A DNA stretch of 64,000 nt. It comes from Escherichia phage REP8. The notes under the pieces are model-generated. The model did no database searches. It saw only the letters and a program-made list of their open reading frames with translations, and was not told the DNA's origin. This document shows positions 1-64,000 of the stretch, piece after piece. The DNA is taken from sequence record OQ174507.1. One strand, 5' to 3'. Position numbers and translations under genes: made by a program. Numbering within the stretch: the stretch's first letter is position 1; every line of letters begins with the position of its first letter.

Positions 1-11
1 TGAGAGTTGCA

Positions 12-893
12 TTATGCCTCCCCTGCTGGGTTAACTGTAACTGTTGCTGCATTAGATGTTACAGAGCCACCTGCACCAGTCACTACGCAAGTGTAGCTTC
101 CTGCATCATCAGCGGTTGCACCTTCTTTGGTGTAAGTTGCAGCAGTTGCGTCTGGGATGACTTCCTCACCTTTCTTCCACTGATAACCTGTTGCACCAGT
201 AGCCACAACATTCAGCGTTAAGGTATCACCTTCTGTAATATCTTGATTGGTTGGCTGTTGAGTGATAACTGGAAGTGCATTCACAGTAACTGTTGCAGCG
301 TTAGACGTTACAGAGCCACCTGCACCTGTTACAACGCAAGTGTATGAACCTGCATCTGCTGGCAGTACACCAGATTTGCTATAGGTAGCGTTTGTAGCTG
401 AAGGGATGTCAGAGCCATCTTTCTTCCATTGATATCCAGTGGCATTAGTTGCAATAACACTTAGGGTAAGTGTGCCACCTTCATTTACTGTTTGATTGGT
501 TGGTTGCTGAGTGATTTCTGGTGTCTTGACAGCATCCTTCAGCTTAGCATTCAACATTGAGAATGGTTTAACTCTTGCCAGCCATTCACAATAAACTGTA
601 TCAACGTCTTTACCATTGATAATTGCATATTGTAAGTCCATGAAGAAGTCAGAAGTTCTCATTTGAGCGCCAACGCTGTAAAGCAACTCATCACTAAATG
701 GAACTTTATAGTCTGGTTTATAGTCAAACTTCTTAACTTCTGCAATATCAGCTTCAGGCCAATACGAACTATAGGTAAGCGGTAAAATAGCTTCTTGATA
801 TGTTCTAAAATCATATCTCTTACCAGCCTTTACGTTTGCAACAAAACCTTTTACAAACTCTTTGAAGTCTGGGTAAGTCTTTGCTTTAATCAT
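12..893 (-). CDS. Ig-like domain protein, probable virion decoration/adhesin
   Basis: 293 aa ORF; two tandem ~90 aa repeats (QPTNQ..EG.TLTL..TGYQWKK..AGSYTCVVTGAGGSVTSNAATVTV) resembling phage Ig-like/Big_2 domains. Confidence 0.45.
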   Translation of the reverse strand: MIKAKTYPDFKEFVKGFVANVKAGKRYDFRTYQEAILPLTYSSYWPEADIAEVKKFDYKPDYKVPFSDELLYSVGAQMRTSDFFMDLQYAIINGKDVDTVYCEWLARVKPFSMLNAKLKDAVKTPEITQQPTNQTVNEGGTLTLSVIATNATGYQWKKDGSDIPSATNATYSKSGVLPADAGSYTCVVTGAGGSVTSNAATVTVNALPVITQQPTNQDITEGDTLTLNVVATGATGYQWKKGEEVIPDATAATYTKEGATADDAGSYTCVVTGAGGSVTSNAATVTVNPAGEA

Positions 894-1085
894 TTCTTTT
901 TATCCTCTAAATGTGCGTTTAATCTCAAATAAACTTTATATAGTGGGACACATCACCAACAATGACGCACTTCACTATTTCACGGAATTGATGTGTAGTT
1001 TTGGGAGCAATAAAAGTCTTTTACACTTTTACCTTTATAGGGTGTGCTTATAAATAATTAAAGGGGCATCAGCCCCTATTCACAC

Positions 1086-1676
1086 TTAAGCTTTAGTCTT
1101 AAGTAGGTTCTTAAGTTTTTTAAGATTCATACTCTCATCAAACTTAAAACCAAATCCATTGACATAATCAATGAACTCGGATTTCTTACTGAGTGACAAT
1201 GCGTAACTCATATCAAAGTTCTTACCTGTTTCTGCATCTGGACTAGAGTTCACATCAAATGAAATTTCTGTAGGTTCCAGTTTACCACTTCCCATATTAT
1301 CAGTTAATAGACATGTATAGTTTGCTGGATAGAAGTTTACACTACCATCAACGTAGCTGTACTTATTATTGTGGATAAGGTTGGAAAATACCTTAAGAAA
1401 TGTTTCTGAGTCGTGGCATACGAGTTTAAATTGATTTAGCTCTCCAAGAGCCACTAAAGAGTAAGGGCTTCCACTATCAATATCATAATTTGGATTCGAT
1501 GTCGTCACTGTTACACGCATCAAGTTATTAGCAATAGTTTTCTGTTTAAAAGAATTTTGAACATAGTGAAGACCCCTTTCACACTGGTTTACTAACTCTT
1601 TAAGTAGGTCATTTGCATATGGTGAATTAATTGATACAGAGCCATCACTGTTGTAATTAAAACTTACTGTTAACAT
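1086..1676 (-). CDS. hypothetical protein
   Basis: 196 aa ORF, no recognised motif. Confidence 0.4.
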   Translation of the reverse strand: MLTVSFNYNSDGSVSINSPYANDLLKELVNQCERGLHYVQNSFKQKTIANNLMRVTVTTSNPNYDIDSGSPYSLVALGELNQFKLVCHDSETFLKVFSNLIHNNKYSYVDGSVNFYPANYTCLLTDNMGSGKLEPTEISFDVNSSPDAETGKNFDMSYALSLSKKSEFIDYVNGFGFKFDESMNLKKLKNLLKTKA

Positions 1677-1903
1677 TTTTCAGTTCTCCTGCGGTTTATA
1701 ATTTTGCTGCAATAGAGAAACGAAGTAAACTCACTGGAAGAAACCATTAAGTGTTGTTCACTAGATTGAGCCATTGCCCTGAAATACATTCCAGTCAAAG
1801 CATCGTAGTGACTATTCTTTCCAATTGAGGTTATATAGCCATGACTCTTTGCAGTTTTATATAAATCTATAATGTCTGCGATTTCTAATTGGGAACTACA
1901 CAT
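1670..1903 (-). CDS. hypothetical small protein
   Basis: 77 aa ORF overlapping the upstream gene by 4 nt. Confidence 0.3.
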   Translation of the reverse strand: MCSSQLEIADIIDLYKTAKSHGYITSIGKNSHYDALTGMYFRAMAQSSEQHLMVSSSEFTSFLYCSKIINRRRTEKC

Positions 1904-2143
1904 AGATAATCCTCTTGTCTTCTGTAATTTTGAAAGAACAGGTACAGACCAATTTCAGAGGATGAATAGTAGAGTAACTCTACCCTTTTTGATTCCTTAC
2001 AGTGATTGGTATTTTTACCTTTCTTCGGGTTGTTTGATTTTCTCATTAAGTCTCCTTTGTAGAACAAGGCAGACCTACAGCTTTAAGTAAGATGGTACAG
2101 TAATCCATACAACAAGTCAAGAACTATTGCAAGTTAAAAAAGT

Positions 2144-2168
2144 TGTTGACAAGGTACTTGACAAGGTG
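2144..2168 (+). promoter_or_regulatory. conserved promoter-like block with tandem TTGACA boxes (copy 1)
   Basis: GTTGACAAGGTACTTGACAAGGTGT, near-identical to 43703..43727; both are followed by ACTTAAAAGGTT and lie upstream of plus-strand genes. Confidence 0.45.
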
Positions 2169-2295
2169 TAGGCTTATAAATACTTAGAAGATTACTTAAA
2201 AGGTTCCTCTAAAAAGGCTATTTAAACAGATATCTTTCTGGATATCTATCTTTTATCTTAAAAGCCTTTTAAGAGGTCTTATAAGAGGCATACCA

Positions 2296-2667
2296 ATGAA
2301 AAACAGAACAAACAAAGGCCAGTTTAAAAAAGGCCAGTCTGGAAACCCATCTGGAAGACCAAAAGGCTCTCGTAACAAAAGCTCACTTGTAAAAGCTCAA
2401 CTGACCATTGACAATTCTGCTGAGTTTGCTGCAAAGTTATTTGAAGCGATTGTTACAAGGGATGCTGCTAAGCTTGCAGAGTTCGGTTTGACGACTGATG
2501 ATGTAAACCTGAAGTCAATGATGGAAGCTGGTAAAACTATCATGACCCACTCAGCAGGTGAGATGAAAGCGATTGCAGCAGACACTAAGAAGACCCCTGA
2601 TAATGGTGGTCAGTCTCAGACAGATAACAAGCCAACGTTCTCTGCTGTAGCGACTCTCAAAAAATAA
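2296..2667 (+). CDS. hypothetical protein with N-terminal GNPSGRPKG basic motif
   Basis: 123 aa ORF; AAGAGG RBS upstream of ATG. Confidence 0.45.
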   Translation: MKNRTNKGQFKKGQSGNPSGRPKGSRNKSSLVKAQLTIDNSAEFAAKLFEAIVTRDAAKLAEFGLTTDDVNLKSMMEAGKTIMTHSAGEMKAIAADTKKTPDNGGQSQTDNKPTFSAVATLKK

Positions 2668-2748
2668 TTTTAAAAGGTGTTGACAGACTCTACAAAGTTG
2701 CTCTAAAGTCTGTCACATCAAACAACAAATGAGAGAAGAGAGTAAAAT

Positions 2749-4164
2749 ATGAGCGAATTATTTATACATGCGCACCTTCATGCAGGTCGAACTGAAAATG
2801 GTGCTGTAAACCATACTTCATCAATGTCTGCTCTTGTGGACTTTTACAAAGCTGCTGGTTCTAGCCGTAGCAATGTAGAAATCTTACCAGACTTGTTCTA
2901 CAAAGCTTTGCATGAAGATGTTGATGTTGCAGTTCGTATTTTACTGCATATGCGAGATGTACGAGAAGGTATGGGTGAGCGTAAAGCTTTCCGAACTGTT
3001 TTACTTCAAGCGATTGAAGATAAAGTTTTAGAGTCTACGCAGGTTCTTCGCATTATGGATAAGATTGCAGAACTTGGTCGTTTTGATGACTTCAAAATCT
3101 TCGTAGGTACTCGTTTCGAGACAGATGCCTTCAAACATTTAGAAGCAGCATTACTAGACCCTGCAACAGCAGGTTTAGCAGCTAAGTGGTTACCACGAGT
3201 AAAACCACGTCACAAACAGTTTGTAAAACGTTTCTGCAAGTTTGCAAACTTGAGTGAGAAAGAGTACCGCACACTGCTGTCTGCACTATCTGATACAGTT
3301 GAGCAAAAAATCTCTGCTAATGAGTTTGGTAAGATTGACTACAGTAAGATTCCTTCACTTGCTGCTGCACGTTACCAAAAACTGTTTAACCGTAAAGATG
3401 GAGAGCGATACAAAGCTTACATCGAGTCCTTATCAAATGGTGAGACTAAGATTAACGCTGGTGCTGTTTACCCATACGATGTGATTAAATCTGTCAAGTA
3501 TGGTAATGCAGATGTTGCTAATGAGCAGTGGAAAGCACTACCAAACTGGATGGTAGAAGGTGAAAACATCTTGTGTATGACTGATGTTTCAAGCTCAATG
3601 TCTTGGGTGAATCTTGGCTCAATTACTGCCCTTGATATTGGTGTATCACTTGCCTTGTATGTAGCAGAACGCAATACAGGTTGCTTTAAGAACGAGTTGA
3701 TGGTTTATTCAACAAACCCTCACTTCATCGAACTGAGTGGTGATTTACGAAACCGTCATCGTCAGGTGATGCGACACGTTGAATATGGCTCAACTAACTT
3801 ACAAGCAGCTTTTGACCGTATTCTTGAGATAGGTAAAAGAAACAACTTGACTCAGGAAGATATGCCAAGTAAGCTTATCATCTTCTCCGATATGGAGTTC
3901 AATCAGGTTGATGGTGCTAACGGTCGTACAAACTTTGAAGCAATTCAGAGTAAGTACAAAAAAGCTGGATATGAGATGCCACAACTGGTATTCTGGTATT
4001 TAGCAAACCGTAATGGTACTTGCGAAGTATCTGTTAAGGATAACGGTGTAGCAATGGTATCTGGTTTCTCTCCAGCCACTTTAAAAGCTCTGCTTGGTGG
4101 TGAGAAGTTTGACCCAACCAGTGTAATGCTCAAAGCAGTAATGATTGACCGTTATATCTGGTAA
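2749..4164 (+). CDS. vWA domain protein (MIDAS motif), possibly Ro60/TROVE-like
   Basis: 471 aa; DVSSSMS matches the DxSxS MIDAS motif of vWA domains; TROVE assignment is from memory only. Confidence 0.45.
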   Translation: MSELFIHAHLHAGRTENGAVNHTSSMSALVDFYKAAGSSRSNVEILPDLFYKALHEDVDVAVRILLHMRDVREGMGERKAFRTVLLQAIEDKVLESTQVLRIMDKIAELGRFDDFKIFVGTRFETDAFKHLEAALLDPATAGLAAKWLPRVKPRHKQFVKRFCKFANLSEKEYRTLLSALSDTVEQKISANEFGKIDYSKIPSLAAARYQKLFNRKDGERYKAYIESLSNGETKINAGAVYPYDVIKSVKYGNADVANEQWKALPNWMVEGENILCMTDVSSSMSWVNLGSITALDIGVSLALYVAERNTGCFKNELMVYSTNPHFIELSGDLRNRHRQVMRHVEYGSTNLQAAFDRILEIGKRNNLTQEDMPSKLIIFSDMEFNQVDGANGRTNFEAIQSKYKKAGYEMPQLVFWYLANRNGTCEVSVKDNGVAMVSGFSPATLKALLGGEKFDPTSVMLKAVMIDRYIW

Positions 4165-4183
4165 AAAGTTTTAAAAAGGGTAT

Positions 4184-4212
4184 TGACAATGTGTTTAATA
4201 CCCTTTAATATG
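4184..4212 (+). promoter_or_regulatory. sigma70-like promoter overlapped by an 8 bp inverted repeat (possible operator)
   Basis: TTGACA, 17 bp spacer, TAATAT; AGGGTATT/AATACCCT inverted repeat spans the -35 box and spacer. Confidence 0.5.
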
Positions 4213-4274
4213 TTCTACATAGAAACGAAATGAGAGCTTTTCTAAGATACTGAAAAATATTTTAAAAAAGTTCT

Positions 4275-4304
4275 TGACAATCACTAAAAAATAATGTTAA
4301 AGTG
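4275..4304 (+). promoter_or_regulatory. sigma70-like promoter (weaker -10) upstream of the tRNA array
   Basis: TTGACA, 17-18 bp spacer, TTAAAG/TAAAGT. Confidence 0.35.
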
Positions 4305-4329
4305 GTTACATAGAGTTTGAAAAGTTTAT

Positions 4330-4406
4330 CTCTGTTTAGCTCAGCTTGGTAGAGCGTTCCGTTTGGGGCGGTAAGGCCGGAGGTTCAAGTCCTCCAACAG
4401 AGACCA
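4330..4406 (+). tRNA. tRNA-Pro (anticodon TGG)
   Basis: acceptor CTCTGTT/AACAGAG, T-arm GGAGG-TTCAAGT-CCTCC, anticodon loop TTTGGGG, CCA encoded. Confidence 0.6.
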
Positions 4407-4413
4407 AATTAAT

Positions 4414-4491
4414 GTTCCAGTAGACAAAATGGTAAAGTCACCACTCTTTCAAAGTGGATATCTGAGGGTTCAAATCCCTTCTGGAACGCCA
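4414..4491 (+). tRNA. tRNA-Glu (anticodon TTC)
   Basis: acceptor GTTCCAG/CTGGAAC, anticodon stem CCACT/AGTGG with loop CTTTCAA, CCA encoded. Confidence 0.6.
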
Positions 4492-4582
4492 GTTTTGACA
4501 GAAGACCAATTACAGCAAACTTAATCTACTCATCTGACAAGAAATCGGACAAAGAAGATATTTGGTCTGGTCATTAAGAATT

Positions 4583-4656
4583 GCGGGTATAGAGAAAGGG
4601 CGTCTCACATGTCTCATTAGCATGGTATCGGCAGGTTCGACTCCTGCACCCGCCTC
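4583..4656 (+). tRNA. tRNA-Met (anticodon CAT)
   Basis: anticodon stem CATGT/GCATG with loop CTCATTA; T-arm GCAGG-TTCGACT-CCTGC; acceptor register uncertain. Confidence 0.5.
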
Positions 4657-4742
4657 CAAATTTACAGAAGACCGTTTACAGCAACATTTATTAAATTTTT
4701 AGCGGAAAAAATTGAAAGATACGGTCTGGTAATACTAAATAT

Positions 4743-4816
4743 GGTTAGGAAGCACATAAGGTATGTGCGGTCGCCTGTTAAGCGAATGGCACAGGGTTCG
4801 AATCCCTGACTAACCG
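4743..4816 (+). tRNA. tRNA-Asn (anticodon GTT)
   Basis: D-stem GCAC/GTGC, anticodon loop CTGTTAA, T-arm CAGGG-TTCGAAT-CCCTG; no CCA encoded. Confidence 0.55.
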
Positions 4817-4827
4817 CAAATTTAAAT

Positions 4828-4915
4828 GTGTCGTTATCCCGTAGATGGTAGCGGTGGGGACTGTAAATCCCTTGTCATTGAGACTCGGTAGGTTCGACTC
4901 CTACACGGCACACCA
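4828..4915 (+). tRNA. tRNA-Tyr (anticodon GTA), long variable arm
   Basis: 88 nt; acceptor GTGTCGT/ACGGCAC, anticodon stem GGGGA/TCCCT with loop CTGTAAA, CCA encoded. Confidence 0.55.
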
Positions 4916-4920
4916 ATAAA

Positions 4921-5006
4921 GGTTATGTAGTTTAATTTGGTTAAAATACTTCCACGTAAAAGGATATTGGGAGATGATGTGAGTTCAAGTCTCATCGTAG
5001 CCGCCA
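4921..5006 (+). tRNA. tRNA-like gene, anticodon arm unresolved
   Basis: 86 nt; good acceptor GGTTATG/CGTAGCC, T-arm GTGAG-TTCAAGT-CTCAT and CCA, but no canonical 5 bp/7 nt anticodon stem-loop found by hand. Confidence 0.35.
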
Positions 5007-5158
5007 ATTTTGAGAGGGCTATTTAGAACCTCCCTTAAAGGGTTCTTACGAGTATCCTTTAAAGGAGCAGAAGACCAAATTCAGCAAGTTACTTAAAATT
5101 TCAAGCCAATTCAATTTTGAAAAATTTAAAACTTGGTCTGGCTCAACAAATTTACAGA

Positions 5159-5283
5159 AGACCGTTTACAGCAAAACTTAAACAATCTATTTCTCGGTAA
5201 AGAAAAGGAGAAGGTTCGATTCCTTCACTCGGCAGATGTCGAGTTGGTGTAATGGTAGCACTTAAGATGATAAACAACGGTCT
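5159..5283 (+). ncRNA. circularly permuted tRNA-like module closed by an 8 bp stem (Y-RNA-like candidate)
   Basis: order is T-arm GAAGG-TTCGATT-CCTTC, acceptor 3' strand ACTCGGC, AGAT, acceptor 5' strand GTCGAGT, D-arm-like GGTGTAATGGTAGCAC; flanked by AGACCGTT (5159-5166) / AACGGTCT (5276-5283). Confidence 0.35.
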
Positions 5284-5286
5284 GGT

Positions 5287-5430
5287 AATTATCTTTGTAG
5301 ATAAGTTATTAAGCTTACCTGTGAGTATGCGACCACAAAGGGTGAAAGGGTAAATTCTAGATTTAAACCCAACAAGGCACATCGCTACAGACCTTAAGCA
5401 AGTCTGGGTAGCTTATCTACAAAGATAATT
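5287..5430 (+). repeat. structured element closed by a perfect 19 bp inverted repeat
   Basis: AATTATCTTTGTAGATAAG (5287-5305) pairs with CTTATCTACAAAGATAATT (5412-5430); ~106 nt interior holds sub-hairpins. Confidence 0.55.
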
Positions 5431-5434
5431 TAAT

Positions 5435-5510
5435 GGAAGTGTAGCAGAATGGTGATGCGGCAGACTTTTAATCTGACAGGCGATGGGTTCGAATCCCTCC
5501 ACTTCTACCA
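5435..5510 (+). tRNA. tRNA-Lys (anticodon TTT)
   Basis: acceptor GGAAGTG/CACTTCT, anticodon stem CAGA/TCTG with loop CTTTTAA, CCA encoded. Confidence 0.55.
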
Positions 5511-5514
5511 AAAT

Positions 5515-5590
5515 GGTTCAGTCGCAGATAAGGTAATGCAAGGGTCTCATAAGCCCTATGAATGTGGGTTCGATTCCCATCTGAACCTCC
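5515..5590 (+). tRNA. tRNA-Met or Ile2 (anticodon CAT)
   Basis: acceptor GGTTCAG/CTGAACC, anticodon stem AGGGT/GCCCT with loop CTCATAA, CCA encoded; 1-72 paired so not a bacterial initiator. Confidence 0.55.
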
Positions 5591-5593
5591 AAA

Positions 5594-5669
5594 GCTGTGA
5601 AAGCACATATGGATGTGCATTCGGCTGATAACCGAAAGGCAGAAGGTTCGAATCCTTCTCACAGTACCA
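5594..5669 (+). tRNA. tRNA-Ile (anticodon GAT)
   Basis: D-stem GCAC/GTGC, anticodon stem TTCGG/CCGAA with loop CTGATAA, T-arm GAAGG-TTCGAAT-CCTTC, CCA encoded. Confidence 0.65.
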
Positions 5670-5684
5670 ATTTCAATAAAGTTG

Positions 5685-5713
5685 TTGACATTGAGATGTG
5701 ACCACTTTATAGT
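5685..5713 (+). promoter_or_regulatory. sigma70-like promoter inside the tRNA array
   Basis: TTGACA, 17 bp spacer, TATAGT. Confidence 0.5.
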
Positions 5714-5917
5714 AACCTTAGTTTTCGTTGCGTAGCGTCTATTTTGCAAATTTAAAATAAATGCAAACGACAATGTTTTTCTGGCAGTAGCTTGATAGGC
5801 TAAACACCAGTGAGGTCTTCCAACCCCTCATCAAAGAATTTGGCGTACTAGCCCACGGTATGATTAATAAGGTGGGCATCTTTAAGGGCTTTCTAAGAGA
5901 GTCTTTAAAGATAATTA

Positions 5918-5999
5918 CGGGGCGTATCTCAGCTGTCTTCTAAACAGCCGTTAATCGAGTAAGTGGAGTATGCGGGTTCGAGTCCTGCCGCCTCGACCA
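5918..5999 (+). tRNA. atypical tRNA-like gene with Arg-type anticodon loop (TCT)
   Basis: 82 nt; acceptor CGGGGCG/CGCCTCG, perfect hairpin GCTGT-CTTCTAA-ACAGC, T-arm and CCA present, but only ~5 nt where the D-arm should be. Confidence 0.35.
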
Positions 6000-6238
6000 A
6001 TTTAGTTAGCAGATTACTTAGACGACCTTAGCGGGTCTTCCTGTAGGGAGGTGGTCTGTATCTCATGTTTTCCAGAACATGTAAATAATCTGAGAAGGGG
6101 CTTTACAGTGTTGAGATAATACGGTAAGCTTCGAATTATAGTATGGGACGATGTTAAGACTCTAAGGCATGAGCAACGGCTTCCAACACCGTTTCAAAGG
6201 GGTTCAACTCCTCCGTCACATGCCAAAGTCTTATTAGG

Positions 6239-6326
6239 GGTAGGTAGCGGCTAATGGTAGCCAAACTGTCTTGAAAACAGTTGCCACTGTAGAGATACGG
6301 TGAGGGTTCGACTCCTTTACTTACCG
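6239..6326 (+). tRNA. tRNA-Ser (anticodon TGA), long variable arm
   Basis: 88 nt; acceptor GGTAGGT/ACTTACC, anticodon stem ACTGT/ACAGT with loop CTTGAAA. Confidence 0.55.
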
Positions 6327-6483
6327 CCTAATAAGATTTAAAGCCAAGCTTCATTCGGATGTTGCTTTGGTATACCGCGTGTATTGTTGTACACATTGAT
6401 AAAACACCTAGTAGGTGTCACGGAGAAGAGATAATATCAAGCTCTCCAAAGGTTCTAGTCACCGGATTAAACAAGACTATGCA

Positions 6484-6505
6484 AAGACCTTTTTAGGTCT
6501 TTTTA
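6484..6505 (+). terminator. rho-independent terminator-like hairpin inside the tRNA array
   Basis: AGACC-TTTTTA-GGTCT followed by TTTTT. Confidence 0.4.
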
Positions 6506-6583
6506 GAGGGCTTCTAAGGTTATTACAGCTTGTTGTGGAACCTTGTTGCTTAGGTTCTTAGAAGTTCTCTAAAAAGACTTAAT

Positions 6584-6661
6584 GGGAGATTGACGGTAAT
6601 TGGTAAACCTATCTCGCTTAGAACGAGATGTTTGAGGGTTCGAATCCCTTGTCTCCTACCA
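6584..6661 (+). tRNA. tRNA with anticodon TAG (Leu by anticodon; short variable region)
   Basis: acceptor GGGAGAT/GTCTCCT, anticodon stem TCTCG/CGAGA with loop CTTAGAA, A73, CCA encoded. Confidence 0.45.
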
Positions 6662-6668
6662 AATTAAT

Positions 6669-6744
6669 GCAGGTGTAGCAAAATGGTTATGCGGCTGACT
6701 CTTAATCAGTAAGACGATGGGTTCAATTCCCTCCACCTGTACCA
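6669..6744 (+). tRNA. tRNA-Lys (anticodon CTT)
   Basis: acceptor GCAGGTG/CACCTGT, anticodon stem GCTGA/TCAGT with loop CTCTTAA, CCA encoded. Confidence 0.55.
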
Positions 6745-6750
6745 GACATT

Positions 6751-6826
6751 GGGGATGTAGTTTACATGGTTAAAACATAAGTTTTGCAAACTTAAGTACA
6801 GGGTTCAATTCCCTGCTTCTCCACCA
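6751..6826 (+). tRNA. tRNA-Ala (anticodon TGC)
   Basis: D-stem GTTT/AAAC, anticodon stem TAAGT/ACTTA with loop TTTGCAA, T-arm CAGGG-TTCAATT-CCCTG, CCA encoded. Confidence 0.6.
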
Positions 6827-6832
6827 ATTAGT

Positions 6833-6907
6833 GCATCCATAGTTTAAACGGGAAAATTACAGTCTTCCAAACTGAGGTTGAGGGTTCGATTCCCTCTGGA
6901 TGCTCCA
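6833..6907 (+). tRNA. tRNA-Gly (anticodon TCC)
   Basis: acceptor GCATCCA/TGGATGC, anticodon loop CTTCCAA, T-arm GAGGG-TTCGATT-CCCTC, CCA encoded. Confidence 0.55.
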
Positions 6908-6913
6908 AATAAT

Positions 6914-6990
6914 GCTGCTTTCGTATAATTGGCTATTACACATCCCTTGTAAGGATGGAAATGCAGGTTCGAGTCCTGTGAGCAGCACCA
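6914..6990 (+). tRNA. tRNA-Thr (anticodon TGT)
   Basis: acceptor GCTGCTT/GAGCAGC, anticodon stem CATCC/GGATG with loop CTTGTAA, CCA encoded. Confidence 0.6.
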
Positions 6991-6992
6991 AT

Positions 6993-7080
6993 TCAGAGGT
7001 CAAGTGAAAGACCGCTGGTGTCAACTGAAGACCGTAACAAATTCCACGGAGTTGAGTTAGCGGCACAACTTCAGACCTCT
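6993..7080 (+). ncRNA. long imperfect hairpin (candidate small RNA or processing element)
   Basis: nested stems CAGAGGTC/GACCTCTG, CCGCT/AGCGG, CAACT/AGTTG, CCGT/ACGG; contains a GAAGACCGT motif. Confidence 0.35.
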
Positions 7081-7085
7081 TTCAC

Positions 7086-7160
7086 ACTCGCTTAGTTTAT
7101 ATGGTAAAACATCACCCTTACAAGATGAAGAAAAAGGTTCAAGTCCTTTAGTGAGTACCA
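7086..7160 (+). tRNA. tRNA-Val (anticodon TAC)
   Basis: acceptor ACTCGCT/AGTGAGT, D-stem GTTT/AAAC, anticodon loop CTTACAA, CCA encoded. Confidence 0.5.
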
Positions 7161-7161
7161 T

Positions 7162-7239
7162 GTTCCAGTATCCCAATTGGCAGAGGATGCAAGCTCAAAC
7201 CTTGTATTAGTGACGGTTCGAATCCGTCTTGGAACACCA
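7162..7239 (+). tRNA. tRNA with anticodon CAA (Leu by anticodon; short variable region)
   Basis: acceptor GTTCCAG/TTGGAAC, anticodon stem GCAAG/CTTGT with loop CTCAAAC, T-arm GACGG-TTCGAAT-CCGTC, A73, CCA encoded. Confidence 0.45.
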
Positions 7240-7258
7240 ATTTTAAGAGGCTATTTAG

Positions 7259-7816
7259 ATGAGATATTTGAAGTATGCTTCATGGATTTTCCTAGCTTTA
7301 CTAGAGCCATTTGCAGCAACCCTAGCAGTCATCTTAGCACCTTTCGTAGTTCCATTCTACAGTGAGAAGAAAGGGCATCTACCTTTTGGATTCAGATGGA
7401 TGGAGACCTATGACAACCCGATTGATGGTGACAAAGGCCACGTTGAGAGATGGGCTAAGATTAGAAAGATTGGTAAGCTCGGTGTTTATATGCAGAGAGT
7501 TGGGTGGCTCTGGAGAAACAAAGCTTATAACTTCTCTTACCATGTATTAGGAAGAGATGTAAAAGATGTTACTAAGTGGAAAGGTAATATCAACGTAAGT
7601 TCTGACCCTGAAGATAATCAGACTGGTTATCTCCTAATGTGGAACAGTAATGCTTGGGGATTATTCGCTTTTATCCCATCAATTAAAGTCTTTGGTAAAC
7701 AGTTTTACTGGAGAATTTATATTGGATGGAAACTAAAAAGCGTTGTCCCAGAAGAAAGAGCATTCTCAAGGGAAAGAGTTATGTTGGCATTCTTTATTCA
7801 TCCACTGAGAAAGTAA
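7259..7816 (+). CDS. hypothetical membrane protein encoded inside the tRNA array
   Basis: 185 aa; AAGAGG RBS 8 nt upstream of ATG; hydrophobic N-terminus (WIFLALLEPFAATLAVILAPFVV). Confidence 0.45.
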   Translation: MRYLKYASWIFLALLEPFAATLAVILAPFVVPFYSEKKGHLPFGFRWMETYDNPIDGDKGHVERWAKIRKIGKLGVYMQRVGWLWRNKAYNFSYHVLGRDVKDVTKWKGNINVSSDPEDNQTGYLLMWNSNAWGLFAFIPSIKVFGKQFYWRIYIGWKLKSVVPEERAFSRERVMLAFFIHPLRK

Positions 7817-7824
7817 AGATTTAA

Positions 7825-7900
7825 AGGGGATTAGTTTACAAGGTTAAAACCTCGGTCTTTGAAATCGAAGAAGTTGGTTCAATTCCAACATCCCCCGCCA
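7825..7900 (+). tRNA. tRNA-Gln (anticodon TTG)
   Basis: anticodon stem TCGGT/ATCGA with loop CTTTGAA, T-arm GTTGG-TTCAATT-CCAAC, CCA encoded. Confidence 0.5.
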
Positions 7901-7902
7901 AT

Positions 7903-7981
7903 GCTCCATTACTCCAATTGGCAGAGAGGCCAGACTTAAAATCTGTGTTATGTATCGGTTCGAATCCGATATGGAGTACCA
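7903..7981 (+). tRNA. tRNA with anticodon TAA (Leu by anticodon)
   Basis: acceptor GCTCCAT/ATGGAGT, anticodon stem CAGA/TCTG with loop CTTAAAA, A73, CCA encoded. Confidence 0.45.
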
Positions 7982-7986
7982 AATTT

Positions 7987-8062
7987 AGCGGTATAGCATA
8001 ACTGGCAATGCAACAGTCTCTGAAGCTGTCCTATTAAGGTTCAAATCCTTATGCCGCTGCCA
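7987..8062 (+). tRNA. tRNA-Gln (anticodon CTG)
   Basis: acceptor AGCGGTA/TGCCGCT, D-stem GCAT/ATGC, anticodon stem ACAGT/GCTGT with loop CTCTGAA, CCA encoded. Confidence 0.55.
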
Positions 8063-8093
8063 CTTCTAAGGATTCTTGCGAGAGTCCTTAAAT

Positions 8094-8169
8094 GTGGCCT
8101 TATCATAAATGGTAATGACCCATGCTGTGAACATGGTCTATACGGGTTCAAATCCCGTAGGTCACCCCA
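8094..8169 (+). tRNA. tRNA-His (anticodon GTG)
   Basis: acceptor GTGGCCT/AGGTCAC, anticodon stem CCATG/CATGG with loop CTGTGAA, C73, CCA encoded. Confidence 0.6.
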
Positions 8170-8174
8170 ATTTA

Positions 8175-8251
8175 TAGTCCAAGTAGCTTATATGGTTAAA
8201 GCGCGTGTCTGAAAAACATGAGAAGAGGGTTCAAATCCCACTGGACTACCA
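8175..8251 (+). tRNA. tRNA-Phe (anticodon GAA)
   Basis: acceptor TAGTCCA/TGGACTA, anticodon stem CGTGT/ACATG with loop CTGAAAA; 3' end register uncertain. Confidence 0.5.
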
Positions 8252-8267
8252 ATTTCAAAGGTGCTTA

Positions 8268-9002
8268 ATGAAAGAGATGACAGAACAAGGTAAGGAGATT
8301 TTTAATCTCTTAAAAACCGGTAAAGGGTTTTCTAATCCCCTTATTACTGGTGCAGCAGTCCTCGGTGGAACCGTAGCTGCTTCTACATCACTTGTAAGCT
8401 CTATTAGTTCTGTAACAGACCCTACAATGAAGGAGAAACTTGTTACTGCTGGACTTACAACAGTCCTTCTAAACAGCTTTACAACAAGCCTTACAAGCAC
8501 TACAGCAACTACTAAGACCCTAACAGACTACGGTCAAAAGTCTATTGATGAGTTTTCATCACGTATGCAGGTAGCAAAGGGATACTCTAATGTTATGGGT
8601 GCAGCAGGAGAACAAGTTGGTTGTACACCATTCAGTGGTATTATGGGTGTTGCTACAGAGTATGGTCAAAAAGCTATTGACATGATGAACAGTACACTAG
8701 ATAGTGTTAATGGTGTGTTAAGTGACTTACAAGATGCTATTGATAAGGGTCTTGATACTGTTTCTGATTTAGCTGAGCAAGCTGTTAGTAAGATTAATGA
8801 AGGTATTTCGAAGATTACAGCTTATGCAGATGAAGTTGTGCAGATGATTGAAGAAGAAGCTGCCCTTATTGCAGAGTACCTTAAAACGAATATCAATGGG
8901 TTCTTAGCAGGTATCTTACCAGACTGGTTTGATGATGCTTGTAAAACTGGTGTGATTGAAACTATTGCAACACCAGAAATGAAGAGCGCATTACAGAAAT
9001 AA
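8268..9002 (+). CDS. hypothetical protein
   Basis: ORF-track frame 8205..9002 begins inside tRNA-Phe; in-frame ATG at 8268 with AAAGG upstream is the more likely start. Confidence 0.4.
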   Translation: MKEMTEQGKEIFNLLKTGKGFSNPLITGAAVLGGTVAASTSLVSSISSVTDPTMKEKLVTAGLTTVLLNSFTTSLTSTTATTKTLTDYGQKSIDEFSSRMQVAKGYSNVMGAAGEQVGCTPFSGIMGVATEYGQKAIDMMNSTLDSVNGVLSDLQDAIDKGLDTVSDLAEQAVSKINEGISKITAYADEVVQMIEEEAALIAEYLKTNINGFLAGILPDWFDDACKTGVIETIATPEMKSALQK

Positions 9003-9004
9003 AT

Positions 9005-9097
9005 GGAAGATTAACCCTAAAAGGTAAGGGAGCAGTTTGCTAAACTGCCAGTAGCTGAGAAATCGGTGTACCAGTTCAAGTCTGGTATCTTCCTCCA
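9005..9097 (+). tRNA. tRNA-Ser (anticodon GCT), long variable arm
   Basis: 93 nt; perfect acceptor GGAAGAT/ATCTTCC, anticodon stem GCAGT/ACTGC with loop TTGCTAA, CCA encoded. Confidence 0.6.
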
Positions 9098-9101
9098 ATT
9101 T

Positions 9102-9177
9102 GAATCCGTGACAGAAATGGCTATGTGCCTGTCTGCAAAACAGGTTTATAAGGGTTCGAGTCCCTTCGGATTCTCCA
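9102..9177 (+). tRNA. tRNA-Cys (anticodon GCA)
   Basis: perfect acceptor GAATCCG/CGGATTC, anticodon stem CCTGT/ACAGG with loop CTGCAAA, CCA encoded. Confidence 0.65.
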
Positions 9178-9339
9178 AATTATTTTACTCTCTCTCAATT
9201 AAAATAATAATAATGCCCTGCTATAAGTATTCTTCCTTTCGCTACCGAAGAGTATTTTTAGACAGGGCTTTTTTACAGAGTTATACTTTATAAGAAGGCT
9301 TATACAGTATGTCTCTGACGTACATTGTGGTTTCTCCTT

Positions 9340-9363
9340 GACGGTCTCTGTGCCGTCTTTTTT
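9340..9363 (+). terminator. rho-independent terminator at the end of the tRNA array
   Basis: GACGG-TCTCTGTG-CCGTC followed by TTTTTT. Confidence 0.55.
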
Positions 9364-9399
9364 AAGGGGAAACAATATTAATTATTTGGAGAAAACATA

Positions 9400-9600
9400 A
9401 TGAGCGAGAACGTTTATAAAGAACTTTATGAAGCTAACAAGAAGTTAGAGTTTATGCAGAATACCATCATGGCAATTGCAGACAGATTATCTGTAGCAAC
9501 AGGTATTGATATTAAAGAAGCATCTATGGATGCACTTCTTGATGCTGTTGATGCAAAGTTCGAAGTTAAGAAAGAAGAGACTGCTACAGGCTCTGAATAA
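9400..9600 (+). CDS. hypothetical small protein
   Basis: 66 aa ORF directly upstream of the large terminase. Confidence 0.3.
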   Translation: MSENVYKELYEANKKLEFMQNTIMAIADRLSVATGIDIKEASMDALLDAVDAKFEVKKEETATGSE

Positions 9601-9621
9601 TTCTATTTGCGGAGGTGCTTA

Positions 9622-11223
9622 ATGGACTTAAATGCTGTTAAGCAGAAGCGAGTGGAAGATGTTAGGAAAGTCCTAGCTGGAGAGTTGGGGCTTTCTGATG
9701 AAGTAAAAGAAATTATCAAATCGTTCGGTAAAGACCCCTCTAAATTCCTTCCAACTCAAATTCTGACTTTATTAAGATATACACCAGACCAAGTTCGCCT
9801 CATCTTTAAATTGATGACTGATAAGAACTATGTAGCCCCTCAACCGGGTTCTCAAGAGGTGTTTTTAAACACTAATGCTGACTTGGTTCTCTATGGTGGT
9901 GCTGCTGGTGCTGGTAAGACTGCCGCATTGTTAATGGACTCTTTAAGATTTATTGAAGACCCTAACTATAATGCTGTATATTTCCGTCGAAATACAACAC
10001 AGTTACAAGGTGGTTTATGGCCTGCTGCAAAGAAACTATTTGGTAAGTTTGGTGGGATTCCTCATGAGCAGAAAATGACTATCACATTCCCTTCTGGGGC
10101 AACTATCAAGTTTACCTACCTAGAACTTGAAAAGCACGCTGAAGGTCATCAGGGTATTGAATACTCAGCTATTTACTTTGACGAAGGTACACACTTCTCT
10201 GCTTCACAGATTTCATACCTACAAACCCGTCTACGTTCTGGTGCTGAAGGTGATTCATACATGAAGATTTCCATGAACCCAGACAGAGACCACTTTATTT
10301 ACGATTGGGTAGAACCATTCTTAGACGAAGAAGGTTATCCAGACCCTGAAAAGTGTGGTCGTATTCGTTGGTATGTAATGAACGATGGTGTGATGGTTTC
10401 TGATTGGGAGAGAGACAAGATTCTTGAAATGTTCCCTCTTGAGATTCCTCAAACATACACCTTCATCTCTGGTACGATTGATGATAACCCAATTCTTGAC
10501 TTCTTAGAGCCAAAGTATCGCGGTAAGCTTGAAAACAACACTCCTGTAAACGTTGCAAGACTTCGTTTCGGTAACTGGAAGGCTCGTGCAGAAGGTTCAA
10601 ACTATTGGCAAAGACAATGGTGTGAAATTGTTGATTCACTCCCAGAAGATGTATTTGATGTTAGAGCATGGGACTTAGCAGCAACTTTACCATCTGAGGT
10701 TAACCCTAATCCAGACTGGACAGCAGGTGTTAAGATGGGTAAATCTAAAAAAGACGGTTGCTATTATATCATTGATGTAGTAAGATTTAGAGATAGACCC
10801 TCTGGAGTCGAAACACAAATTAATTTGACTGCTGAAAGTGACGGTAAGCGAACTGGTATTTTTATCCCTCAAGACCCAGGCGCTGCTGGTAAATCCTATG
10901 CAACATCCCTCATCAGGAAACTTGCCGAGAAAGGTTATCGCGCAAGAGCTAAACCAACAAATAAAGATAAAGTTACCCGCTTTGCGGGATTTTCTGCTGC
11001 TTCTGAAGCTGGACTTGTAAAAGTCTTGAGAGGTAGTTGGAACGAAGCTTACTTTCAAGAACTTGAAGGTTTTTGTGGTGATGGCAAAACTAAAGATGAC
11101 CAAGTGGATGCTACCAGTGATGCTTTCAACAGTCTTAACGAAGTTAAATTATTCAAGCCACCATCAATGGGTGCTCACACAGACTTAGTGAGAGGAAACC
11201 CATACGAGGGGCTTAGACGTTGA
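9622..11223 (+). CDS. terminase large subunit
   Basis: Walker A-like GGAAGAGKT and DEGTHF; GGAGG RBS 6 nt upstream of ATG 9622; ORF-track frame starts at 9607 (TTG). Confidence 0.75.
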   Translation: MDLNAVKQKRVEDVRKVLAGELGLSDEVKEIIKSFGKDPSKFLPTQILTLLRYTPDQVRLIFKLMTDKNYVAPQPGSQEVFLNTNADLVLYGGAAGAGKTAALLMDSLRFIEDPNYNAVYFRRNTTQLQGGLWPAAKKLFGKFGGIPHEQKMTITFPSGATIKFTYLELEKHAEGHQGIEYSAIYFDEGTHFSASQISYLQTRLRSGAEGDSYMKISMNPDRDHFIYDWVEPFLDEEGYPDPEKCGRIRWYVMNDGVMVSDWERDKILEMFPLEIPQTYTFISGTIDDNPILDFLEPKYRGKLENNTPVNVARLRFGNWKARAEGSNYWQRQWCEIVDSLPEDVFDVRAWDLAATLPSEVNPNPDWTAGVKMGKSKKDGCYYIIDVVRFRDRPSGVETQINLTAESDGKRTGIFIPQDPGAAGKSYATSLIRKLAEKGYRARAKPTNKDKVTRFAGFSAASEAGLVKVLRGSWNEAYFQELEGFCGDGKTKDDQVDATSDAFNSLNEVKLFKPPSMGAHTDLVRGNPYEGLRR

Positions 11224-11239
11224 TAGCTAGGTGAGAAGA

Positions 11240-12706
11240 ATGGCAGAAATTACAGAAACACAAGAAAGCTTACCACCATTTAGAATGGGTGAAGTAGGTT
11301 CTTTGGGTCTGAAGGTTAAGAATGGTAGAATCTATGAAGAACCTCGTCAGGCACTAAGGTTCCCTGAAAGTATTAAAACTTTCCAATTAATGATGCGTGA
11401 CCCTGCTGTAGCAGCATCTGTAAATATTATTAAGATGTTTGTCAGAAAAGTCAACTGGAGATTCGTACCTCCAAAGGGAAAAGAGCAAGACCCTAAAATG
11501 CTTGAAAGAGCAGACTTCTTTAATTCTTTAATGGATGACATGGAGCATGATTGGGCAGATTTTATTAACTCTGTAATGTCATTCTGCACTTATGGGTTCT
11601 GTGTTAACGAAAAGGTTTATAAGAAACGTCAGGGTAAAAAAGGAAAGTACCAGTCAAAATTTGATGATGGTCTAATTGGATGGGCTAAATTACCAATCAG
11701 AAACCAATCAACACTTGATAAGTGGTATTTTGACGAAGACTTTAGAAAAGTTACTGGTGTCAGACAAAATCTAAGAAATGTTTCACATGTTGCTGGAGCA
11801 ATTAATCTTGGAGAAAGACCACTAACAAGAAAACTCCCACGAGCTAAATTCATGCTGTTTAAGTATGATGATGAGTATGGTAACCCAGAAGGTCGTTCAC
11901 CATTGCTTAATGCTTATGTACCGTGGAAGTATAAAGTACAGATTGAAGAGTATGAAGCTGTTGGTGTTTCAAGAGACTTAGTAGGTATGCCAAAGATTGG
12001 TTTACCACCAGATTATCTGGATGAAAATGCAGAACCTGAAAAGAAAGCTTTCGTACAATACTGTAAAACTGTTGTTAATGATATGATTGCTAACGACAGA
12101 GCAGGTTTAATCTGGCCTAGATATATCGACCCAGATACTAAAGAGGATATTTTTGAGTTCTCATTAGTTTCTAGACAGGGTGCTAAAGCATATGACACAG
12201 GCTCTATCATTGACAGATATTCTAAGCAGATTATGATGGCATTTATGTCAGATGTTCTTGCTATGGGTCAGTCAAAATACGGTTCATTCTCTCTTGCAGA
12301 TTCTAAGACAAGCTTATTAGCAATGTCAGTAGATATTCTGCTGAAGCAAATTAAGAACGTAATTAACCGTGACTTAGTTGCACAGACTTATGCTCTTAAT
12401 ATGTGGGATGATGAAGAACATGTGCAAATCACATATGATGATATCGAAACTCCAGACCTTGAAGCAATTGGTTCTTATATTCAGAAGACTGTTGCAGTAG
12501 GTGCTTTGGAAGTTGACAAAGAGCTATCTAACAAGCTTAGAGAGCATATTGGTCTTCCTCCTGCTGATGAGTCTCAGCCAGTATCTGAAAAGCTTTCTCC
12601 GAATAGCCAAAGCCGTTCAGGAGATGGTTATAAGACCGCTGGAGAAGGTACTGCAAAGACACCTTCAGCGAAAGACCCAAGCACAGCAAATAAGGCAAAT
12701 AAATAA
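11240..12706 (+). CDS. portal protein
   Basis: ~490 aa ORF immediately after the terminase; conserved head-module order. Confidence 0.6.
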   Translation: MAEITETQESLPPFRMGEVGSLGLKVKNGRIYEEPRQALRFPESIKTFQLMMRDPAVAASVNIIKMFVRKVNWRFVPPKGKEQDPKMLERADFFNSLMDDMEHDWADFINSVMSFCTYGFCVNEKVYKKRQGKKGKYQSKFDDGLIGWAKLPIRNQSTLDKWYFDEDFRKVTGVRQNLRNVSHVAGAINLGERPLTRKLPRAKFMLFKYDDEYGNPEGRSPLLNAYVPWKYKVQIEEYEAVGVSRDLVGMPKIGLPPDYLDENAEPEKKAFVQYCKTVVNDMIANDRAGLIWPRYIDPDTKEDIFEFSLVSRQGAKAYDTGSIIDRYSKQIMMAFMSDVLAMGQSKYGSFSLADSKTSLLAMSVDILLKQIKNVINRDLVAQTYALNMWDDEEHVQITYDDIETPDLEAIGSYIQKTVAVGALEVDKELSNKLREHIGLPPADESQPVSEKLSPNSQSRSGDGYKTAGEGTAKTPSAKDPSTANKANK

Positions 12707-13206
12707 TGGCTGAAGTTATCTCTATTTCAAATGCTACACGAGTGCATTCGTATAGAGGTGTCCTTATCATTACTGATAAGTTATCTGTAGAGGCTGGCTC
12801 AAGGGTCAGCCTTTCAGGTTATGTTAGTGATGGTGGAGTCTCTGACGTTTTCACTATTTGTAGGTTACTTGATGCACCAATGAGTGGAAAACCGTTTATT
12901 TCAGGAAATTGTAGTGAAATTGTTAAAATTCCATTTGACAGTTCATGCCTTTTGGGTGTAAAGTTATATAACTGCGAGAATAAACGTATCAATGTTAAAA
13001 GCATTGAAGCCGCTTTCATTACCCTCGACACTGCATTTCAATCTCCAATGACAGTTAATAAAGAAACAAACAGACTTGAATACATTTTTTCACAAAATGA
13101 TTACAAAGTACTTGTCAAAGGTAAAGTATATGATATGATTGTAAATGTGGTAGATGAATCTGGTAACCATTCAACAGTCCTTAAACAAAAAGTAAGGTTT
13201 AATTAA
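12706..13206 (+). CDS. hypothetical head-module protein
   Basis: 166 aa, start overlaps portal stop. Confidence 0.35.
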   Translation: MAEVISISNATRVHSYRGVLIITDKLSVEAGSRVSLSGYVSDGGVSDVFTICRLLDAPMSGKPFISGNCSEIVKIPFDSSCLLGVKLYNCENKRINVKSIEAAFITLDTAFQSPMTVNKETNRLEYIFSQNDYKVLVKGKVYDMIVNVVDESGNHSTVLKQKVRFN

Positions 13207-13538
13207 TGGGAACATTAACTATTGATGGTAAGAATAAAATCCTCGCCACGCTAACCCCAACGACTATTATTTTACACAATGTAGACCCAACGGCAGACCC
13301 TACAGCAAATAAGGTTACTCAGCCAGTGGCTATTTATTTTTCTGAACCGGATAATGGCTTAATTGCCTCAGAAGACACAGTTAATATTACTGTTCCAGCT
13401 TCTGCAACGGTCTCACACTATAGCTTGTGGGATGCTAACGATAAATGCGTGGCAACTGGTGCTCTTAGCAAACCTCAATTCTTTGCTGAAGAAGGTATCT
13501 ATGTTATCTCTTCAGTCTCTGTAGATTTAAACAAATAG
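13206..13538 (+). CDS. hypothetical head-module protein
   Basis: 110 aa, ATGA start/stop overlap. Confidence 0.35.
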   Translation: MGTLTIDGKNKILATLTPTTIILHNVDPTADPTANKVTQPVAIYFSEPDNGLIASEDTVNITVPASATVSHYSLWDANDKCVATGALSKPQFFAEEGIYVISSVSVDLNK

Positions 13539-13549
13539 GGTGAGTAAAA

Positions 13550-14896
13550 ATGAGTTCGAATATCTTCAGACTTGCTGATAGATTATTCAACCAACCTTTA
13601 CTAGCCACTGAATCATTAGCTCACTCAGCAGCAACTTATGTGAATAACAGATTGCTGGGTGATGTCCAAGCAGCAGTAAACTTTGATAAACCCAAAGGTG
13701 AAGCAAGAAGTCTTTTAAAAGTAAAAGATGACATTGCTATTATCCCTATTATGGGTGGTTTAACCCATCGTATGACATTCATTGATGCAATGTGTACAGG
13801 TGGATTAAGCTCTTATGAGGGTTTACGTAGAGGCTTTGACGAAGCTTTAGCAGATGAGTCAATCAAGACTATTGTTCTGCACATTGATTCTGGTGGTGGT
13901 GAAGCTTCAGGTTGCTTTGAATTAGCACGTCACATCATGGCTTCAAGAGGCCAAAAGAAAATTATTGCTTATGTAGATGAGTTCGCTTGTTCCGCTGCAT
14001 ATGCTCTTGCATCTTCTGCTGAAGAAATTATTGCATCACCAGATGCAGATGTTGGTTCTATCGGTGTAATCATGGTTCATCAGGAATTAACTAAGGCATT
14101 TGAAAAGAATGGCGTAACAATCAACGTCATCAAAGCTGGTGAGTTTAAAGGTATGGGTTCACCATTCCAAGCACTTTCAGAAGAAAGCAAAGAAAGACTT
14201 CAAAAGAGAATTAATGATACCTACGCAACCTTTACAGGTTTTGTAGCCGAATCTCGTAATCTCTCTGAAGAAGCTGTAAAGAATACTGAGGCGAATGTTT
14301 ATTCTGCTCAGGAAGCTCTTGAACTTGGTTTAATTAACTCAATCATGTCTCAAGATGATTTCTTAAATTACTTACAAGGTTCTGAAGAGGCTCCTGTAAG
14401 TTTAAACGTTAACAATTCAGGTGAAGAAATGACTGAACAAGAAAAGCAAGAACTAGAAGCTTTGCGTCTTCAGGTTGCTCAAATGAAAGCTAAAGAACAG
14501 GAAGCTGCTTTGTCAGATTTGACTAATAAGATTTCTGCTTCTGCTGAAGCTTTTGGATTTGATGCAAAAGAAGCTGCAACGACTATTTTAGGTGCTGGTC
14601 TTGATAACCCTCTGAGTGTTCTGTTTATGAATGCTATGGAAGGTGCTAACCAGAAACTTAATGAAACTATCGCGTCCCATGCTTCTGCAATGGAAGAAAA
14701 AGAATCAGAAATTACCAAGCTGAAAGAAACTGCTGGTGCTGTTCTTGAACATTCCAACGCTATGGAAGAAGTGGGTAATGACGGCGAAGCTGATTTGGTT
14801 GAAGAAGAAAAAGAACCAGCTAAGAATGCTTCCGAAGACACCGCTGAACAACGCAAACTGGCTCTCCAGAATGCTCTAAAATCTCTTATCAAATAA
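13550..14896 (+). CDS. prohead protease (S49/SppA-like) with C-terminal scaffold-like coiled coil
   Basis: IVLHIDSGGGEASG...YVDEFACSAAYALAS resembles S49 serine peptidases; Glu/Ala/Lys-rich C-terminal third. Confidence 0.6.
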   Translation: MSSNIFRLADRLFNQPLLATESLAHSAATYVNNRLLGDVQAAVNFDKPKGEARSLLKVKDDIAIIPIMGGLTHRMTFIDAMCTGGLSSYEGLRRGFDEALADESIKTIVLHIDSGGGEASGCFELARHIMASRGQKKIIAYVDEFACSAAYALASSAEEIIASPDADVGSIGVIMVHQELTKAFEKNGVTINVIKAGEFKGMGSPFQALSEESKERLQKRINDTYATFTGFVAESRNLSEEAVKNTEANVYSAQEALELGLINSIMSQDDFLNYLQGSEEAPVSLNVNNSGEEMTEQEKQELEALRLQVAQMKAKEQEAALSDLTNKISASAEAFGFDAKEAATTILGAGLDNPLSVLFMNAMEGANQKLNETIASHASAMEEKESEITKLKETAGAVLEHSNAMEEVGNDGEADLVEEEKEPAKNASEDTAEQRKLALQNALKSLIK

Positions 14897-14907
14897 GGAA
14901 CACAATA

Positions 14908-15285
14908 ATGGCATATCAAGGTTTTACTAAGTTAGGTAAAAGAGAACCTCTGAATGATATCATTCTTTGGGAACAGGTTACCCCAACAGGCCACTCTCGT
15001 AAAGAGTACACTCCAGTTGCTTCAACAGAATACCGTGTAGGTGAAGTTCTGAAAGCAGATGGTACTAAGGTTACAGCAGGGCAAGAAGCTCAGGCTGATT
15101 CAGTATGTATCGTTAACTTTTATGCAGACTCACAACTGTCTTATCATGGTCAGTTGAAAGTGGTAGGCATCTACCGCGATGCAGAACTGAAAGACATGCT
15201 TACTCTTGAAGCAAGCGTTAATGCTGATGAAGTCAAGAAAGCTCTGGCTGCTAAAGGTATTGATTTCGTACCAACTGGCCTGTAA
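14908..15285 (+). CDS. possible head decoration protein
   Basis: 125 aa ORF between protease and capsid gene (lambda gpD-like position). Confidence 0.35.
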   Translation: MAYQGFTKLGKREPLNDIILWEQVTPTGHSRKEYTPVASTEYRVGEVLKADGTKVTAGQEAQADSVCIVNFYADSQLSYHGQLKVVGIYRDAELKDMLTLEASVNADEVKKALAAKGIDFVPTGL

Positions 15286-15318
15286 TAACAATAATAAGAC
15301 ATTCTGGAGAATTTTACA

Positions 15319-16431
15319 ATGTTGACTAATTCTGAAAAAAGCAGATTTTTCCTTGCTGACCTGACTGGTGAAGTCCAGTCTATCCCAAATACTTATGGGT
15401 ATATTTCCAACTTAGGTCTGTTCCGTTCAGCACCAATCACCCAAACTACTTTCCTGATGGACTTGACTGATTGGGATGTTAGCTTGCTTGATGCGGTAGA
15501 CCGTGATAGCCGTAAAGCAGAGACTAGCGCACCTGAGCGTGTTCGTCAAATCAGCTTCCCGATGATGTACTTCAAAGAAGTTGAAAGCATTACTCCTGAT
15601 GAGATTCAGGGTGTGCGTCAGCCAGGCACTGCAAACGAACTGACTACTGAAGCTGTAGTACGTGCTAAGAAGCTGATGAAGATTCGTACCAAGTTCGATA
15701 TTACTCGTGAGTTCCTGTTTATGCAAGCTCTGAAGGGTAAAGTTGTTGATGCTCGTGGTACTCTGTACGCTGACCTGTACAAGCAGTTCGACGTTGAGAA
15801 GAAGACTATTCACTTCGACCTTGACAACCCTAATGCTGACATCGACGCTTCTATCGAAGAACTGCGTATGCACATGGAAGATGAAGCTAAGACTGGCACT
15901 GTAATCAACGGTGAAGAAATTCACGTAGTTGTTGACCGTGTATTCTTCAGCAAACTGACTAAGCATCCTAAGATTCGTGACGCTTATCTTGCACAGCAGA
16001 CTCCACTGGCTTGGCAACAGATTACTGGTTCTCTGAGAACTGGTGGTACTGACGGCGTTCAGGCTCATATGAACACCTTCTACTACGGTGGTGTTAAGTT
16101 TGTCCAGTACAACGGTAAGTTCAAAGACAAGCGTGGTAAGGTTCACACTCTGGTTAGCATTGATGGTGTTACTCAGGATGGAACTGTAGGTGTAGGACAT
16201 GCTTTCCCTAACGTATCTATGCTTGGTGAAGCTAACAACATCTTCGAAGTTGCATATGGTCCATGTCCTAAGATGGGTTATGCGAATACACTTGGTCAGG
16301 AACTGTACGTATTCGAATACGAAAAAGACCGTGACGAAGGTATTGACTTTGAAGCTCACTCTTACATGCTGCCATACTGCACACGTCCTCAGTTGCTGGT
16401 AGATGTTCGTTCTGACGCTAAAGGCGAATAA
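15319..16431 (+). CDS. major capsid protein
   Basis: 370 aa; GGAG RBS; position after protease/decoration genes. Confidence 0.6.
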   Translation: MLTNSEKSRFFLADLTGEVQSIPNTYGYISNLGLFRSAPITQTTFLMDLTDWDVSLLDAVDRDSRKAETSAPERVRQISFPMMYFKEVESITPDEIQGVRQPGTANELTTEAVVRAKKLMKIRTKFDITREFLFMQALKGKVVDARGTLYADLYKQFDVEKKTIHFDLDNPNADIDASIEELRMHMEDEAKTGTVINGEEIHVVVDRVFFSKLTKHPKIRDAYLAQQTPLAWQQITGSLRTGGTDGVQAHMNTFYYGGVKFVQYNGKFKDKRGKVHTLVSIDGVTQDGTVGVGHAFPNVSMLGEANNIFEVAYGPCPKMGYANTLGQELYVFEYEKDRDEGIDFEAHSYMLPYCTRPQLLVDVRSDAKGE

Positions 16432-16452
16432 TATTCTTAAGGAGGGTTATGA

Positions 16453-16902
16453 ATGTGTTATACAGGCGACCCAGCCAATAACCCTCTTGATAGAGTAAGA
16501 ATCCTCTGCACAGACACCAATAATGATGAAATTCTTATTGAACAGTCTGTGCTAGAGTGGTTCTATCTAGAATCTGGAAAGGATGAAAAGAAAGCAGCCA
16601 TCAAAGCTCTTAAATATTTACTCTTTCAAGTAGCCAAGATGGGAGATGAGAAGGTTGGTGGTGTTTATTTACGTAACTCTTCCAGATTCAAGTCTCTGAA
16701 AGCTGTTTATGACGACCTTGTTAAAAGCTCTGTTTCAGGACTACCCTATGCAGGTGGTATTAACCAGTGTGATATTGACATGCGTCGTCATAATCCTTGC
16801 TCTGTCAAGAAATACACAGAATATGGTGATGCTGCCAGATACGAAGGCAGAGATTACTGCAACCGTGTTAATGGCGTATTTATTATCGAGCGAGATGAAT
16901 AA
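16453..16902 (+). CDS. head-tail joining protein (hypothetical)
   Basis: 149 aa, position. Confidence 0.3.
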   Translation: MCYTGDPANNPLDRVRILCTDTNNDEILIEQSVLEWFYLESGKDEKKAAIKALKYLLFQVAKMGDEKVGGVYLRNSSRFKSLKAVYDDLVKSSVSGLPYAGGINQCDIDMRRHNPCSVKKYTEYGDAARYEGRDYCNRVNGVFIIERDE

Positions 16903-17384
16903 TGGTTAAAAGGGTTATTCACCCCGCTAGAGCAAAATTAGTCGGGGCTATGAAGAACTTGCAAACGGCTAATGCTCAAGTTGGGTATTTTCAAGAACAA
17001 GGTCAACATAGCTCTGGTTTTTCTTATCCTGCTTTAATGTATTTACAAGAAGTTATTGGTGTTCCTTCAGCTTCTGGTAAAGTATATCGTAGGTTGTTTG
17101 AAATCACTATGATGCTAAACAAACAGACCTTGTTAGAGCAGACTAAGAAGAATCTATATAAGCAACTTAGCAGTCTCAACACAGACCCTTCAGATACCTT
17201 AGAAGCATTTGCAAAGAATGCTCAAAAGGCAATTAAAAGAGGTTTTGGTAATTCTGCTATTCTCCCTCCTAACGCACCTTCCACAGTCAAGAAAAAAGGC
17301 TTTAATGCACCTCTTGTTGAGACAGGTGACTTAAGGGATAACCTTGCTTATAAAATTTCTACTAAGAAGGGTATTAAAAAATGA
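16902..17384 (+). CDS. head-tail joining protein (hypothetical)
   Basis: 160 aa, overlapping start. Confidence 0.3.
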   Translation: MVKRVIHPARAKLVGAMKNLQTANAQVGYFQEQGQHSSGFSYPALMYLQEVIGVPSASGKVYRRLFEITMMLNKQTLLEQTKKNLYKQLSSLNTDPSDTLEAFAKNAQKAIKRGFGNSAILPPNAPSTVKKKGFNAPLVETGDLRDNLAYKISTKKGIKK

Positions 17385-17782
17385 GACTCTTAAACAGACA
17401 CAGCTTTGTAGTAAAGCGTAAAGTCTCTGAAGACGGTTATTATAATGATGATGGTGATTGGGTATCTTCACAAGATATTGTAGAGGTTAACTGTAAAGGT
17501 AATATCCAGCCATATATCAAAGGTTCTGTAAAGAATGGTACACAGATTGCTTTACCAGAAGGTATTAGACTTACTGATACGAGAATCCTGTATACCACAT
17601 ATAAGCTTAGAACTTCAGATGATGTAGAGTGGAATGAGTCTGACATTGTTATGATTGATGGTCATGAGTATGAAGTATTTATGACTATGGATTGGTCACA
17701 GCAATTAGCCCATACGTCCCATTATGAATATATCATTATTAGAAGGGATAAAATGAATGCAGTTAGAAACAGCAGAACTTGA
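17381..17782 (+). CDS. head-tail joining protein (hypothetical)
   Basis: 133 aa, 4 nt overlap. Confidence 0.3.
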   Translation: MRLLNRHSFVVKRKVSEDGYYNDDGDWVSSQDIVEVNCKGNIQPYIKGSVKNGTQIALPEGIRLTDTRILYTTYKLRTSDDVEWNESDIVMIDGHEYEVFMTMDWSQQLAHTSHYEYIIIRRDKMNAVRNSRT

Positions 17783-18356
17783 AAAAGGTCTAGTTAGAAC
17801 CTTAGTGGATGTTATTGGTCACAGACTAGCTCGTGATAAAAATAATAGACCAAACGTAATTAGAGCTTACCCTTCTGATAACTCAAATGACAAAGGTTTA
17901 AAACCTGACCAGCCATTTATTACCGTATATTGTCAAGATGCTGCAACACCTTATGGTTGGGTTCTTGATAAGTTTGTTGAGGATGATGTAGTTTGCTACA
18001 GAATTGCTTTTCAGATTCCAGTGTTAATTACGGTGAATGGTAAAGGTGCTCACAGTATTATGCTTGAGCTTAAACAACGATTAGAGATGAGTTCAGTCAG
18101 AGATTTAATCCTTGAAGAAACAGGAGCTACAGTACTAGACACTGGAGCAATCCCGAATGATTACACTTATCTCAATACAGATTTCGAAAATTCTGCACCT
18201 CTTGTTGTAACTCTTGTAAAAAACTCAGTCCTGAAAGATGAACGTGGAAGTATTATTGAGCGTGTCATTGTTGATGGTGAGTTAGTTTATGGAGAAGGAC
18301 AAGAGCCACCAGAATATACTATCCATCTAGATGTAGACTCCAAAGGGGTAAAATAA
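17757..18356 (+). CDS. tail completion protein (hypothetical)
   Basis: 199 aa, position. Confidence 0.3.
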   Translation: MQLETAELEKGLVRTLVDVIGHRLARDKNNRPNVIRAYPSDNSNDKGLKPDQPFITVYCQDAATPYGWVLDKFVEDDVVCYRIAFQIPVLITVNGKGAHSIMLELKQRLEMSSVRDLILEETGATVLDTGAIPNDYTYLNTDFENSAPLVVTLVKNSVLKDERGSIIERVIVDGELVYGEGQEPPEYTIHLDVDSKGVK

Positions 18357-19709
18357 ATGTGGAATCCAATTGTTAATGTAGATATTACATTGAACACCGC
18401 AGGAACTACAAGAGAAGGTTTTGGTTTGCCACTATTCTTAGCTTCAACAGATAACTTTGAAGAAAGAGTGCGTGGTTACACTTCCTTAACTGAAGTTGCT
18501 GAAGATTTCGATGAGAGGTCTGCTGCATATAAGGCTGCTAAACAACTTTGGAGTCAGACTCCTAAAGTAACTCAGCTTTATATTGGTAGACGTGCTATGC
18601 AGTACACTGTATCAATTCCTGATGCCGTTACTGAAAGCACAGACTACTCAATTACTGTAGCTGTTGGCGGTGGAATCTCCCAACCATTCCAGTATACAGC
18701 ACAAAGCTCAGATACTGCTGAGGTAGTTTTGCAACAGTTTAAAACACAGATTGAAGCTGACCCAACAATCAAAGATAAGGTTTCTGTGAACGTAACTGGT
18801 AGTGCTGGTTCTGCCACAATGATTATTACTAAAGCTGGTGATAATGACTTTGTGAAAGTAACAACCACAGCAAAGACTGTATATATTGCAAGTACAACTG
18901 CCGATACAGCATCAACTGCTCTGGCAGCTATTGAAGCTTATTCTACTGACTGGTATTTCATTGCAGCGGAAGACAGAACTCAACAGTTTGTCTTAGCAAT
19001 GGCTTCTGAGATTCAGGCTCGTAAGAAAATCTTCTTTACTGCTAACTCTGATGTAACAGCCCTACAAGGTACAGAATTAGCCAGTGCAAATGATGTTCCA
19101 GCACAGCTTGCTAAGGGTATGTATACTCGCACAGTTTGCTTGTGGCATCACGCAGCAACTGAAGACTATCCAGAAATGGCATACATTGCTTATGGTGCTC
19201 CATACGATGCAGGTTCAATTGCTTGGGGTAATGCTCAGTTAACTGGTGTAGCAGCTTCTCTACAGCCAGCTAATAAGAGACCTCTGACAAGTATTCAGAA
19301 GTCAGCTTTAGATGCACGTCACTGTAACTTTATTGACCTCGATGGTGGTGTTCCAGTGGTTCGTAGAGGGATTACTTCTGGTGGGGAATGGATTGATATC
19401 ATCCGTGGTGTTGACTGGTTAGAATCAGACCTGAAAACTTCTCTGAGAGACTTGCTAATTAACCAGAAGGGTGGTAAGATTACTTATGATGATACTGGTA
19501 TTACCCGTATTCGTCAAGTCATTGAAACCTCTCTGCAAAGAGCAGTCAACAGAAACTTCCTGTCATCTTACACAGTTAATGTTCCTAAAGCCTCTCAAGT
19601 TGCTTTAGCAGACAAGAAAGCTCGTATCCTGAAAGATGTTACCTTCGCAGGTATCTTAGCAGGGGCTATCTTGGATGTTGACTTGAAAGGTACAGTGGCT
19701 TACGAATAA
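18357..19709 (+). CDS. probable tail sheath protein
   Basis: 450 aa ORF followed by a 148 aa ORF, two chaperone-sized ORFs and the tape measure gene. Confidence 0.45.
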   Translation: MWNPIVNVDITLNTAGTTREGFGLPLFLASTDNFEERVRGYTSLTEVAEDFDERSAAYKAAKQLWSQTPKVTQLYIGRRAMQYTVSIPDAVTESTDYSITVAVGGGISQPFQYTAQSSDTAEVVLQQFKTQIEADPTIKDKVSVNVTGSAGSATMIITKAGDNDFVKVTTTAKTVYIASTTADTASTALAAIEAYSTDWYFIAAEDRTQQFVLAMASEIQARKKIFFTANSDVTALQGTELASANDVPAQLAKGMYTRTVCLWHHAATEDYPEMAYIAYGAPYDAGSIAWGNAQLTGVAASLQPANKRPLTSIQKSALDARHCNFIDLDGGVPVVRRGITSGGEWIDIIRGVDWLESDLKTSLRDLLINQKGGKITYDDTGITRIRQVIETSLQRAVNRNFLSSYTVNVPKASQVALADKKARILKDVTFAGILAGAILDVDLKGTVAYE

Positions 19710-19724
19710 TAGAGGTAAATTGGA

Positions 19725-20171
19725 ATGGCTATGTATCAGCAATATTCCCCTAAAGACGTTGTATGTAGCTGGAATGGTATTGCCATTGAAGGCTTTGCTC
19801 CAGATTCATTCTTACGTCTACAGAGAACATCACCACTTATCACACCAGTTGTAGGTGCGGGTGGTCAGGTTGCTCTGACAAGAAATGCAGACAAGACAGG
19901 TACTATTGAGATTGAGCTAATGCAGACTTCTCTCTCTAACCAGATGCTTTCTGCAATTCAAGCTAAACAAGACAATATGGAACTTGAAGAAGATATCTCT
20001 TCTAACTTCGTAATCTACGACCCATCAGGCTCTGTTCTGGCAACTGGTATTAACGCTTGGTTGCAGGAATTACCACAGATTGAACTTGGTCGTGACCAGA
20101 ACTCTAAAACTTGGATTTTTGGTTGTGAGAAGCTAGACTACACTTCTACAATTCCAGCGTCAAGTGTTTAA
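19725..20171 (+). CDS. probable tail tube protein
   Basis: 148 aa, position after sheath; terminator downstream. Confidence 0.45.
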   Translation: MAMYQQYSPKDVVCSWNGIAIEGFAPDSFLRLQRTSPLITPVVGAGGQVALTRNADKTGTIEIELMQTSLSNQMLSAIQAKQDNMELEEDISSNFVIYDPSGSVLATGINAWLQELPQIELGRDQNSKTWIFGCEKLDYTSTIPASSV

Positions 20172-20183
20172 TATATCCTATAA

Positions 20184-20216
20184 GGGGGAGACTTTAAAAG
20201 GTCTTCCCCTTTTTTG
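20184..20216 (+). terminator. rho-independent terminator
   Basis: GGGGAGAC-TTTAAAAG-GTCTTCCCC followed by TTTTTTG. Confidence 0.6.
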
Positions 20217-20243
20217 TTTCTTTTAAAGTATTAAGGAATCACA

Positions 20244-20642
20244 ATGAAAACAGAATCTAGAGTAATTAATGGTAAGAAAGTAAATATCATTCTGCTTGGG
20301 GCAAGAGATGGTATTAAGATGTCTATGAAGTTGGGTAAAATTGTTGTTCCAACTTTTGCACAGATGCTATCAAGTCTGACTGATAAAGGTAAGAAAGAAG
20401 TTCCAATGGTTCCATTTAAAGAACTTGTTGAAGCTTGTTTTGACAGAATTGAAGAAATCAACCTTGAAGAAATGGCTACCCTGTTATTTCAAGGGGCAAC
20501 TGTTGATGACTTCCCACTTAATATTGATACATACTTCCAAGCAAACTATGGTGAATTTATTGATTACTTAGCATTTGCGCTGGAGGCAAACTTCGGAAGT
20601 TTTTTCGAAGCAAGCATTTTCAAAAGCCTAACTTCTCAGTAA
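20244..20642 (+). CDS. tail assembly chaperone (hypothetical)
   Basis: 132 aa ORF before tape measure. Confidence 0.35.
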   Translation: MKTESRVINGKKVNIILLGARDGIKMSMKLGKIVVPTFAQMLSSLTDKGKKEVPMVPFKELVEACFDRIEEINLEEMATLLFQGATVDDFPLNIDTYFQANYGEFIDYLAFALEANFGSFFEASIFKSLTSQ

Positions 20643-20644
20643 AC

Positions 20645-20883
20645 ATGGGTAACACTCTACAGACACCACTAACTGATGCTGCTGTAGAGTCAACCTATGA
20701 AGAAGCAGACGAGATGAAATTTGTGCTTGCTATTTATGGTATGGAAGGGTGTAAAGAAACACTTGACCAACTCTTTGCTATGACATTCTCTGATTTATTA
20801 TCATTGAGACAATTTCTTGAAATTCAGAGGTCGTATAAAGAGGAAATTGCTTACAACGAACTTAGAAGAGCAGGAAAAATGTA

Positions 20884-20884
<1 letters not shown>
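20645..20884 (+). CDS. tail assembly protein (hypothetical)
   Basis: 79 aa ORF before tape measure. Confidence 0.3.
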
Positions 20885-28921
<8,037 letters not shown>

Positions 28922-28923
28922 TA

Positions 28924-30096
28924 ATGGCAGTAGGTGAAATTCAAATTAGTGCCTTGCCTCAAGCAGCCTTACCAATTGACCTTAGTGATATCTTCCATCT
29001 TAAGCAGGGTATTGAGGATAAGAGATGCACTCTTGAGCAATTACTTGCTCCACACTCAAGCCTAAGAAATAACCCACATGGTGTTACTAAAACACAAATT
29101 GGTTTAGATAATGTTATTAATGCTCTTCAGTTAGTCGCTGCAAATAACTTATCAGATATTGTTAATGTAGCTGAGGCAAGAGCAAATCTACAGATTATGT
29201 CTTCAGAAGAGGTTAATAGTCTTGTTCAACAGCATATTAATGATAAGAGTAACCCGCACAATACAACTAAGGCACAGGTAGGGTTGAGTAATGTTCAGAA
29301 CTGGACAACATCTAACCTTTATAACGAGGATGCAGATAAGTATGCTACAGCAAGAGCAGTAAATAACTTGTACAAGGCTGTTCAGGCTTCCTATCCAGTA
29401 GGTACTATCCATCTTTCCATGAACTCTGCAAACCCTTCTACATATTTAATTTGTGGAGGAACTTGGGAGTTGGTTTCAAAAGGTAGGGCATTGGTTGGTT
29501 ATGCCTCTGATGCAAGACCAGCAGGTTCTGTATTTGGTGCTTCAACTGTCACTTTGTCAGTTAATAATATGCCTCAACACTCCCACTCTGTATCACTTAG
29601 TGGTGGTGGCCACACTCATAATGCAACTGTGTCAATCTCAGCTTTTGACTATGGAACTAAGACTACCAACTCTTTTGACTATGGAACAAAAGCTACTAAC
29701 ACAACTGGCAACCATACACACAATGTATCAGGTAACACAAGCACAAATGGTACTCACAACCATGATGTGTATCCTAGAGAAAATGATGGTACTGGTAATG
29801 CTGTAGCTGACTCTGATGGTGGTGGAGCATGGAGAACATCAAGAACTTCTAGTGATGGTGCACACTCACACAGTTTTAACGTCACATCTGGTGCATCAGG
29901 TGACCACAGCCACACGGTTGGTATTGGTGCTCACAGTCATACTGTTGGTATTGGCTCACATACACACAATGGTACTGTGGCAGTTTCTTCTTCTGAGCAT
30001 ACACATAGTGGTAACACAAATAGTGTTGGTGGAGGTCAGGCTGTGAATATTGAGCAGCCATCCTTCGTCCTGTATGTATGGCAGAGAACAGCTTAA
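28924..30096 (+). CDS. tail fibre protein with His-x-His-rich C-terminal domain
   Basis: 390 aa; repeated HSHS/HTHN/GAHSHTVGIG motifs in the C-terminal third; ends ...WQRTA; terminator downstream. Confidence 0.55.
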   Translation: MAVGEIQISALPQAALPIDLSDIFHLKQGIEDKRCTLEQLLAPHSSLRNNPHGVTKTQIGLDNVINALQLVAANNLSDIVNVAEARANLQIMSSEEVNSLVQQHINDKSNPHNTTKAQVGLSNVQNWTTSNLYNEDADKYATARAVNNLYKAVQASYPVGTIHLSMNSANPSTYLICGGTWELVSKGRALVGYASDARPAGSVFGASTVTLSVNNMPQHSHSVSLSGGGHTHNATVSISAFDYGTKTTNSFDYGTKATNTTGNHTHNVSGNTSTNGTHNHDVYPRENDGTGNAVADSDGGGAWRTSRTSSDGAHSHSFNVTSGASGDHSHTVGIGAHSHTVGIGSHTHNGTVAVSSSEHTHSGNTNSVGGGQAVNIEQPSFVLYVWQRTA

Positions 30097-30105
30097 TTTC
30101 TTTAC

Positions 30106-30126
30106 AGGGGCTTGATAGCCCCTTTT
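30106..30126 (+). terminator. rho-independent terminator
   Basis: GGGGCT-TGAT-AGCCCC followed by TTTT. Confidence 0.5.
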
Positions 30127-30142
30127 AAGAGGAAAATTTATA

Positions 30143-32500
30143 ATGGCAGATTACAAGTTGAGTGAATTAAACTCAATCGATACAATCCGTTCAGATGACC
30201 TTCTTCATGTCAGGGTTAAAAAGAGACCTGAAATGCTAGGTGATGAAGACCGTCGAATGACCTATCAAGATTTCTTAGCATCTTTTAAGCTTGAAAGATT
30301 TGTTCAGATTGCTGGTAGTACTATGACGGGTGACTTAGGGATTGTTAAGTTACTTTATGGTGGTAAGGCAGTCTTTGACCCAACAGGCTCTTCTGAGGTT
30401 ACTATTGGGGATGTTTTAAAGACTTTTAAAATCAACGCAAATGGTCTTAGACTAACTATTGCAGATGCTTCAAGGTCAGCAACTGTTTATCATACTCTGA
30501 ATAAACCAAGTCCTAATGAACTTGGGATGAGAACTAATGAAGAGAATGATGCAAGATATGCAAGACTTGCTGTTACAAACTCATTCCAAGCTAAACAGAG
30601 TGTCGTAGCAAATGGTGAGCAGTTGACACTGAAGACCCCTGCGGGTGCAAGTGAGGCATACTCCGCTATTGTAGGTCGAAATGCCAATAATGATAAAACT
30701 TGGGCTGTTGGTAATCTAACTCAAGGAAGTCTTGATGTTCATCTCGAAAATAGCAGAGGTTCAAGAATCACTCTAGGTGCAATTGTGTCTGTTAATAAGG
30801 CTCTTGCTATTACTGGTCAGGTTAAACCCTCTGATTGGTCTAACTTAGATGCTAGATACTTTACTCAGACAGCAGCTAATCAGAGATTTGCACAGTTAAC
30901 TACGAATAACACTTTCACAGGCGCTAATACATTTAGGGATATGCGTGTTATCTCGAATTCTGCTGCTGTTACACTACAATGTGCATCAGCAAATGAATCA
31001 TTTTATCTACTTGGAAAAGATTATCAAGGTGGTAACTCATGGTTTATTGGTAGAGGTAGTTCTGGAACAGAGGTTACACTCTATAACTATGTTAGTGATA
31101 CATCTTTAGTGTTGTCTGAGACGGCAAGATTTAATAAGTCTGTAGAAATCACTGGTCAAGTACAACCTTCTAATTGGACTAACATTGATTCAAGGTATGT
31201 TCCGAGTTCTCTGACAAGAGTTCTTGCAAGGACTGATTTAACTAATACTTTCACTAAAGCACAGATTATCTCTACTAGCAACGGCAACCTTTTTAGACTA
31301 CAGACAACAGTACAAGATTCTGAACTCTACATGTCTGCACATAATGCTGATGGGAACAGGAGATGGTGGTTGGGTATTGGTGGTGCTGGTCAAACCACAG
31401 TGGCACTTACCAATGATGTAACAAAAAAGTCAATCAATCTTGGTACTAATTTAGATGTGAATACACATGTGAATATTGTTGGGCAAGTAAGACCAAGTGA
31501 TTTCTCTAACTTAGACGATAGATACTACACCCAATCTGCCGCAAACTCTAGGTATATGCTTGCAGGTTATACTGGTGGAGCTTCAGAAGCAGATGGTAGT
31601 GATGGTGTTGCATGGAATGCAAAAACAGGATTATACACTGTCTCCAACGCAGCTAAGACGTATACTTACCTTGTGTATAACATGTTTTCGGGGGATGGTT
31701 CCACACCATCTGCACAATTAAAATTTCAGTTTCAAAATGGTGGGATGTGGTATAGGACATCAAGAGATGCCCATGGCTTCGAAGATAACTGGTCTAAAGT
31801 TTACACGGAAGCACAAAAACCAAAACCTTCAGATATTGGTGCATACTCTAAAGCAGAAACTGACCAGAAGATTGCACAGGCAATTAGTGACTCTACAGAC
31901 CTTAACAAAATCTATCCAGTAGGCATTGTAACGTGGTTTAACAGTAATGTTGACCCTAATACAGCACTTCCTGGGTTAACTTGGACGTACCTGAACAATG
32001 GTGTTGGTAGAACTATCAGAATTGCAGCAGCAAACGGTTCAGATGTTGCTACAACTGGTGGTTCAGATTCTGTGACGTTAGCTGTTGGTAACTTACCATC
32101 ACACACCCATAGTTTCTCTGCTACCACTTCATCTTTTGATTATGGTACGAAGGGAACTAACAGTACGGGTGGGCACACTCACTCTGGTAGTGGTTCTACT
32201 AGCACAAATGGTGAGCACACTCACTACATTGAGGCGTGGAATGGTACTGGTAGAGGTGGTGATAAGATGTCATCATATGCCGTATCATACAGGACGGGTG
32301 GGAGTTATACTAATGCAGCAGGGAACCACAGTCATACTTTCTCTTTTGGGACTAGCGGTGCTGGCGACCATTCCCACTCTGTAGGCATTGGTGCTCACAG
32401 CCACACAGTTAGTGGTAACACTGGTGGTACAGGTTCTGGTTCAGCATTTAGTGTTACTAACCAGTTCTACAAGCTAATGGCTTGGGTGAGAACTGCTTAA
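30143..32500 (+). CDS. long tail fibre protein with His-x-His-rich C-terminal domain
   Basis: 785 aa; C-terminus repeats the HxH motifs of 28924..30096 (GGHTHSGSG...GAHSHTVSG) and ends ...WVRTA. Confidence 0.55.
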
Positions 32501-32578
32501 TCCCTTGTTGACTGATTGTTAAGATGGTGTTAATATTCTTTAGGGTATTCTCACCATCTTGGCTGATGAGGTGATTAA

Positions 32579-32773
32579 ATGCCTACAATCCTAGCAATTC
32601 TTCTAAAAAATCTAGGTAGCTTCTTCTGGAAACTCATTTTATCCCTTCTAAGTGAATACATGATTGAGAAAGTGTTCTTTAAGCTTGCAAGATACCTTGC
32701 GAGTAAAACAGACACACCTATTGATGATGAGTTCGTAGATAACTTAGAAAAAGCTTTTAAGGGGGAGAAGTAA
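32579..32773 (+). CDS. small membrane protein (possible lysis-related)
   Basis: 64 aa, hydrophobic N-terminus, located after tail fibres. Confidence 0.3.
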   Translation: MPTILAILLKNLGSFFWKLILSLLSEYMIEKVFFKLARYLASKTDTPIDDEFVDNLEKAFKGEK

Positions 32774-33145
32774 ATGAAGTGGTTAGAGGAAGCTTTTAAA
32801 AATAATATTGGTGCAATTGTAGTTGGTATTTTTAGTGTTATCGGGATGTATACCACGATGCAAGTGTCAAGTGGTAAACAAGAGGTGTCTGTCAAAACAA
32901 AGTTACAACAGTTGGATAATTACACAAGTAGCAACTATTCAGCTATTCGTGATTTACAGTCTGACATGAGACTTATTCAGTTAGGGATGGAGAACCAGAA
33001 AGTTCAGTTAGAGAATGTTAAGGGTGAAAACGCAAAACTTACCAAAACTCTTGATAAATTCTCTGACAGTGTGAACAATCTGGCTCAATCAGTATCAGCC
33101 CTCCAAGCTATTACTGAAAAGAACACAAAGAATACTGAAAAATAA
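32774..33145 (+). CDS. membrane-anchored coiled-coil protein (possible lysis-related)
   Basis: 123 aa, one predicted TM helix then coiled coil. Confidence 0.3.
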   Translation: MKWLEEAFKNNIGAIVVGIFSVIGMYTTMQVSSGKQEVSVKTKLQQLDNYTSSNYSAIRDLQSDMRLIQLGMENQKVQLENVKGENAKLTKTLDKFSDSVNNLAQSVSALQAITEKNTKNTEK

Positions 33146-33151
33146 AGTTTA

Positions 33152-33180
33152 AGGCTCCTTTTTACGGGAGCCTTTTTTGT
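33152..33180. terminator. bidirectional terminator between convergent genes
   Basis: GGCTCC-TTTTTACG-GGAGCC flanked by T-run on plus and A-run (T-run on minus). Confidence 0.55.
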
Positions 33181-33181
33181 T

Positions 33182-34081
33182 TTATTTACCTACTGACAAA
33201 GGTGCTTCAATCTTTCCTGCATGTTGATAGTTGCTAATACCACCGATAAAGTCACTTGCAGTAAGATGTTTTAAGTCACTTAAAGTGTTAAGCTGTACAC
33301 CAATCTCAAAAGTGGGTGCATGGAACTCTTCATTGTTCATCAGTTCATAAACCTGTTTCATATGGTTCTGATAAATCTGAGTATCTCCAAAGACACCTAT
33401 CAAGTACCGTGGAGTGTATCCAGTCATCTTACAAAGAACTTCTAAGATGAAACCATAAGACGCAATATTAAACGGAAGTCCTAAAAAGGTGTCTACTGAA
33501 CGCTGATACCATTGCAAATCCACTTCACCCTCGTTAGTGATGTAAATCTGAAACAGAACATGACAAGGTGCTAAAGCCATCGAGTTGGCTGCAATATCTG
33601 CTGCATTCCAAGCATTAACAAGCATGTAACGGTCTGTGATATCACCTTTCATCTTCGTTACTAAGGTCTCTAACTGGTCTACAACACAACCGTTATGACC
33701 TTCAAAGTTTCTCCACTGAACCCCGTAGATTCTCCCACCTGCATCTTCTAACCAGTCTTGTTCAGAAGAATAATTAGAGCTTAACCAGCGTTTAAAATCA
33801 TCTGACCAGATTGTCCAACGTTCTCCGTCATTTTCACCCCAAGTACGATAACGGAGTTCACCCAGCTTATTCTCGCCATTCAGGAACCATAAAGCTTCCC
33901 CAATAACTTGCCGTGTAAACACCTGTTTAGATGTTAAGAGCGGGAAACCAGTTCGCATATCAAAACGAAACTGAGGTGGAGCAAATGCAGAGATGACATC
34001 TCCAGTTCGTGTAGTACGCAGTTCACCAACTGATAAAACATGGTTCAGGATATTTTTGTAACTCAAATCAGCTTGTGACAT
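33182..34081 (-). CDS. thyA: thymidylate synthase
   Basis: 299 aa; active-site region MALAPCHVLFQIY and LPFNIASYGFIL...GDTQIY. Confidence 0.75.
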   Translation of the reverse strand: MSQADLSYKNILNHVLSVGELRTTRTGDVISAFAPPQFRFDMRTGFPLLTSKQVFTRQVIGEALWFLNGENKLGELRYRTWGENDGERWTIWSDDFKRWLSSNYSSEQDWLEDAGGRIYGVQWRNFEGHNGCVVDQLETLVTKMKGDITDRYMLVNAWNAADIAANSMALAPCHVLFQIYITNEGEVDLQWYQRSVDTFLGLPFNIASYGFILEVLCKMTGYTPRYLIGVFGDTQIYQNHMKQVYELMNNEEFHAPTFEIGVQLNTLSDLKHLTASDFIGGISNYQHAGKIEAPLSVGK

Positions 34082-34082
34082 A

Positions 34083-34628
34083 TCAAAAGTGTCCTTTTAC
34101 TTGTGGAACATAAATCTCAAAGGTTGCTTTACCATCATCTGAGGGTCTTGACTGCACCTTTGCAAATACACGGCTATCATACAGCTTCTCAAAGAAGTTT
34201 TCAAAAGGTAAATACACAGTGGCCTCTTCAGTAACTTTATGGAAAACTGTATGGAAAACTACACCAGCATACGGCAAAGCATTGACAAGAACACCTGCAC
34301 CACCAATTACAAAGACATCTTCATCAATAGAGCTATCAAGATACTTCAAAAATGCTCCAAATGACTCTTTACTGGCTTTAGCATACATTACATCATCTTT
34401 GCCAAAGTCTATGCCTAAGTATGGTACAGAATTTGTTAAGATGAGGTTTGCACGTTCTGGTAAAGGTTTACTACCCAGAGTCTTAAAAGTCTCATTACCC
34501 ATAACTACTAAGTTGTCTTTAGTGAGTCTCTTAAACTCTTTCATATCTTGCTTATGTCGAGGCCACGGCATACCAGTTGGAGTACCGAACTCCCCATTTT
34601 CACCACTTGCAAAGATTAATTTAATCAT
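34083..34628 (-). CDS. dihydrofolate reductase
   Basis: 181 aa; N-terminal LIFASGENGEFG...MPW pattern; adjacent to thyA. Confidence 0.6.
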   Translation of the reverse strand: MIKLIFASGENGEFGTPTGMPWPRHKQDMKEFKRLTKDNLVVMGNETFKTLGSKPLPERANLILTNSVPYLGIDFGKDDVMYAKASKESFGAFLKYLDSSIDEDVFVIGGAGVLVNALPYAGVVFHTVFHKVTEEATVYLPFENFFEKLYDSRVFAKVQSRPSDDGKATFEIYVPQVKGHF

Positions 34629-34885
34629 TTTGTAAACCTTTTCTTAATGAACCAGTTGATAACATTCTTCACAGATTTATTGCTATGGTAGATTAAGTGC
34701 GGCGTGGGTTGGTATGAACCATAAGCCCAGAAAGCGATAATTTCATTACACCCTGTGCATCGGGTACTTTCTTCAGTAATATGACCGTTGACTATTTCAC
34801 TTACCTCACCTTGTAAGTCTGTACACCCACAATGTGGACATCGGATAGGTGTCCCATCAGACTCATAGCAGTGTTCAATTTTCAT
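34625..34885 (-). CDS. zinc-ribbon protein
   Basis: 86 aa with CPHCGC and CTGCNE cysteine pairs. Confidence 0.4.
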   Translation of the reverse strand: MKIEHCYESDGTPIRCPHCGCTDLQGEVSEIVNGHITEESTRCTGCNEIIAFWAYGSYQPTPHLIYHSNKSVKNVINWFIKKRFTK

Positions 34886-35401
34886 CTATTTAACCTCAAA
34901 AACTGGTTCAAGAACCAATATAAAGTCTACACAGTCATCTTCTTCATCCAGAATACCATCAAAGTTCTTAGGAACGAAGTCGAAGAGGCTCATCACAAAG
35001 CAGTCAGAAGTGACCTTGATAGTTCCTCCCATGTTCTCTACAGTCAACACTGTACGACTTTCTTTTACCTCCCTCAGAAGATTACCCACAAAGTCATCTA
35101 AGAAATACTTCATCAGTGACTTGAAACCTTTAGGGTAATCTGTACCAGAGTATGTTTCAATCTGAGGAACAAGTTTAACATTTATACTAGTCTTTGTTAA
35201 GAACGTTTTAGAGAACATACTATCAGGTAGCTTACAAACAGTCTTTCCAGTACCTTCATGTTCAATCTCAACAAAACCAGCTTCATCGCCACATGTAACT
35301 ATTTTAAAAGATGCTTCATTCTCATACTGTGAAGCCATAAACTTTTTAAGCATCACTTTAAGGAAATCTGCATGAGCATCTTGTAAGTAGATATCAATCA
35401 T
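34886..35401 (-). CDS. hypothetical protein
   Basis: 171 aa. Confidence 0.35.
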   Translation of the reverse strand: MIDIYLQDAHADFLKVMLKKFMASQYENEASFKIVTCGDEAGFVEIEHEGTGKTVCKLPDSMFSKTFLTKTSINVKLVPQIETYSGTDYPKGFKSLMKYFLDDFVGNLLREVKESRTVLTVENMGGTIKVTSDCFVMSLFDFVPKNFDGILDEEDDCVDFILVLEPVFEVK

Positions 35402-35414
35402 AGTTAATCACCTA

Positions 35415-35774
35415 TTATGGGAACAGACACTTAATGTCATCATTTTTGAAAACAAAACTTGTGTAGTTATGACCGTCAACATCCAGCCAAACAGCCTGAA
35501 CATCCACACCATCAAGATTCTGGTAAAGCTCTTTGATGAAGTGGTCTTTCACAACCTGACTGCTAGTTGTTTCCAGCTTAATGTTTGAGATTGCTGAGCC
35601 TACAGCCATATAGCCCATGACACGTTTCTTCTCAGTGTGCTTAATCTTACCATCTTTGTAAGCCATAATGAGATTGGAAAGAATCTTCACACCGTAGTAC
35701 TTTTCAAGGTGAGTTGGTACGCCATAAAAGCCTAATGCGAAGTTTTCAGAGTGGATAATGTTTTCACGTTTCAT
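35415..35774 (-). CDS. hypothetical protein
   Basis: 119 aa. Confidence 0.35.
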   Translation of the reverse strand: MKRENIIHSENFALGFYGVPTHLEKYYGVKILSNLIMAYKDGKIKHTEKKRVMGYMAVGSAISNIKLETTSSQVVKDHFIKELYQNLDGVDVQAVWLDVDGHNYTSFVFKNDDIKCLFP

Positions 35775-35775
35775 A

Positions 35776-36105
35776 TTAATCTGCCAACCTTAAATTGAAA
35801 TTAACACCAAATTTTTCACATACTTCCAACATATACTCAAGGGAGACGTTACCAGTGAGATGGATTATGTTGGATACACGAGCCTGAGAGATACCACAAA
35901 TTTTAGCAACTTGCTCTTGAGAAAGACCTCTGGATTTAATCTCTCTCTTAAAACGATGTGCAACGAAGTCTCTCATTTCGTCTACATCCATTGGACAAAT
36001 ATAACTCTCCATTTCAGCCTCTCTGTCAGCCTCCCAATCATCTTGTGGAGCATAAGGGTCAAAAACCTCATTCATCTTTCTTCCTCCGTTTGCGTGGAGT
36101 GTCAA
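35776..36105 (-). CDS. HTH DNA-binding protein
   Basis: 109 aa; LSQEQVAKICGISQARVSNI helix-turn-helix. Confidence 0.45.
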   Translation of the reverse strand: MTLHANGGRKMNEVFDPYAPQDDWEADREAEMESYICPMDVDEMRDFVAHRFKREIKSRGLSQEQVAKICGISQARVSNIIHLTGNVSLEYMLEVCEKFGVNFNLRLAD

Positions 36106-36280
36106 TCAATGAATCTATGTTTGTAGCCCTAACCTTTTCACGTTCATCATTAAGATAATCATCAAGAGCCTTTTCAATCTGTGAATCATCTTGACAGATA
36201 ACTGTAAAGACTGTAAAGCCGTCTGTATCGTCAATTATCTTACCATAACCGCTTCTGGGATGTAACTTTTTAAGAGCCAT
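36068..36280 (-). CDS. hypothetical small protein
   Basis: 70 aa. Confidence 0.3.
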   Translation of the reverse strand: MALKKLHPRSGYGKIIDDTDGFTVFTVICQDDSQIEKALDDYLNDEREKVRATNIDSLIDTPRKRRKKDE

Positions 36281-36281
36281 A

Positions 36282-36665
36282 TCAAATACCTGTGCAGCTT
36301 CTGTTTTCTAAGAAATACTCCACACCGTACATAGCTTTTTGCATCAAATCTTCTTTAAACTGGATACGATGGTTGAGCATAGCCTGTACATCAATATCAT
36401 CATGGTGCTTCTCTTTAATATTTGCAGATTGCAGGAAATACTCTGCAAGAACACGATACTGATAGTCAGTCACCTTATCAGTCATCTCTGTTAAAGATTC
36501 TTCAGAGATTGGTTTAAGTAGCTCACCTTTGGATAAAGCAACACCTTTTACAATCTGGCAAGTGTCTTCTGGAACACCTGATAAGTTCACATTTGGTAGT
36601 TCTGTTGCACTAACTGGTGAACTTATTGCCATAACCATTGCAGCAGCTAATAGAATCTTTTTCAT
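36282..36665 (-). CDS. secreted/periplasmic small protein
   Basis: 127 aa; signal-peptide-like N-terminus MKKILLAAAMVMAISSPVSA. Confidence 0.4.
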   Translation of the reverse strand: MKKILLAAAMVMAISSPVSATELPNVNLSGVPEDTCQIVKGVALSKGELLKPISEESLTEMTDKVTDYQYRVLAEYFLQSANIKEKHHDDIDVQAMLNHRIQFKEDLMQKAMYGVEYFLENRSCTGI

Positions 36666-36755
36666 AATGACCTCAAAGTTATATTAAATTTTGTATTACG
36701 TTGAGTATAAAAATAAGCTATAACACCTGACTTGTCAACAGATTTTATAGCTTAT

Positions 36756-36876
36756 TTGGCAGATTTTTTATAAGGCTACTGCCATCCTTCCATACATTAC
36801 CTAACCAGACCAGACCTTACCTTACCAAACACCACCCCACCTCATTAAAAGACCCTCTTTAAAGACCTTTTAAAAA
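36756..36876 (+). repeat. intergenic repeated element, copy 1
   Basis: 46 bp core TTGGCAGATTTTTTATAAGGCTACTGCCATCCTTCCATACATTACC, then C/A-rich tract and AAAGACCCTCTTTAAAGACCTTTTAAAAA. Confidence 0.6.
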
Positions 36877-36896
36877 GGAGCCTCCGAAGAGGCTAC
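36866..36896 (-). terminator. rho-independent terminator (minus strand)
   Basis: AGCCTC-TTCG-GAGGCT followed by CCTTTTT on the minus strand, just after the stop of 36906..37346. Confidence 0.5.
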
Positions 36897-36905
36897 CTAG
36901 TCAAC

Positions 36906-37346
36906 TTAGAAAGGTTTTCTACGTTGCTTGTTAATATTAGCTTTCATAGCAGCTAAATGGTTTTGCTGTTCAATTAGTCGTGAACGTTCTTGGTGGCTAA
37001 GTGCCATAGTGTTCACATTCTCAATCGCTTGAGTGGCTTGCTTTAAAGCACGACCAATCTTACCAGACATTTTGCGTTTTGCAATAGTTGCTTGATGCTT
37101 AGGTTCAACCACACGATAACCAACACCCATTGAAGCAACCAGATAAATCTTCTCTTCTTTAAGAAGCTTCTCAATAAACTTCTCAAGCCGGTTTAGACGT
37201 GTAAGTGCATAAGCCTTCATTTCATCTTCGTACTTAACAATGTCACCTTGATAAGTTGGCTTCACAATACCTAAGAAGGTATCCATCTCAGAATGTGATA
37301 CAGTGTCACCGTAACTAAACTTTGCTGCTAATGCTTTTGTATTCAT
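36906..37346 (-). CDS. hypothetical protein
   Basis: 146 aa. Confidence 0.4.
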   Translation of the reverse strand: MNTKALAAKFSYGDTVSHSEMDTFLGIVKPTYQGDIVKYEDEMKAYALTRLNRLEKFIEKLLKEEKIYLVASMGVGYRVVEPKHQATIAKRKMSGKIGRALKQATQAIENVNTMALSHQERSRLIEQQNHLAAMKANINKQRRKPF

Positions 37347-37348
37347 AA

Positions 37349-37954
<606 letters not shown>

Positions 37955-38010
37955 TTAGTTGATTGTTAAGTTGTTTGTAAAGAACCCTCAACAGAAGACT
38001 CTTTAGAAAC

Positions 38011-38147
38011 TTGGCAGATTTTTTTATAAGGCTACTGCCATCCTTCCATACATTACCAAACAGTACCGTGCCACAACACACCATACCCAACTCCACCTAA
38101 CCCTACCACACCTTATTAAAAGACCCTCCTAAAGACCTTTTAAAAAA
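38011..38147 (+). repeat. intergenic repeated element, copy 2
   Basis: same core as copy 1 (one extra T in the T-run), followed by C/A-rich tracts and AAAGACCCTCCTAAAGACCTTTTAAAAA. Confidence 0.6.
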
Positions 38148-38346
38148 GTAAGTCTCATTTTAATGTAGCTGAGACTAACTACCCACACCAAACCTTACTT
38201 CACCGGACCCTACCACACCCTACCTAGCCTTGCATTACCGTACATCACTTAAAAACCCTCTTAGAAGACCCTTAAGTGATGCTGGTGAGTACCCGTTGGT
38301 TTATGCTGCTCAGTATACTCACCAAATTTTCTATGTCAACAACTTT

Positions 38347-39450
38347 TTATTCGTAGTCTCGAATAACTAACCCAACAGGGAACTGTAAAGAACCTTTACG
38401 AGTCATCTTCTGGAACTGAACCGTCAAAGGTTTCCCGATAAACTCTTCAGGATGTTCAGCAAGATACTGTTTCTTCTCATGAGTAGTCTTCCATGAGACA
38501 TCTACAAAGACGTTAGGAAGAGTCTCTACAACGAACTTGCCATGACCACGCTTATCAGTCTTTACACCAGTCACTTTAAACTCTTCAGTGTGCATCTTCT
38601 TGTGCTTAATCAAGAAGTATGAACGGTGACAGCACTCATAGAAGGAGTCTTCAGAGATTGAACGGTACATTGCACCTTCAAACTTAGCTTCAACCCACTT
38701 ATCATGAGCTTCATCAAACTCTTCCCAAGAATTTACACGACGAGACTTAACAGGGATAACTTTACAGCCATCTCTAAAGTCATTCAATGGTGAAGTCTCA
38801 ATAATATCTCTACGCTCAGGCCACGTCTTAGTACTGTCACAGATATCATACCAGTAAAACTTGAGCAAGTGTCTGTCAGGATTGTCTTCATTTTTAATCA
38901 TGGAGACGATATCTTCTAAGTCCCACCCATGAGCATAAATCTCTCCATCAAATTCATCAACATCTTTGTGGAGCCTTAACATTGCCATAATGTCAGGTAT
39001 TAGTTCAGTAGGTATTTTGTAAACAGTATTCTCACGAGAATATGCTGTAAATACACTGCCAATGCTTAAGTGCCTTGAAATCCTACAACGGACACCATCA
39101 AGTTTCGGTTGAGCATCAGCAGGGAACTTCAGATACTTTGCATGGCTAACCTTTGCAGCATCATGAGCAAGTTGTACACCTACCTTCTCAGTATTCTGTG
39201 CAGACTCTTTTGTGTAAGCATAACCTTTGCGGTCAACTTGCTTTTTATACTTAGCAGCAACTTCAAAGAGAGCTTGCTGTTCAGCATTACGCTCATTCTT
39301 TTTACCGATGTTTTTCGGTTCTGCTGTATACTCTTCAAACATCATCTTGCCATTTTCTTTACCGTAGGTTGTAATAACTTTGTCACCTACAGCAACGCAT
39401 GACCAGACGTTAAAAGAGCCATCTTTATTTTGTTTGTATAGAATTGTCAT
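38347..39450 (-). CDS. ATP-dependent DNA ligase
   Basis: 367 aa; KLDGVRC matches ligase motif I (KxDG). Confidence 0.65.
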   Translation of the reverse strand: MTILYKQNKDGSFNVWSCVAVGDKVITTYGKENGKMMFEEYTAEPKNIGKKNERNAEQQALFEVAAKYKKQVDRKGYAYTKESAQNTEKVGVQLAHDAAKVSHAKYLKFPADAQPKLDGVRCRISRHLSIGSVFTAYSRENTVYKIPTELIPDIMAMLRLHKDVDEFDGEIYAHGWDLEDIVSMIKNEDNPDRHLLKFYWYDICDSTKTWPERRDIIETSPLNDFRDGCKVIPVKSRRVNSWEEFDEAHDKWVEAKFEGAMYRSISEDSFYECCHRSYFLIKHKKMHTEEFKVTGVKTDKRGHGKFVVETLPNVFVDVSWKTTHEKKQYLAEHPEEFIGKPLTVQFQKMTRKGSLQFPVGLVIRDYE

Positions 39451-39653
39451 TTTCTCTTACCACCAATCTCTACGTCAATCACTTGAACATCACCAGCAAC
39501 ATCAAACTTATGAATGATGCTTTCCACAGTGTAAGTCCAACCCTCGATTCGAACCAACTCACCTTCTCGTGGGACGATTGGGTTACGTTGAGCTACGGTT
39601 GTAGTGGAGTGAGCAACATCATAACAGTAGATATAGTTTACTAGGACTTGCAT
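39447..39653 (-). CDS. hypothetical small protein
   Basis: 68 aa. Confidence 0.3.
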   Translation of the reverse strand: MQVLVNYIYCYDVAHSTTTVAQRNPIVPREGELVRIEGWTYTVESIIHKFDVAGDVQVIDVEIGGKRK

Positions 39654-39662
39654 ATCTTTCCC

Positions 39663-39896
39663 TTAAAAGGATAAGTCAATATCAATACGTTCACCCTTAA
39701 GGACTCCAGTGCGGTCTCTTGCAATCTTGCCGTCAACAATAAGGATATGCGCAGACCTTAAAGATTCACTATTAAAACCTTTTACGAACTTGCTAGGCAT
39801 AACCACAATAAGCATCTCTTGAATCAACTCTGGGGTGTAGCAGTTGTCGTGAAGTTGCTGAATAACGTCTGAAAGTGTCATTTTTGGTGTCTCCAA
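39663..39896 (-). CDS. hypothetical small protein
   Basis: 77 aa. Confidence 0.3.
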   Translation of the reverse strand: METPKMTLSDVIQQLHDNCYTPELIQEMLIVVMPSKFVKGFNSESLRSAHILIVDGKIARDRTGVLKGERIDIDLSF

Positions 39897-40087
39897 TACT
39901 CAATATCTACAAGTTCTTGTGCAATGCTTTTAAGGTTACCTTTCAAGAAAACCTTCTCAGAACCTGAAAGAGATGAATTGTCAATTAACCTGTTCATTCT
40001 CTCAAACAACTTCTGCTTACGGTTCTTGATAGTTTCATTTGAAGCACCTTTCATCATCGCTGCATGGGTTCTTCCACGGTGGCTCAT
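39878..40087 (-). CDS. hypothetical small protein
   Basis: 69 aa. Confidence 0.3.
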   Translation of the reverse strand: MSHRGRTHAAMMKGASNETIKNRKQKLFERMNRLIDNSSLSGSEKVFLKGNLKSIAQELVDIEYWRHQK

Positions 40088-40138
40088 AAGCCCTCCTATA
40101 CAAGATATTGTATAAGGTACTCTTCCATGAGCACCTTG

Positions 40139-40675
40139 TCAACTTAGTTTTGCAAACTCTCCGTGGAGTTTCATAGCAGCTTCACAGTAAGCTTTATGGG
40201 CTTCTTCAGGGGTGTCATGGTGACCTAAAAACATCTTCTTACCTTTATAACTTATCTGTGCGACCCACTTACCAGACTTCTTCTTAAGACTTACACCCTT
40301 GTACCCAGATTTATTGGTGACTGGTTTGCCTTTATTCCAAGCACTTTGAAAGTCATCTGCTTCCCTTAAGTTTACAATCCTGTTGTCAAGTGAGTCTCCG
40401 TTGATATGGTCAATGATACCTTTTGGCATCTTGCCATACACGTAAAGCCATGCGAGTCTGTGTGCTTTATGTGCTTTCTTGTCAAAATAGATACTAATCT
40501 GTTTATGACCACTTGAATCAGTCTGGATATTACCTGCCACCTTTCCTGCATAATTACTGTTAAAAACACTAACAGCTCTTGATTTACCTTCTCTGCGAAG
40601 CCAAGTAAAGACCCCTGTTTCGGGGTCATAGTGTAGTAGCTCCTTTAAACGTTTTTGTGAAATAAAATCCATCAA
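40139..40675 (-). CDS. HNH homing endonuclease with AP2 DNA-binding domain
   Basis: HRLAWLYVYG...GIIDHINGDSLDNRIVNLREA (HNH) followed by GYKGVSLKKKSGKWVAQISYKGKKMFLGHHDTPEEAHKAY (AP2-like); directly adjoins polymerase exon 2. Confidence 0.7.
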   Translation of the reverse strand: MMDFISQKRLKELLHYDPETGVFTWLRREGKSRAVSVFNSNYAGKVAGNIQTDSSGHKQISIYFDKKAHKAHRLAWLYVYGKMPKGIIDHINGDSLDNRIVNLREADDFQSAWNKGKPVTNKSGYKGVSLKKKSGKWVAQISYKGKKMFLGHHDTPEEAHKAYCEAAMKLHGEFAKLS

Positions 40676-41232
40676 TCAATGTACCTCATACCAACTCTTA
40701 CCAACCTTTGCTGTACCAGTTACAAGTGTTTCTTTCTTCAAACCTAAGTTTTTTGAAGCTTGCCCATACATCCAGTCAGCAATTGCTTTCATATCATGTG
40801 TCATATTCTCTGGGCATTCCCAACTATTTTCGTCGTGATATGCCAGAAGTAGTCTTGCTCCGATAGCTGGTTTTCGAGCATTCAGTTTTGTCAGGCCATC
40901 TTCACAGGCTTTTCTTGCTGCTAGGTTGATGGCCTCATTCTGAATCTGTGCTTCCGAACTCATCAGGAGGTAGTTCAGTAGTTTATGTGGAGATTTGCAC
41001 CATATCCATGCTCCAGCGACCCTGATATAACCACCCTTAGCAATTGAAGAATTCTTCCCAAAAACCTCTTCCAGAGCCTTTTTAGACGCCTTAAAATCGG
41101 CTTCTAAGCTATCAAGTAAACTCTTAATCTTCGGTAGACGCATATAGTAAGTCTGCTTAGTCAATGCACCTTCCTCTGTAGAAGCTGCCTTAATGGTTTT
41201 GGCAAACTTCTCATCACCTGCACCGAACAATA
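40676..41232 (-). CDS. DNA polymerase (family A, T7-like), exon 2
   Basis: LFGAGDEK matches pol A motif B (T7: FLYGAGDEK); LLLAYHDE matches motif C. Confidence 0.65.
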
Positions 41233-41500
41233 CATCTGGTCAATACACTCGCAAGGTGTACCAGTTCTCTTATGAACTTCTCCGCATTTCTACGGAGTGT
41301 CGGACTATATCACGTAGTAGTAATACTACCGTTGCACTTGGGAATGGTCATTAGCTTACCACCCTACTCTACTCAGTTCATACATTAAGTATGCTTTTCG
41401 ATAGTCTCTGAACGTTCCTCTCAAGAGGCTTCGCTGCTGATTACCGTATCTTCTCAGACTTAGGCTTCCAGCAATTCACAACGTTTTACATGCGCCACTG
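41233..41500 (-). ncRNA. group I intron in the DNA polymerase gene
   Basis: 268 nt; exon ends ATGCGT and intron nt 6-11 GCGCAT form P1; GTTCAGAGACTA (R) and GATATAGTCC (S); last nt G; opens with a stop in frame; no ORF inside. Confidence 0.6.
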
Positions 41501-43673
41501 ACGCATAAATGCCATTTTTGGCTTTCTTACGACCTTTTGTAATCTCGTGGAGAAGTTCCTCATCCTGTGTCTCCCTGCAACGAACAATATCCTCTTCTTT
41601 GTTAAGACCAAAGTAAATACTGTTCAGTGTATGCGCATCAGTCCCTGTGTAGACTTCATAGAGGTCGTTCTCAGCATCATAACGAAGATACTTATCAGTT
41701 TCTGGATTAAGATACTTATCGAGATGCTTGCAATAGTATCTGCCATCTTCTTGCTTAGTGAACTCTACTGACTCTTTACCCTCAGTTACCGCTTTGGTGA
41801 ACTCTTTATCACCCATAAAGTTACAAAGAAGAACAAGCTGTGCAGAGTTCTGGTCAACTGAAACGATATTAGTCCCTTCCTCGCAAATCCAAACCTCCCT
41901 CATAGGCGCTCCATAGACAGCAGCACCAGACGGTACGTTTACAATACCATATTGTGTCATACGTCCAGTTGAAGTACCAAACACCATTGCACCAGCACTA
42001 AGGCGACCATCAGGACGAATCTGGTTCAACCAACCTTTTTCATCATCCTTTGAGTTCTCAATAGTTCTGCGTCGGTGCATCAAAGTATAGTACTTAGCAA
42101 TCTTCTGTCCAAGCTCACCTTCAATCGTGTCATAAGATGATTCAGTAAGTTTTGGTGAAGTACGGATTAAGCAAGGCTCAAGCAAATCTGTGTATTTCTT
42201 CACAGACCAGTTATGTTCAATGTACTGTACACCTTCATGCTCAACATAGCTCAAACCACACCGCTCAACCATTTCCTGCCACTTAGGATGCTTTGTAATC
42301 ATCTTTTTATTGTCTTTGAAACGACAAACTTTAACAGGGCGACCATCTGAGTCTTTCTTGTAGTTCCAGTCATCTGGAATCCAACCAACTGATTTCAAGT
42401 AGTCTTTAACAACTGCTACCTGAGTCATACGAGAAACTTCAAACTCAATTGGTGTATACGGTGCATCAATCAAACCTGTGTAGCGACTCGACTCAAGCTC
42501 AAAGTGGTTAACAACGTGGCTGTTATAGTACTTCACAGTTTTGACTGTTTTTACTGGCTTCCAGTCTTTGCATTTCTTACCAATCTTTGCGTTCAACTCA
42601 TTGCAAATTGCACGAGCATCCTTCATTGCTACAAAACCTTCTTTGTACTCTTCACCAGTTACAGAGTTGGTTGGTGTATAGCAATTCCGCTTTTCAATGT
42701 TAAAAATCTTTGTAGTTGGCTTACCAAATGGCTTGATTTCATATGTCTGCATCTCACCGTTACGTACCTGTTGACGATACTTTGTCTTAGGGTACTTGGT
42801 AATTCTCTTCAGTCCATCTGCATGACCAAATGCTTCAACATACTCATTCCAAGCTTTTGCAAACTCTTCTCCAGTGACTTTACCTTTGGTCTTAATAGTT
42901 GGAGGTAGATGTGGTTCAACCTCTGAAGCAAGCTCATTAGTCAACTTGTCAAGTTCCTTTACATGGAACTCCATAAGTTCTTTATCAGCTTTCCAGCCAT
43001 TGATAGCTTGTTGACTCATCCAGAAAGATGTTTCTTTAGCTCGCATGTAGGTTTCATAGGTGTCTACGCCACACTTCTTTAGCTTCAGATATTCATTATC
43101 CAATGCACGTTTAGTTTTGGCGTTGATACGGATATCTTCTACAACACGAGTGAAGATTTCTGCATTCCACACACCCCAATGTTCAATCTCTGGTTTACGA
43201 ACACCAACACGAGCACCCCATGCAGCCAAGCCATGAGCACCTTTATAACCCTTTGGAGTTGGCCTATCCATCCACTGAACACGAGACTGGATAAGAGAAT
43301 CCTGAAAGAAATTACTCCACGGTTTACACTTTGGATTATCAAAGTTCCATAAATCAGGTGCAATGTGATTGAAAACCCACCAGTCATAACCGAGACCGTT
43401 ATGGATGCAAAGACGTTTTGCCTTTAACGCAAATTCAACACCTTCACGTAAACCACCCTTGATGTACTTAGTGTACTTGTGACCGAGGATAGGTTCATCT
43501 GTAAAGACCCATACAGGTGGCTCTTCATCGTCAGATTTATAGTCTGCGAAAGCCATTACGTGCACTTTAGTGAACTCAAGAAGTAAACCATCAGTTTCTG
43601 TATCACCAACTAAATGTAAGTTTTTAAAATCTACGTTTTCCATTTTTACTCCCTCTAAAATCATTAACCTCAT
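41501..43673 (-). CDS. DNA polymerase (family A, T7-like), exon 1
   Basis: N-terminal exonuclease motif LVGDTETDGL; ends ...RKKAKNGIYA in the middle of motif B. Confidence 0.65.
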
Positions 43674-43702
43674 ACATTACTGCAAAAAATTATAAAAAGC
43701 AA

Positions 43703-43727
43703 GTTGACAATGTACTTGACAAGGTGT
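43703..43727 (+). promoter_or_regulatory. conserved promoter-like block with tandem TTGACA boxes (copy 2)
   Basis: GTTGACAATGTACTTGACAAGGTGT; in the divergent region between polymerase and 43901. Confidence 0.45.
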
Positions 43728-43900
43728 TAATCTTTGCGAAGTGGGTTTTTACTTAAAAGGTTACTTAACAGTTTAACTATACAGATACTTTAAAACTCTT
43801 AAAAGATTATTTAATAGCTTTTAAAAAGCTTTAAAGTATAACGTATAGAATACGTTAAGATAAAAGATTAAAACTTAATAGTTACTTAAAAGAGGCTTAC

Positions 43901-44323
43901 ATGCAGAAAATGTTTGTTCACCCAGACATAGCTGACTTTGTTAGGGCTTTGCAGAAGTTGGAAGAACTTGACATTGCTGCTCAACGGGAATATGCTCACC
44001 ATCACAGGAGAATGGTTGATATACAACATGAAATAGAGTTGTCTGAAAACTATGAAGATGACTTAAAATGCTCTGTATTTGAGCATATGAAAGATGTTGC
44101 TACAGCGAGACGTAAAGCTAAAGACACAGTTGCTTTACTAGATTCTCTTAAAAAGAGGTTGCAAAGTGGTACAGACCTGTGTAATCTAGCGTCACTGATT
44201 AACGATGTTGAAACTTCTTGGGATAGACATTACTATCCACGTTCTGAAAAGACACTTGACTTTTCTTCATCAGAAAACTTAAAATGCTCTAGAAAGAAAC
44301 TTAACCAACTGAGAGAGAAATAA
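43901..44323 (+). CDS. hypothetical protein
   Basis: 140 aa. Confidence 0.4.
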   Translation: MQKMFVHPDIADFVRALQKLEELDIAAQREYAHHHRRMVDIQHEIELSENYEDDLKCSVFEHMKDVATARRKAKDTVALLDSLKKRLQSGTDLCNLASLINDVETSWDRHYYPRSEKTLDFSSSENLKCSRKKLNQLREK

Positions 44324-44324
44324 T

Positions 44325-45125
44325 ATGAACACTACTGTAGACCAAATACTTAAAGAAAAAGGTATTGACGAAGCATTCTTAATCAATGCCGTAGAAAGCA
44401 TGGCTATGATTCTTCGTGGAAACAACTACACAGAACAGTTTATGCCTGCAAGCTATAACTTGCCTAAAGACAAGTCTGATAACGGTGCTTTTGCAGAACA
44501 GGTTAATATGATGCTGTGTGACAAAACACTTGCTTTAGCATCTATCGTTGTAGGTGTTGATGCTCTTGCAGAGTTCATTTTTTATGAGATGCAGAAAAAT
44601 GACTATATTGCAATGACCTCTGAAGAAAAAGACTCGTTACTGCTCTTAGGCTATGATGAGCTAGTTAACCTATTAATTTCGTCAACGAGTGCTGTTATGG
44701 CTGCTCTTGAGAAGCGCATGGAAGAGAAGCTGTCACGATATGAAAAACTTGATTGGGGCGTAGAAGAGTTAAACCCACGAATCAAAGAGATTATCCAGCA
44801 AACTAAAGACTCTTTAGCAGAAGCTGTGAAAGATGACTCTGTAGCTGATGTAGAACCACTACAGGTGAAAGTTGCATTGATGATTCCAGCTATCTCTACG
44901 ATGATGAATATCGTTGCACTAATCCAACTTTCACAGATGATGGGTACAAGCATTGAGTTCATTGAGAGTATGACTGGTGGTGTGAGTATGCAAGCAATCA
45001 ATGATGTTTTGGTAAGCATCGGTGCTTCAATCATTGAAGAGAAGCTTCGCATTAACTTCGGCGATGATTTTGTGAAGCAAATCTCAGCTATGGCTGAAAA
45101 AGAGTATACTGACCAACTGCACTAA
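44325..45125 (+). CDS. hypothetical protein
   Basis: 266 aa; terminator downstream. Confidence 0.4.
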   Translation: MNTTVDQILKEKGIDEAFLINAVESMAMILRGNNYTEQFMPASYNLPKDKSDNGAFAEQVNMMLCDKTLALASIVVGVDALAEFIFYEMQKNDYIAMTSEEKDSLLLLGYDELVNLLISSTSAVMAALEKRMEEKLSRYEKLDWGVEELNPRIKEIIQQTKDSLAEAVKDDSVADVEPLQVKVALMIPAISTMMNIVALIQLSQMMGTSIEFIESMTGGVSMQAINDVLVSIGASIIEEKLRINFGDDFVKQISAMAEKEYTDQLH

Positions 45126-45143
45126 GTCTTTATAAATCTCACA

Positions 45144-45167
45144 AGCCTCCTTAGTTGGGGGCTTTTT
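45144..45167 (+). terminator. rho-independent terminator
   Basis: AGCCTCC-TTAGTT-GGGGGCT followed by TTTTT. Confidence 0.5.
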
Positions 45168-45186
45168 AGTAATTAAGGAATATAAA

Positions 45187-45930
45187 ATGAGTAGTATTGT
45201 TGCATTTACTGGAAAGGCACGTTCTGGAAAAGACACCTCATGTTCTATTGTGAAGAACATCTTAGAGGATGAATACGGCTATAATGTTGCTGTAATGGCC
45301 TATGCAGACAACCTTAAGCTATCTGCATCAAAGATATTTGACCTGACTTGGAATGACCTGTATGGTGAAACTAAAGAGACTCCACAGGTTTTTGATTTAT
45401 CATATCCTGAACTGATGTTCAAAGTTACAGAAGCTATGGAGTTCACCTTCAAAGGTGAACGTTACCATACGGACTTTAAACTTATGTCAGAGTTAACCGG
45501 ACGATTAATCATGGAACTTAAGAAGGTTGCTAAACCGACTCTATTAACACGTCTGGGATTTAGTAAAAAGTATAAATTCTCATCAAGACAAATTCAACAG
45601 ATTTGGGGCACTGAAGTTATCCGTAAAGTTCTGGGTGACAAGTTCTGGGCTAAAGACCTCGAAAAACGAATGGTAAATTTCTTTGATGTTTGCTCGCTTA
45701 GAAATCAAGAAGGTGTTGTTTTAATCAGTGATTTAAGATTTGACTCTGAAGCTGAGTGGCTGAGTAGATTTGCACACCAAACCATTGAAGTAAAAAGAGA
45801 CAATGTGGACAAAGTTTCATCACATGTTTCAGAAAATGGGATTTCTACAAAATATGAGCGTGACATTATTCATAATAATGGTACTCTTGCAGACCTTGAG
45901 AGCAAGCTAAGAGCTATCCTGAAAATTTAA
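45187..45930 (+). CDS. deoxynucleoside monophosphate kinase-like protein
   Basis: 247 aa; N-terminal P-loop FTGKARSGKDT resembles T4 gp1 dNMP kinase. Confidence 0.5.
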   Translation: MSSIVAFTGKARSGKDTSCSIVKNILEDEYGYNVAVMAYADNLKLSASKIFDLTWNDLYGETKETPQVFDLSYPELMFKVTEAMEFTFKGERYHTDFKLMSELTGRLIMELKKVAKPTLLTRLGFSKKYKFSSRQIQQIWGTEVIRKVLGDKFWAKDLEKRMVNFFDVCSLRNQEGVVLISDLRFDSEAEWLSRFAHQTIEVKRDNVDKVSSHVSENGISTKYERDIIHNNGTLADLESKLRAILKI

Positions 45931-45938
45931 AAGAGAGA

Positions 45939-46139
45939 ATGAAGATGAGAGTAAAAGATAATTTTAAGGTTATTGACCATCGTTTAGTGGAACTCTCATC
46001 TCTTTCCAATGAGGTAATGATTGAACGTCTTAAGAGAGTTGAATCACGAAGGAAAGAGATTGCAGATGAAATTCATGAACTGGACAAGATTGAAAATGGA
46101 TTGAAGGCAGAACTACAACGAAGAGGTGCTAATGTCTAA
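45939..46139 (+). CDS. hypothetical small protein
   Basis: 66 aa. Confidence 0.3.
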   Translation: MKMRVKDNFKVIDHRLVELSSLSNEVMIERLKRVESRRKEIADEIHELDKIENGLKAELQRRGANV

Positions 46140-48117
46140 AGGTCGTAAATTGAAAGAGGCTGGTCAGTTTATTGGTCATTGTGCATGTCCACGTTGTGGT
46201 TCATCAGATGCTGGTTCAATCTACCATCATGACGATGATTCTTATTCGATGACTTGCTTTAGCTGTAACAAAGGTTTCCCAGAGTGGGATTTTGATAAAG
46301 GACAAATCGTGAGCACTTACTCTACTGGTTCAGACAATAAAAACCGTACTTTCCGTGGAATGGATTTAGCCGATGTAAAAGAAAACCTTGAAGCAATGGA
46401 CTTAAAAGACAGGAAGATTCCTGCAAAAGTTCTTGAGCGTTTGGGTATCAAGGTTGACATTGACAGTGACGGTGAAATTGACGCACATTTCTACCCAACT
46501 TACAAACGTAATGAAGATGGTAAGTTAGAGCACGTTGGTTACCGTGTACGTCACCGTTACCCAGAAGACCATCCAAAAGAGCACCTACGTGGTAAGCTAA
46601 AAGACTTTTCTGGTGGTGTCGGAGACATTAAAGGTGAACTGGCAATGTTCGGTTCATGGATTGCTCCAGAAGGTGGTAACCGTCTATTCATCTGGGAAGG
46701 TGAGATGGAATGTGCGACAGCAATCTACATGACTTCTTTGGCGATTAAAGATAAGTCTCGTCGTAAGAATTACTGTCACGTATCTGTCCCATCAGGTGCA
46801 AACATCAAGTCTATCAAAGATAACTATCAGTACATTACATCATTTGATGAGATTTACTTGTGCTTTGATAACGATGAAGCAGGTGCTAAAGCCACTAAAG
46901 AGGCTGCTGGTATCCTACCTATTGAGAAGGTTCGTTTATTCCAGTATCCAGAAGGTGTAAAAGACCTTAACGAGTGGTGGACAAAGTTCTATAAAGAGAA
47001 AGATACAGTTCTGGAGGGGTTTAAGCAGCGTATCTACAATGCACCTCGTTACTGTCCTGCTGGTATCAAGAACTTCGCAGATGGTTTTGAGGCAATGAAG
47101 AATCGTGGTCAGATTCCATTGATTCCTTTCCCAGAATCTTTCGGGGATTTGAACAGACTGACTTATGGTGGTTACGGTTTAGGCGAGATTACGACTATTG
47201 CAGCACCATCCTCAGTAGGTAAATCAGCTTACACCCGTGAAATGATTTACACTGCTTGGAAAGAAACTGATTATAATATTGGTGTAATTCCTGTAGAGGA
47301 TACCTATGAAGAGTTGATGGAGATGCTCTGTGCAATCCACCTAAGCAAGCAGATTTCTGAGATTCCTTATGATGAACGAGATTGGGATGAATTAAAGGGA
47401 GCACACGCCGAGCTTTCAAAAGGTCGTCGTATCCATATCGTTGACCATCAAGGGGCAATTGACCAAGATAACTTGCTGGAGTTTGTTGACTATCTTGTTA
47501 ACAGCTTAGATTGTAAGATTATTATTCTTGACCCTATTACGTTGGCTCTGTCACGTTCAGATACGGATGAAGAGGAAGTTTTGTCTGAGCTATTGCGTCG
47601 TTGCAAACGCTACCAGTATGCGCAGGTAAACGTATGTCACGTTCGTAAGAGTGCAGGTGGTCAGAAAGCTAACTCTGAAGGTGGGGATATCTCTGAAGAG
47701 GATATCAAGGGTTCTGGTGCGTATTTCCAGATTTCCATGAATAATATTTTGTTAATGCGTAACAAGGTTGACCCAGACCCTGTTAAGAAAAACTTGACAA
47801 AAATCAAGTTAACTAAATGTCGTCGTCACGGTAAGTCAACGGGTATTGCTGGTCATACTTGGTACAATCCAGATACAGGGCGTCTCATTAAAGCATCTGG
47901 TTGTGGAGTTGACATTGATGGTGCAGCAGAAAATATCCGTCAACAGTTTGGTATTGGTGAGGCTGAAGACCATTACGATGACTCTTTGCCACATTATGAG
48001 GATGAAGTGTTTGACCGTGAGACTGGTGAAGTCTATACTGATGAGCAGCGTCAAAGCTCAACGATTCCACCTGTATTAAGTGAGGATGCAGATGACTGCC
48101 CGTTCGAAACTGAGTGA
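46126..48117 (+). CDS. DNA primase-helicase (T7 gp4-like)
   Basis: 663 aa; N-terminal zinc ribbon CPRCGS...CFSCNKGF; C-terminal DnaB-type P-loop APSSVGKSAYT. Confidence 0.65.
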   Translation: MLMSKGRKLKEAGQFIGHCACPRCGSSDAGSIYHHDDDSYSMTCFSCNKGFPEWDFDKGQIVSTYSTGSDNKNRTFRGMDLADVKENLEAMDLKDRKIPAKVLERLGIKVDIDSDGEIDAHFYPTYKRNEDGKLEHVGYRVRHRYPEDHPKEHLRGKLKDFSGGVGDIKGELAMFGSWIAPEGGNRLFIWEGEMECATAIYMTSLAIKDKSRRKNYCHVSVPSGANIKSIKDNYQYITSFDEIYLCFDNDEAGAKATKEAAGILPIEKVRLFQYPEGVKDLNEWWTKFYKEKDTVLEGFKQRIYNAPRYCPAGIKNFADGFEAMKNRGQIPLIPFPESFGDLNRLTYGGYGLGEITTIAAPSSVGKSAYTREMIYTAWKETDYNIGVIPVEDTYEELMEMLCAIHLSKQISEIPYDERDWDELKGAHAELSKGRRIHIVDHQGAIDQDNLLEFVDYLVNSLDCKIIILDPITLALSRSDTDEEEVLSELLRRCKRYQYAQVNVCHVRKSAGGQKANSEGGDISEEDIKGSGAYFQISMNNILLMRNKVDPDPVKKNLTKIKLTKCRRHGKSTGIAGHTWYNPDTGRLIKASGCGVDIDGAAENIRQQFGIGEAEDHYDDSLPHYEDEVFDRETGEVYTDEQRQSSTIPPVLSEDADDCPFETE

Positions 48118-48591
48118 TATCTATAAAAGAGAGGGGTTCATACCCTTCTTTGAAGAAAAAAGTTTAAATAAATTTCAGGAAGAGTGTTTGACAAAGGTTG
48201 ATAGGTTCTATAGAATGCTCTACATGAAATGTGATGGGGGTGTTGAGGTAGAAGAAAAGTTCCATCACAGCATAATCACAGTCACTATTACTATACCTAA
48301 ACATAATATTGGTTGGCTGTTTATAATGAAAGAAAATGTGTTTGAATATCAAGTATATCGGAGAATATCATGAAACACTCTAAAGCATTTGAAAAAGTTT
48401 TTGGGGATTCCTTAAAAGCCACTGCTGGAAAACCAGCAAAATACTATGAAGAGAAGCGTGTAAGAACTGGAAAAACTGCACGTAAAGCAGCTTCTAAAGA
48501 TAAGCACAACTTCCAGTAATTAATGTTTGACAATAGAGTATCAACAAATTAGAATTGGTACTCTTCATAAATTGAGATAGAGGTTTAAATA

Positions 48592-49446
48592 ATGTCTAAA
48601 GTTGTTAAAATGAAAGCTCCGGTAGAGAAGTACAACGGTACTGAACGTCAAACTCTGCGTTACCTTCTGAAAGATGTCTGGTTTTATTACCTGAACACTT
48701 CACCACGTCCGGGTAAAGGTAAATCTATTGACAAGAAATTCCCAGGAAAAGATTGTAACTACAGCGTATCAATTCTGGCAGAAGACGGTAACAAACTCTT
48801 TAAAGAGTTTACTAAGTCTAAGAAGAACCCAGAAGGTTGGGATAAAGTTACTACTGAAGCAGTTGATGCAGATGACTTCGAAGAGAAGTTTGGCTGCAAA
48901 CCACCATTTGAAGCAGACACTTACTACATCTTGAAAGTAAGTCGTGCAGCAGCTTATAAAGATGGTGCTGTATGGACAGCTAAACAGTCATTCCCTGTAA
49001 TGCTGATTGAGGAAGTAAATGGTAAGCGTGTAGCTGTTAAACAGCCGATGAAGAAAATCAAAGCTCAAGCATCTGATAAACATGAAGATGACAAGAACTA
49101 TGATGTAATTCATCCAGATATTGCAGTTGGTAACGGTTCTTTCGGTAGTGTGATTCTCTCTACTCACTTCTACACTTTTGAGAACAATGTTCTGACAAAA
49201 CCTATTCAGGAACAGTTTATCATTGATACTCTTGTACCTTACACTGGTGGTAACGGTGCTAATGGTGAACCTGAACTGGATGAAGATGAACTGGCTATGC
49301 TTGGTCTTGATGGTGTCGAAGATAACGGTGAAATCACTGAAGAAGACGCAAAAGACCACAAACCTTCGAACGATTCTGATGATGATGATGAAGATTTGCC
49401 AGACCCAGATGACGAAGAAGATGAAGACTTCGATACAGAAGATTAA
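48592..49446 (+). CDS. single-stranded DNA-binding protein (T7 gp2.5-like)
   Basis: 284 aa with strongly acidic C-terminal tail ...DDDDEDLPDPDDEEDEDFDTED. Confidence 0.5.
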   Translation: MSKVVKMKAPVEKYNGTERQTLRYLLKDVWFYYLNTSPRPGKGKSIDKKFPGKDCNYSVSILAEDGNKLFKEFTKSKKNPEGWDKVTTEAVDADDFEEKFGCKPPFEADTYYILKVSRAAAYKDGAVWTAKQSFPVMLIEEVNGKRVAVKQPMKKIKAQASDKHEDDKNYDVIHPDIAVGNGSFGSVILSTHFYTFENNVLTKPIQEQFIIDTLVPYTGGNGANGEPELDEDELAMLGLDGVEDNGEITEEDAKDHKPSNDSDDDDEDLPDPDDEEDEDFDTED

Positions 49447-49463
49447 TCTCTAAAGTTGCTTTA

Positions 49464-49491
49464 AAGCCCTGTACTCCGTATGGGGCTTTTT
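49464..49491 (+). terminator. rho-independent terminator
   Basis: AGCCC-loop-GGGCT followed by TTTTT. Confidence 0.45.
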
Positions 49492-49507
49492 CATATGGAG
49501 AGCCATA

Positions 49508-50548
49508 ATGGAGAAGTACACATTAACAAAACTTCCCGATTCAGTTACACATGTTTTTATTGACTCTGACAGTATTGCCTATAAAGGTGCTTGTGTAGTT
49601 GAGAAAGCAAAATATAAATATGTCAATAAACTCACAGCAGAAGAGTCTGAGCCATTTGATAATGCGAAAGATGCTGCAAGATGGTTAGCAGACCAGAGAA
49701 TCCTTGTGGAAGAGCTTGGTCTGACATTTGATGAAGATGAATGGGAAAGACAGACTTGGAAAGAAGCTAAGAGTGAAAAAGAAGCTATCATGGCTACTCA
49801 ACAGGTGCTTCAGGAATGGCTTAAGGTTGTTGGTAAAGAGAGAACTTGGGTAGGTTATTTAACAGAGAAAGGTGTGCATAAACATAAAGACATTAAAGGT
49901 CTTGAGCACCAATATCAAGGGAACCGTAAAGATGCTGTCACACCAACACACTTAGTTGCTTGTCGTGAATACCTTTTATCCAGACCAGAGTTCAAGCTGA
50001 TTCTTGATGGATTTGAAGCTGACTCTATCGTTATTGCTAAAGCTGAAAAGATGGGAAAAAAGGCTGCCTTAATGAGTATTGATAAAGACCTTCGCCAAGC
50101 TGAAGGGACTTACTGCATTGATATGACCTATGAAAAGTCGCCTTTGATTTTTATTGCTGATAACAACGTTGGTGAAATTTGGGATTGTCCAATAAAATCG
50201 ACACCAAAAGCTAAGAAGACAGTTGGTGTGGGTTTTAAATTCCTTTGTTATCAAGCTGTGGCTGGTGACAATGCTGATAATTATTTTGGTTTAAAGGGCG
50301 TTGGTAAGGCTACTGTAATGAAAGCCCTTGAAGGTAAAAATACTTATAAAGAGTGTCTTGATGCTATCTATGAACTTTATGCTAAGAAAGAGTCATACAC
50401 TTATGTATCATGGGATGGTCAAACAATTACCAGAACACCTTTAGAGTTAATGCAGCAACACTTTTTCTTAGCTTATCAGGAAAGAAATAAGAAAGACGAT
50501 TTTACTTTTAAGAAATATAATTGGGAGCCGTGTATGAATGAAGATTAA
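49508..50548 (+). CDS. probable 5'-3' exonuclease (FEN-like)
   Basis: 346 aa; acidic N-terminal motif FIDSDSIAYK; position in replication module. Confidence 0.4.
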   Translation: MEKYTLTKLPDSVTHVFIDSDSIAYKGACVVEKAKYKYVNKLTAEESEPFDNAKDAARWLADQRILVEELGLTFDEDEWERQTWKEAKSEKEAIMATQQVLQEWLKVVGKERTWVGYLTEKGVHKHKDIKGLEHQYQGNRKDAVTPTHLVACREYLLSRPEFKLILDGFEADSIVIAKAEKMGKKAALMSIDKDLRQAEGTYCIDMTYEKSPLIFIADNNVGEIWDCPIKSTPKAKKTVGVGFKFLCYQAVAGDNADNYFGLKGVGKATVMKALEGKNTYKECLDAIYELYAKKESYTYVSWDGQTITRTPLELMQQHFFLAYQERNKKDDFTFKKYNWEPCMNED

Positions 50549-51035
50549 AGGATTTGGTAATTGCCCCACCTATGGTCATTGGGTATCTTTATGTGGGGAA
50601 GTTGACCCCACTAAACATTTTGGTTTTGTCTATTTAGTACACTGTAAGAAAACCGGACAATATTATATAGGAAGGAAACAGTTTAACAGTGTTACCAAAA
50701 GAAAAGTTGCTGGAAAGACTCGGAAGAAGGTAGTCACTAAGGAGAGTGATTGGATGACTTATGAGACTTCTTCTGAGTATATTAAAAAAGATATTGAGAG
50801 CTTTGGAAAAGAATTTTTTGACTTTTACATTATTCAGACCTACTACACAAAAGGTGGCCTAGTTTATGGTGAAGCAAACCTTCAACATAAGTTCGATGTA
50901 ATGACAAAAAGGATTGACTCGAAGCTCAGACTCTTCTACAATGCCAATATTGCAGCAATTAAGTTTATCACTAAAGAAACTTATGAAGATGCTGAAAAAA
51001 GAATCCATAAGGTAATGAAAGCAAATTGTGCTTGA
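50538..51035 (+). CDS. GIY-YIG endonuclease-like protein
   Basis: 165 aa; FGFVYLVHCKKTGQYYIGRKQ fits the GIY-(8-11 aa)-YIG-R pattern. Confidence 0.4.
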   Translation: MKIKGFGNCPTYGHWVSLCGEVDPTKHFGFVYLVHCKKTGQYYIGRKQFNSVTKRKVAGKTRKKVVTKESDWMTYETSSEYIKKDIESFGKEFFDFYIIQTYYTKGGLVYGEANLQHKFDVMTKRIDSKLRLFYNANIAAIKFITKETYEDAEKRIHKVMKANCA

Positions 51036-51041
51036 TAACTA

Positions 51042-51305
51042 TTGAGAGAGAATAAAATGTTTAACAAAAGCAAAGCTGTGAGTCATGTAGCAAAAGTTGA
51101 CAGCAAGATTGAAGAACTTGAGCGCATCCTTGCAAATGCTAGAGAGTCAATAATCAAAGAAGTTGAAGCTGTTGAATCTCAAATGCAGCACCTAATGCTT
51201 AAACGTCAAGAGCTACGTGAGCATCTAGAATATATTGAAACACGAGAGCTAAAAGTTAACAGATATTTTAAGGAGTCCGAATGTTTAACTCAAGAGAATC
51301 AGTAA
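51042..51305 (+). CDS. hypothetical small coiled-coil protein
   Basis: 87 aa. Confidence 0.3.
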   Translation: MRENKMFNKSKAVSHVAKVDSKIEELERILANARESIIKEVEAVESQMQHLMLKRQELREHLEYIETRELKVNRYFKESECLTQENQ

Positions 51306-52036
51306 AAAACTGGAACCTTCGTTGTGGAAACACTCAAAAGCAACCTTACAGTAATGAGTATTGGGAATCTTTAAAATCTCAATCTCTGTGTATGCTTGAA
51401 GAAGCAAAAGAGCTTGTAAAAGCAATTGAAGAGAAAGACCCCATTGAGACACTGGATGCTCAGGCAGATTTACAATATGTTCTTGACGGTTTGATTTACC
51501 TGTCACAACATGACCATAACGGTGCTATGGAAGCTGTTTGCCATAATAATGACCTGAAGTACACAGATGACTATGAAGAAGCTTTAAAGCGTCTTGCAGA
51601 TGTTGAGAAGCGTACTGGTCAAGAGTGTATCATCAGAATGTCAGTGGTTGATGGTAAAGAGTGGTATGCGATTGTCCGTGCAGCCGATGGGAAGATTATG
51701 AAGCAATCTAACCTCCCTAAAGTACAGCTTGGCGAATACATTGTAGAGCTTGAAAGCCAAGAACTTTTTGTGGTAGTATCTGAGACATGCGTTATCTGCA
51801 AAGGTATTGTAGGTAGCTTAAAGGATTTGGGTGTAGGTGGTTTTGTAGAAGTTAATCCAATTACCTCTAAAGCAGATAAAGATTTCTGTAAAGAGAATGG
51901 ACTATGGATTGCAGATATTGTCTACTATGATGGTGAGCAGTTCCATGTAACCTCATACCCGAAACTGAATTATGATGCTAATAACCTGAAGTGCTGGTTA
52001 AAAGGGGTTGGTTATAATGGATTCACAGAGCATTAA
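51281..52036 (+). CDS. hypothetical protein (possibly MazG-like pyrophosphohydrolase)
   Basis: 251 aa; N-terminal EEAKELVKAIEEKD...LDAQADLQYVLDGL loosely resembles MazG helices. Confidence 0.3.
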   Translation: MFNSRESVKNWNLRCGNTQKQPYSNEYWESLKSQSLCMLEEAKELVKAIEEKDPIETLDAQADLQYVLDGLIYLSQHDHNGAMEAVCHNNDLKYTDDYEEALKRLADVEKRTGQECIIRMSVVDGKEWYAIVRAADGKIMKQSNLPKVQLGEYIVELESQELFVVVSETCVICKGIVGSLKDLGVGGFVEVNPITSKADKDFCKENGLWIADIVYYDGEQFHVTSYPKLNYDANNLKCWLKGVGYNGFTEH

Positions 52037-52340
52037 TAAAGAAGGTGTGGCTCAGAAGAGCCACTTCTCAAACTACAATATCTCTATGACGGTGTTTATG
52101 TATGACCCGTTACTTGAGAAGTATGGTGAGACTCCAGATACACTTCTGGATAATGAACAAGTTTTAAAAGCAGTCCTGTACAAATATGGGATTGATATCG
52201 AGAAAGAGTATTCCTTTGAAATCTGCCTACACAGAAATACTTTTGGGAAAGTTGTGATGGCTCCACTCTTCATGGGTGTAGAAAGAACTGACTATGGTTG
52301 GTTATATCTAAAAAGAAACTTGGAGAAATACCGTGTCTAA
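52008..52340 (+). CDS. hypothetical protein
   Basis: 110 aa. Confidence 0.3.
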   Translation: MVIMDSQSINKEGVAQKSHFSNYNISMTVFMYDPLLEKYGETPDTLLDNEQVLKAVLYKYGIDIEKEYSFEICLHRNTFGKVVMAPLFMGVERTDYGWLYLKRNLEKYRV

Positions 52341-52668
52341 AGCAAAAAAGCTATCTTATGATGACATTATCTCAGGTGCTAAATTAGGTGTTGATAGTAT
52401 CGGACAAGATGTTAAGCACGGGGACACAGTTATGTACTGTGATGACCGAAGAGGCAGAAGTGCAATCTTGTTTGGAAGAATTGTTTGCAAGATGCGAGGT
52501 AATTACGTTGTTGCAGACATGGATGAGAACACTACACAAGAGCTTGAAGCAATTATGAATGGCAACACATCATCGTGGTTCCTGAATTGTATGCACACTT
52601 CTTCAGTCACAAAGGTAAGTGATAAGTTTTACGATATGTGGCAGAATGAGCAAATTTTCAAGATTTAA
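52333..52668 (+). CDS. hypothetical protein
   Basis: 111 aa; terminator downstream. Confidence 0.35.
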   Translation: MSKAKKLSYDDIISGAKLGVDSIGQDVKHGDTVMYCDDRRGRSAILFGRIVCKMRGNYVVADMDENTTQELEAIMNGNTSSWFLNCMHTSSVTKVSDKFYDMWQNEQIFKI

Positions 52669-52673
52669 ACTAG

Positions 52674-52697
52674 GGAGCCTCTTCGGAGGCTCTTTTC
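52674..52697 (+). terminator. rho-independent terminator
   Basis: GAGCCTC-TTCG-GAGGCTC followed by TTTT. Confidence 0.6.
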
Positions 52698-52714
52698 ATC
52701 TGTAGGATTCAAAA

Positions 52715-54949
52715 ATGATTAAGACAATTAAAAAATCAAACGGTACAGTAGTAAGCTTTGACCCAGAAAGATTGAATAAATGGGCATCATGGGCAGATAA
52801 GCGTGGAATTATCTGGTCAGAAGTCACTATGGAAGCTATGAAACGTGTCTATGAAGGTTGCACTACAAAAGAGATGCACCAAGCCATGATTGATGTTTGC
52901 GTTGATAAACAAACTCAAGAGTACTCAGATATGGCTGGACGACTGCTTTTGGGTATTATCTACAAAGAAGCCTTTGGAGGTTTTACTAAGGTTCCTACGC
53001 TGATTACCTTCGTTAAAAATATGGAGAGAGCAGGACTTTGGGAGAAGATGGATTATTCACAGGAAGAGCTTGAATACCTGCAAGGTTACATCGTACACTC
53101 AAAAGATATCTCTTACGGTTATGCAGTCTTGAAACAGTTCAGAGACAAGTATGGTATCCGTGATATTAAAACGGGAAGACTTTTTGAGTCACCGCAATTT
53201 ATGTTTATGGGTATGGCTATGAAAGCCTTTGAGAAGCAACCAAAGCACCGTAGACTGCAAGATGTTATCAAGCTGTACACTTACCTATCTGACCTGAAGA
53301 TTAACGCTCCTACACCTTATTTAAACGGTTTAAGAGCAACTAAATCAGGCTATGCGTCATGCTGTTTGATTAAGGCAAATGATACTGCTGAATCACTTGG
53401 TATTGCTGCAAAGGTTGCTTATGATATGACTACAAAGCAAGCTGGTATCGGTATGCTGATGGAGACTCGCACTATTGGTGATGGTATCCGTCAAAACACG
53501 ATTGAGCACATGGGTAAGCTACCTTATTACAAGCTTGTACGTTCATCTGTAGAGGCAAACAAACAGAAGAGTCGTGGTGGTTCAGCTAATAACTTCTACA
53601 CTGCTCTAGACCCGCAGATTGAAGATTTACTGCGTTTGAAGCACCCTACAACGGTTCCTTCTAAACGTATTAATGAGATGGACTACTCATTCGGCACAAA
53701 CGATTATTTCTGGCAGTGTGTTCAGTATGATACGGATTGGTTGCTATTCTCTTACAAAGATGCACCAAAACTCTATGACATGTTCTACACAGCATCTGCT
53801 GATGAGTTTGCTATGGCAGTTGGTCACGCAGTACATTCAGGTGTTAAACACAGACGAGTAAAGGCTCGTGAAATTGCCAAGCTGTTTATTCAACAGCGTT
53901 ATGCAACAGGCCGTGTGTACCCATTCTTCACGAATAATGCAAACACACATACACCATTTAAAGAGCCTTTGAAGATGTCAAATCTTTGTATGGAAATTGT
54001 GTTGCCAGTGTATGGTTTTGAGAAAGAGACAGACCTTTACAGAGATGATGCTGTGAAAGAAGATGGTGAGGTAGCTCTTTGCTTCCTAGCTAGTTTGGTT
54101 GCAGGGAGAATTTCAGAAGATGAATACGCTGACGTTGCTTATTATGCTCTTGCAATGGTTGACTCCGTTATTGACCTTATGGATTATCCGTATCCGTCGA
54201 TGCGTAACCATGTTCAGAAGCGCCGTTCTGTTGGGATTGGCCTTACAAATGTGGCTCATTACCTTGCGAAGAACTACGTGAACTACTCTTCACGAGCAGG
54301 TAAAACGAAACTTCATGAACTGGCAGAGATGCACTCTTACTACTTACACGAAGCCTCTCTGAGACTTGCTAAAGAACGTGGCGTGCCAGAGTACATGAAG
54401 TTCACTAAGTACCCTGAAGGCTGGGTTCCTCCAAAGACAGCCAACAAGAAGATTGATGAAAAGCATGATGCAAAACTACGATATGATTGGGATGACTTAG
54501 CACAACGTATAAAAGAAAATGGTGGAATCCGAAACTCTGTATTAGAAGCTTACATGCCTAATGAGAGTTCTTCACTAGCAACTAACACGACAAATGGCTT
54601 GTACCCAATTCGTGACTTTATTTTAACTAAAAAGTCTGCAACTGGTAACGTACTGTTTATTGTTCCAGATTATGAAGAGTTGAAGTATGTTTATGAAATT
54701 GCTTGGGATATTGACACCTTTGATATGATTGATTGTTATGCAATTGTTCAAAAGTTCACTGGTCAAGCTATTTCTTCAGACTTCTATGTTGACTATGCAA
54801 AGTCTAAGAAGGTATCATTAGCTCAAGCTTTGAAGTACATGATTTATGCCAACTCGGTAGGTATGAAAACCATGTACTACCTTAACAGTCGCATTGGTGT
54901 AGGTAAATCTGCACTGCAAGATGCTTATTGCGAGGGTTGTGGTGTTTAG
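52715..54949 (+). CDS. nrdA: ribonucleotide reductase class Ia alpha subunit
   Basis: 744 aa; N-terminal ATP-cone, NLCMEI active-site region, C-terminal YCEGCGV cysteine pair. Confidence 0.75.
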   Translation: MIKTIKKSNGTVVSFDPERLNKWASWADKRGIIWSEVTMEAMKRVYEGCTTKEMHQAMIDVCVDKQTQEYSDMAGRLLLGIIYKEAFGGFTKVPTLITFVKNMERAGLWEKMDYSQEELEYLQGYIVHSKDISYGYAVLKQFRDKYGIRDIKTGRLFESPQFMFMGMAMKAFEKQPKHRRLQDVIKLYTYLSDLKINAPTPYLNGLRATKSGYASCCLIKANDTAESLGIAAKVAYDMTTKQAGIGMLMETRTIGDGIRQNTIEHMGKLPYYKLVRSSVEANKQKSRGGSANNFYTALDPQIEDLLRLKHPTTVPSKRINEMDYSFGTNDYFWQCVQYDTDWLLFSYKDAPKLYDMFYTASADEFAMAVGHAVHSGVKHRRVKAREIAKLFIQQRYATGRVYPFFTNNANTHTPFKEPLKMSNLCMEIVLPVYGFEKETDLYRDDAVKEDGEVALCFLASLVAGRISEDEYADVAYYALAMVDSVIDLMDYPYPSMRNHVQKRRSVGIGLTNVAHYLAKNYVNYSSRAGKTKLHELAEMHSYYLHEASLRLAKERGVPEYMKFTKYPEGWVPPKTANKKIDEKHDAKLRYDWDDLAQRIKENGGIRNSVLEAYMPNESSSLATNTTNGLYPIRDFILTKKSATGNVLFIVPDYEELKYVYEIAWDIDTFDMIDCYAIVQKFTGQAISSDFYVDYAKSKKVSLAQALKYMIYANSVGMKTMYYLNSRIGVGKSALQDAYCEGCGV

Positions 54950-54997
54950 TTTTAACAACTATGAGGGTCGTAAAAGACCCTCTAAAAATAACTTTGG

Positions 54998-55262
54998 AGA
55001 GACCATGAAAGATTTAATAGAAAAACATGAGCGACCTATATACTTGCTCCACAAGCCTCGGAAAACGATGTACTATGTGAGTAGCACAGATATGATGATA
55101 AAACAAAATGATGACTCATGGGTTGCTGGTATCTCTTACATCTCTACAGCAGATGGTAAAATCTACGCAAGACCTTATGAGATGTTTAACAAAGAAAATT
55201 GGGAAGTTTTAGACAGAAAACAAGCCTTAGAAATGATAAAGAAAGGAGAAATCACGCTATGA
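54998..55262 (+). CDS. hypothetical small protein
   Basis: 88 aa from ATG 54998; ORF-track frame 54921..55262 overlaps the nrdA end. Confidence 0.3.
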
Positions 55263-56332
55263 TTAACCAGCACCCAATCTTTTTAGGTGGTGAGAGAAAG
55301 ACATTTGACTCACTTAATAAACACTACCCAAAAATCTTTGAGCTTTATAAACAACAAAAGGCACAAGACTGGTCAGAAGATGAGTTTCCTTTTGAACAAT
55401 CACGTCTTGATTTTGAGAGTGTGCCAGCATCAATGTCAGGTGTAATGCTTGAGATTCTTAAGTGGCAGTGGGAAGCAGATACCCAAGTTGCTAAGAGCTT
55501 GGCATTTGCCTTTGCACCATTTATCTCTGATGACATCTATGCAACTGCAATTATGAAGCAGTCTGAGATTGAAAACCTACATGCTCTTACTTACTCAGAG
55601 ATTGTAAGGCAATGTATTAAAAACCCTGAAACAATCTTAGATGAGATTAACCAGAATGTTGCTGTGCAAGACCGATTAAAAACTGTGAATCGTGTTCTTG
55701 AAGAATTACTGGATGAAGGCATAAACTATCGCCTGAGTTATGTGCGTGATTCGCTTCTGGACAAAGACCCTTTACACTTCCATAAAGTGATTCTAAAAGG
55801 TCTATTTGCAGTGACTGCACTGGAAGGTATATCTTTTATGGCATCCTTTGCATGTACTTTTGCACTTGATGCTCAAGATAAATTTCAGGGTATTGCTCAA
55901 GCTGTCCAGAAAATTATGCTTGACGAAATCCTTCACACTAAAATTGATATTGAAGTTTTAAAAGAAACTTTAAGAGATGATGAGTGGCAGAAAGCTTTTC
56001 AACAAATTCTTCCAGAGATTAAAGTAATCTTAGATGAAGTGGTTGAAAGTGAAGAGAAATGGTCGTATTATATCTTCTCCGAAGGACGTGCTGTAGTCGG
56101 CTTAAATACAAAGCTTCTTCATGAGTGGGTTTACTATAATGCTGCCCCACTGTATGATATGTTTGGCATTCCCAGAGATTTTGTAGCTCCTAAAGAACCA
56201 CCTTTGAAGTACATGATTAAGAAGATGGAAATTGATAAAGAGCAGAATGCTAATCAGGAGCAGCAGAACGGTGCGTACCTGTTGAATACTGTTGTAGATG
56301 ATTTGAATAGTGGATTTTTAGAGGTTCCTTAA
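55260..56332 (+). CDS. nrdB: ribonucleotide reductase class Ia beta subunit
   Basis: ~357 aa from ATG 55260 (MINQHP...); between nrdA and a glutaredoxin gene; ORF-track frame starts at 55199. Confidence 0.55.
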
Positions 56333-56574
56333 TGACTTATGTAATTTACTCCAAAACTGGATGCCCTCAGTGTGAGACTGCAAAGAATTTTGCAAAAGCT
56401 CGTGGTATTGACCATGTTGTGAGGATGTTAGGGCAGGATTATGAGCTATCAGAACTAATGGACATTGCACAGATGCCAGTTCGTCAGATGCCATTCATCA
56501 TGAAAACTGATGGACAAAACCTAAAACCTGTTGGGACGCTACAGAATTTTATGGCAGAGGTGAATAATGCTTAA
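56332..56574 (+). CDS. glutaredoxin/NrdH-like redoxin
   Basis: 80 aa; CPQC redox motif near N-terminus. Confidence 0.6.
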   Translation: MTYVIYSKTGCPQCETAKNFAKARGIDHVVRMLGQDYELSELMDIAQMPVRQMPFIMKTDGQNLKPVGTLQNFMAEVNNA

Positions 56575-56773
56575 ACGCCTTTGGGAAGGTTTGGTTGTTG
56601 ATGCACCAGCTATTGTGATTGGTATGCTTATTGTTAACCTATTTACTGACTTTGAACAAGGTTCGTTGTTTGGAGCCATGTTACTATGGGTTATCTTCGA
56701 AATATTAGAGATACAGTTAGGTATCACTGAAAAACTAAGAGAACTCTTTGCGAAGTTTTCTAAAAAGATTTAA
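56567..56773 (+). CDS. small membrane protein
   Basis: 68 aa, hydrophobic. Confidence 0.3.
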   Translation: MLKRLWEGLVVDAPAIVIGMLIVNLFTDFEQGSLFGAMLLWVIFEILEIQLGITEKLRELFAKFSKKI

Positions 56774-56777
56774 AATG

Positions 56778-56804
56778 AAAGGGTCTCTTCGGAGACCTTT
56801 TTAG
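56778..56804 (+). terminator. rho-independent terminator
   Basis: AAAGGGTCTC-TTCG-GAGACCTTT followed by TTAG. Confidence 0.5.
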
Positions 56805-56821
56805 AATGTAAAGGGGCAATA

Positions 56822-58018
56822 ATGAACAAAGTACAGATTATTAAAAAGAATGGCTCACTCGAAGAACCTGATATCAAAAAAGTTTTAACAGCAGTCACAA
56901 AGTCAGCTAATAGGGTTGGGTATAAAGAACTCCCGCCAGATGTTACCCAAGCTCTTGAGTCAGCATTTATGAGGGTTCTGGTAAAATCCACTAAGCAGAA
57001 TAATTTACTCGTTTCAGTAAATGATATTCACAGTATTGTTGAGGGTGCTTTGGCAGAAGTCAATCACGAGATTTATGAGTCTTACTCAACATATAGAAAT
57101 TACCGTAAAGAGGTTGCTCAAAACTGGGATGAACTCTACCAGAAGACTAAAGATACACTCTTCTTAGGTGACCGTGAAAATGCTAATTTTGACAGCAGTT
57201 TAATTTCTACGAAAGGTTCAATTATCCGTGGTTACCTGACTAAAGAAATCTTTAAACAGTATCATCTAACACCAGAGGAACTTGAAGCCATTGAGAAAGG
57301 CTTTGTCTATATCCATGATTTAAGAGACCTGATTTTTGGTGGTATTAACTGTTGCCTGTTTGACATTGGTAAAGTACTAAAAGGTGGCTTTGAAATGTCC
57401 GGCATTGAGTACTGTGAACCTAAATCTGTACTGTCAGCGTTGCAGGTTATTGGTGACGTAGTACTTTCAGCAACTGCACAGCAATTTGGTGGTTTTACTT
57501 TAGCAGAGATTGATAAGGTACTTGTACCGTATGCGAAGAAGTCTCTACGCTATCATGCTGAGAAAGCATCATCTTATGGTATCCCTAAAGAGCATTACCA
57601 CAATTATGTCATGGAGCAGCTACAGATTGAACTGACTCAAGGTTTCCAGTCGCTTGAAATGAAACTAAACACTGTACCTTGTAGTCGTGGGGATTTTGCA
57701 TTTACAACTTTGACATTCGGGTTACTTGACTCAGACATGTCTAATGAAGACAACCGACTGCAATACATGATTGCAAGTACTCTCCTAGATGTTCGTATGA
57801 ATGGACAAGGTAAGAGTAAGAAGCCTGTTGTATTCCCTAAACTGGTTTATATTTATGACCAGAAGAGACATAATGAGAATATCTGTCAAGGCCACCTGTA
57901 CAGTAAAGCTATAGAGTGTTGCTCTAAAGCGATGTATCCAGATTTCTTAAGTGTATCTGGTCATGGTGCTGTAGCAGAAGCTTTTGAGCGTTCTGGTAAG
58001 GTTATTTCACCGATGGGT
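56822..58018 (+). CDS. nrdD: anaerobic ribonucleotide reductase, exon 1
   Basis: ATP-cone-like N-terminus; ends ...ISPMG with T as last exon nucleotide; an in-frame TAA opens the intron. Confidence 0.65.
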
Positions 58019-58334
58019 TAACAAGCTCTATAGCTCATCTAAAACGTGCCTAAACAGGGAAACTCTACAGATGTAGACAATCCTGTGCTAAATGATGTAC
58101 GATGTAAGAAACTATACAACATAGGGGTCTTACATGCCAAATAACTTCGAATATGAGTTTGGATACATCTAAATGCCGAACGACTAACCGTGATGAATGT
58201 AGCGGTGTAGGGTCAAGCGACTCGAAATGGTACGCTACTTAGAAATAAGTAGAAGATATAGTCTGGACTTACTGGCGACAGTAAGCAGCTTGAATAAAGC
58301 GGGGTAAGCGTAGCGAACTTACCTGAACAACAAG
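58019..58334 (+). ncRNA. group I intron in nrdD
   Basis: 316 nt; AAGATATAGTCT (S element), GACTAA (R/P7 region), last nt G, preceding exon ends in T; no ORF inside. Confidence 0.6.
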
Positions 58335-59282
58335 TGTAGAGCGTTTTTATCACCATACCATAACGAAGATGGTGAAGAGTTTTATGTAGGTCGTGCTAAC
58401 ATTGGTGCTGTATCTTTGAACTTACCAATGATTTACCAGTACTCTAAAGAGAATGGTTTAGATTTCTGGAAAGAGCTTGATAAGTACCTAGAAATGATTC
58501 GCAGCTTCCACAAGAAACGCTACGAAATGATTGCTAATATGCCAGCAAGTTCTAACCCTCTTGCATTCACACAAGGTGGTCTGTACAAAGGGACTAAGAA
58601 ACCTACTGACAAGGTTGGTTGGGATATCGTGAAGTCCTTCACAGCTTCTTTTGGGGTTACTGCGCTTGATGAGCTATCTGTTCTTGCTGAAGGTAAACGA
58701 CTTCATGAAGTTGGAAGCTGTAGTTTTGCATACGATGTTCTGGAATACATCAACATGAAAACTGAAGAGTTTAAGAACGAAGATGGCTTCTTGTATGCGG
58801 TATATGGCACTCCAGCAGAATCACTTTGCGGAACTCAGCTAAAACAGTTCAGAGATATGTTTGGCGTTATTAAAGGTGTCTCTGACAAGGAATACTTTAC
58901 AAACAGTTTCCATATGAATGTTGCAGCAGACATTACACCATTTGAGAAGCAGGACTTAGAAGAACCCTTCTTTCATATCTGTAGAGGCGGCAGAATCCAG
59001 TATGTAAGGGTAGCTAATCCAGAAAACTTATCAGCACTTAAAAGTTGTATTACAAGAGGGATGTTGAAAGGTTTCTATCAGGGACTTAACTTTGACTTAG
59101 CAATCTGTGAACATTGTGGTAACAGACCAAAGGCTGATGTTGAAGAATGTGAGGTTTGCCATTCACACGATATCTCTGTGATTAACAGGGTGTGCGGGTA
59201 CTTGTCATTCACAAAAATTAAAGGTCAGTCTCGAATGAATGACGCTAAGATGGCAGAAATTAAGGATAGAGTATCTATGTAA
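58335..59282 (+). CDS. nrdD: anaerobic ribonucleotide reductase, exon 2
   Basis: begins CRAFLSP...GRANIGAVSLNLP; C-terminal zinc ribbon CEHCGN...CEVCHSHD and glycyl-radical motif RVCGYLSF. Confidence 0.65.
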   Translation, partial: CRAFLSPYHNEDGEEFYVGRANIGAVSLNLPMIYQYSKENGLDFWKELDKYLEMIRSFHKKRYEMIANMPASSNPLAFTQGGLYKGTKKPTDKVGWDIVKSFTASFGVTALDELSVLAEGKRLHEVGSCSFAYDVLEYINMKTEEFKNEDGFLYAVYGTPAESLCGTQLKQFRDMFGVIKGVSDKEYFTNSFHMNVAADITPFEKQDLEEPFFHICRGGRIQYVRVANPENLSALKSCITRGMLKGFYQGLNFDLAICEHCGNRPKADVEECEVCHSHDISVINRVCGYLSFTKIKGQSRMNDAKMAEIKDRVSM

Positions 59283-59435
59283 AACTTGACAAGGTGGTGT
59301 GGGTCTTGATAGGCTTACATCACCTTTTTATTGGATGTTAGATATGGCTGAGAGTATTATTGGGTTGTTCATAGGTTCTGTCTTACTAGGGTTCTTTTTA
59401 GGACTCTCTTATTGTGAATTGAGAGATAAGTTAAA

Positions 59436-59636
59436 ATGTTTAAAATATCAAAAACGTTGATATACATACTCCACATTTTAATCTTCTTCTTTGGGGTTAG
59501 TGTTATGGTATGGGGTTTTTCAGACCCACAATGGAGTTTATCATATCATGGTCAGATGGATTTATGGTCATGCTTCAAACCATTTTTAGGGTTAGCTATA
59601 GCATTCAGTGCATTACCAACTAAGGTGAAATTATGA
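59436..59636 (+). CDS. small membrane protein
   Basis: 66 aa, hydrophobic. Confidence 0.3.
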   Translation: MFKISKTLIYILHILIFFFGVSVMVWGFSDPQWSLSYHGQMDLWSCFKPFLGLAIAFSALPTKVKL

Positions 59637-60028
59637 TTAAGTTAAACCAAAAACAGTTAGAGTGGCTTAAAGATTATGCCTCAGAGTGTGGCTCTTATGA
59701 AAAGAATCACGTAAGATACTCAACATTCCACACGACCTTTACATTGTACATTAGTGACAACGTTCTAAGTGATTCCGTAGAAGATTGTGCAGCGTTGCCT
59801 AATGAGTTGCTTGACAAATTAGTTGTAGTCACTGGAACTTGGTCTGAAGAAGACGGCCATGAATTATCTAACGATGTTGTCTTCTACAGTCTTGAAAATA
59901 TCATGAATCCAGAGTACATTATGCTAATGACTTGCGCACAAGACTGTGTGCCATTACAAAACTTCATTAAAGAACACTGTGAAGAATTTATTACTAAACT
60001 GGTCCCTTGTCAGGTAGTGTTTGAATGA
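59633..60028 (+). CDS. hypothetical protein
   Basis: 131 aa. Confidence 0.35.
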   Translation: MIKLNQKQLEWLKDYASECGSYEKNHVRYSTFHTTFTLYISDNVLSDSVEDCAALPNELLDKLVVVTGTWSEEDGHELSNDVVFYSLENIMNPEYIMLMTCAQDCVPLQNFIKEHCEEFITKLVPCQVVFE

Positions 60029-60063
60029 GTAAAATAATTAAATAATATTGGTGAGGTAACTAG

Positions 60064-60549
60064 ATGAATTACATGGAGATTAGGCCATTTGATACAGCTA
60101 ATGGTGAAGGGGTTCGTGTAAGCCTCTTCGTAGCTGGTTGTAAGCATCACTGTGAAGGCTGCTTTAACAGGGAGTCTTGGAAGTTTAATGCTGGTAAAGA
60201 GTTTACCTATGCAAACCTCTACGGCATCATTAAGTTAATGGATGATAATGATGTCAGTGGTTTGTCAATACTTGGTGGAGAACCTCTGGATGATAGAAAT
60301 ATTCAAGAGGTTACCAACATATGTAAACGTATTAAAACTGTTTATCCAGAGAAGACTATATGGCTCTGGACAGGTTTTCAGTTACACGAAAAAATTCACC
60401 TAGATGTGATGAAATATGTTGACGTGGTTATTGATGGTAAGTATGATTCATCTAAACCAACAGTTAAACCATATCGTGGTTCTGATAACCAAAACCTCTG
60501 GAGAAAAGAGTATGGGTGGCAAGGTGATTGTCAATGGCGAGCAGAGTGA
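60064..60549 (+). CDS. nrdG: anaerobic ribonucleotide reductase activating protein (radical SAM)
   Basis: 161 aa; cysteine cluster VAGCKHHCEGCFN near N-terminus; adjacent to nrdD. Confidence 0.65.
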   Translation: MNYMEIRPFDTANGEGVRVSLFVAGCKHHCEGCFNRESWKFNAGKEFTYANLYGIIKLMDDNDVSGLSILGGEPLDDRNIQEVTNICKRIKTVYPEKTIWLWTGFQLHEKIHLDVMKYVDVVIDGKYDSSKPTVKPYRGSDNQNLWRKEYGWQGDCQWRAE

Positions 60550-60787
60550 TTATTCTGGCAAGTGGACTTATGACATCAACAAGTTAGATACCTGGATGAT
60601 TTATACGAGAGAAAAATTTGGTGCACGTTCATTATGTGCTCTTGCAACGATGGTGAAGAACGTTACCTTTGACATTCATGAATCTGATAAGTTTGGAGAC
60701 TTCTACAGGATTCAAAACATCAGAGAAGGTATAACTCCAATCGGTATCACTGAAGAAGAACTTCATAAGTTCTGTATCAAACTTTAA
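60512..60787 (+). CDS. hypothetical protein
   Basis: ATG 60512 in the frame of ORF-track 60416..60787; overlaps the nrdG 3' end. Confidence 0.3.
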   Translation: MGGKVIVNGEQSDYSGKWTYDINKLDTWMIYTREKFGARSLCALATMVKNVTFDIHESDKFGDFYRIQNIREGITPIGITEEELHKFCIKL

Positions 60788-60790
60788 TGA

Positions 60791-61069
60791 GTGAGACTAA
60801 AAATGGGAATTTTAGGTAATATGAAAGCTGGCTTCTTGAAGGCACTGGCAAAAGCAGCAGCAATCATTTCTATGACTGGAAAGCAGGTTGGTGTGGATGC
60901 TTCAGCAATTACACAAGTTCTTGCAAGCCAAATTGAACAGCAACCTTACATCCACGTAGGACGTGGAAAAGGTGGTAAGAAACAAGCACATCGACCAACT
61001 GGTGCAGCAGCTATTAAACGAGCAGCTAAAAAAGCTCGTAACCGTAAACGTAACAAGAAGGCTAAATAA
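60791..61069 (+). CDS. hypothetical protein with basic C-terminus
   Basis: 92 aa; Lys/Arg-rich tail. Confidence 0.3.
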   Translation: MRLKMGILGNMKAGFLKALAKAAAIISMTGKQVGVDASAITQVLASQIEQQPYIHVGRGKGGKKQAHRPTGAAAIKRAAKKARNRKRNKKAK

Positions 61070-61071
61070 TC

Positions 61072-61392
61072 ATGAGCAAAGTTTATAACACTCGTAAATT
61101 ACAGATTTTCGTACTGTGCCAGTTTATGGCTAAAGAATACAACTTCTACTATTGTGGTACAGGTTTTATTAGCGATGATGATGGCTCATACCTCCCATTC
61201 AAAGAAGCTGTGAAACTCTTTAATGAAGAGAAAAGCTCTAAGAAAGATATTGAAAAGGTTAAGCTAACCTACAGCAAGAAAGATAAGAAGATTATCTGCC
61301 TAGATAACTTTGTAAAAGTTACTGGAGAAGCAAAAGAGTTTATGGATGAGAGTGAGATTTCATTCACAAGCATCTTGAAAGTAGCTCAGTAA
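61072..61392 (+). CDS. hypothetical protein
   Basis: 106 aa; terminator downstream. Confidence 0.35.
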   Translation: MSKVYNTRKLQIFVLCQFMAKEYNFYYCGTGFISDDDGSYLPFKEAVKLFNEEKSSKKDIEKVKLTYSKKDKKIICLDNFVKVTGEAKEFMDESEISFTSILKVAQ

Positions 61393-61404
61393 ACAGATAC
61401 TATA

Positions 61405-61433
61405 AGGGAACTGTAAAGGTTCCCTTTTTATTT
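61405..61433 (+). terminator. rho-independent terminator
   Basis: AGGGAAC-TGTAAAG-GTTCCCT followed by TTTTTATTTT. Confidence 0.6.
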
Positions 61434-61443
61434 TGGAGATAAA

Positions 61444-61959
61444 ATGTATCTGTCAAACCTGAAACGTTCGGCTGCAATGTCAGTGTTAAGACTCAGCTTT
61501 GAGGAACGTCAAGAGTTCATTGACTCCCACCAATACGACCCCTCAAACTCCAATCACATGATTCTCTGGAATCGTGAAAGTGCTCGTGAAAGAGCACTAT
61601 TCCGTTATTACCCACACTACACCATAGACAACCTGTATGAATGTTTTGTTGTGAAGAACACCATTACAGTACTCAATAAACTTTGCAGATACACAGGTAG
61701 TCAATCCTTCACATTAGGCCACCACAAACCTGTTACAAAGGGTGGTGAGCATCACTGTGCAAACTGGTTTATCCAGACTAAACTTGATAACCAGAAGCAG
61801 GGAGATAACCTTCTAAGCACACCTAAGATGACCTACGAAGAACAAGAGAAATATATCAAAAATAATATGCCAGATGTGCTTGACAACAACTATACAGATT
61901 TGGCAATATCTCTCCTGTTGAAGTTCGAGACAGTTTATAGGGCAACTTATAATGGCTAA
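61444..61959 (+). CDS. HNH endonuclease-like protein
   Basis: 171 aa; LGHHKPVTKGGEHHCANWFIQTKLDNQKQGD fits an HNH core. Confidence 0.45.
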   Translation: MYLSNLKRSAAMSVLRLSFEERQEFIDSHQYDPSNSNHMILWNRESARERALFRYYPHYTIDNLYECFVVKNTITVLNKLCRYTGSQSFTLGHHKPVTKGGEHHCANWFIQTKLDNQKQGDNLLSTPKMTYEEQEKYIKNNMPDVLDNNYTDLAISLLLKFETVYRATYNG

Positions 61960-62230
61960 AGAAAAGTGGGAGATTTTACCATTAGTCAGTGAAGGAGGTA
62001 ATGGTTGTGAGATGTACATGATACGTGGTCATGTTCCAGAACCAATTGCACTTGAGATGGTAAACAACTTTACAGATGGTTCTTACAAAGACTTAGGAGA
62101 GCCAACTATAAAGCATCAATGGGTAAAGCCTGTACCAGACAGCACAGGTAACTGTAGTGTACTTTACCACGTTGTAGACCCTGTAAAATGCAAATCTGCA
62201 ATGGCAGTAACAAACGTAACTTTTGATTGA
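61952..62230 (+). CDS. hypothetical protein
   Basis: 92 aa. Confidence 0.3.
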   Translation: MAKEKWEILPLVSEGGNGCEMYMIRGHVPEPIALEMVNNFTDGSYKDLGEPTIKHQWVKPVPDSTGNCSVLYHVVDPVKCKSAMAVTNVTFD

Positions 62231-63123
62231 GAGAGAAAACTATGAAAACATCTATCCGTGTCACAATTCATTCACCGACTAAAGGAACTCACGAAGAAGA
62301 GTTTAACATCATCCAATTCCCCTCTGGTGAGATTGGTGGCCACTTTTCACAAGAGCTTGTTGATTTTACTGCTTATGCAGCATCATCTATTAACAATGTG
62401 GTTATGATTGTAAAGGGTTATGACAAAGACACACTGTTTGCTGTGGCACTGGCTAAAGAAGCAATTGACGATTTAGTTCCTCATGATTATGCCCTGAAGA
62501 CTGTCATTTTTTACTACTTGCCAAATGCACGATACGACCGTCACATGTTTAAAGGCGACGCAGCAGCTTTAAAGGTTTTTGCTAAACAGGTAAATGCAAT
62601 GGGATTTGGTGCAGTCTGTGCAGTTGACCCTCACAGTTATGTACCAGATAACCTGTTTAACTGCTTCCAAAGTATTCCTCAAAAGGAAATTGCAGTCCAT
62701 TATGCAAATGACCCTCTGATTGATTACTTAGTAGCCCCAGATGCAGGTGCTTCTAAGAAGATTGCAGAGACTGCTAAAGAGGTGGATAAACCATATATCA
62801 CAATGTCTAAAGTACGTAACCTTAAGACTGGTGAAATTACTGGTATGCGAATCCTTGATGATGTTGATTTGACAGATAAAACCGTCATGATTCTGGATGA
62901 TATCTGTGATGGTGGTCGAACCTTCGTAGAAGCAGCGAAACATCTTCGTGAAGCAGGTGCAAAACGTGTGGAACTTTATGTAACACATGGTATTTTCTCT
63001 AAAGGTGTTGAAAACTTACTTGACAATGGTATTGACCACATCTACACTACAAACTCTTTAGGAGAAGCTAAAGACCGTAGCTTAACACATTATAGTCAAG
63101 TTACTGTAGCAAACCTTGATTGA
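62227..63123 (+). CDS. ribose-phosphate pyrophosphokinase (Prs)-family protein, candidate ADP-ribose pyrophosphate synthetase
   Basis: 298 aa; C-terminal VMILDDICDGGRTFVEAAKHLREAGAKRVELYVTHGIFS closely matches the Prs PRPP-binding loop. Confidence 0.6.
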   Translation: MREKTMKTSIRVTIHSPTKGTHEEEFNIIQFPSGEIGGHFSQELVDFTAYAASSINNVVMIVKGYDKDTLFAVALAKEAIDDLVPHDYALKTVIFYYLPNARYDRHMFKGDAAALKVFAKQVNAMGFGAVCAVDPHSYVPDNLFNCFQSIPQKEIAVHYANDPLIDYLVAPDAGASKKIAETAKEVDKPYITMSKVRNLKTGEITGMRILDDVDLTDKTVMILDDICDGGRTFVEAAKHLREAGAKRVELYVTHGIFSKGVENLLDNGIDHIYTTNSLGEAKDRSLTHYSQVTVANLD

Positions 63124-63132
63124 AAGTTTATA

Positions 63133-63153
63133 GGGGCTTAAAAGCCCCATTTT
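63133..63153 (+). terminator. terminator-like hairpin
   Basis: GGGGCT-TAAA-AGCCCC followed by ATTTT. Confidence 0.4.
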
Positions 63154-63168
63154 GAGAGAGATTAAAAG

Positions 63169-64000
63169 ATGACTAAATCACTTTATGCAGTACCAGCAGG
63201 TCTTAATGCAGATGCTTACAAGGCATCACATATATATCAGTATCCAGATGCTACGCAATATCTTATGTTGAACCTGACACCACGTAGTGATAAATGGTTT
63301 AACAGCCCCTTAGCAATTGATGGTGTAGTTGCTTTTGGTATTCAACGTTTTGTTAAAGATTACTTGATAGACCACTGGAACGCCACTTTCTTTGAACGTG
63401 ATAAAAAAGAAGCAGTTGACGAAATCTTAGAAGTCATGAATGGTGTTCTGGGTAAAGATGCTATCGGTCGAGAGCATTGGGAAGCACTTCACGATTTAGG
63501 CTATCTACCAGTTGAAGTATACGCTGTAGAAGAAGGTACAGTTGTTCCTATGCGTGTTCCAATGATTGTCTTCCAGAACACTGTTTCAGGTTTCCATTGG
63601 GTAGCAGGTTATCTGGAAGATGCTTTCTCTGCTGAGATTTGGAAGGCTTGTACCATTGCAACTATCGCATTGCACTACAAACGCATCTGTAAGAAGTGGG
63701 CTGACCTTACTTGTGACAACGACTTACATTTACCTTATCAGTGTCACGACTTTGCTATGCGTGGTATGTCCGGCTTTACTGATGACGCATTTAATGCTGT
63801 AGGTCACTTAACCAGCTTTAAAGGAACTGATAGCTTCCCTGCTGTATATACAGCTAAACGTATCTATGGTCAGTCTTACCCAATCTCTGATATTGGTAGT
63901 TCTGTACCAGCCACTGAACACTCTGTAATGTGTGCAAACATTGCTTGGGAAGGTGGTAATGAGTTGATTGAAGAAGAAAGACGCTTTAAAGGTGAGTTGC
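63169..64000 (+). CDS. nicotinamide phosphoribosyltransferase (Nampt/NadV)-family protein, 3' end beyond the window
   Basis: NADAYKASHIYQYP, HDFAMRGMSG, SFKGTDSF, SVPATEHSV align with conserved Nampt-family blocks; truncated by window end. Confidence 0.65.
   Translation, partial: MTKSLYAVPAGLNADAYKASHIYQYPDATQYLMLNLTPRSDKWFNSPLAIDGVVAFGIQRFVKDYLIDHWNATFFERDKKEAVDEILEVMNGVLGKDAIGREHWEALHDLGYLPVEVYAVEEGTVVPMRVPMIVFQNTVSGFHWVAGYLEDAFSAEIWKACTIATIALHYKRICKKWADLTCDNDLHLPYQCHDFAMRGMSGFTDDAFNAVGHLTSFKGTDSFPAVYTAKRIYGQSYPISDIGSSVPATEHSVMCANIAWEGGNELIEEERRFKGEL

Follow-up and report, generated by a model that had tools for sequence, protein, structure and literature searches.

The NARP1 pathway was discovered in the Felixounavirus Bas63 (JohannRWettstein, MZ501086), where it is encoded by genes 79-80 (Osterman et al., 10.1101/2024.02.11.579819). 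Bas63 deprived of these two genes is sensitive to SIR2-HerA, recovery of NAD+ is lost and ADPR-PP is absent, and the effect of the wild-type phage is independent of the host genes pncC and nadR (10.1101/2024.02.11.579819). The anti-defence effect was demonstrated by knockouts in Bas63 and Fado, and in an engineered SBSphiJ (10.1101/2024.02.11.579819). The enzymology was done with the homologues from SPbetaL1 (10.1101/2024.02.11.579819), as the Bas63 protein did not purify. SPbetaL1 Adps gives no product in a conventional Prs assay, but it pyrophosphorylates ADP-ribose (10.1101/2024.02.11.579819). SPbetaL1 Namat prefers ADPR-PP over PRPP and gives NAD+ directly (10.1101/2024.02.11.579819; PMC12774641). 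The catalytic lysine in the flexible loop of Adps is K162 in SPbetaL1 and K192 in Gary, and in the Adps clade a Namat gene is located close by in 97% of cases.

Namat contains an adenine-binding clamp that is lacking in Nampt (PMC12774641). The clamp helix follows a Namat-specific motif, GS-X-phi-X-phi-X-phi-TRD (PMC12774641). The clamp loop of Bas63 Namat is of the type with a lysine followed by stacking of the fourth residue, the third residue being expected to be Arg, Lys or Tyr (PMC12774641). Other described loci are NARP1-AP, with the composition Adps-Adpp-Namat, in Vibrio phage Gary (10.64898/2026.01.28.702374), and the RyDEP-containing NARP1 loci (10.64898/2026.05.28.727677).

The window considered here is a stretch of 64,000 nucleotides from Escherichia phage REP8 (OQ174507.1). 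Its bases 39001-64000, and likewise 62000-64000 when compared separately, are 100% identical to Escherichia phages REP9, REP10, REP11 and REP12 (OQ174508-11), and bases 1-25000 are 99.0-99.7% identical to REP9-12. All these phages belong to the genus Felixounavirus, as does Bas63. Near its end the window contains a gene pair that is very probably a two-gene NARP1 (Adps and Namat) of a Felixounavirus, rebuilding NAD+ after its depletion by the host. The features of this region are as follows.

62242-63123, plus strand: predicted adps (ADP-ribose diphosphokinase, Prs family), 293 aa; from Pfam, PHROG and the REP9 and Bas63 annotation.
62242-62781, plus strand: N-terminal allele segment of adps, aa 1-180; delimited by the drop of identity to Bas63 and not of the Bas63 class.
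63124-63168, plus strand: spacer between adps and namat, 45 nt, with a hairpin and a ribosome-binding site; from the predicted fold and the comparison with Bas63.
63169-64000, plus strand: predicted namat (nicotinamide ADP-ribose transferase, Nampt family), codons 1-277 of 593; from Pfam and PHROG; cut at the window end.

The adjacent Prs-family and Nampt-family genes described in the earlier note are thus both present, and the one correction required is a shift in the start of the first gene. The ORF listed there (62227-63123, plus strand) opens at TTG 62227, and its first in-frame ATG is at 62242 with GAGAGAG just 5' of it. This ATG is the more likely start, because of the GAGAGAG motif and because the same start is annotated in the identical REP9 record and in Bas63 (293 aa). 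The second gene is indeed cut by the window end, as had been noted: the namat ORF, which opens at ATG 63169, is interrupted there after 277 codons. In the 100% identical REP9 record namat is intact and encodes 593 aa, and hence the truncation reflects the place where the window ends rather than the biology of the phage.

The locus can be aligned with that of Bas63 in many respects. The lengths of the two genes (293 and 593 aa), their position in the genome and the 45-nt spacer with its hairpin are the same. The order nrdD (with an intron), nrdG, five small ORFs, adps, namat is common to Bas63 and the window, and the REP9 record goes on to small ORFs, rIIA and rIIB, again as in Bas63. The Bas63_0080 protein is 97% identical to the Namat fragment from the window and 98% identical to the full-length REP9 Namat. 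The identity of Bas63_0079 to the window Adps is 78%, with no gaps. There are also differences. The nrdD intron of Bas63 carries a homing endonuclease, whereas that of the window does not, and residues 1-180 of Adps belong to different allele classes (67% amino-acid identity, 60-79% nucleotide identity). The SPbetaL1 locus has the same two-gene order, but the identity of the Adps proteins is about 30-34%.

At the level of family labels, the pair could be read as a conventional salvage pathway, in which a PRPP synthetase and a NadV/Nampt enzyme make NMN, and the host NadR or PncC completes the synthesis of NAD+, so that the supply of nucleotides and NAD is boosted. The Pfam, PHROG and GenBank labels all agree with this reading. 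The window Adps matches Pribosyltran (3.3e-11) and Pribosyl_synth (1.4e-09) in Pfam and PHROG 619, "ribose-phosphate pyrophosphokinase" (2e-97), and the Pfam and PHROG matches of both ORFs are far above the chance level. A search of PDB for a solved structure of Adps produced only Prs proteins, the best one being Sulfolobus Prs (5.5e-18). Among the NCBIfam models, the broad Prs subfamily TIGR01251 is just passed (122.6 bits, cut-off 113). However, it is the sole model passed: the window Adps misses the cut-offs of all Prs equivalogs (296 and above), the best score being 104.1 bits where 296 would be required. SPbetaL1 Adps behaves in the same way, and the scores of E. coli Prs on TIGR01251 and NF002320 are 423-532 bits. 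Further, the Pfam domain Pribosyltran_N was not detected in the window Adps, whereas E. coli Prs (b1207), which is 25-27% identical to Adps and belongs to a separate clade, scores 179.5 bits on this domain.

Phylogenetic placement against Prs and characterised Adps, which had been proposed as a check, favours NARP1. A small neighbour-joining tree was constructed for 13 sequences (150 bootstraps, support counted by bipartitions): the Adps of the window, Bas63 and SPbetaL1, four further homologues linked to Namat (three phage proteins and one encoded in a Curtobacterium genome) and six Prs of cellular origin. The Namat-linked Adps proteins are split from Prs in 150/150 bootstraps, and the window and Bas63 proteins are sisters, again in 150/150. 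The BLAST score of the window Adps is 479 bits with Bas63 Adps, 98-141 bits with other Adps and 44-61 bits with Prs. In the alignment, Adps proteins share the signatures DPHS, K-x-R-N/D-x-x-TGEI and DDICDGGRT, where Prs have DLHA, KRRP and DDMIDTGGT, respectively, and in particular the 5-phosphate loop, DTGGT in Prs, is altered to DGGRT. Residue K190 of the window Adps aligns with the catalytic K162 of SPbetaL1 Adps and with K194 of E. coli Prs, and R192 is likewise invariant across the alignment. Finally, namat begins 45 nt 3' of adps on the same strand, that is, in the vicinity where it is found in the Adps clade.

The namat ORF of the window matches NAMPT_N in Pfam, and the NAPRTase score is slightly under the cut-off because the fragment is truncated. 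It also matches PHROG 16547 (3e-142) and PHROG 448 (2.2e-105), both labelled "nicotinamide phosphoribosyl transferase". In structure searches with the full REP9 protein, the best match is to the crystal structures of SPbetaL1 Namat, 9W5W/9W5X (4e-129), followed by PDB 9KE8/9KEO (1.6e-105); the Xanthomonas (about 1e-51) and human (about 1e-41) Nampt also match.

The published contacts of Namat with NAD+ were mapped onto the window and REP9 proteins using the alignment with the SPbetaL1 structure. The counterparts within the window are D15, Y17, K42/W43, F195, R198, D221, A248 and the catalytic H251, and those beyond the window, taken from REP9 Namat, are R327, D329, G458, D459, Y490, Y494, T496, R497 and D498. 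The Nampt-like core is present, consisting of Y17, F195, R198, D221 and H251 in the window and of R327 and D329, the equivalents of Arg306 and Asp308, in the identical REP9 record; H245 and R306 of SPbetaL1 Namat correspond to H251 and R327. The clamp loop TPRSDKWF (K42, W43) is the same as in Bas63, whereas SPbetaL1 has Arg40 at the place of the Lys-Trp pair. The clamp helix, read from the REP9 record as it lies outside the window, is GSYTYQYMTRD (G488-D498). It fits the Namat motif, as does the SPbetaL1 helix, with Met in the third phi position, which is mainly Asn or Val according to PMC12774641. Compared to SPbetaL1, Felixounavirus Namat has an insertion of about 15 aa within the window (aa 258-276) and another of about 85 aa beyond it (aa 344-427).

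The pair does resemble E. coli Prs and Nampt/NadV in the folds and in the general scheme of the reactions, where a pyrophosphoryl group is transferred to the C1 of ribose and the pyrophosphate is then displaced by nicotinamide. Moreover, NMN synthesis from PRPP is retained by Namat in vitro, with about half the rate seen for human Nampt (PMC12774641), as the salvage reading would have it, and some salvage of the conventional kind is therefore conceivable. On the other hand, Nampt lacks the adenine clamp of Namat, the anti-defence effect of Bas63 persists in a host without pncC and nadR while ADPR-PP appears only with the operon, and the SPbetaL1 Adps gives no product in the Prs assay (10.1101/2024.02.11.579819). 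Together with the clade, the equivalog scores and the altered phosphate loop of Adps, this makes conventional salvage very improbable. The statement in the earlier note that sequence alone cannot separate the two pathways was too cautious, since the published clamp motifs and the clade membership discriminate between them.

Another possibility is a pathway of the NARP2 type, where a Nampt acts together with a phage NMN adenylyltransferase, as do NadV and NatV of KVP40, and NAD+ is made from PRPP, nicotinamide and ATP. The second gene of the pair is indeed of the Nampt family, and the REP9 genome has a gene annotated as "NAD synthetase", corresponding to window positions 50538-51035. This candidate for the adenylyltransferase was rejected, as its product contains a GIY-YIG endonuclease domain of the SegE type (Pfam, 1.7e-28). 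No Nmnat-like product is annotated in bases 1-50000 of REP9, which include the locus, and a check of the seven flanking ORFs did not reveal one either. The second protein of the pair has clamp residues of the Namat type and is classed as "Adps-associated" in the discovery paper (10.1101/2024.02.11.579819). We consider a NARP2-type pathway hardly credible, the least probable of the alternatives to NARP1.

Two alleles of the N-terminal 180 residues of Adps, deeply diverged from each other, occur in Felixounavirus as judged by sequence comparison, and the window Adps has one of them. In the flanks (2 kb upstream), the nucleotide identity to Bas63 is 96-100%. It drops exactly at the start of adps, being 60-68% at 62246-62545, and returns to about 88-94% after 62750. 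The amino-acid identity to Bas63_0079 is 67% for residues 1-180 (53% for residues 1-60 and 77% for residues 61-120) and 96% for residues 181-293, the C-terminal catalytic half. At third codon positions, the identity is 0.45-0.47 for residues 1-120, 0.52 for residues 1-180 and 0.78 for residues 181-293. The third positions are thus near saturation, which points to an old allele rather than a recent rapid change. The distribution of identity in the 5' 519 nt of adps over 252 Felixounavirus records is bimodal: 155 records have about 90% or more, and the remaining 97 have 60-80%. Hence the window carries the majority form, and the Bas63 allele is in the minority.

As the allele tested in Bas63 is of the other class, and its first 180 residues are so different, one could suppose that the window allele has drifted to another substrate or partner and that a NARP1-like architecture conceals a different chemistry. 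However, all columns invariant in Adps and Prs are retained in both alleles (F26, G29, E30, R97, D99, R100, H131, D167, K190, R192, D219, D220, G225 and T227), the catalytic half is almost the same as in Bas63, and the majority allele is paired with a conserved Namat wherever this was checked (REP9 and ASO1A). Such a drift is therefore highly unlikely, somewhat more so than conventional salvage.

The spacer between the genes contains a GC-rich hairpin at 63133-63148, GGGGCT-TAAA-AGCCCC, with the folding energy -13.9 kcal/mol (z = -2.99). It is retained in Bas63 with one change in the loop. The hairpin does not satisfy the T-run rule of the terminator scan and hence is not called a terminator. 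The ribosome-binding site of namat, GAGAGAG, is located in the same spacer. The sole terminator found in the scan (61404-61426) is followed by two small ORFs and then by adps. A promoter scan beside the pair produced nothing above chance (four promoter-like sites, 6.5 expected). In ASO1A and similar relatives, an HNH gene resides at the adps-namat spacer, whereas the window spacer contains no homing endonuclease gene. The endonuclease of these relatives was considered as a possible cause of the allele mosaic, but the link is not evident, as the divergence is strongest in the 5' half of adps, 400-900 nt from the endonuclease site.

Thus the assignment of the pair to NARP1 is based here on sequence identity, orthology and synteny, on the clade to which Adps belongs, and on the conserved catalytic and substrate-selectivity residues, whereas for the chemistry in a REP9-type phage we infer from orthology. 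Like the characterised enzymes, the window Adps would convert ADP-ribose and ATP into ADPR-PP. The likely course of events is that a host defence system (SIR2-HerA, DSR, type I Thoeris, Kongming or SPARSA) splits NAD+ into ADP-ribose and nicotinamide. Adps would then use ATP to put pyrophosphate on the free ribose of ADP-ribose, yielding ADPR-pyrophosphate, and Namat would replace the pyrophosphate of this compound by nicotinamide, yielding NAD+ directly, with neither NMN nor the host NadR and PncC involved. This regeneration of NAD+ may allow the phage to replicate despite the depletion.

This feature is not new. In the discovery paper, the supplementary tables contain OQ174508_00043 with the entry "Namat within 10 genes: Yes", and OQ174508_00044 is given there as "Adps-associated" (10.1101/2024.02.11.579819); the REP9 protein sequences in these tables are the same as the window proteins. 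The pathway, its chemistry, the structure and, through these gene identifiers, the membership of the phage have all been published. The NARP1-like reading of the pair given in the earlier note is borne out by this listing, as well as by the orthology and synteny with Bas63, the clade and the clamp residues.

The Adps and Namat core is common to the window locus, NARP1-AP and the RyDEP-containing loci. No gene with a Macro or RyR domain was found between the two genes or beside them (five upstream and two downstream ORFs). Thus this is a minimal two-gene NARP1, neither NARP1-AP nor a RyDEP-type locus.

A homologue of Adpp with a Macro domain (WBY53867, 261 aa; bas63_0095 in Bas63) is encoded elsewhere, at 37610-38395 of REP9, which is 14 genes downstream of namat and about 8.4 kb past the window end. 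It is the sole such homologue in the genome. The alignment covers the full length of Gary Adpp, a characterised ADPR-1''-phosphate phosphatase, and the protein retains the essential histidine. The published survey of NARP1-AP was limited to a distance of two genes from NARP1, and no Felixounavirus is listed in it (10.64898/2026.01.28.702374). One possibility is that Felixounaviruses such as REP8 and Bas63 run a dispersed NARP1-AP; separately, the two ancient N-terminal alleles of Adps could reflect selection by a host factor directed against Adps. Both suggestions are tentative, and we consider them rather unlikely.

As the pathway, the chemistry, the structure and the place of this phage among NARP1 carriers are already published, the analysis adds nothing new to the biology. 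It does indicate that, as regards the function of the pair, GenBank is wrong in labelling the two genes "ribose-phosphate pyrophosphokinase" and "nicotinamide phosphoribosyl transferase". If the Macro-domain protein feeds ADPR-1P back into Adps, Felixounaviruses would also resist defence of the aRES type. The pair itself is likely to be an anti-defence module, with which Felixounaviruses of the therapeutic type could infect hosts that have NAD+-depleting systems, and such a module bears on the prediction of host range.

A Macro-domain protein is encoded downstream of the NARP1 genes adps and namat in REP9 (OQ174508), a near-identical relative, 14 genes after namat. A homologue is present in Bas63 (MZ501086), the Felixounavirus of the NARP1 discovery.

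REP9, L005:37610-38395, about 8.4 kb past the window end: Macro-domain protein, 261 aa, annotated as 'phosphatase' (Pfam Macro, 29.9 bits)
Bas63, L002:33279-34064: homologue of the REP9 Macro protein

The ADPR-1''-phosphate phosphatase Adpp of Vibrio phage Gary, where it forms the NARP1-AP system together with Adps and Namat (10.64898/2026.01.28.702374), aligns over its whole length to residues 3-154 of the REP9 protein (29% identity, E 5e-15), and its essential His24 is conserved there as His25. Felixounavirus is absent from the list of the published NARP1-AP survey, whose range was two genes on either side of NARP1. One possibility, suggested by this alignment, is that the Macro protein is tied to NARP1. 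This link is unproven, as the PHROG of the protein is spread over about 3000 phage records, T4-like phages among them.

Compared to the crystallised Namat of SPbetaL1, the Felixounavirus Namat has two insertions. The first, of about 15 aa (the IAWEGGNELIEEERRFKGE region), lies in the window at 63937-63996. The second, of about 85 aa (aa 344-427 of the REP9 Namat, L001:8199-8450), is past the window end. The word 'insertion' was not found in the text of the structural paper on the SPbetaL1 protein (PMC12774641).

Several other genes and two group I introns were found in the window.

4330-9174, plus strand: cluster of 22 tRNA genes
41280-41563, minus strand: group I intron (Rfam RF00028, 61.7 bits)
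50538-51035, plus strand: gene annotated in REP9 as 'NAD synthetase' via PHROG 447, in fact a GIY-YIG endonuclease domain of the SegE type (Pfam, 1.7e-28)
57911-58285, plus strand: group I intron in nrdD (RF00028, 55.4 bits)
61444-61959, plus strand: 171-aa ORF of PHROG 3500 (unknown function)

The label 'NAD synthetase' is misleading; this gene has nothing to do with NAD metabolism. The ORF at 61444-61959, two genes upstream of adps and directly after the sole terminator-like site (61404-61426), has a weak HNH-endonuclease-like match (2.6e-4). The nrdD gene is split by its intron into ORFs 56822-58021 and 58416-59282. The corresponding intron of Bas63 contains an ORF for a homing endonuclease, about 420 nt long, which the intron in the window lacks. 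The second intron sits in the gap within a pair of REP9 CDSs labelled 'DNA polymerase', which are adjoined by an HNH endonuclease gene.

The spacer between adps and namat (63124-63168) is only 45 nt long and contains a conserved GC hairpin. Unlike in relatives such as vB_EcoM_ASO1A, it does not contain a free-standing HNH homing endonuclease gene (L004:2633-3124 in that phage), whose product is described in the record as similar to a Felix O1 protein. Finally, the 5' half of adps (62242-62781) exists within Felixounavirus as two deeply diverged alleles. The match is confined to the 3' part of this segment in one or more records, including that of Salmonella phage ST11. The window type is represented by 155 records and the Bas63 type by 97.
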